DNA of 20,000 bases, from the IMG/VR virus record IMGVR_UViG_3300000117_000018. One strand, written 5' to 3'. How positions within the stretch are numbered: position 1 is the stretch's first letter; the number at the start of each line of letters is the position of its first letter. Made by a program: the position numbers and the translations under genes. This document shows, piece by piece, positions 1 to 20,000 of this stretch. The notes below the pieces were generated by a model. The model was not told where the DNA came from, ran no database searches, and saw only the letters and a program-made list of their open reading frames with translations. Origin of the DNA: an uncultured virus (IMG/VR IMGVR_UViG_3300000117_000018). Taxonomy: Duplodnaviria > Heunggongvirae > Uroviricota > Caudoviricetes.

Positions 1-81
1 GCAGTTAAGGCCGCTCCAACACGGCCGGGTGATTCCAAAGTTGGAGAAAAACAAATGAAAAAATTTAAGGAAATGAGGTAA
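1..81 (+). CDS. 3' end of a hypothetical protein (partial; ...AVKAAPTRPGDSKVGEKQMKKFKEMR*)
   Basis: Open frame 1 from the window edge to TAA at 79-81, immediately before the ATG at 85. Confidence 0.6.
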   Translation, partial: AVKAAPTRPGDSKVGEKQMKKFKEMR

Positions 82-84
82 ATT

Positions 85-390
85 ATGGTAAACAAACCAG
101 GTTGGCTTGAAGAAGCTATTGCAAAACCCGATGGATATTACACTGTTGACGGTGAAAAACTAAAGGGTGTTATGTTAACTCCACAGCAAGTAGATGAATG
201 GAACGGGACAACAGCACCAGCTGCAGATCCAGAACCAGAAATGCTAGTTGAAGCTCCTACAGCAGCGGCAGATCTAAACGAAATGTCAAAGCGTGAGCTT
301 GAAGAACTTGGCCGTGAGCATGGTGTTGAACTTGATCGTAGAGAGTCAAAATCTAAACTAGTTGCAAAAATGAAAAAACTGGTTGAGTAG
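85..390 (+). CDS. Hypothetical protein with C-terminal Rho-N/HeH-like helical domain
   Basis: ORF with SD GAGG. C-terminus DLNEMSKRELEELGREHGVELDRRESKSKLVAKM resembles Rho-N/HeH nucleic-acid-binding motifs. Confidence 0.65.
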   Translation: MVNKPGWLEEAIAKPDGYYTVDGEKLKGVMLTPQQVDEWNGTTAPAADPEPEMLVEAPTAAADLNEMSKRELEELGREHGVELDRRESKSKLVAKMKKLVE

Positions 391-437
391 TCATCTAGGT
401 TAATAAATAGACTTATATAAGTTTATAACCTAGGTGA
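391..437 (+). promoter_or_regulatory. RBS-sequestering hairpin containing a T4-type late promoter variant (AATAAATA 402-409)
   Basis: Arms TCATCTAGGTTA (391-402) and TAACCTAGGTGA (426-437) pair over 12 bp with one G-U. The 3' arm holds SD AGGTG (432-436) for the ATG at 444. Confidence 0.65.
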
Positions 438-443
438 AAAAGA

Positions 444-812
444 ATGAAAATATTTGAAGAGTTGAACGATGATAACTGGATGATGTATGCATCTAAGTAT
501 TATAAAAACGTTCAATGTACAAGCGTAGAAGAATTTTATGATGATCTACAGAGGTTTAAGTATCTTAAAAGATTATTCAAAAGATACTTGAATAATGATG
601 ATTTGCAAGAGAGGTTAATACTAAATCATATTATTGTACTCAATAATGTATTTGGTATTGAAGAGGCCAATAAGATGCTCTTCTATAAAATAGATAAGGA
701 TCAATGGCCTATTCTTAAAACCTTTCTAGTGTATCTAAACTTTTTAAGTGAAGATGCATATGTAGAGATTCCGTTAGATCAAAATATAATAAAGGTATTA
801 AGGGCAATCTAA
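444..812 (+). CDS. Conserved T4-like phage hypothetical protein
   Basis: 122 aa ORF. The EEFYDDLQRFKYLKRLF...RLILNHIIVLNNVFG pattern is recalled from T4-like aquatic myophages. Confidence 0.8.
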   Translation: MKIFEELNDDNWMMYASKYYKNVQCTSVEEFYDDLQRFKYLKRLFKRYLNNDDLQERLILNHIIVLNNVFGIEEANKMLFYKIDKDQWPILKTFLVYLNFLSEDAYVEIPLDQNIIKVLRAI

Positions 813-1400
813 ATGGGTATTATATCAAGAGCAGCTGATTTATACTACACATATAAGTTTCTTAAAACTCTAGTCACAGACTGGGAGGACATGGAAGCTT
901 ATAAGTTGGGTGTAATTGATGACAATGGTAAATTCCTATTGAAAGGTAAACAACTAACGTCTGATCAAAAAGATGCCTTTACTGTCTTTCATCGCTTGGT
1001 CTTCAATCTCAAACGTATTATGCAAAAAGTACCGTTTGGTAAATCTAAACTTGCTTCATATGCAGCAGCTCTCTTTCTATTAAGAGAACATACTGGCATG
1101 TCTGAAGAGCAAATTGCAAAAGCTCTTGATGAAGCTGGTGTTGATATAGATTCCTTTCTTCCAGAAGAAACACAATGGAATGTACAGCCTGATAAATCAT
1201 TATCACCTGGTGTGTATGTCTTAGAACAAGACATGGCTTCTCCTAGTACAGGTGATATGATTTATCGTAAAGGAACTAAAATAACTGTTGCAGAAAACAC
1301 AAAACCTTGTGGTTCTGTGTTTGGAGAACTTATATATAATATCAGACATGTTGATACAAAGACTAATTTATACGTAACAGCATCGGATATACTAAGATGA
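813..1400 (+). CDS. Conserved T4-like phage hypothetical protein
   Basis: 195 aa ORF abutting the previous stop. The AYKLGVIDDNGK...FHRLVFNLKR...SYAAALFLLRE pattern is recalled from T4-like myophages. Confidence 0.8.
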   Translation: MGIISRAADLYYTYKFLKTLVTDWEDMEAYKLGVIDDNGKFLLKGKQLTSDQKDAFTVFHRLVFNLKRIMQKVPFGKSKLASYAAALFLLREHTGMSEEQIAKALDEAGVDIDSFLPEETQWNVQPDKSLSPGVYVLEQDMASPSTGDMIYRKGTKITVAENTKPCGSVFGELIYNIRHVDTKTNLYVTASDILR

Positions 1401-1660
1401 AAAAATTTAATGCATGGATAGAAGAAGGCGGTCTCTGGGATAATATACGTAAGCGTAGAGAATCTGGAAAGAGAATGCGTAAAAAAGGCGAAAAAGGTGC
1501 GCCTACTGCAGATGCAATAAAATCCGCGCAAAAAGAAGACGCACCAGCTAATGCAATTGCACATGGCGGTGTTGATATGAACCCAACGGGAAAACCTCGT
1601 AAGATGGATAAAAGAATGAAGTATCATCCTGAGAAAGTTTACCGTAGATCGAGAGGATAA
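1397..1660 (+). CDS. Small basic protein, possible internal head protein (CTS-like N-terminus)
   Basis: ATGA overlap with the upstream gene. N-terminus MKKFNAWIEE resembles the T4 capsid-targeting sequence MKTYQEFIAE; K/R-rich. Confidence 0.6.
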   Translation: MKKFNAWIEEGGLWDNIRKRRESGKRMRKKGEKGAPTADAIKSAQKEDAPANAIAHGGVDMNPTGKPRKMDKRMKYHPEKVYRRSRG

Positions 1661-1661
1661 T

Positions 1662-2126
1662 ATGCTATCAATTTTAGGATCTTTGCTAGGCTTTGCGGGT
1701 TCTGCCGCGCCAGCAGTTATGGATCATTTTAAGACAAAGCAGAACAATGCATTAGAATTAGATAAGATGCGTTTACACGCAGAGCTCCGTAAAGAGGGCT
1801 ACGACTATGATATGAAGATGTTTGATAAACAAGCTGCAGACAACGAGCACCAGCGATTAATCGAACATGATATATCAATCAATAAATCAACAGGCATTAT
1901 TGCTGGTCTACAGAAGTCTGTACGTCCAGTTATTACATATGCTTTCTTTGGTTTATTTGCTACTATTGAAGTAACATTGTTAATGAATGCTATAGAAAAT
2001 GGTACTCCATTTAATGAAGCTGTGACATTACTATGGGATGACGATACTAAAGCTATTTTTGCTGCTATTATCTCATTCTGGTTTGGTTCGCGTGCTATCG
2101 ATAAAGCTCGTTCAAGTCAAAAATAA
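1662..2126 (+). CDS. Holin-like membrane protein (3TM GTA-holin-like family)
   Basis: N-terminal hydrophobic helix, SVRPVITYAFFGLF TM segment and C-terminal IISFWFGSR motif. Confidence 0.6.
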   Translation: MLSILGSLLGFAGSAAPAVMDHFKTKQNNALELDKMRLHAELRKEGYDYDMKMFDKQAADNEHQRLIEHDISINKSTGIIAGLQKSVRPVITYAFFGLFATIEVTLLMNAIENGTPFNEAVTLLWDDDTKAIFAAIISFWFGSRAIDKARSSQK

Positions 2127-2129
2127 ACC

Positions 2130-2158
2130 TTTACAATTTAACTTATTTGTGATATAAT
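2130..2158 (+). promoter_or_regulatory. Early sigma70-type promoter for nrdA
   Basis: TTTACA (2130-2135), 17 nt spacer, TGaTATAAT (TATAAT 2153-2158). Confidence 0.85.
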
Positions 2159-2189
2159 ATATCTACAAAATGAGATAACGGAGTAGTCA

Positions 2190-4478
2190 ATGAATAATCA
2201 GATTATGGTAATAAAACGTAATGGACGAGGCAAAGAACCCTTTGACCTAGAAAAAGTCCATAAAGTTTTGGAGTGGGCCACTGACGAGATATCGGGAGTA
2301 TCAATCAGTGAGATAGAATTAAGATCTAATATTCAGTTGTATGATGGTATAAAAGCTTATGATATTCATGAGCTTCTTATTAAATCAGCGGCTGAACTTA
2401 TTAGTGAAGCAACTCCCAATTATCAATATGTAGCAGCTAGACTTATTAACTATAAACTACGTAAAGAAGTGTATGGTCAATTTGAGCCTTGGTTGTTTAG
2501 TCATATTGTAGAAAAGAATATTGAAAGAGGTGTATATGACGCTGATTTTCTTAATAAGTTTAACGATGAAGATCTACAAAAGCTAGAATCGTTCATCAAT
2601 CACAGCCGCGATAATGACTTCACTTATGTGGGCATGGAGCAATTTCGTAGCAAATACCTAGTCCAAGACCGTAACACTAAAAAATGTTATGAAACTCCAC
2701 AAGTATTATATATGATGATTGCAGCAACTCTGTTTGCAGACTACGGCAAGGATCGAATGAAGTGGATAAAAGACTACTATGACGCTATTTCTCAATTTTA
2801 TATTTCATTACCTACTCCCATTATGGCAGGTCTACGTACCGAAACGAGGCAATTCTCGTCCTGCGTTCTTATTGAGGCCGGTGATTCTCTTGATTCAATT
2901 AATTCAACAAGTACTTCAATTGTTCGTTACATTTCAAAGAAAGCTGGTATTGGCATTGGTTCTGGTTCTATTCGTGCTCTTGGTAGCCGTATACGTGACG
3001 GTGGGATCGTTCACACTGGGCTTATTCCCTTTCTAAAATACTTTCAAGCAGCCGTTAAATCCTGCTCTCAAGGTGGAGTAAGAGGTGGTGCTGCTACAGT
3101 GTATTTCCCATTGTGGCATCTAGAGTTTGAAAATCTTGTTGTATTGAAAAACAATAAGGGAACCGAAGAAACTCGTGTAAGGCAAATGGACTATGGGTTT
3201 CAATTAAACAAGCTTATGTATGAGCGTCTATTGAGTGGTGGTAATATTACGTTCTTCTCACCAAGTGATGTTCCTGGCTTGTACGATGCTTTCTATGCTG
3301 ATCAAGATGAATTCAAACGTCTTTATGAGATGTATGAAAAAGACGATTCTATTCGTAAATCATCTATTCCGGCTATGGAAGTATTTTCTCAACTAATTAC
3401 AGAACGTAAAGATACTGGTAGAATTTACATTATGAATGTTGATCATGCGAATGATCATGGGTCATTTATCCCTGAAAATGCACCTATTCGCATGAGCAAT
3501 CTCTGCTGTGAAATTGATCTACCAACAAAGCCTTTATCATCAGCCGACGATGAAGAAGGTGAAATATCATTATGTACTTTATCAGCTATAAACTGGGGAC
3601 TAATAAATGAACCAAAAGAATTCCAAAAGTACTGCACTCTTGCAGTACGTGCTCTTGATTCGCTCTTGGATTATCAAGATTATCCGGTGGCGGCAGCTTA
3701 TCGAAGCACTATGGACCGGCGCCCTCTGGGTGTTGGCATCATTAACTTGGCATACTTTTTGGCTAAAAGAGGACTTAAATATGATCAAAACTCGCTTAAC
3801 ACAATTGATGAATATGCTGAAGCATGGAGTTACTACCTTATTCAAGCTAGTGTGGAACTTGCTGAAGAGCGTGGCTCGTGTCTTAAAAGCACTGATACCA
3901 AATATCATCAAGGTTTATTTCCAAAAGATACTTACAAAACGGAAGTAAATGAACTGGTAAAACACAAAGAACGTATGCCATGGAAGTCACTTAAAAAGAA
4001 AGTGCTTCAATATGGCATACGTAACTCTACACTAATGGCATTAATGCCAGCTGAAACTTCAGCTCAGATATCTAATTCAACTAATGGTATTGAACCACCT
4101 CGTGCTTTGGTATCATATAAACAATCTAAAGATGGTGTGATGGCTCAGGTAGTACCTGGTTATCATCACTTAAAGAATAAATACGATCTGTTATGGGATC
4201 AACCTAATCCATCGGGTTATCTTCAGATCATGGCTGTCTTACAGAAATATATAGACCAAGGTATTTCAGTCAATACGTCATATAATCCTGAAAAATTCGA
4301 AGACAATAAAGTACCTATGTCTCAGATGATTACGGATCTAGTGACGTTCTATAAGTATGGTGGAAAGCAATTATATTATAACAACACATATGATGGATCA
4401 GGTGAAATGACAGATGCTCATGTAGATCTACCAAGCGAATTCGAAGACGACGAAAATTGCGACAGCTGTGTTATTTAG
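2190..4478 (+). CDS. nrdA: Ribonucleoside-diphosphate reductase class Ia alpha subunit with N-terminal ATP cone
   Basis: VIKRNG ATP cone, RQFSSCVL, SNLCCEI catalytic motif, MPAETSAQISNSTNGIEP, C-terminal CDSC redox pair. Confidence 0.98.
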   Translation: MNNQIMVIKRNGRGKEPFDLEKVHKVLEWATDEISGVSISEIELRSNIQLYDGIKAYDIHELLIKSAAELISEATPNYQYVAARLINYKLRKEVYGQFEPWLFSHIVEKNIERGVYDADFLNKFNDEDLQKLESFINHSRDNDFTYVGMEQFRSKYLVQDRNTKKCYETPQVLYMMIAATLFADYGKDRMKWIKDYYDAISQFYISLPTPIMAGLRTETRQFSSCVLIEAGDSLDSINSTSTSIVRYISKKAGIGIGSGSIRALGSRIRDGGIVHTGLIPFLKYFQAAVKSCSQGGVRGGAATVYFPLWHLEFENLVVLKNNKGTEETRVRQMDYGFQLNKLMYERLLSGGNITFFSPSDVPGLYDAFYADQDEFKRLYEMYEKDDSIRKSSIPAMEVFSQLITERKDTGRIYIMNVDHANDHGSFIPENAPIRMSNLCCEIDLPTKPLSSADDEEGEISLCTLSAINWGLINEPKEFQKYCTLAVRALDSLLDYQDYPVAAAYRSTMDRRPLGVGIINLAYFLAKRGLKYDQNSLNTIDEYAEAWSYYLIQASVELAEERGSCLKSTDTKYHQGLFPKDTYKTEVNELVKHKERMPWKSLKKKVLQYGIRNSTLMALMPAETSAQISNSTNGIEPPRALVSYKQSKDGVMAQVVPGYHHLKNKYDLLWDQPNPSGYLQIMAVLQKYIDQGISVNTSYNPEKFEDNKVPMSQMITDLVTFYKYGGKQLYYNNTYDGSGEMTDAHVDLPSEFEDDENCDSCVI

Positions 4479-4490
4479 AAAGGAAATCAA

Positions 4491-5612
4491 ATGTCAGTAT
4501 TCAAACAAAAAACTAAATCCCATATAGAGTCACAAATGTTCTTCGATGAAGGAGTTGATGTTGCACGATACGATATGCTAAAATATCCGCAATTGGATAA
4601 GATTACAGATAAGATGCTAGGATTCTTTTGGCGTCCAGAAGAAGTGGATGTATCTAAAGACCGTAGTGACTTTGCAAATCTTACAGTACATGAAAAGCAT
4701 ATCTTTACATCAAACCTTAAACGTCAAATCCTATTGGATTCTGTCCAAGGTCGTGGTCCAACTGAAACATTAATGCCTATTGCATCTCTTCCAGAGATTG
4801 AGCCATTAGTACAGACTTGGGCCTTTATGGAAACAATCCATAGCCGTTCATATACACATATTATTCGTAATGTATATCCTAATCCATCTATTGTATTTGA
4901 TAAGATGTTGGATATTAACGAAATTGCTGATTGCGCAAAGGATATTTCTAAGTACTATGATGAGTGTATTGACTATTGTAAATGGTGGTCTTTGTTGGGT
5001 GAAGGTATTCATACTGTAAATGGTGACAAGTTTCAGATTGATAAATTAGAAATGAAACGTAAACTATGGATGGCACTTAACTCAATTAATGTATTAGAAG
5101 GCGTAAGGTTCTATGTGTCCTTTGCTTGTTCTTGGGCATTTGCTGAGCTTAAACGTATGGAAGGTAATGCTAAGATTATTAAGTTTATTGCAAGGGATGA
5201 GAATACTCACCTAGCAGCAAGTCAAACTATTCTTAAGACTTTGCCTAAAGAAGATCCTGACTTTGCAGCAATTAAAGAGGAAATGGAACCACAAGTAACT
5301 CAAATGTTTATTGATGCTGTAGATCAAGAGAAAGTATGGGCTGACTATTTGTTTAAAGATGGTTCTATGATTGGCCTTAATGCTAATCTCCTATATAGCT
5401 ATATCGAATGGATTGCGGCCAAACGTATGAAAGCACTTGGCATCACTTCACCATATTCTACACCACAGGCAAACCCATTGCCATGGACAGAAAAATGGAT
5501 TGCTGGTGGTAATGTACAGGTTGCTCCTCAGGAAACTGAAATTAGTTCATATGTTATTGGTGGTGTAAAACAAGATATGGATAATGAAATGCTGAAAGGA
5601 ATGAGTCTATAA
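4491..5612 (+). CDS. nrdB: Ribonucleoside-diphosphate reductase class Ia beta subunit
   Basis: FFWRPEEVD, LDSVQGR, ETIHSRSYTH, LEGVRFYVSF, IARDENTH di-iron motifs; VAPQETE tail. Confidence 0.98.
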   Translation: MSVFKQKTKSHIESQMFFDEGVDVARYDMLKYPQLDKITDKMLGFFWRPEEVDVSKDRSDFANLTVHEKHIFTSNLKRQILLDSVQGRGPTETLMPIASLPEIEPLVQTWAFMETIHSRSYTHIIRNVYPNPSIVFDKMLDINEIADCAKDISKYYDECIDYCKWWSLLGEGIHTVNGDKFQIDKLEMKRKLWMALNSINVLEGVRFYVSFACSWAFAELKRMEGNAKIIKFIARDENTHLAASQTILKTLPKEDPDFAAIKEEMEPQVTQMFIDAVDQEKVWADYLFKDGSMIGLNANLLYSYIEWIAAKRMKALGITSPYSTPQANPLPWTEKWIAGGNVQVAPQETEISSYVIGGVKQDMDNEMLKGMSL

Positions 5613-5866
5613 TGAAAATAGAATTAATTACTAGACATGAGCCACCTTGTGTCTATTGTGAAAGTGCGAAAGGGTTCTTAGAAACTCGAAAGCAAGAGTA
5701 CAAAGAAACTGTTGTTGGTGAAGACATTACAAGAGAACAACTGATGGAACGGTTTCCTACTGCAAGATCTTTCCCTGTTGTGGTGATTAATGATAGACCG
5801 ATTGGAGGGTTTCAACAACTCAAAGATTATTTCTTATCAGCCGCTGTTTCAGGGATGTCACTATGA
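5612..5866 (+). CDS. nrdC: Glutaredoxin (NrdC-like)
   Basis: CVYC active site, SFP cis-Pro and IGGF motifs; follows nrdB. Confidence 0.9.
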   Translation: MKIELITRHEPPCVYCESAKGFLETRKQEYKETVVGEDITREQLMERFPTARSFPVVVINDRPIGGFQQLKDYFLSAAVSGMSL

Positions 5867-6027
5867 ATGATTGTTGGTCTTGCAAAGCAAAATTCAAAGT
5901 AACGTTTGATGATGAAGATCAAACAATAGCATTCTGTCCTGCCTGTGGAGAAGAAATGTTCGAAGAGATAAATATATCTGATGGACATTTTGTAATTGAC
6001 GACACAGGCGAAGAAGAGTGGGAATGA
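5863..6027 (+). CDS. Small zinc-ribbon protein (54 aa; not in ORF track)
   Basis: MNDCWSCKAKFKVTFDDEDQTIAFCPACGEEM...EEEWE*. Two CxxC pairs, acidic tail, ATGA overlaps at both ends. Confidence 0.8.
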   Translation: MNDCWSCKAKFKVTFDDEDQTIAFCPACGEEMFEEINISDGHFVIDDTGEEEWE

Positions 6028-6452
6028 ATTGGCTATATAACGATACAGAATACACCGAAACACCAGAAGAATATCATGGCTTTGTATATGTCATAACTGA
6101 ACTAGATACAGGAAAGATGTATGTTGGAAAGAAATTCTTTTGGAAACCTAAAACACTTCCAATTACCAAGACCAGAAAGCGACGAGTTAAGACACGCGTT
6201 GAAAGCGATTGGAAGACTTATTATGGCTCTTCTAAAGAAGTACAAACGTTAGTTGAAGAAAAAGGTGCAGATAACTATAGACGAGATATACTGCATCTAT
6301 GTAAGACTAAAGGTGAGTGCTCATACCTAGAAGCTAAAGAACAGTTTGACCGAGGAGTTTTACTTTCTGAAGGATACTATAATGAATTTATTGGATGTAA
6401 AATACATTCTAAGCATATTAAGGGTTTACAAACGATGAAAAGTGTGTTATAA
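6024..6452 (+). CDS. GIY-YIG family endonuclease
   Basis: GFVYVIT...MYVGKK (GIY-YIG variant), YYGSS, YLEAKEQF, YYN motifs. Start moved to ATG 6024. Confidence 0.8.
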   Translation: MNWLYNDTEYTETPEEYHGFVYVITELDTGKMYVGKKFFWKPKTLPITKTRKRRVKTRVESDWKTYYGSSKEVQTLVEEKGADNYRRDILHLCKTKGECSYLEAKEQFDRGVLLSEGYYNEFIGCKIHSKHIKGLQTMKSVL

Positions 6453-6453
6453 T
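6425..6453 (+). promoter_or_regulatory. Early sigma70-type promoter
   Basis: gTTTACA (6425-6430), 17 nt spacer, TGtTATAAT (6448-6453). Confidence 0.8.
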
Positions 6454-6462
6454 AATAGTATT

Positions 6463-6828
6463 ATGAAAAAAGATGGCAGCAATATAATTCCATTTCCAAG
6501 ATCCTCAGTTGAAAAGATTGAGGGTGTGGAAGAGTATGATTTGGAAACTACATATCATATTGTTGACGTAATCACTGAAGAACTAGAAGAACTTGGATAT
6601 GATTTAGATCAAACCCAGAAACGTGATATTGGAGTACTAGCAAATCTATTGTTTGCTTCTTTCCAAAGAAATCACAAAAATAATGAACATATATTCCATT
6701 ACATATTAGATGAATGTGATATTATGATAAAGGCAGCAAAAGAGTACATAGATGCTTTAGATAATCCTGCCGAAACTGATAATGAACTTGATGATGGAGA
6801 ACCCTCTAATGATAATAATCGATTATAA
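6463..6828 (+). CDS. Acidic hypothetical protein
   Basis: The track start (6442) lies inside the promoter, so ATG 6463 (MKKDGSNIIPFP) is the likely, nearly leaderless, start. Confidence 0.7.
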   Translation: MKKDGSNIIPFPRSSVEKIEGVEEYDLETTYHIVDVITEELEELGYDLDQTQKRDIGVLANLLFASFQRNHKNNEHIFHYILDECDIMIKAAKEYIDALDNPAETDNELDDGEPSNDNNRL

Positions 6829-7663
6829 TGCAATTGCAATTGCTGGTGTAGTTACACAAAAGATGCAAATAGACGAACACCTTATTCGTCATATGATCCT
6901 CAATACTATTCGGATGTACAATAAGAAATTCCGTAAAGAATACGGTGATGTTGTAATTGCATGTGATCATTCATCATGGCGTAAAGAAGTATTCCCTCAA
7001 TATAAGGCATCTCGTAAAAAAGGTCGGGAAGAATCTTCTATGGATTGGAATGAAGTCTTTCGTATTATTAATAAAGTACGGGAAGAAATTCGTGACAATA
7101 TGCCATACAAAGTTATTCATGTAGAGCGTTGTGAGGCTGATGATATTATTGGTACTCTAGTCTATGAGACTCAAGAGTTTGGTAAGAATGAACCTGTTAT
7201 GATTATCTCAGCTGATAAAGACTTTATTCAGTTACATAAGTTCAATAATGTTCGCCAATATAGTCCTATGCAAAAGAAATTTGTACAGCACGAAAACCCA
7301 CGGCTATATGCACTAGAGCATGTACTTAAAGGTGATAGTGGTGATGGCGTACCAAACGTACTCAGTCAAGATGACTGCTTTGTTGAAGGTATCCGTCAAA
7401 CACCAGTTACTCAAAAGAAAATTGATGCTATTCTTGCTGACTTAGATGAAGGCGAGTTGCTTTATGCAGCTTCTTGGTACCGTAACTATCAACGTAATGA
7501 CACTCTTATTAATCTTGCAAATACACCACAAGAGCTTAAGACTGAAATTATAAATAAGTTTGAAATACCAGCTCAACGTGGGCCAGGTAAAGTACTAAAC
7601 TATTTCGTAGCAAATAGGTGTAAAATGTTAATTGAATGTATTGAGGATTTTAATAATGGCTAA
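6809..7663 (+). CDS. rnh: T4-type RNase H (5'-3' exonuclease, FEN-like)
   Basis: IIIDYN, SWRKEVFPQYKASR, EADDIIG, SADKDFIQL, GDSGDGVPN motifs. SD GGAGA before ATG 6809. Confidence 0.93.
   Translation: MIIIDYNAIAIAGVVTQKMQIDEHLIRHMILNTIRMYNKKFRKEYGDVVIACDHSSWRKEVFPQYKASRKKGREESSMDWNEVFRIINKVREEIRDNMPYKVIHVERCEADDIIGTLVYETQEFGKNEPVMIISADKDFIQLHKFNNVRQYSPMQKKFVQHENPRLYALEHVLKGDSGDGVPNVLSQDDCFVEGIRQTPVTQKKIDAILADLDEGELLYAASWYRNYQRNDTLINLANTPQELKTEIINKFEIPAQRGPGKVLNYFVANRCKMLIECIEDFNNG
7549..7556 (+). promoter_or_regulatory. Possible T4 late promoter TATAAATA inside rnh
   Basis: Exact consensus about 100 nt upstream of the next gene; could occur by chance in AT-rich DNA. Confidence 0.4.
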
Positions 7664-8105
7664 TACTATTGTTCCAACTAAAATGACTATCCATCAGGTC
7701 TTAGAATTGATGGCTAAAGCTCCAACTAAAGTAGAAAAAGCGAAGGTACTTAAAGCTCATGAAAGTGTAGCTCTTAAGAGTATTTTACGTGGAGCTTTTG
7801 ACGACTCATTAGAGTTTAATCTTCCAAAAGGTAAACCACCATATGAAGCAGCTAGGGAAAGAGACTCTCGTCCTGCTACTACACACCAGTCTGTGAAACG
7901 CCTTACTTACTTTATTAAAGGTGGTCAAGGTGATCAGATCATGCCACCTAAAAGAGAACGTATGTTTATCTCTATCTTAGAGACTGTTATGGAAGAAGAT
8001 GCCGAGCTGTTTATTGCAATGAAAGATAAAAAGATGGCTGGTCTATATAAAGGTTTATCAAAAAAATTAGTTCAGGATACGTGGCCGAGTTTAATCAAAG
8101 AATAA
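7656..8105 (+). CDS. Conserved T4-like phage hypothetical protein
   Basis: SD GAGGA before ATG 7656. LKSILRGAFD...LPKGKPPY...KRERMFISILE pattern recalled downstream of rnh in aquatic T4-like phages. Confidence 0.8.
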   Translation: MANTIVPTKMTIHQVLELMAKAPTKVEKAKVLKAHESVALKSILRGAFDDSLEFNLPKGKPPYEAARERDSRPATTHQSVKRLTYFIKGGQGDQIMPPKRERMFISILETVMEEDAELFIAMKDKKMAGLYKGLSKKLVQDTWPSLIKE

Positions 8106-8141
8106 ATAGAATTATGATAACAAGAACTTACATTATCTAGT

Positions 8142-8175
8142 GCTTATGACGTGCAATACGTCATAGGCTTTTTTT
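8142..8175 (+). terminator. Rho-independent terminator
   Basis: GCTTATGACGT-gcaat-ACGTCATAGGC stem (11 bp, one G-U) followed by T7. Confidence 0.8.
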
Positions 8176-8235
8176 AACTTTAGCATAGGAGCAAAAGCTA
8201 TTTCTTCACTAACATCTCACCGTAGGAGAAAAGAC

Positions 8236-8403
8236 TTGCAAGGATCACAGATCGAAAGACTTAAACGGGATTCTAAAGAATTGAAGCACTACATTAAGAA
8301 ACAAGAGAAAAAGGGGGATAGTAACCTAGTCTATAAGCTTAGAGCTAAATACGAATATCTAAACTCTAAGATATCAGAAGTTGAATTGGATATTGCAATT
8401 TAA
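8236..8403 (+). CDS. Small helical hypothetical protein (55 aa, TTG start; not in ORF track)
   Basis: SD AGGAG at 8224-8228. MQGSQIERLKRDSKELKHYIKKQEKKGDSNLVYKLRAKYEYLNSKISEVELDIAI*. Confidence 0.7.
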   Translation: MQGSQIERLKRDSKELKHYIKKQEKKGDSNLVYKLRAKYEYLNSKISEVELDIAI

Positions 8404-8406
8404 TCC

Positions 8407-8435
8407 TTTACAAATGGATCAAACTGTGTTATAAT
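8407..8435 (+). promoter_or_regulatory. Early sigma70-type promoter
   Basis: TTTACA (8407-8412), 17 nt spacer, TGtTATAAT (8430-8435). Confidence 0.85.
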
Positions 8436-8460
8436 ATACTTACATTATGAGGAATTTATT

Positions 8461-9027
8461 ATGAATATTTTTATACTTGACGAAGACCCAGTACAGGCCG
8501 CACAACTTCAGTGCGATAAACATGTTGTTAAGATGATCGTGGAGTCAGCACAAATGCTGAGTACAGCTCATAGAATGCTAGACGGTAAACTAATTAAAAA
8601 GCCTTCTAAGTCTGGTAAACGTATGGTTAATTACTATGACTTATATGAAGGCGCCGACGATCTAGAAGCCGAAATGCTTTACTATAAAGCTGTACACCAC
8701 GGTCATCCATGTACAAAATGGACAATGGAATCATCCGAAAATTATTATTGGCACTACAAACACTTTGTTGCACTATGTGACGAGTATACTCATCGTTATG
8801 GCAAAGTACATAAGACTGACCATTTATTGCGTAATGCACTATGGGCACTCCCTAGGAATATCAAACAAGGACCTCTTACTCCGTTTGCCCTAGCTATGAA
8901 AGCTAATCCAGAATGCATTTATCGAGATGATCCCGTCAAATCATATAAATTATATTATCATACTAAAAAAGATCGATTTGATATGGTATGGACTAATAGA
9001 CAAACTCCGGAGTGGTGGAATGGCTGA
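8461..9027 (+). CDS. Pyrimidine-dimer DNA glycosylase/endonuclease V-like protein
   Basis: MNIFILDEDP..AA...CDKHVVKMIVESAQMLSTAH, HPCTKW and LCDEYTHRYGKVH motifs of the DenV-related family. Confidence 0.7.
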   Translation: MNIFILDEDPVQAAQLQCDKHVVKMIVESAQMLSTAHRMLDGKLIKKPSKSGKRMVNYYDLYEGADDLEAEMLYYKAVHHGHPCTKWTMESSENYYWHYKHFVALCDEYTHRYGKVHKTDHLLRNALWALPRNIKQGPLTPFALAMKANPECIYRDDPVKSYKLYYHTKKDRFDMVWTNRQTPEWWNG

Positions 9028-9205
9028 ACGGCGAGAAGGGTACTATGATTACATGGTACGAAGGATGAGAGAAGAAGATGAGAAATGCAGAGCTAATTTG
9101 CCTATGTCTCCTTGGGAAGCTACTCGTAAAATTAAAGAACTTGAAAAACGAATTGAGGAATTAGAAAATGCCAACGTACACGTTTCGCAACAAGAAGACA
9201 GGTAA
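9020..9205 (+). CDS. Small hypothetical coiled-coil protein
   Basis: Likely start ATG 9020 (SD GGAG/GGTGG), MAERREGYYDYM... Confidence 0.6.
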   Translation: MAERREGYYDYMVRRMREEDEKCRANLPMSPWEATRKIKELEKRIEELENANVHVSQQEDR

Positions 9206-9395
9206 AGAATTCGACCATTTTGTAAAGATGGACGATAAAGAAGCATATATGAAAGAAAATAATCTAGAGCAGGTTATTACTGGACTTAATATGGTGCACC
9301 AACCTGGTAATAGAATTCCAGTTGATAATGGCTTTAGAGAAGTTCAAGATAAGATTGCCCAGACACACAAAGCGCATAATATGAATAGACATTAA
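9168..9395 (+). CDS. FmdB-like small protein (Cys-less zinc-ribbon relative)
   Basis: MPTYTFRNKKTGKEF N-terminus; positioned upstream of phoH as in other T4-like phages. Confidence 0.65.
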   Translation: MPTYTFRNKKTGKEFDHFVKMDDKEAYMKENNLEQVITGLNMVHQPGNRIPVDNGFREVQDKIAQTHKAHNMNRH

Positions 9396-9396
9396 A

Positions 9397-10080
9397 ATGG
9401 CTGCAAAAACATTAAAACTTCGTTTAGAAGATATGATGGAAGTAGATCCATTAACTCCTAATCAACGCAAAGCTTATGAGGCATACGAAGATGGCAACTC
9501 ACTCGTACTCGCTGGATCCGCAGGAACTGGCAAAACATTTATGGCGTTATCCCTGGCTCTTGAAGATGCACTTGACAAAGAAATGCAATATGACAAAGTA
9601 GTCATTATTCGTTCTATTGTACCTACAAGGGACATCGGATTTTTGCCGGGTGATGAAGAAGAAAAGAAAGACGCATATACTGGTCCTTATAGGTCTATTT
9701 GCGCTGAATTATTTAATGATGCCGATGCATGGATGAAACTTAAAAATGCAGGCACAATCAATTTCATGTCCACGTCTTTTATCCGTGGCTTGACTATCTC
9801 TAATGCTATTGTAGTATTAGATGAAATGCAAAACCTTACATTTCATGAGCTTGACTCTATTATTACTCGTGTGGGTGATAATTGCAGGTTCATTATGTGT
9901 GGTGATTACTACCAATCAGATTTTCAGAAAGAAGGAGACAAAGCTGGAATACTTAAATTTCTTTCTATCATAGAACAGCTCCGAGCATTTGAGACTGTAG
10001 AGTTTGGATGGGAAGACATTGTACGATCTGATTTCGTACGAGACTATATAATGACCAAGGAAATGTTGCAAATTAAATAG
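9397..10080 (+). CDS. phoH: PhoH-like ATPase
   Basis: GSAGTGKT Walker A, IGFLPG, FIRGLT, VLDEMQN, ITRVG, GDYYQSD, DIVRS motifs. Confidence 0.96.
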   Translation: MAAKTLKLRLEDMMEVDPLTPNQRKAYEAYEDGNSLVLAGSAGTGKTFMALSLALEDALDKEMQYDKVVIIRSIVPTRDIGFLPGDEEEKKDAYTGPYRSICAELFNDADAWMKLKNAGTINFMSTSFIRGLTISNAIVVLDEMQNLTFHELDSIITRVGDNCRFIMCGDYYQSDFQKEGDKAGILKFLSIIEQLRAFETVEFGWEDIVRSDFVRDYIMTKEMLQIK

Positions 10081-10091
10081 AGGATAAGAAA

Positions 10092-10250
10092 ATGGCTAAG
10101 TATCATAGGTGGAACCCAGATAATAAAAAAGCCGGCCGGAAAAAAACTAGATCAAAACTTGGATTGACTAGTAGACTACATAATATTATTAATAAAGATG
10201 AAAAAAACAATGAAAAAATTCGAACACTTAAATATCGACTTGGGCTATGA
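10092..10250 (+). CDS. Small basic hypothetical protein (52 aa; not in ORF track)
   Basis: SD AGGA; MAKYHRWNPDNKKAGRKKTRSKLGL...KYRLGL*. Confidence 0.6.
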   Translation: MAKYHRWNPDNKKAGRKKTRSKLGLTSRLHNIINKDEKNNEKIRTLKYRLGL

Positions 10251-10887
10251 GGATCTTTCTGCTGACACTACTGATAGCGGAAGAGTTTATACTACCCCCG
10301 ACGGTAAGTATCCTTCAATTACTACCGTTTTAAGTATACTATCTGAAGATGGTATTAGAGCATGGCGTGCCCGAGTAGGTGAAGAAGAAGCTAATAAGAT
10401 TAGCCGAGTAGCCGCTACTCGTGGCACTAATGTTCATGCCATTATTGAAAAATACTTAAACAATGAAGAGGATTATGCCGATGGATATTTACCGAACATC
10501 ATTGGAAACTTTAAAGATGTCCAACCTATTCTTGATAGCAAGATCGGTAGGATCTGTGCTCAAGAAGTACCTTTATATTCTAACCACCTACGGGTCGCTG
10601 GTAGAGTGGATTGTGTGGGCGAGTTTGATGGTACTCTTTCTATTATAGACTTTAAGACAAGTCGTAAGTTAAAAAAGAAAGAATGGATTGATGGGTATTT
10701 CATACAAGCTGCAGCTTATGCAATTATGTATGAAGAACGAACTGGTACACCGATAACTCAATTAGTAATTCTAATTGCAGTCGATAATGAATCACCACAG
10801 GTCTTTATTGAACACAGAGACAATTGGACCAAGAAACTTTTGGAGACTATTAAAGAGTATGAAACGCGAAAGCTCTTTGGCCGATAG
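10210..10887 (+). CDS. PD-(D/E)XK (RecB/Cas4-like) exonuclease
   Basis: YPSITTVLS, RGTNVH, AGRVDC, IIDFKTS, YFIQAAAYA motifs. Start 10198 or 10210. Confidence 0.88.
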   Translation: MKKFEHLNIDLGYEDLSADTTDSGRVYTTPDGKYPSITTVLSILSEDGIRAWRARVGEEEANKISRVAATRGTNVHAIIEKYLNNEEDYADGYLPNIIGNFKDVQPILDSKIGRICAQEVPLYSNHLRVAGRVDCVGEFDGTLSIIDFKTSRKLKKKEWIDGYFIQAAAYAIMYEERTGTPITQLVILIAVDNESPQVFIEHRDNWTKKLLETIKEYETRKLFGR

Positions 10888-11038
10888 AGCAAAACGGTCC
10901 CTCGACATTTGTTGTCAAACACTTTGTGATAAGGAATTAGTTGAGGAATACATTAAGCAACTTGAAGTTGAGGTTGCTCACTTAAGACAAGATAATGAAA
11001 ACTTAGAAGCTAAAATTAAAATTATTAGGGATTATTAG
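10859..11038 (+). CDS. Small coiled-coil hypothetical protein
   Basis: Likely start ATG 10859 (SD GGAG upstream); fills the gap to the next gene. Confidence 0.6.
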   Translation: MKRESSLADRAKRSLDICCQTLCDKELVEEYIKQLEVEVAHLRQDNENLEAKIKIIRDY

Positions 11039-11040
11039 CA

Positions 11041-11508
11041 ATGGATCAACTCAGCAAGAAGGTAAAAAAAATGGAATTAGGTAACCCGATTATAACAACT
11101 ATGGTAGGACTCGTAGTGTTCTATATAGGACTAAAAATGTTTTCTGGTGGAATGAAGTCAATGGGCAATATGGATCATTTGGCTTGGTTTACCGGCAATT
11201 ATATCTACATGTTTCTAGGTGGTATTGTTATGACACTATTGTGGCANTCNTCTAGTCTATCAACGACTGCNATTATTGCTCTTGTAGCATCAGGAGCTGT
11301 ACCACTTCCAGCGGCCATTGCTGCAGTACTTGGAGCAAACATTGGAACGACCGGCACTATTTGGATAGCCGGTCTTTTAGTATCTGATGGTATGCCTAAA
11401 GGTGATACATTAAGAATTGCAATTGCTCATAGTGGAGTGAACCTCTTTATGGCTGCAACTCTTTTACCTTTCGTACATCATATTGCTAGATTCCTAGGGA
11501 GATTCTAA
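11041..11508 (+). CDS. Na+/Pi cotransporter (SLC34/NptA family), single-repeat half-size form
   Basis: GLKMFSGGMK, LW(Q)SSSLSTT and GANIGTT signatures; highly hydrophobic. Start could be 11071. Confidence 0.85.
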   Translation: MDQLSKKVKKMELGNPIITTMVGLVVFYIGLKMFSGGMKSMGNMDHLAWFTGNYIYMFLGGIVMTLLWXXSSLSTTXIIALVASGAVPLPAAIAAVLGANIGTTGTIWIAGLLVSDGMPKGDTLRIAIAHSGVNLFMAATLLPFVHHIARFLGRF

Positions 11509-11548
11509 AAAAAAGTCAAATTAATTTCAACTTTTTATCTAACGTTTT

Positions 11549-11586
11549 CAATGGGTTAATAATTATTTTGTTAACCCATTGTTTTT
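11549..11586 (+). terminator. Stem-loop/terminator preceding an early promoter
   Basis: CAATGGGTTAA (11549-11559) / TTAACCCATTG (11571-11581) perfect inverted repeat followed by TTTTT. Confidence 0.7.
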
Positions 11587-11612
11587 ACAATAAATAAAAG
11601 TGCATTTTTTCC

Positions 11613-11669
11613 TTTACAAAGCCATTTTTTTATGATATAATATACTTATAAAATGGAAAAAGGAAGGAA
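11613..11669 (+). promoter_or_regulatory. Early promoter + conserved leader/SD cassette
   Basis: TTTACA (11613-11618)-N17-TATAAT (11636-11641), then ATACTTATAAAATGGAAAAAGGAAGGAA. Confidence 0.88.
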
Positions 11670-11676
11670 TACCAAA

Positions 11677-11952
11677 ATGAAAAATCTTAAAGCACTAATC
11701 GAATCTTACAAAAACGAAGCTAAAGATCCAGAGACAATTGAAATGGATATGGCTGATATGTATCTTGAAGATGCCAATGACGCTGAAGTTGTATATAACT
11801 TCACTACTGAAAGCAATGGTGTTAATATCCCAACTGCTGCAAAATACCTTAATGGTCTAGATACTATCGTTCGTGAAGCTATCTGTGTAGCGATTGCTGA
11901 AGATAAAGGTAACGACTTCTTGGTAGAAAACTTTGGATGGAGTGTAAAATAA
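11677..11952 (+). CDS. Hypothetical early protein
   Basis: ATG 11677 follows SD AGGAAGGA; in-frame upstream ATG at 11653. Confidence 0.75.
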   Translation: MKNLKALIESYKNEAKDPETIEMDMADMYLEDANDAEVVYNFTTESNGVNIPTAAKYLNGLDTIVREAICVAIAEDKGNDFLVENFGWSVK

Positions 11953-12113
11953 TGATTAGACTTTCTTTAGCAATTCTTTGCATGATCTTATCTGTTGGAG
12001 CTATTGACGGCCCAACTGGACATGAAAACGATAACTTTGGTTTGGCCTTTATGTTTGCCATTACTGGTTTAACACTAGGTATTTGGGCAATCTCAAGCAT
12101 GGGAGACAGATAA
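11952..12113 (+). CDS. Small two-TM membrane protein (53 aa; not in ORF track)
   Basis: MIRLSLAILCMILSVGAIDGPTGHENDNFGLAFMFAITGLTLGIWAISSMGDR*. TAATG coupling at both ends. Confidence 0.75.
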   Translation: MIRLSLAILCMILSVGAIDGPTGHENDNFGLAFMFAITGLTLGIWAISSMGDR

Positions 12114-12307
12114 TGCGTATTAAAGGTGCAATGACCAAATTGAAAAATGAGATGGAATTTTTAGGAATGTCTTTTGAAGAGCTTTTAGTTTTTATCGAAC
12201 GTAATCCATATGCTGTAAAGAACAGTACTATTGAAGCTTATGGCGTCTATAAAAATTATCAAAATAATGAAAAAAGTCCTTTACAATGGGCAAAAACTGT
12301 GTTATAA
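12113..12307 (+). CDS. Hypothetical protein
   Basis: SD GGGAG and TAATG overlap give start 12113 (MRIKGAMTKL...). Confidence 0.7.
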   Translation: MRIKGAMTKLKNEMEFLGMSFEELLVFIERNPYAVKNSTIEAYGVYKNYQNNEKSPLQWAKTVL

Positions 12308-12333
12308 TATATGTATAAAATGAAAAAAGGAAA
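12280..12333 (+). promoter_or_regulatory. Early promoter + conserved leader/SD cassette
   Basis: TTTACA (12280-12285)-N17-TATAAT (12303-12308), then ATATGTATAAAATGAAAAAAGGAAA. Confidence 0.88.
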
Positions 12334-12343
12334 ATATAATAAT

Positions 12344-12847
12344 ATGAGAACAATTTACTTAGATATGGACGGCGTTATCGCAAACTTCTTCAAATCCTTT
12401 GCGGATAAGAATAACGTTGATCATTGGAAATCAATCAAAGAAAAGGATAAGGCCTTAAACGAATTAGTCGGTACAGACTTCTTCTACCATATTCCTACCT
12501 TTGGTAATGAGTCTCGTAATATTGTAAATTTCGTTAAAGGAATTACAGAAGGTAACTGGGGTATTTGTTCTTCTCCACTTAGAGGAGATCATAACAACTC
12601 AGCTTACTGGAAACGTAGATGGCTTGAAGATAAAGGTTTCATGCCAGAAGTTGAGAATTGTATCTTTACTTCAAACAAACATAAGTATGCTATCAACCGT
12701 CTAACAGGATTACCAAATATTCTAATTGATGATAAGATTGATAACATTAAACGTTGGGAACAAGCTGGCGGTATCGGTATTCGCTTCCAGTGTGATAAAG
12801 ATGATGTTGTTGAATACCTTTTTGAGGAGATCACAAATGTATATTAA
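12344..12847 (+). CDS. HAD-family 5'(3')-deoxyribonucleotidase (NT5C-like)
   Basis: IYLDMDGVIANF motif I, ICSS motif II, K..W and NILIDD motif IV. Confidence 0.85.
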   Translation: MRTIYLDMDGVIANFFKSFADKNNVDHWKSIKEKDKALNELVGTDFFYHIPTFGNESRNIVNFVKGITEGNWGICSSPLRGDHNNSAYWKRRWLEDKGFMPEVENCIFTSNKHKYAINRLTGLPNILIDDKIDNIKRWEQAGGIGIRFQCDKDDVVEYLFEEITNVY

Positions 12848-13163
12848 AGAAAATAGAACTTCTTCTTATGTAGGAACCTTTGTTACATCTGATAAAGGTG
12901 ATATGGATAAACTGGCTGAACTTAGAAAGTCTGTTTCTCTTTTGAATAAGACAGATGCCTTTGGTCGTTATAACCATACAAGCTTTCCTAAGAAAAAACG
13001 TGTATGTGCTAAAGGCCGTAAGGCTATTGTTAAAATGAAAACAGCTGGTAGTAAAGGACCTGTTCAGTACGAGTGGGGTGGTAATATTGTTGGCGGTCTT
13101 AAAAATGCAGGCGAGTTTGACGTCTATATCTATGATGATCACTCAGCATACTGGAATGTATAA
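12837..13163 (+). CDS. Hypothetical protein
   Basis: SD GAGGAG before ATG 12837 (MYIKENRTSS...). Confidence 0.75.
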   Translation: MYIKENRTSSYVGTFVTSDKGDMDKLAELRKSVSLLNKTDAFGRYNHTSFPKKKRVCAKGRKAIVKMKTAGSKGPVQYEWGGNIVGGLKNAGEFDVYIYDDHSAYWNV

Positions 13164-13166
13164 ATA
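13159..13166 (+). promoter_or_regulatory. T4-type late promoter TATAAATA
   Basis: Exact consensus at a gene boundary heading the 13172-14603 run that ends in the endolysin. Confidence 0.75.
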
Positions 13167-13171
13167 AAGGT

Positions 13172-13435
13172 ATGAGTACAGATATTTTTGATTTTGGCTT
13201 TACAGCCGTAAACGAAGAAGAACTTAAGTCGGTGCAGCAAACAGCTGCACTGGCTAATGATGCTGAGCAATTGGCAACTACAACTCAAGAAAAACTAGAT
13301 AAGTTGTACAATGCTGTTCAGCCTCTATTGAATAACCTTAAAGCTAATCCAGATAAAGATTATATCTATTGGCCTCAAAGACTTGAAAAAGTAGAACAAT
13401 TCGAAGATCATATACAAGGGATTTATAATGGGTAA
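13172..13435 (+). CDS. Conserved T4-like phage hypothetical protein
   Basis: FDFGFTAV...PLLNNLKANPDKDYIYWP pattern. Confidence 0.8.
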   Translation: MSTDIFDFGFTAVNEEELKSVQQTAALANDAEQLATTTQEKLDKLYNAVQPLLNNLKANPDKDYIYWPQRLEKVEQFEDHIQGIYNG

Positions 13436-13694
13436 AAAAAAATCAAGGACGTCACAAACGTCTAAAGGTGAACGTAGCTCAGTAGCACGTTCTGTATTAA
13501 AAGCAGTTAGACTTCAAAAAGAAATCGACCAGCCTTTTCGTAAAATTCAAGCACAGCTAGAAGCATGGAAGCTAGGAAAGAATGTAGTTCTTACAATAGC
13601 TAATCCAAATAAAAAAGAAACAAATAAACCTTATATTAAAGTTCGTGCTTGGGACGCTTGGGGTAGTCCTCGAGGTCAGCAAAGCAAAGGTTAA
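13428..13694 (+). CDS. Basic hypothetical protein
   Basis: 88 aa ORF overlapping the previous stop; AWKLGKNVVLTIANPN. Confidence 0.75.
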   Translation: MGKKKSRTSQTSKGERSSVARSVLKAVRLQKEIDQPFRKIQAQLEAWKLGKNVVLTIANPNKKETNKPYIKVRAWDAWGSPRGQQSKG

Positions 13695-13698
13695 AATA

Positions 13699-14088
13699 AT
13701 GAAAAAACTACTAACAGTACTTGCACTAGTACCAGCACTTACCTTTGGTGGGATGCTGGCTTTTGCAGATAATCAGACAGATCAGTCTGATAAAGTAGAA
13801 GAAGAGTCACCTAAAGTTTATTGGACTCGTAAACCAATTCAATGTGGTCCACCTGAAGGTTTAATTGACCTAGTAAAAGGCTATGGAGAAACACCATTAC
13901 TTACTGCTAATGGTTTAGCTACAATGCCTTCAGGCAGTACTAAAAATGTTCAAATTGTATTTGCAGTTAATCCAGAAACAGGAAGTTGGACATTAATTGA
14001 AATCAATGACCCAGAGCAAGCATGCGTATTAGGAAGCGGTGAGGGTTATGAAGTTAATAAATTACCAAGCAAAAAGCAGGAAACATAA
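13699..14088 (+). CDS. Predicted exported protein with two Cys
   Basis: Signal-peptide-like MKKLLTVLALVPALTFGGMLAFA from ATG 13699; KPIQCG and ACVLGSG. Confidence 0.75.
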   Translation: MKKLLTVLALVPALTFGGMLAFADNQTDQSDKVEEESPKVYWTRKPIQCGPPEGLIDLVKGYGETPLLTANGLATMPSGSTKNVQIVFAVNPETGSWTLIEINDPEQACVLGSGEGYEVNKLPSKKQET

Positions 14089-14090
14089 AA

Positions 14091-14603
14091 ATGGCAGCAG
14101 AAAATTACGATAAGTGTCTAGAACTAATTCTTCACCACGAGGGTGGATATGTAAATCATCCTAAAGATCCTGGTGGAGAAACCAACCTAGGAGTAACCAA
14201 ACGTGTTTACGAAGAGTGGGGTGGCACAAAAGATATGGTAGATTTAACGGTAGAAGACGTTGCTCCTATCTACGAAAAAAATTACTGGGGACGCACAAAG
14301 TGCAATGATCTACCTAGTGGATTAGACCTATGTGTATTTGATTTTGCAGTAAATGCAGGTCCTGGCCGTGCAGCTAAGTATCTACAAGAAATGATTGGTA
14401 CCACAGTTGATGGTGGGATTGGTCCTAATACACTTCGCGCACTTGGTAACTATATTGAAAGCGAAGGTACAACTGCAGCTATTCAAAATTACCAAGCCAA
14501 ACGCCAAGAGTACTATGAAAGTCTAAGTACTTTTGAAACGTTTGGTCGTGGTTGGACTCGTCGTGTAGATGAAACTACTGAAGAAGCAATTGCTTTAATC
14601 TAA
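14091..14603 (+). CDS. Endolysin, glycoside hydrolase family 108 with C-terminal peptidoglycan-binding domain
   Basis: HEGGYVNHPKDPGGETNLGVT catalytic motif, FDFAVNAG, VDGGIGPNT, FGRGWTRR. Confidence 0.93.
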   Translation: MAAENYDKCLELILHHEGGYVNHPKDPGGETNLGVTKRVYEEWGGTKDMVDLTVEDVAPIYEKNYWGRTKCNDLPSGLDLCVFDFAVNAGPGRAAKYLQEMIGTTVDGGIGPNTLRALGNYIESEGTTAAIQNYQAKRQEYYESLSTFETFGRGWTRRVDETTEEAIALI

Positions 14604-14605
14604 AC

Positions 14606-15151
14606 TTATCTATTTGCTAATGGGTTATCTAAAGCTTTTGTAAGCTTGCTGTTCATACGATCTTCTAGATTTTGAACTTCTCGCTTAACATAACCTTCCA
14701 TACCAGTTACTTTATCGTTAAAACGATTATTGGCATCGTCGATCATATTACGAGTATCAGTTTTAGATCTATCCATTAGGTCTTGTGCTTCATCTTCGAC
14801 TTTGTCAATATCGTTTTCAACCTTATCTAAGATCTTTTCCATACGAACTAGATCTTCTCTTAGATCATGTTTTGTATCTCTCATAAAATCTACTTGTTCG
14901 CCAATTGAATCGCGAATGATAATTACTTCTTCTCTTGTTACCTTCATTTCTTCATGAAGAACTGCAAGATTTTTATCAAACTCTGATAGATCGGGTGCTA
15001 CATAGTTTTGGATTTGTTCTTTCATATCCATATAATCTTTGTAGAATTCAAAGCCTCCCCAGAGACCACCACCTAATGTTCCAATAAGCGGTAGGACAAG
15101 AAGTAGTTTAGATCCACCAACCTTTATTCCACCATATTCGATTTCAGCCAT
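14606..15151 (-). CDS. Membrane-anchored coiled-coil protein
   Basis: Gly-rich TM LLLVLPLIGTLGGGLWGGF followed by about 130 aa of heptad-like charged helix. Confidence 0.8.
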   Translation of the reverse strand: MAEIEYGGIKVGGSKLLLVLPLIGTLGGGLWGGFEFYKDYMDMKEQIQNYVAPDLSEFDKNLAVLHEEMKVTREEVIIIRDSIGEQVDFMRDTKHDLREDLVRMEKILDKVENDIDKVEDEAQDLMDRSKTDTRNMIDDANNRFNDKVTGMEGYVKREVQNLEDRMNSKLTKALDNPLANR

Positions 15152-15312
15152 TTATATCGTCCTTTTAATTCATTAATTTTTACATCCAGTTCATATGTAG
15201 CATTATCAGCTTCTAAACTAGATCTTTCTTCTATTTTGTCTTCAATCAGTGCTAACCAAATAAGCAGCCATGTAATGAGTGCAAGGGATAATATAAGCAT
15301 TATTATAAACAT
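15124..15312 (-). CDS. Small single-TM protein
   Basis: N-terminal 24 hydrophobic residues; TAATG coupling to the upstream gene. Confidence 0.65.
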   Translation of the reverse strand: MFIIMLILSLALITWLLIWLALIEDKIEERSSLEADNATYELDVKINELKGRYKWLKSNMVE

Positions 15313-15542
15313 TATTTATATATCCCATCGTTGTCTTTTATATAAACTGGCTTACAGTAAGCAGTAATTCTATCTTTTGGATCTACTCTACTTGTGTAGC
15401 TATAGTTACCATATTGCCTAGGCACAGCTTTTGCAAAATACTGGCATCGATCTATTGAGTAAAAGTATAATGGATTTGGTTGAACTTTTCTAAATTCACC
15501 AGTACCTAATACTACTACTAACATAAAAACATGCACCATCAT
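15312..15542 (-). CDS. Small hypothetical protein with two Cys
   Basis: 76 aa, hydrophobic N-terminus, abuts neighbours on both sides. Confidence 0.7.
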   Translation of the reverse strand: MMVHVFMLVVVLGTGEFRKVQPNPLYFYSIDRCQYFAKAVPRQYGNYSYTSRVDPKDRITAYCKPVYIKDNDGIYK

Positions 15543-16025
15543 CTACCATTTACCCTGTGCTGATCCAATAAAGTAAACTACTGCTGCAAGAGTAAGAACA
15601 ATAAGCATAATTGCACCACCTATAGTAATAGTCTCAATAAAGTCTTTTCTTAATTGTGCTTGCCTATAAACATTTTTTTCTCGTTGTTTAGCTATTTTAC
15701 GTCTCATTTCAGTAAGTTCATCCCAAGTACCATGTCCATATCTCCAATTAAGTATAGTCCTTAATTCTTTTTCCTGTTCTGCAATTTTCTTTTCATGCAT
15801 AAGTAAAGCAAGAGCTTCTTCCTCTACTGAACCTGCATTAAATAACTTTTTGAAAAGTGGAGGTTTCTTTTGCATTTGCTGACCTTTACGAAAGTCAGAA
15901 ACTGCTGTGTACCATTTCCCCATTTGACCGACAGTATTTTCGAAGTCTTGTCCTGCAGCAACAAATCGCTGTACTGTCTTATAAGCAGTAGTGGCCGCTG
16001 TGATAGCGGTAATTGGATCGATCAT
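15543..16025 (-). CDS. Hypothetical protein with C-terminal TM helix
   Basis: MIDPITAITAATTAY N-terminus, helical core, TM ITIGGAIMLIVLTLAAVVYFIG. Confidence 0.8.
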   Translation of the reverse strand: MIDPITAITAATTAYKTVQRFVAAGQDFENTVGQMGKWYTAVSDFRKGQQMQKKPPLFKKLFNAGSVEEEALALLMHEKKIAEQEKELRTILNWRYGHGTWDELTEMRRKIAKQREKNVYRQAQLRKDFIETITIGGAIMLIVLTLAAVVYFIGSAQGKW

Positions 16026-16029
16026 TTTT

Positions 16030-17895
16030 TTACCTTAAGTTAGGATATTGTAAATTCTCCATCGCTCCAAAGTTTGGGTCATTCAAAAACCATCTAGCAT
16101 AAGCATGATCTACAGTAGGCTTTGGTGGATAGAAATTTACTTGATTAACATTTTCTTTTTCTCCATAATCACTAAAATCTGGTACAAAACTTATAAGTGC
16201 CAGAAGTCGTCGTTGTATATTCATCTGCTGCTCTAAAGTAACAGCGTTCTCTAATTCCTTAGTAGCCTCAATAGCCTTTTGAGCTATAAGCCATTTTATT
16301 TTTTGTCTTTTACTAGCATCCGGACTGAGAACGTTTTCCCGTTTACTGTTTTTTGTTGCATCACCCACCTTGTTGGGCCCCTCATTACTACCGGCGACTT
16401 GTACTCCATCCTCGAGTGTCGACTCTGAGTCCCCTTCGCTGGTATCCGATTCTTGTTCCAATTCCGCGATTTCTTTTTCAATGTCATCCTCCATAACTTT
16501 TTTACCACCTGCATTTGTGGGATCGTCAAAGTCATTTTCCGATGATGTAGAATCTTCCAATTGAGCTATTTCTTTTTCAATATCGTCTTCCATGTTCATA
16601 GCATCACCTTCGTTCTCTAGTTCAGCTATTTCACGTTCAATATCGTCTTCTAGTACTTGTTGGTATTCATCTATCTCTATTGCTTCGGGTTCAACCTCAA
16701 CTATTTCTTCTGTATACGTTTGTGTGTATACGGGAATTTCTGGTTCAAATAATTCTGTTTGTACTTCAGCGTTAACAACATCATCCACAATGGGATCTAG
16801 TACTGTAAAGTCTCCATCATTACCAGAAAGATCAACATAACCAGGACACATAGTATTATACTGAGCATCTAATCCACATTGCTGATCAAAATAAGCTGTA
16901 TCATATCCAATACAACCCATGTCATACAAAGGATTTTTTTCACATTGCGCTACAAAATAATCTGGACAGCCAGGATCTGATAACGGATCATTAGTACATT
17001 GTTGGTTATAATATGCCGTTTGATAGCCAGGACATGATGGATCGTATAAAACACTAATAGCACATTGCTGGTTCAAGTAAGCAGTAGCATAGCCAGGACA
17101 GCTTGGATCATATAAAGGATTTTGTGTACACTGTTGTTGGAACAGTGCGTTGGCATATCCAGGACAGCTTGGATCTGAAAGTGGTCCATTAAGTGTACAG
17201 TTATCTGGCATAAGTATAACTGAGCCAGTCATGTTTTGTACTTTAGGTCCATACATTCCTTGCCAGTAACCATTGTCAACACCTCTAATAGTAACTTCAA
17301 TTTCGTCAATAGTTAAACCTGGAACTAACGCTAGTGGAGAAAAAGTTAAGACATCTTCAACAGTCCAACCATTTGATTTGGTCTGGCTATAATCCCACTC
17401 TTCGCTGTAGATGTTAATACCACTTGCATAAGCATCAATAGTAATCACCAAATCATCTAAGCAATCACCGTTTACTTTGGTTACATTACATGCACCATTG
17501 ATTGTGTTAATGTTTTCGTTTTTCCAATCCCACTGAGCAGCATAGCCACCAATATTAAACCCTGCACCTGCAAGTGCTTGGTTGATAGCCATGTTTGTCA
17601 CCCACGTATCATTAGTGTGTGAAAAGTGAAGAATGTAATCGGTACTAGTAAGAGTGCTTCCAGTGTAGTTGTTATATTGCTGGTTTTGAGATTTACCTGT
17701 ATTATGACGACCTGTACCAAAGTCACCTTGGTCAAGTATCTGCTTGATAGTATTATCTACTGGATCAAGACACTGTGTACCAGTTAATGGGTTTATAGTA
17801 CCATCAGTTGAAGGTACGCAGTTTGTACTAACTTGTGCGTTACAATAAGAGGAGAAGAAGAGCAAGCCCGCTAATGCCAGCAGCCACCGCCCCAT
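16030..17895 (-). CDS. Large predicted exported protein with Cys-rich tandem repeats and acidic helical repeats
   Basis: Signal-peptide-like MGRWLLALAGLLFFSSYCNA (start 17895 or 17910), beta-rich N domain, six two-Cys repeats and three EDDIEkEIAeLE repeats. Confidence 0.85.
   Translation of the reverse strand: MGRWLLALAGLLFFSSYCNAQVSTNCVPSTDGTINPLTGTQCLDPVDNTIKQILDQGDFGTGRHNTGKSQNQQYNNYTGSTLTSTDYILHFSHTNDTWVTNMAINQALAGAGFNIGGYAAQWDWKNENINTINGACNVTKVNGDCLDDLVITIDAYASGINIYSEEWDYSQTKSNGWTVEDVLTFSPLALVPGLTIDEIEVTIRGVDNGYWQGMYGPKVQNMTGSVILMPDNCTLNGPLSDPSCPGYANALFQQQCTQNPLYDPSCPGYATAYLNQQCAISVLYDPSCPGYQTAYYNQQCTNDPLSDPGCPDYFVAQCEKNPLYDMGCIGYDTAYFDQQCGLDAQYNTMCPGYVDLSGNDGDFTVLDPIVDDVVNAEVQTELFEPEIPVYTQTYTEEIVEVEPEAIEIDEYQQVLEDDIEREIAELENEGDAMNMEDDIEKEIAQLEDSTSSENDFDDPTNAGGKKVMEDDIEKEIAELEQESDTSEGDSESTLEDGVQVAGSNEGPNKVGDATKNSKRENVLSPDASKRQKIKWLIAQKAIEATKELENAVTLEQQMNIQRRLLALISFVPDFSDYGEKENVNQVNFYPPKPTVDHAYARWFLNDPNFGAMENLQYPNLR
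16456..16650 (-). repeat. Three copies of EDDIE(K/R)EIA(E/Q)LE
   Basis: Seen in translation; approximately 16615-16650, 16555-16590 and 16456-16491. Confidence 0.85.
16837..17199 (-). repeat. Six Cys-pair repeats (about 22 aa period, CxxxPLYDPSCPGY-like)
   Basis: CTLNGPLSDPSCPGY, CTQNPLYDPSCPGY, CAISVLYDPSCPGY, CTNDPLSDPGCPDY, CEKNPLYDMGCIGY, CGLDAQYNTMCPGY. Confidence 0.9.
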
Positions 17896-18403
17896 TTCTT
17901 TTTTGAACATCCTTTTTTGTCTCCATTACTTCTACAGGTGGAATACGATCTGGATTTGCTTTCCAACCGTCAGTGGCTTTATCACCAATTTCACCTAAGA
18001 ACGGACAAGGTGTTCCTGCCATTTCCATTGCATTATATACTCTACGGTCTTGGCACAGTACAGATACTGCAGCCACTTTCATTCCCATATCATATAATGT
18101 TTTACTTATTTTCAACCTTTCACAATTTTCGTCTCTTACCATTTCCCCTGTAGATATTCCAAGGATCTGAGTTTGCACAGCAGCCGAAACTCCAACGGTA
18201 CATAAATCTGACGATGATGAGCCAACACTTGGCGAGATAGCCGAAGGTGGCGGTGAGATAACAATAGTTCTAGAATTCGCATCTGTATTTACAGTGGAAT
18301 TTGACTTTGAGTCTGTAATTACATTGCTTGTAGTCTGAGCTAAAGCAGTGTTTGACAGAAGCGCTAATCCAAATACTAACGCTATAATGTTTTTGTANTT
18401 CAT
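17840..18403 (-). CDS. Predicted exported Cys-containing protein with C-terminal hydrophobic tail
   Basis: Signal peptide (…ALLSNTALA|Q), S/T-rich linker, SPPPSAISP, four Cys, tail GAVAAGISGLALLLLLL*. Confidence 0.82.
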   Translation of the reverse strand: MXYKNIIALVFGLALLSNTALAQTTSNVITDSKSNSTVNTDANSRTIVISPPPSAISPSVGSSSSDLCTVGVSAAVQTQILGISTGEMVRDENCERLKISKTLYDMGMKVAAVSVLCQDRRVYNAMEMAGTPCPFLGEIGDKATDGWKANPDRIPPVEVMETKKDVQKRNGAVAAGISGLALLLLLL

Positions 18404-18434
18404 GATTGGTTCCGTTACTAAATCCTTAGACTAC

Positions 18435-18442
18435 TATTTATA
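18435..18442 (-). promoter_or_regulatory. T4-type late promoter TATAAATA (minus strand)
   Basis: TATTTATA on the + strand, about 30 nt upstream of ATG 18403. Confidence 0.78.
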
Positions 18443-18473
18443 AAAAAAAAGTACTAAAAAGTGAAAATAATCC

Positions 18474-18530
18474 TTTACAATTGCTAAAAAGTATGATATA
18501 ATATATCTATAAAATGGAAAAGGAAGGAAA
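18474..18530 (+). promoter_or_regulatory. Early promoter + conserved leader/SD cassette
   Basis: TTTACA (18474-18479)-N17-TATAAT (18497-18502), then ATATCTATAAAATGGAAAAGGAAGGAAA. Confidence 0.88.
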
Positions 18531-18534
18531 TACT

Positions 18535-18840
18535 ATGAAATACGCAAATATGTTAGGTTACTCAGATGTTGAACCATATGAAGTTGTAAAGGTTATCTCT
18601 GATAAAACTATTGAAATTCGTGCTATGGATTCAAAAGCACTCCCTTGGAAAAGAGATTTTCATCCTGGCGGTTTCTTTGGTCATACATCTAATCAAAACG
18701 AACAGAAGTGGGATATCACTTCAAATGAAGACAATCCGGTTTTCAGAATTCGTTTAGGTAAAAAAGGCTGGAAAAACGCTGGTGGATCTAGGTTTCAATT
18801 AGCAGATGAGCCAAGAAAATTCTATGATTTTAACTTCTAA
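18535..18840 (+). CDS. Hypothetical early protein
   Basis: ATG 18535 after SD; YSDVEPYEVVKV...PRKFYDFNF. Confidence 0.8.
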   Translation: MKYANMLGYSDVEPYEVVKVISDKTIEIRAMDSKALPWKRDFHPGGFFGHTSNQNEQKWDITSNEDNPVFRIRLGKKGWKNAGGSRFQLADEPRKFYDFNF

Positions 18841-18853
18841 GAAAGGAAGTAAT

Positions 18854-19015
18854 ATGCTTTTAACTGCAGTAATAATTGGCGCAATCACTGGAACCTTTAT
18901 TGGTGGGTTCCTTGTTAAGGATGAAGGTGCTATAGGAGAACTTTCTATGATAGCCTTTGGTCTTACTGGTCTAATCTTTGGTATAATTACATTTAGTTTA
19001 CTAGGTTTATTATAA
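18854..19015 (+). CDS. Small two-TM membrane protein
   Basis: SD AAGGAAG before ATG 18854; two Gly-rich hydrophobic segments. Confidence 0.7.
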   Translation: MLLTAVIIGAITGTFIGGFLVKDEGAIGELSMIAFGLTGLIFGIITFSLLGLL

Positions 19016-19033
19016 TTATTTTCAAAATAAACC

Positions 19034-19091
19034 TTTACAATTAACTAAAACTGTGTTATAATATATGTATAAAATGAAAAAAGGAAGGAAA
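19034..19091 (+). promoter_or_regulatory. Early promoter + conserved leader/SD cassette
   Basis: TTTACA (19034-19039)-N17-TATAAT (19057-19062), then ATATGTATAAAATGAAAAAAGGAAGGAAA. Confidence 0.88.
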
Positions 19092-19095
19092 TAAA

Positions 19096-19317
19096 ATGGG
19101 AAAAGTTAAAGGATTAGTTATGGATATCGAAGAAGAACTTTACGGTATCGATAACTTTGAAGATATGATCTCTGAGTCAGAGTCATATTCTCAGTTCACC
19201 ATGAAGCTTTTGGAAAAACCACAGTTCAATAAGATACATGAGCAGTATGGTTCTTCATGGGTTCGAGGAGTTCTACTAGATATGTGGAACGAGTACTGGG
19301 GTACTCAGTACGTATAA
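19096..19317 (+). CDS. Hypothetical early protein
   Basis: 73 aa ORF, MGKVKGLVMDIEE, after a strong SD. Confidence 0.78.
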   Translation: MGKVKGLVMDIEEELYGIDNFEDMISESESYSQFTMKLLEKPQFNKIHEQYGSSWVRGVLLDMWNEYWGTQYV

Positions 19318-19320
19318 ATA
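19313..19320 (+). promoter_or_regulatory. T4-type late promoter TATAAATA upstream of tmRNA
   Basis: Exact consensus immediately before the acceptor piece. Confidence 0.75.
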
Positions 19321-19325
19321 AGAAA

Positions 19326-19645
19326 GTAGTGATGAAGCAATTCAAACGCTAGACAGGACGCGGGGGCAGTACCCGCCGCCTCCACCATAACTACACTGGC
19401 GTGTGACGATATAAGTCCACGAAATTCAGTATAGTGCGGAACAATGATTACGGTTTCAGTGTAGTTATGATGGGGGCGAACTAGGATCGACTGGTAGTCA
19501 TTAGAAAAGTGGAGCTATCCCGCGCAAGCTGGGTTAACGCAAGAAAAAGACTAAACGCAAACGATAATTTTGCACCTGTGGATTATGCCTTAGCGGCATA
19601 GTTTAACGGGGTCCGGAGGTACCTAGCAACAGAAACCTCCAACTA
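19326..19645 (+). ncRNA. ssrA: Two-piece (circularly permuted) tmRNA, alphaproteobacterial type; outer ends approximate
   Basis: Acceptor piece has T-arm GCGGG-GGCAGTA-CCCGC then CGCCTCC-A-CCA ending 19387. Coding piece starts GGGGGCG at 19472 (7 bp acceptor stem with G3-U). Tag 19557-19601 reads ANDNFAPVDYALAA*. Confidence 0.95.
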
Positions 19646-19665
19646 ATTTTTTACAGGAGACTTGA

Positions 19666-20000
19666 ATGCCGCCTAGAAATCATAAAAATTGGTTAGCTAC
19701 ACCAAACGTAGAATACATATCAAGCGAGTGCTATAATAACGCTGATATTTTTGCCCAAGAACAAGAAAGAATTTTTTCAAAAGTTTGGGTTCCTATGTGT
19801 CACATTTCTGAAATGTATAATAAATTTGAGTTTAGAACAACACAAATCGCAGGTCAAAATGTTATTGCGTGGAATACTGGAGATAGGGTTAAAACATACT
19901 TGAATAACGGTCCACAACAACCTTCTGGCAAAGTATGGAATGATGATACTTTTGGTAAAGAGTTACATTGTGAAGTAAAACATGGTGGAATGGTATGGGT
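19666..20000 (+). CDS. Aromatic ring-hydroxylating dioxygenase alpha-subunit-like protein (partial; Rieske motifs apparently absent)
   Basis: SD AGGAG; open to the window end. MPPRNHK...ISSECYNNADIFAQEQERIFSKVWVPMCHISEM...FRTTQIAGQNVIAW...YLN...LHCEVKHGGMVW. Confidence 0.75.
   Translation, partial: MPPRNHKNWLATPNVEYISSECYNNADIFAQEQERIFSKVWVPMCHISEMYNKFEFRTTQIAGQNVIAWNTGDRVKTYLNNGPQQPSGKVWNDDTFGKELHCEVKHGGMVW

Follow-up and report, generated by a model that had tools for sequence, protein, structure and literature searches.

Six minus-strand open reading frames (ORFs), A to F, lie together in the 20,000-nt stretch of DNA analysed here (the window), whose source is a marine T4-like phage, and by gene content and order across related loci they make up two separate sets, a core of A, B and F and a second set of C, D and E. 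Ocean phages carry the A-B-F trio very commonly, and it appears not to have been described; no published description of it was found in the literature. Its products probably form a periplasmic/surface complex. The best overall explanation, held tentatively at a probability of about 0.4, is that A-B-F is a mobile cassette building a trans-envelope anchor through which the infected cell would present a variable binding domain, its location and function being predicted.

The minus-strand block and its two gene sets

An ORF scan of the window placed the six genes between 18403 and 14606, with the following features.

18435..18442, minus strand: T4-type late promoter motif TATAAATA, heading the block, 32 nt before A
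17840..18403, minus strand: gene A (core), 187 aa, 4 Cys, one N in codon 2
17840..17910, minus strand: dual-coded stretch, hydrophobic tail of A and signal peptide of B (+1 frame), from 92/94 A-B pairs and the codon pattern
16030..17910, minus strand: gene B (core), 626 aa, 17 Cys; an ATG five codons downstream would give 621 aa
15543..16025, minus strand: gene C (second set), 160 aa, helical, one C-terminal membrane segment, PHROG 32327
15312..15542, minus strand: gene D (second set), 76 aa, two invariant Cys, weak hydrophobic N-terminus
15313..15320, minus strand: second copy of TATAAATA at the D/E junction, by motif match
15124..15312, minus strand: gene E (second set), 62 aa, one N-terminal membrane segment, short tail
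14606..15151, minus strand: gene F (core), 181 aa, N-terminal membrane segment, coiled coil of variable length, invariant C-terminal NPL
14091..14603, plus strand: GH108 endolysin (PF05838, E 3e-30), convergent neighbour outside the conserved unit

A and B overlap by 71 nt, the B/C and C/D gaps are 4 and 0 nt, D/E and E/F overlap by 1 and 28 nt, and the stop codons of F and the GH108 gene are 2 nt apart. The remaining minus-strand ORFs of the window are at most 121 aa long and all overlap plus-strand genes. These coordinates agree with a preliminary description of the window, which had recognized its sole credible minus-strand block as six coupled genes headed by TATAAATA and ending 2 nt from the GH108 stop; the second copy of the motif went unmentioned there. 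The copy at 18435–18442 of TATAAATA, which we take to be the T4 late promoter motif, is the putative late promoter of the block, and the second could serve F or may be a chance match. The motif is not more frequent in the window than expected by chance (5 matches vs 2.7 expected; 31 of 200 shuffles reach 5), and it was present upstream of A in 16 of the 36 relatives examined.

Hydrophobic segments were scored as 19-residue Kyte–Doolittle peaks, and signal peptides were read by eye. The peaks were 1.72 (N-terminal) and 1.71 (C-terminal) for A, 1.35 for B, 2.59 (C-terminal) for C, 1.35 for D, 2.75 for E and 1.71 for F. The preliminary claim that every product carries a signal peptide or hydrophobic segment therefore stands for A, B, C, E and F; the N-terminus of D is weak and has no basic n-region, making its signal doubtful, and the C-terminal tail of A had been missed. 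The proteins had also been said to belong to no nameable family. Pfam and NCBIfam profile searches of A–F indeed gave no match above cut-off, but A matches the unannotated family PHROG 20531 (E 2e-14) and C matches PHROG 32327 (E 1e-7). The general picture of late, exported or membrane-bound, uncharacterized proteins co-conserved in many phages was upheld.

That picture does not extend to a six-gene system. Among 37 independent A-anchored loci, F follows A in all and B is present in 33, a 285–310-aa ORF occupying the place of B in the other four; A and B were found in 21/21 F-anchored loci. All six genes occur together in 1/37 A-anchored, 2/24 C-anchored and 4/21 F-anchored loci, so that the proposed co-conservation holds within A-B-F and fails between it and C-D-E. 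The convergence on the endolysin, previously regarded as meaningful, is likewise not retained, with GH108 lying within 6 kb of A in 2 of the 37 loci. A single six-gene complex tied to this endolysin would account for the identical gene order in the closest relatives (L001, L010, L089, L090, L099 and L306) and for C within the block in 9/37 A-anchored loci. It is nevertheless very improbable, given that A, B and F accompany C in 2 of 24 C-anchored loci, that same-flank relatives (L100–L102, L242 and L247, all fragments) carry C-D-E at this site without A-B-F, that 12 of the 13 C-bearing GenBank records are absent from the set bearing A, and that tens of kb separate the two genes in Mosig and G011.

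C is mostly found without A, B and F, and D usually adjoins it. In an alignment of 34 D members the two Cys are invariant, and a Pfam search of these members gave no match. E gave a weak, non-significant match to holin PHROG 689 (E 0.026), and C showed no match to holin profiles and no likeness to the holin-like gene at 1662 of the window; C stands three genes from an endolysin or holin in 2/5 records opened. C-D-E may be a small inner-membrane/periplasmic set, perhaps a lysis accessory.

The A family comprises 1801 clusters at 50% identity and at least 8000 proteins, and 1899 B homologs were found among 8000 scored. A occurs in phages that are unrelated to one another and infect Pelagibacter and Roseobacter, which are the most abundant bacteria of the sea. 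Seven of the eight GenBank phage records opened carry A, a large exported protein and an F ending in NPL; RSP15 has A alone. Cultured phages offer models among their hypothetical proteins (HTVC115P gp54/gp53/gp49, HTVC023P gp45/gp46/gp48, Mosig 202/201/200 and CRP-207 gp75/gp74/gp73). These trios share the A family and the order A, exported protein, NPL coiled coil, whereas most lack the hydrophobic tail of A, carry other cargo domains and are unannotated or mislabelled. CRP-207 gp73 and CRP-810 gp51, labelled "lysozyme" in GenBank, are F-family proteins. Many loci hold a variant cassette with a short B of ~300 aa plus three extra genes, and B profiles found no match in the B slot of CRP-207, CRP-810, Mosig, HTVC023P or the Manatee Spring record; the lectin-stalk protein is therefore one cargo rather than the rule.

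The three core proteins

A consists of a signal peptide, a Thr/Ser/Asn-rich N-terminal part, a Pro-rich linker, a Cys-clamped uncharged β-hairpin, a helical collar and a C-terminal poly-Leu tail. The monomer model (pLDDT 84) places strands at residues 47–55 and 60–68 of the mature chain, followed by helices. In a 144-row alignment, hairpin columns 49, 51, 53, 60, 62 and 64 are Gly/Ala/Ser in 96–100% of sequences, and charged residues make up at most 3% of columns 48–64; the opposite face consists mainly of apolar residues, and in cellular members Phe and Trp stand at its two ends. A four-copy model scored 0.49, against 0.00 for the best of three controls. In the calibration, 20 of 30 solved pairs and 1 of 23 single chains attained the pass mark; it used two copies, which makes these counts rough for four. 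Runs agreed in at least 89% of contacts, with a partner pLDDT of at least 63; strand 2 (58–66, 68) contacts strand 1 (48, 50–56) of the next copy, and the helices pack head to tail. A thus models as a β-hairpin that self-associates head to tail, a predicted homo-oligomer. No similar structure was found by sequence or fold (best Z 3.4 for the monomer among 48,161 chains; none by Foldseek at E 0.001), so the four-copy result is unlikely to reflect a memorized structure.

Cellular A homologs, from Hyphomonadaceae, Micropepsaceae and other groups, have neither B nor F alongside them. Nine of 45 end in a Pro-rich linker and an OmpA domain, and nine of 45 start with collagen repeats. OmpA-type architecture denotes an outer-membrane anchor tied to peptidoglycan, and by analogy the layout of these homologs is as expected of such an anchor. 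The collagen fusions suggest that A forms a trimer or a multiple of three; the model covered four copies only.

The hydrophobic tail of A, ~13 residues from the collar, was present in 89/93 members of the subfamily and absent from Mosig, HTVC023P, Baldr, CRP-207 and CRP-810. In 92 of 94 A-B pairs, it shares its DNA with the signal peptide of B in two frames. Position 2 is T in 496 of 534 instances of the last six A codons, and the B signal peptide is thereby constrained to Ser/Tyr/Cys/Phe (481/534 at those codons). This codon pattern indicates that the tail is selected and is not a by-product of the overlap.

Beyond its signal peptide, B carries a galactose-binding-like jelly-roll tip (~17835–17200), Cys-bonded helical repeats, an acidic disordered stalk and conserved C-terminal helices, although the C-terminal part models poorly (pLDDT 42–75). 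The tip model aligned with the sugar-binding domain of Fbs1 (1umh; Z 12.3, rmsd 3.4, 159 aligned), with tailspike carbohydrate-binding domains (Z ~10) and, by Foldseek, with 5w6h (E 4e-6); it also resembles Eph receptor domains (Z 9.5) and birnavirus VP2 (Z 10.2). The tip models as a galactose-binding-like jelly roll, the fold of carbohydrate-binding modules; since Eph receptor domains and VP2 share this fold, glycan binding is a putative function. Exchange of this lectin-fold tip has occurred among close relatives. Where A is 97% and the B C-terminus 96–97% identical, the tips share 31–32% identity, while in eight relatives with A 72–80% identical they share 69–82%. Seven tip types occur among 26 B genes, and rho(A, tip) was 0.07 vs 0.51 for rho(A, C-terminus).

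F, judged from its sequence, is a membrane-anchored coiled coil ending in NPL. Its N-terminal hydrophobic peak lies at residue 16, and among 42 aligned sequences the NPL is invariant and the coiled coil varies in length; PHROG matches are weak and of coiled-coil type only.

Comparison with known envelope systems

A canonical spanin pair is encoded on the same contig as A in 5/5 large relatives, one of which has the six-gene order of the window. The spanins of relatives match PHROG 739/812 at 1e-10 to 1e-15 and are also present in L012, L013 and L015, where they lie 3–4 genes upstream of A; in G006 the distance is 1.1 kb. This coexistence makes a spanin substitute unlikely, and the idea that the block stands in for spanins is not supported. 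The trio does share features with two-component spanins (lambda Rz/Rz1; T4 PseT.3/PseT.2; PHROG 739, 812), being late envelope genes with overlapped reading frames (A/B) and an inner-membrane coiled coil with a conserved C-terminus (F). It differs in having no outer-membrane lipoprotein, in an overlap that does not join coiled coil and partner, and in three components with a lectin-fold cargo. F has the N-terminal membrane anchor and coiled coil of an i-spanin; the F of the window matched no spanin profile, and 1/42 members matched PHROG 739 at E 3e-4. By pattern test, lipobox-like motifs occur in 1/112 A, 4/102 B, 1/113 C, 0/68 D, 0/42 E and 0/121 F sequences, and o-spanin identity was rejected on these counts. 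T1 gp11-type unimolecular spanins combine an N-terminal outer-membrane lipoprotein signal with a C-terminal membrane segment after a β-rich periplasmic part; the tail of A resembles the latter, and the rarity of lipoboxes led us to reject this identity too.

YadA-type trimeric autotransporter adhesins form an oligomeric barrel from several chains, with an N-terminal repeat passenger and four C-terminal strands per chain. A would share the multi-chain barrel and N-terminal repeats, whereas it has two mid-chain strands followed by helices, and the adhesin-like part is a separate protein, B; A has no four-strand C-terminal anchor and no YadA-type Pfam match. With OmpA-type anchors, cellular A homologs share the Pro-rich linker and peptidoglycan-binding domain. 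GlyGly-CTERM/rhombosortase substrates carry a GG motif, a membrane helix and then basic residues; this assignment was rejected, A ending at its poly-Leu with no basic cluster and 47 members giving no NCBIfam match at E 0.5. For a chaperone-usher pilus, no usher, PapD-like chaperone or Ig-fold pilin profile matched A–F, and the B domain is a jelly roll (models covered A and B); the extra genes of the short-B variant do not occur in the window. The viral curli (type VIII secretion) cassette of pelagiphages, with CsgG, CsgF and CsgA/B, is, according to two reports (PMC9599517, PMC9004378), likewise mobile and common to unrelated marine phage families, pairing an oligomeric outer-membrane β-barrel with an exported cargo, and the roles proposed for it, which are also those proposed for A-B-F, are sibling capture, a superinfection shield and lysis timing. 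Set against that account, A has no CsgG match, contributes a single hairpin per subunit and lacks a lipobox, the cargo is a jelly-roll protein on a stalk rather than curlin, and A-B-F includes an inner-membrane coiled coil and lacks FecR and cyclase. CsgG, CsgF and curlin profiles gave no Pfam match for A or B (E up to 1) and none in 45 cellular homologs at 1e-3; with regard to a CsgG fold, the Z of 3.4 and the Foldseek result for A cover the monomer model.

A putative trans-envelope anchor and its alternatives

In the preferred explanation, the two gene sets would share one late transcript in this phage. A would be exported and assemble into rings, with a helical collar in the periplasm and, above it, an outer-membrane β-barrel made of the hairpins. 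From its inner-membrane anchor, F would span the periplasm and dock its NPL end on the A/B assembly, so that A-B, A-F and B-F contacts are all presumed. B would be held by its conserved C-terminal end, the acidic stalk and disulfide repeats carrying the exchangeable ligand-binding tip to or beyond the surface. The infected cell might thereby stick to other host cells or to particles ahead of lysis, or mask its surface glycans against superinfection or grazers, and the adhesion/display role in the preliminary description is the one the evidence favours, at the same tentative level.

Several points weigh against this explanation. A folded, disulfide-bonded B cannot pass a small barrel, and an A whose tail is kept in the inner membrane cannot form an outer-membrane barrel unless the tail is cut or inserted there. 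The jelly-roll fold is not confined to sugar-binding proteins, other cassettes bear other cargo, spanins or other lysis genes lie close to the trio in some genomes, the C-terminal part of B is poorly modelled, and RSP15 carries A by itself. In an alternative arrangement, A-B-F would be wholly periplasmic, with A a soluble or inner-membrane-tethered ring and the B tip binding a glycan of the periplasm, peptidoglycan or the machinery through which competing phages enter (superinfection exclusion, envelope stiffening or lysis delay). The selected tail of A, the inner-membrane nature of F, the cleavable signal and many disulfides of B and the lack of any encoded known export pore suit this arrangement, and diversifying tips would also be expected of exclusion proteins. 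We nonetheless consider it rather unlikely, because the uncharged alternating hairpin and the OmpA/collagen fusions fit an outer-membrane anchor better, several isolates lack the tail, and a long acidic stalk would suit outward display.

A lysis accessory that, in addition to spanins or in their place, opens up or fuses the outer membrane, with A as pore or fusion hairpin and F i-spanin-like, would draw on the topology of F, the late promoter and the lysis genes near the trio in 3/8 records opened (HTVC023P peptidase M15, Manatee Spring lysozyme, Mosig holin-like). Rz and Rz1 overlap in the +1 frame, as do A and B. We find this role improbable in view of the coexisting spanins, the scarcity of lipoboxes in A and B, and the share of flanking proteins in the PHROG lysis class (2/128, from 2/37 loci, with two genes taken on either side); a lytic pore would be of no use to cellular homologs that stand alone, and membrane fusion offers no role for an exchangeable tip. 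If B, with or without A, were instead stored in the periplasm and acted once the cell had lysed, either as a free lectin or by coating progeny or membrane vesicles to help them reach the next host, the export problem would be solved, and both the fold shared with tailspike binding domains and the tip exchange, as in receptor-binding proteins, would fit. Signal peptides, however, keep these proteins apart from cytoplasmic virion assembly, A–D have no structural PHROG match and F only weak coiled-coil ones, and linkage to the membrane-anchored F is strict, leaving such a role still more improbable. A literature search found no proteomic paper bearing on the presence of these proteins in purified particles.

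Returning to the trans-envelope anchor, its most specific form, which we regard as doubtful, is that A is an undescribed type of outer-membrane anchor, a barrel to which each chain contributes a single disulfide-clamped hairpin. Stalked Alphaproteobacteria would employ it by itself to hold fibres that are collagen-like or rich in Asn/Gly, and ocean phages would have made it the centre of a three-protein system displaying an exchangeable glycan-binding adhesin that catches the next host before burst. The A family has no name and is mislabelled in GenBank despite its abundance in marine phages. A wholly periplasmic complex would still be a widespread exclusion or lysis-control device of an uncharacterized kind. 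If the trans-envelope explanation holds, A would found a new family of oligomeric outer-membrane barrels and A-B-F would be a second phage-built surface system beside viral curli; the natural panel of swapped tips could link binding specificity to host range, and the idea of sibling capture, by which phages of dilute hosts find the next cell, would become testable in cultured systems.

Phage setting and layout of the block

The window is part of a T4-like phage: its ORF list contains genes that we take to be nrdA/nrdB, RNase H-like and PhoH-like genes, T4-type PHROG matches occur besides, and a profile search identified a GH108 endolysin (14091-14603, +). Since the related sequences are viral contigs from the sea, and the nearest homologs of the block in cultured phages come from phages of Pelagibacter and Roseobacter, an alphaproteobacterial host is likely. 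Together with the late motif that heads them, the six minus-strand genes A (187 aa), B (626 aa), C, D, E and F (181 aa) occupy 14606-18442. The preliminary description was confirmed on the six ORFs, their close junctions, the TATAAATA site and the 2 nt between the block and the stop of GH108. The tight coupling that it stated also held, although a 71-nt overlap between A and B had been overlooked. Exported or hydrophobic products were likewise found overall, but a second hydrophobic segment at the extreme end of A had been missed and the export signal of D, one of the products said to carry a signal or hydrophobic segment, is weak.

Scans of 14000-19200 gave 15 sigma-70 matches against 17.9 and 5 terminators against 2.7, both at chance overall. 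Near-consensus sigma-70 promoters (11/12, extended -10) are present at 18474-18502 and 19034-19062 (+), the former arranged divergently with the block's late motif. At no less than 99%, contigs of the marine metatranscriptome X1 span 13370-15268 and 15290-16901; they give neither strand nor level, however, and may include DNA; the absence of cover at 17275-17501 in all four RNA runs carries no weight. The other features of the window are as follows.

1662-2126 (+), holin-like gene; PF11351 E 0.005 (below cut-off), PHROG 6637 E 5e-24
11041-11508 (+), short Na+/Pi-cotransporter-like membrane protein near PhoH; PF02690 E 1.5e-13
12311-12847 (+), 5'-3' deoxyribonucleotidase-like gene; PHROG 2643, E 4e-23
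13702-14088 (+), 2-Cys exported protein whose gene immediately precedes GH108; weak PHROG 25396 match, E 4e-4
19294-19692 (+), permuted (two-piece) tmRNA gene
19666-20000 (+), ORF like the N-terminus of a ring-hydroxylating oxygenase large subunit; related to L099:1004-2071

The 11041-11508 gene may be a phosphate-related auxiliary gene, and relatives keep the 13702-14088-type protein beside GH108. Two-piece tmRNA genes are reported in marine phages (PMC9004378). A full-length relative of the oxygenase-like ORF matches TIGR03228 (E 8e-10) over residues 17-75 only, and the Rieske Cys/His ligands were absent from the ORF by eye. A 354-aa gene akin to it stands between F and GH108 in three homologous loci (L090, L092, L093), and this differing position indicates that the gene moves.

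Linkage of the six genes

The preliminary description regarded the block as one six-gene system. We fetched homologous loci by anchor (A 80, C 80, F 80, D 62, B 30), built profiles and mapped gene order; flanks were sufficient in 51/80 (A), 35/80 (C) and 38/80 (F) loci, leaving 37, 24 and 21, respectively, after removal of near-duplicates. The A-anchored loci contained F in 37, B in 33, C in 9, E in 3 and D in 2, with GH108 within 6 kb in 2; the F-anchored loci contained A and B in all 21, E in 7, C in 5 and D in 4; and the C-anchored loci contained D in 8, E in 4, and A, B and F in 2 each. All six genes occurred together in 1/37 A-, 4/21 F- and 2/24 C-anchored loci, so the claim of a single system did not stand, and we consider it very improbable that the six genes act as one unit. 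C-D-E occurs at the same site without A-B-F in L100-L102, L242 and L247, in variable order. Among 13 GenBank records with C, the sole one also listed for A was phage Mosig, with C about 44 kb off, and about 30 kb separates A and C in the record G011.

The order of A, a large exported protein and a coiled coil ending in Asn-Pro-Leu (NPL) was retained in 7/8 GenBank records opened; RSP15 has A alone. The trio occurs in two forms. One has the long B of the window; in the other, A is followed by a B of about 300 aa, and three further genes (about 165, 125 and 135 aa) separate this B from F. The short-B form was found in L023, L038, L045, L051, L063, L064, L072, L075 and others. The flanks of the trio were mixed, as would be expected of a mobile cassette: the lysis class accounted for 2 of 128 flanking proteins, in a survey that scanned 128 of 139 picked neighbours (leaving out C, D and one cut ORF) and reached two genes per side, so that spanins 3-4 genes upstream were uncounted. 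Pfam, PHROGs and NCBIfam gave nothing named for A-E and only coiled-coil noise for F. The trio and the A domain are without description in the full-text literature searched, which covered few subscription papers; supplementary annotation tables may bear on this.

Predicted structure and variation of A, B and F

A consists of a signal peptide, a Thr/Ser/Asn-rich part, a Pro-rich linker and a conserved core. In the monomer model (144 rows, pLDDT 84) the N-part is unstructured, and a hairpin (47-55/60-68, mature numbering) shut by an invariant Cys46-Cys72 pair is followed by helices. In 96-100% of rows one face of the hairpin carries Gly, Ala or Ser; the opposite face is mostly apolar, and the whole hairpin is nearly uncharged. 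A four-copy model scored 0.49 against 0.00 for the best control, a mark attained by 20/30 solved pairs and 1/23 single chains in a two-copy calibration, which hence holds only approximately here. With contact agreement of at least 89% and pLDDT of at least 63, strand 2 meets strand 1 of the next copy and the helical collar packs head-to-tail. The model supports self-association of A, and its geometry would fit a ring in which the copies share one barrel. For A, a solved-structure sequence search gave no match to E 10, a PDB fold search no match and a BFVD fold search its own family alone, these two fold-search absences excluding nothing; ESM Atlas held three unnamed viral clusters (0.86).

Chromosomal homologs of A were found in Hyphomonadaceae, Micropepsaceae and Pusillimonas (L346-L384); L305-L345 were rejected as cellular homologs, because these appear to be contigs of phage origin that ended up in binned genome assemblies (L306 was checked, the remainder judged on identity and record type). 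The cellular proteins begin with a signal peptide, followed by repeats (collagen or Asn/Gly/Gln-rich), then by the A domain and a Pro-rich linker; an OmpA domain occurs in 9/45 and collagen in 9/45, and no conserved B- or F-like partner was seen. The architecture of OmpA-type proteins includes a position for an outer-membrane barrel, and by analogy the A domain would occupy that place. Six loci (L351, L352, L353, L357, L359, L374) carry tandem A paralogs, the second bearing an OmpA domain, which suggests a mixed ring. In GenBank, CRP-810 gp53 (L087:4776-5531), labelled 'OmpA family', is an A-family protein, and in MW202481 the A gene (L085:4770-5300) is unannotated, two antisense ORFs being annotated instead, and the B slot is labelled TonB.

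A B-profile ORF lay nearby for all but 15 of 109 distinct A genes; of the resulting 94 pairs, 92 have the start of B within A, in the +1 frame. One DNA stretch therefore encodes both the poly-Leu tail of A and the signal peptide of B. The Leu codons of A impose Ser/Tyr/Cys/Phe on that signal peptide, indicating selection on both readings.

In the mature-chain model of B (80 rows), residues 30-210 form a beta sandwich and residues 212-335 helical repeats joined by Cys bonds, both with pLDDT mostly 70-94; beyond these lie a disordered acidic stalk and low-confidence C-terminal helices. In fold the sandwich is a jelly roll of the galactose-binding-like kind, nearest to the Fbs1/Fbs2 sugar-binding domains (Z 12.3) and to tailspike and CBM modules, but it also resembles Eph and VP2 domains. 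Sequence searches with B gave no tblastn match over 50,697 phage records and weak matches only to solved-structure sequences, including F-box sugar domains (E 0.14-0.59); its C-terminus found nothing in ESM Atlas. Between the window and L001, DNA identity is 92-95% on either side of 17175-17821, with no match across it. In the sandwich, the tip domain of B, protein identity is 31-32% for relatives at 97% identity and 69-82% for eight distant relatives, and 7 types were distinguished among 26 B genes, those in which a pattern located the domain borders. Seven pairs have A cores that agree to 95% or more; their tips fell below 45% identity in 3/7 and their C-termini in 0/7. These comparisons indicate that the tip is swapped as a cassette between conserved borders. 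Receptor-binding and adhesin tips exchange in this established pattern, and by analogy the B tip would behave like them.

F (111-222 aa) has a membrane segment close to its N-terminus, then a coiled coil, and ends in an invariant NPL in 42/42 aligned members, the alignment having left out 3/45 representatives without NPL (the i-spanins L012 and L015, plus L112). That the end is invariant while the spacer before it varies freely in length suggests that NPL is a docking motif.

Lysis links and possible function

Non-canonical outer-membrane disruption was among the candidate roles first listed for the block, but its relatives speak against a substitute for spanins: the canonical pair PHROG 739 and PHROG 812 shares a contig with A in 5/5 (G002:C85, G003, G004, G005, G006), G002:C85 having the identical six genes in identical order against GH108. 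In control genomes, PHROG 812 was matched in 0/14 and PHROG 739 in 8/14. G001, the nearest record to the window (5 kb), contains neither A nor PHROG 812 and carries no weight on the spanins of the window phage. None of the six genes encodes a lipoprotein by pattern. Lysis genes lie near the trio in 3/8 GenBank records opened, spanins lie 3-4 genes upstream of A in L012, L013 and L015, and homologs of the window's holin-like gene adjoin the trio in Mosig, L019 and MW202481; that A-B-F is an outer-membrane lysis accessory nevertheless seems unlikely, and a factor released at lysis slightly more so. The gene called 'lysozyme' next to A in CRP-207 and CRP-810 was discounted as a sign of a lysis link, because its product is of the F family (E 2e-21, 1e-19); CRP-207 gp73 (L088:3292-3873) and CRP-810 gp51 (L087:6162-6584) are mislabelled F-family coiled coils. 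The main-text passages on CRP-810 (PMC11288001) mention neither OmpA nor lysozyme.

For the second set, a lysis-accessory role is possible, since C lies three genes off a holin or endolysin in 2/5 cultured phages opened and C-D-E faces GH108 in near relatives. C is helical and has a single membrane segment, at its C-terminus; D carries two invariant Cys and E one membrane segment, and no family or fold was found for any of them. Against solved-structure sequences, C gave nothing below E 0.14; for D the one match was to a chain called H10 (34 residues, E 2.5e-4), with no stretch passing alone.

For none of the known families compared was the full set of defining features found in A-B-F, and we infer its function. 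Our tentative reading, with a probability of about 0.4, is surface display late in infection: A would form an outer-membrane ring, F would be a tether from the inner membrane, and B, held by its C-terminus, would show its variable binding domain at the cell surface. The main weak point of this outer-membrane model is the fate of the A tail (inner-membrane anchor, outer-membrane insertion or cleavage), downstream of which basic residues are absent and which gave no GlyGly-CTERM match. A periplasmic exclusion or timing device is a less probable reading of the trio, though a better one than either lysis-related role. In the literature, phage Melnitz has viral CsgG/CsgF, a two-piece tmRNA and a GH108-like lysin (PMC9004378), and a viral T8SS and sibling capture are described (PMC9599517). 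Display by A-B-F would serve adhesion to new hosts, or masking. A-B-F is a real, widespread and apparently undescribed three-gene envelope cassette, with a second small set besides, and the A-domain proteins of L346-L384 are an undescribed bacterial surface-protein family in their own right.

Follow-up and report, generated by a model that had tools for sequence, protein, structure and literature searches.

The 20,000-nt stretch of DNA analyzed here (the window) is a segment of a T4-like phage carrying nrdA/B, phoH, exonucleases, and an endolysin. An ORF on the + strand starts with ATG at 19666, and its frame stays open to position 20000; these 111 codons (19666..20000) are the 5' part of a gene for a Rieske-less MsmA, the alpha subunit of methanesulfonate monooxygenase, here called MsmA2. 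It is preceded by a ribosome-binding site, AGGAG (19655..19659, +), 6 nt 5' of the ATG. Elsewhere in the window, phoH (9397-10080) is accompanied by a short Na+/Pi cotransporter-like gene (11041-11508; PF02690, E 1.5e-13) that contains N bases, and the minus strand encodes two adjoining secreted-looking proteins: one of 626 aa (16030-17910), with Cys-rich repeats and an acidic tail, lacking a Pfam or PHROG match and present in 7 phage loci, and one of 187 aa (17840-18403).

Directly upstream of the ORF lies a two-piece (permuted) tmRNA of the alphaproteobacterial type with the tag ANDNFAPVDYALAA (19325..19644, +), identified by Rfam (RF01849 at 19250-19644, RF04321 at 19325-19601) and ARAGORN. 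The 3' end at 19692 given by ARAGORN is overcalled; the tmRNA stops 21 nt 5' of the ATG. A 73-aa ORF with no Pfam or PHROG match (19096..19317, +) separates the tmRNA from a sigma-70-like promoter, TTTACA-17-TATAAT with TG (11/12), at 19034..19062 (+), identified by consensus match only; it is the nearest + strand match upstream of the tmRNA and msmA2, and is repeated at 18474-18502. The consensus scan yielded 6 sites vs 5.7 expected, these two being near-perfect and situated within a DNA repeat. This promoter/RBS repeat of approximately 70 nt, the copies of which are 86% identical, likely represents phage early promoters. The consensus scan shows no + strand promoter or terminator between the tmRNA and the ORF.

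In 4/4 RNA libraries, contigs match parts of the ORF, although they do not tell the level, the strand, or DNA carry-over; they are consistent with expression of msmA2. Co-transcription with the tmRNA is plausible: one RNA contig (X3 record 15) bridges the tmRNA and the ORF with 1 difference in 474 nt, although a single bridging contig does not prove a single transcript. RNA contigs also show a joint that skips approximately 75 nt at positions 1869-1945 of metagenome contig L160 (described below), with other letters between, in the intervening segment of the tmRNA; these are probably related tmRNA alleles. Of 85 phage-type loci, 35 show a tmRNA-like match, which in 21 ends at most 25 nt from the msmA2 start (both counts include near-duplicate loci). 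Since no tmRNA is annotated beside the gene in phage HMO-2011, the link is common, not required. Among five host genomes, three have a tmRNA match and two tags could be read; neither is the phage's.

The original prediction described the ORF as a homolog of ring-hydroxylating dioxygenase (RHO) alpha subunits with an in-frame loss of the cluster-binding subdomain. The N-terminal RHO-alpha pattern that it traced up to YLN at 19897-19905 reflects real similarity, as the 111-aa fragment matches CntA (E 1.8e-5) and TIGR03228 (E 6.9e-7), with no RHO match of the fragment in Pfam. The alignment shows a retained base of the Rieske domain, from WVPMCH to YLN (19786..19905, +; AF2 pLDDT 92-97 over residues 31-140), followed by a linker (19906..19962, +) that stands where canonical MsmA has a cluster-binding stretch of 67 residues. 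This linker has exactly 19 residues between YLN and LHCEVK at 19963, in agreement with the predicted number of approximately 19, free of Cys and His; within it, a remnant xPSG can be aligned with the 26-aa spacer specific to MsmA. From the WVP.CH motif to the GG..W strand, 58/58 canonical MsmA span 120 aa and 86/86 Rieske-less genes 70-73 aa, hence the deletion amounts to approximately 48-50 residues and includes all four Rieske ligands. The predicted figure of roughly 60 residues thus corresponds to the size of the segment that was replaced (67 residues, vs 19 in its place), and not to the gap itself. The alignment supports the in-frame loss itself in all 86 genes.

Codons past 111 were taken from L160, which is identical to the window at 334/335 nt over the ORF part (99.7%) and at 97.3% over 1.6 kb, and not from the window's own DNA. 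An exact DNA pattern from the window has no match in viral contigs, and a second pattern led to L160 in metagenomes; the nearest virus record (G001), a 5-kb fragment only, has no match and is uninformative. The full-length ORF in L160 has 354 aa with no internal stop. Beyond the window end, its protein contains Glu165, His168, His172, and Asp297 (E165-F-Y-H168...H172, D297), which we take to be the bridging Glu and the iron ligands by motif analogy, and not from a solved MsmA structure. The 2-His-1-Asp triad to be sought downstream is hence present, and it is kept in 86/86 Rieske-less genes. The + frames of 19601-20000 and the 354-aa protein are all free of CxH/CxxH motifs. Neither such a motif downstream, nor an early stop, nor a lack of RHO similarity, any of which would speak against the original prediction, was found.

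Full-length relatives reach the Pfam cut-off for Ring_hydroxyl_A (PF00848) and do not reach that for Rieske (3/3); PHROGs contain no family matching Rieske-less MsmA. The overall identity of the L160 protein to the 58 canonical MsmA genes is 60-65%, and the MsmA2 catalytic domain is 79% identical to the canonical consensus. An AF2 model from a 58-row alignment (pLDDT 77.7, pTM 0.82) has the alpha-subunit fold, its best Foldseek matches (E to 2e-19, TM ~0.7) being CntA and terephthalate dioxygenase alpha subunits, and the truncated Rieske base is predicted to fold; the iron-binding segments 166-186 and 291-307 have pLDDT <50, and the model carries no information on iron geometry. The allele itself (window 19666-20000, L160:607-1668) combines three segments like those of other phage alleles in a recombinant mosaic: codons 1-35 resemble L025/L026 at 99%, codons 36-105 L002/L007 at 94-96%, and codons 141-315 L001/L006 at 98-100%. 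Judged by its sequence, the ORF is MsmA minus the cluster region, and not a pseudogene. The original prediction was thus right about the superfamily, but it did not recognize the MsmA family or the earlier printed notice of this form: the gene adds one more case to an oddity already in print, and by the motif test it is not a canonical MsmA.

A scan of viral sequences with MsmA2 yielded 230 related stretches, from which 79 loci were kept; 70 of these contain a complete ORF of 349-363 aa, and the remaining nine run off the contig. In a protein search, the best 120 of 1198 matches all lack the Rieske motif (120/120), and the named ones among these 120 are mostly called "methanesulfonate monooxygenase large subunit". 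One of the 120 (P0103) fails the His-pair pattern, its His being intact but the adjacent Tyr changed to Asp. The only match in a deposited phage is gp61 of HMO-2011 (69%), present as two records of one genome. No partner gene was found in the phages: 81 phage sequences (80 loci with 567 kb in total, and the window) contain msmA2 only, with no msmA1, B, C, D, or E; viral scans for MsmA1 and MsmB gave 0 matches, vs 230 stretches for MsmA2, although they used single proteins and so reach close relatives only. The absence of MsmC and the reductase refers to the fetched loci. On one phage-like contig, a gene for an AprB-type ferredoxin (L100:5532-6011; PF12139) overlaps the msmA2 start, being a second sulfur-related gene there.

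Among 80 genome loci, 58 encode canonical MsmA with the Rieske motif and the iron ligands, and 22 are Rieske-less. Five of the latter (L080, L081, L096, L098, L100) have phage-like neighbors and were counted as phage-type; the other 17 are chromosomal, with labels including SAR116/Puniceispirillum, two Rhodobacteraceae, and one Magnetovibrio, among others. Their typical gene order is msmE (on the opposite strand), a protein of approximately 800 aa, msmB, msmC, a 275-aa unknown, msmA2, LysR, TauE, and C1 genes; some of these split clusters have dmsABC-like or transporter genes inserted. The ~800-aa protein, here called MsmA1, has the MsmA-specific motif CXH-X26-CXXH; its catalytic domain is degenerate, and a Pyr_redox_2/Reductase_C reductase of the glutathione-reductase type is fused to it. 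MsmC keeps its Rieske motif in 3/3 split loci read, and no GST match (NdmE-like) is found among the cluster genes of L085. The 275-aa gene (L085:4953-5792 and relatives) precedes msmA2 in most split loci, with no Pfam match and DUF5996-like by Atlas features; as it is also found in 28/58 canonical loci, it was rejected as a split-specific partner.

In the family of genome G004 (96 genomes), 16 genomes match, and 14/16 have both halves; the other two both lie at contig ends. In G012, MsmA1 is at a contig end; in G047, only the MsmA1 reductase tail is seen, at a contig edge; and in G099, MsmA2 is on a contig starting inside msmB. None of the complete Rieske-bearing matches in this family has the iron ligands (one 176-aa fragment from G005 was left unclassed in this count). 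Canonical MsmD, found in the canonical-type control G006, was not found in any of four split-type genomes, including one that is a single contig of 2.75 Mb; none of five canonical-type genomes has an extra MsmA2 copy. The chromosomes of the SAR116 family and of a few other marine Alphaproteobacteria are thus shown, at the level of gene content and residues, to encode the MsmA alpha subunit as two complementary paralogs clustered with msmB, msmC, and msmE. Split clusters in records labelled Rhodobacteraceae, Planktomarina, and Magnetovibrio (L090, L091, L097) reflect either lineage transfer or a binning error. One Puniceispirillales record (L123) has canonical msmABCD, its Rieske domain being weakly placed as sister to MsmA1 (87/71). 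In L169 and in L197:14237-16600 (G002), MsmA1 is a 341-aa ORF with the reductase in another frame, due to a sequencing error or a natural fission.

Conservation was compared over 58 canonical MsmA, 14 MsmA1, 20 cellular MsmA2, and 66 phage-type MsmA2 distinct genes, with identical DNA and partial ORFs removed and L169 dropped. The two paralogs are mirror images of each other. The cluster ligands C86, H88, C115, and H118 are all present in 58/58 canonical MsmA and 14/14 MsmA1; in 86/86 MsmA2, C115 and H118 are deleted and C86 is replaced. Conversely, E217, H220, H224, and D349 (the bridging Glu and the iron triad) are all present in 58/58 canonical MsmA and 86/86 MsmA2, including 66/66 phage-type; in MsmA1, E217, H220, and D349 are absent (14/14), and one sequence has His aligned at 224. 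Phage-type MsmA2 keeps 112/118 canonical-invariant positions in the catalytic domain, 7/8 in the N-terminus, and 1/39 in the cluster region; MsmA1 keeps 19/118, 1/8, and 38/39, respectively. Changes are seen in most MsmA2 at H226 and T230, two positions invariant in canonical MsmA that lie shortly past the second iron His. Among 50 matches of a protein search with the MsmA1 N-terminus, 38 are fusions of a long-spacer Rieske domain with a reductase, and the His pair is missing in all of them (38/38). An HED match in P0129 falls in the reductase domain and is a chance match.

Selection follows the same division. Catalytic-domain dN/dS is 0.04 in phage-type MsmA2, 0.009 in cellular MsmA2, and 0.17 in MsmA1; in the cluster region or its remnant, the values are 0.54, 0.076, and 0.011, respectively (all pooled from pairwise comparisons with non-independent pairs: 182/2145 phage-type, 13/190 cellular, and 6/91 MsmA1). 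For the whole gene, phage-type MsmA2 has dN/dS of 0.084, and the deletion is shared among phage homologs under purifying selection. In the tree, a branch with support 100 separates 72 Rieske-less rows from 22 canonical rows, and MsmA1 is set apart from canonical MsmA by a branch with support 99/98. The catalytic-domain tree places the cellular MsmA2 clade (support 94) among phage-type sequences. Host MsmA2 is 79-82% identical to L160, and phage and cellular MsmA2 have four near-fixed differences, all in the first 154 residues.

Given these patterns, MsmA2 most likely works as half of an enzyme of the canonical MsmA type. In Rieske oxygenases, the cluster of one alpha subunit adjoins the iron of its neighbor (PMC9939785, in the part available to us). 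As the cluster of one alpha subunit feeds the iron of the next, the cluster and the iron need not share one chain; and because electrons pass between adjacent alpha subunits, MsmA1 and MsmA2 would be expected to assemble, together with MsmB. We consider it rather probable that MsmA1 donates electrons to MsmA2 in one complex, and that the phage supplies an extra or replacement MsmA2 to the split host oxygenase. Electrons would pass from NADH to the FAD of MsmA1, to the MsmC ferredoxin, to the Rieske cluster of MsmA1, and via the bridging Glu to the iron of MsmA2; the products from methanesulfonate would be formaldehyde and sulfite. Phage MsmA2 may be made in infection, adding to or replacing the host catalytic half, and the phage might thereby sustain its supply of sulfur, C1 units, or energy; both of these steps are weaker inferences.

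Several points count against such a split enzyme. A three-membered ring with mixed alpha subunits would have one working site only, hence no clear gain; and, in the part of PMC4433239 available to us, isolates proven to grow on MSA all have the long-spacer motif in MsmA. The tmRNA tag of this phage differs from both host tags read, and the AF2 model is poor at the iron-binding segments. Iron saving was not adopted as a reason for the split, as three irons per site are still required in a one-to-one pair.

Other explanations were weighed against the same data. The functional options of the original prediction, a cluster-free mononuclear-iron enzyme, a ligand-binding protein, or a decoy subunit, miss the best-fitting reading, that of a split partner, although a retained mononuclear-iron site is supported. 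MsmA2 could work without the MsmA1 cluster if the MsmC ferredoxin or peroxide reduced its iron directly, perhaps docking at the deletion, with MsmA1 as a reductase only. The Rieske motif kept by MsmC in all three split loci read, the folded base that the model predicts at the deletion, and the presence of MsmA2 alone in phages would fit this; however, a plain reductase has no need of the 38/39 cluster positions that MsmA1 keeps at dN/dS 0.011, the bridging Glu is retained in 86/86 MsmA2, and the phage linker, at dN/dS 0.54, is nearly unconstrained, unlike a docking site. We regard direct reduction as unlikely. It is also unlikely that MsmA2, in phage or host, has a different substrate, or that it binds iron or a sulfonate without catalysis, as a store or a sensor: the changes at H226 and T230 in most MsmA2 point this way, whereas the retention of 112/118 canonical-invariant catalytic positions and the location of cellular copies next to msmE, msmB, msmC, the TauE sulfite exporter, and C1 genes argue against it.

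In a canonical alpha ring, a cluster-less subunit would silence the iron site of its neighbor, as inferred from the subunit-to-subunit electron path; phage MsmA2 might then be a decoy, or dominant-negative, subunit poisoning the host oxygenase, and the four near-fixed differences from cellular MsmA2 in the first 154 residues could be seen in this light. However, a decoy has no need for an iron triad, yet 66/66 phage-type genes keep it at dN/dS 0.04, and the same protein, 79-82% identical to L160, is a normal host gene, making this very improbable. A decaying pseudogene or an assembly artefact could be suspected from the 111 codons in the window alone; the chance of this is practically negligible, as L160 completes the allele with no stop, the motif-to-strand span is 70-73 aa in 86/86 genes, 70/79 viral loci have a complete ORF with the other nine off the contig, and phage-type dN/dS is 0.084. 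At the family level, intact ORFs and selection refute the pseudogene.

Returning to the split oxygenase, a broader reading can be drawn by analogy, which we hold tentatively and regard as nearly as probable as its opposite: the dominant marine Msm of the SAR116 family would be an obligate two-alpha enzyme, of which T4-like phages and podoviruses captured the one-iron chain only, recombining pieces of it and plugging it into the host complex during infection in a psbA-like manner. If true, surveys of msmA by the Rieske motif score the dead half and leave out the working one. The split architecture would account for how the phage form could work despite lacking the cluster that every Rieske oxygenase needs; it would also alter the use of msmA as a marker and would bring to three the natural ways in which a Rieske oxygenase is split. 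Methanesulfonate ranks among the major sulfur intermediates of the sea, and lists of phage auxiliary genes repeatedly include msmA.

Rieske-less MsmA itself has already been printed. As far as the available part of PMC4433239 goes, the Rieske motif is lacking in the HMO-2011 copy, in many sequences from GOS and viromes, and in one of the pair of IMCC1322 proteins annotated as MsmA, the Rieske-bearing one being YP_003552429; the motif-less sequences were left out of its tree for that reason; neither there nor in the available part of PMC4928673, where phage MsmA is speculated to oxidise MSA, is a mechanism for the missing motif or a reductase-fused partner offered. In the parts available to us, viral msmA is reported from marine samples under purifying selection (bioRxiv 2021.01.05.425418); msmA is placed beside dmsABC in SAR116, with no mention of Rieske (PMC8547437 and its preprint); and phages are not mentioned in PMC5068391. 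A split MsmA with a phage-captured catalytic half was not found in the literature searched, nor was any paper on a split or reductase-fused MsmA, in a search short on subscription journals and excluding supplements.

The closest known system is that of HMO-2011, a Puniceispirillum phage infecting a SAR116 strain. Its gp61 (ADW08429.1), annotated as methanesulfonate monooxygenase hydroxylase alpha subunit, is 69% identical over 353 aa to L002, a close relative of the window's gene, and no other msm gene is seen in the 9 kb shown; the window's carrier differs in being T4-like, with the gene following a tmRNA, while none is annotated beside gp61. Canonical MsmABCD (the type of Methylosulfonomonas methylovora M2, also in Filomicrobium, L110, and L123) shares with MsmA2 the catalytic domain, the iron ligands, and the bridging Glu, and cellular MsmA2 copies likewise lie with msmB, msmC, and msmE; it differs in that CXH-X26-CXXH is absent from MsmA2 and located on a separate paralog in split-type genomes, and in that the reductase domain is fused to MsmA1 where MsmD is not found. 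In NdmCDE, the N7-demethylase of the caffeine pathway of Pseudomonas putida CBB5, NdmC has no cluster of its own and draws on the one fused to the NdmD reductase (PMC4408171, in the part available to us, which does not mention a phage copy). The cluster is likewise on a separate reductase-fused chain in the msm system, here in bacteria only, the phage carrying one half; however, the substrate and the family branch are different, and NdmD is an FMN/[2Fe-2S] reductase needing the GST-like NdmE, whereas MsmA1 is a whole degenerate alpha paralog with Pyr_redox_2/Reductase_C, the beta subunit and the ferredoxin being kept. Chlorophyllide a oxygenase (CAO) of Micromonas pusilla is active as two chains, according to the available part of PMC9615114. 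It differs in being eukaryotic, with no beta subunit, no reductase fusion, and an unrelated substrate. One of its chains reportedly carries the cluster and the other the iron. With psbA, cyanophages carry a single catalytic subunit from a multi-subunit complex of the host; the gene undergoes internal recombination, and its turnover argument is established. The proteins are unrelated, and for MsmA2 the turnover argument would apply by analogy only; the likeness to psbA consists in the carriage of one subunit and in its mosaic alleles.
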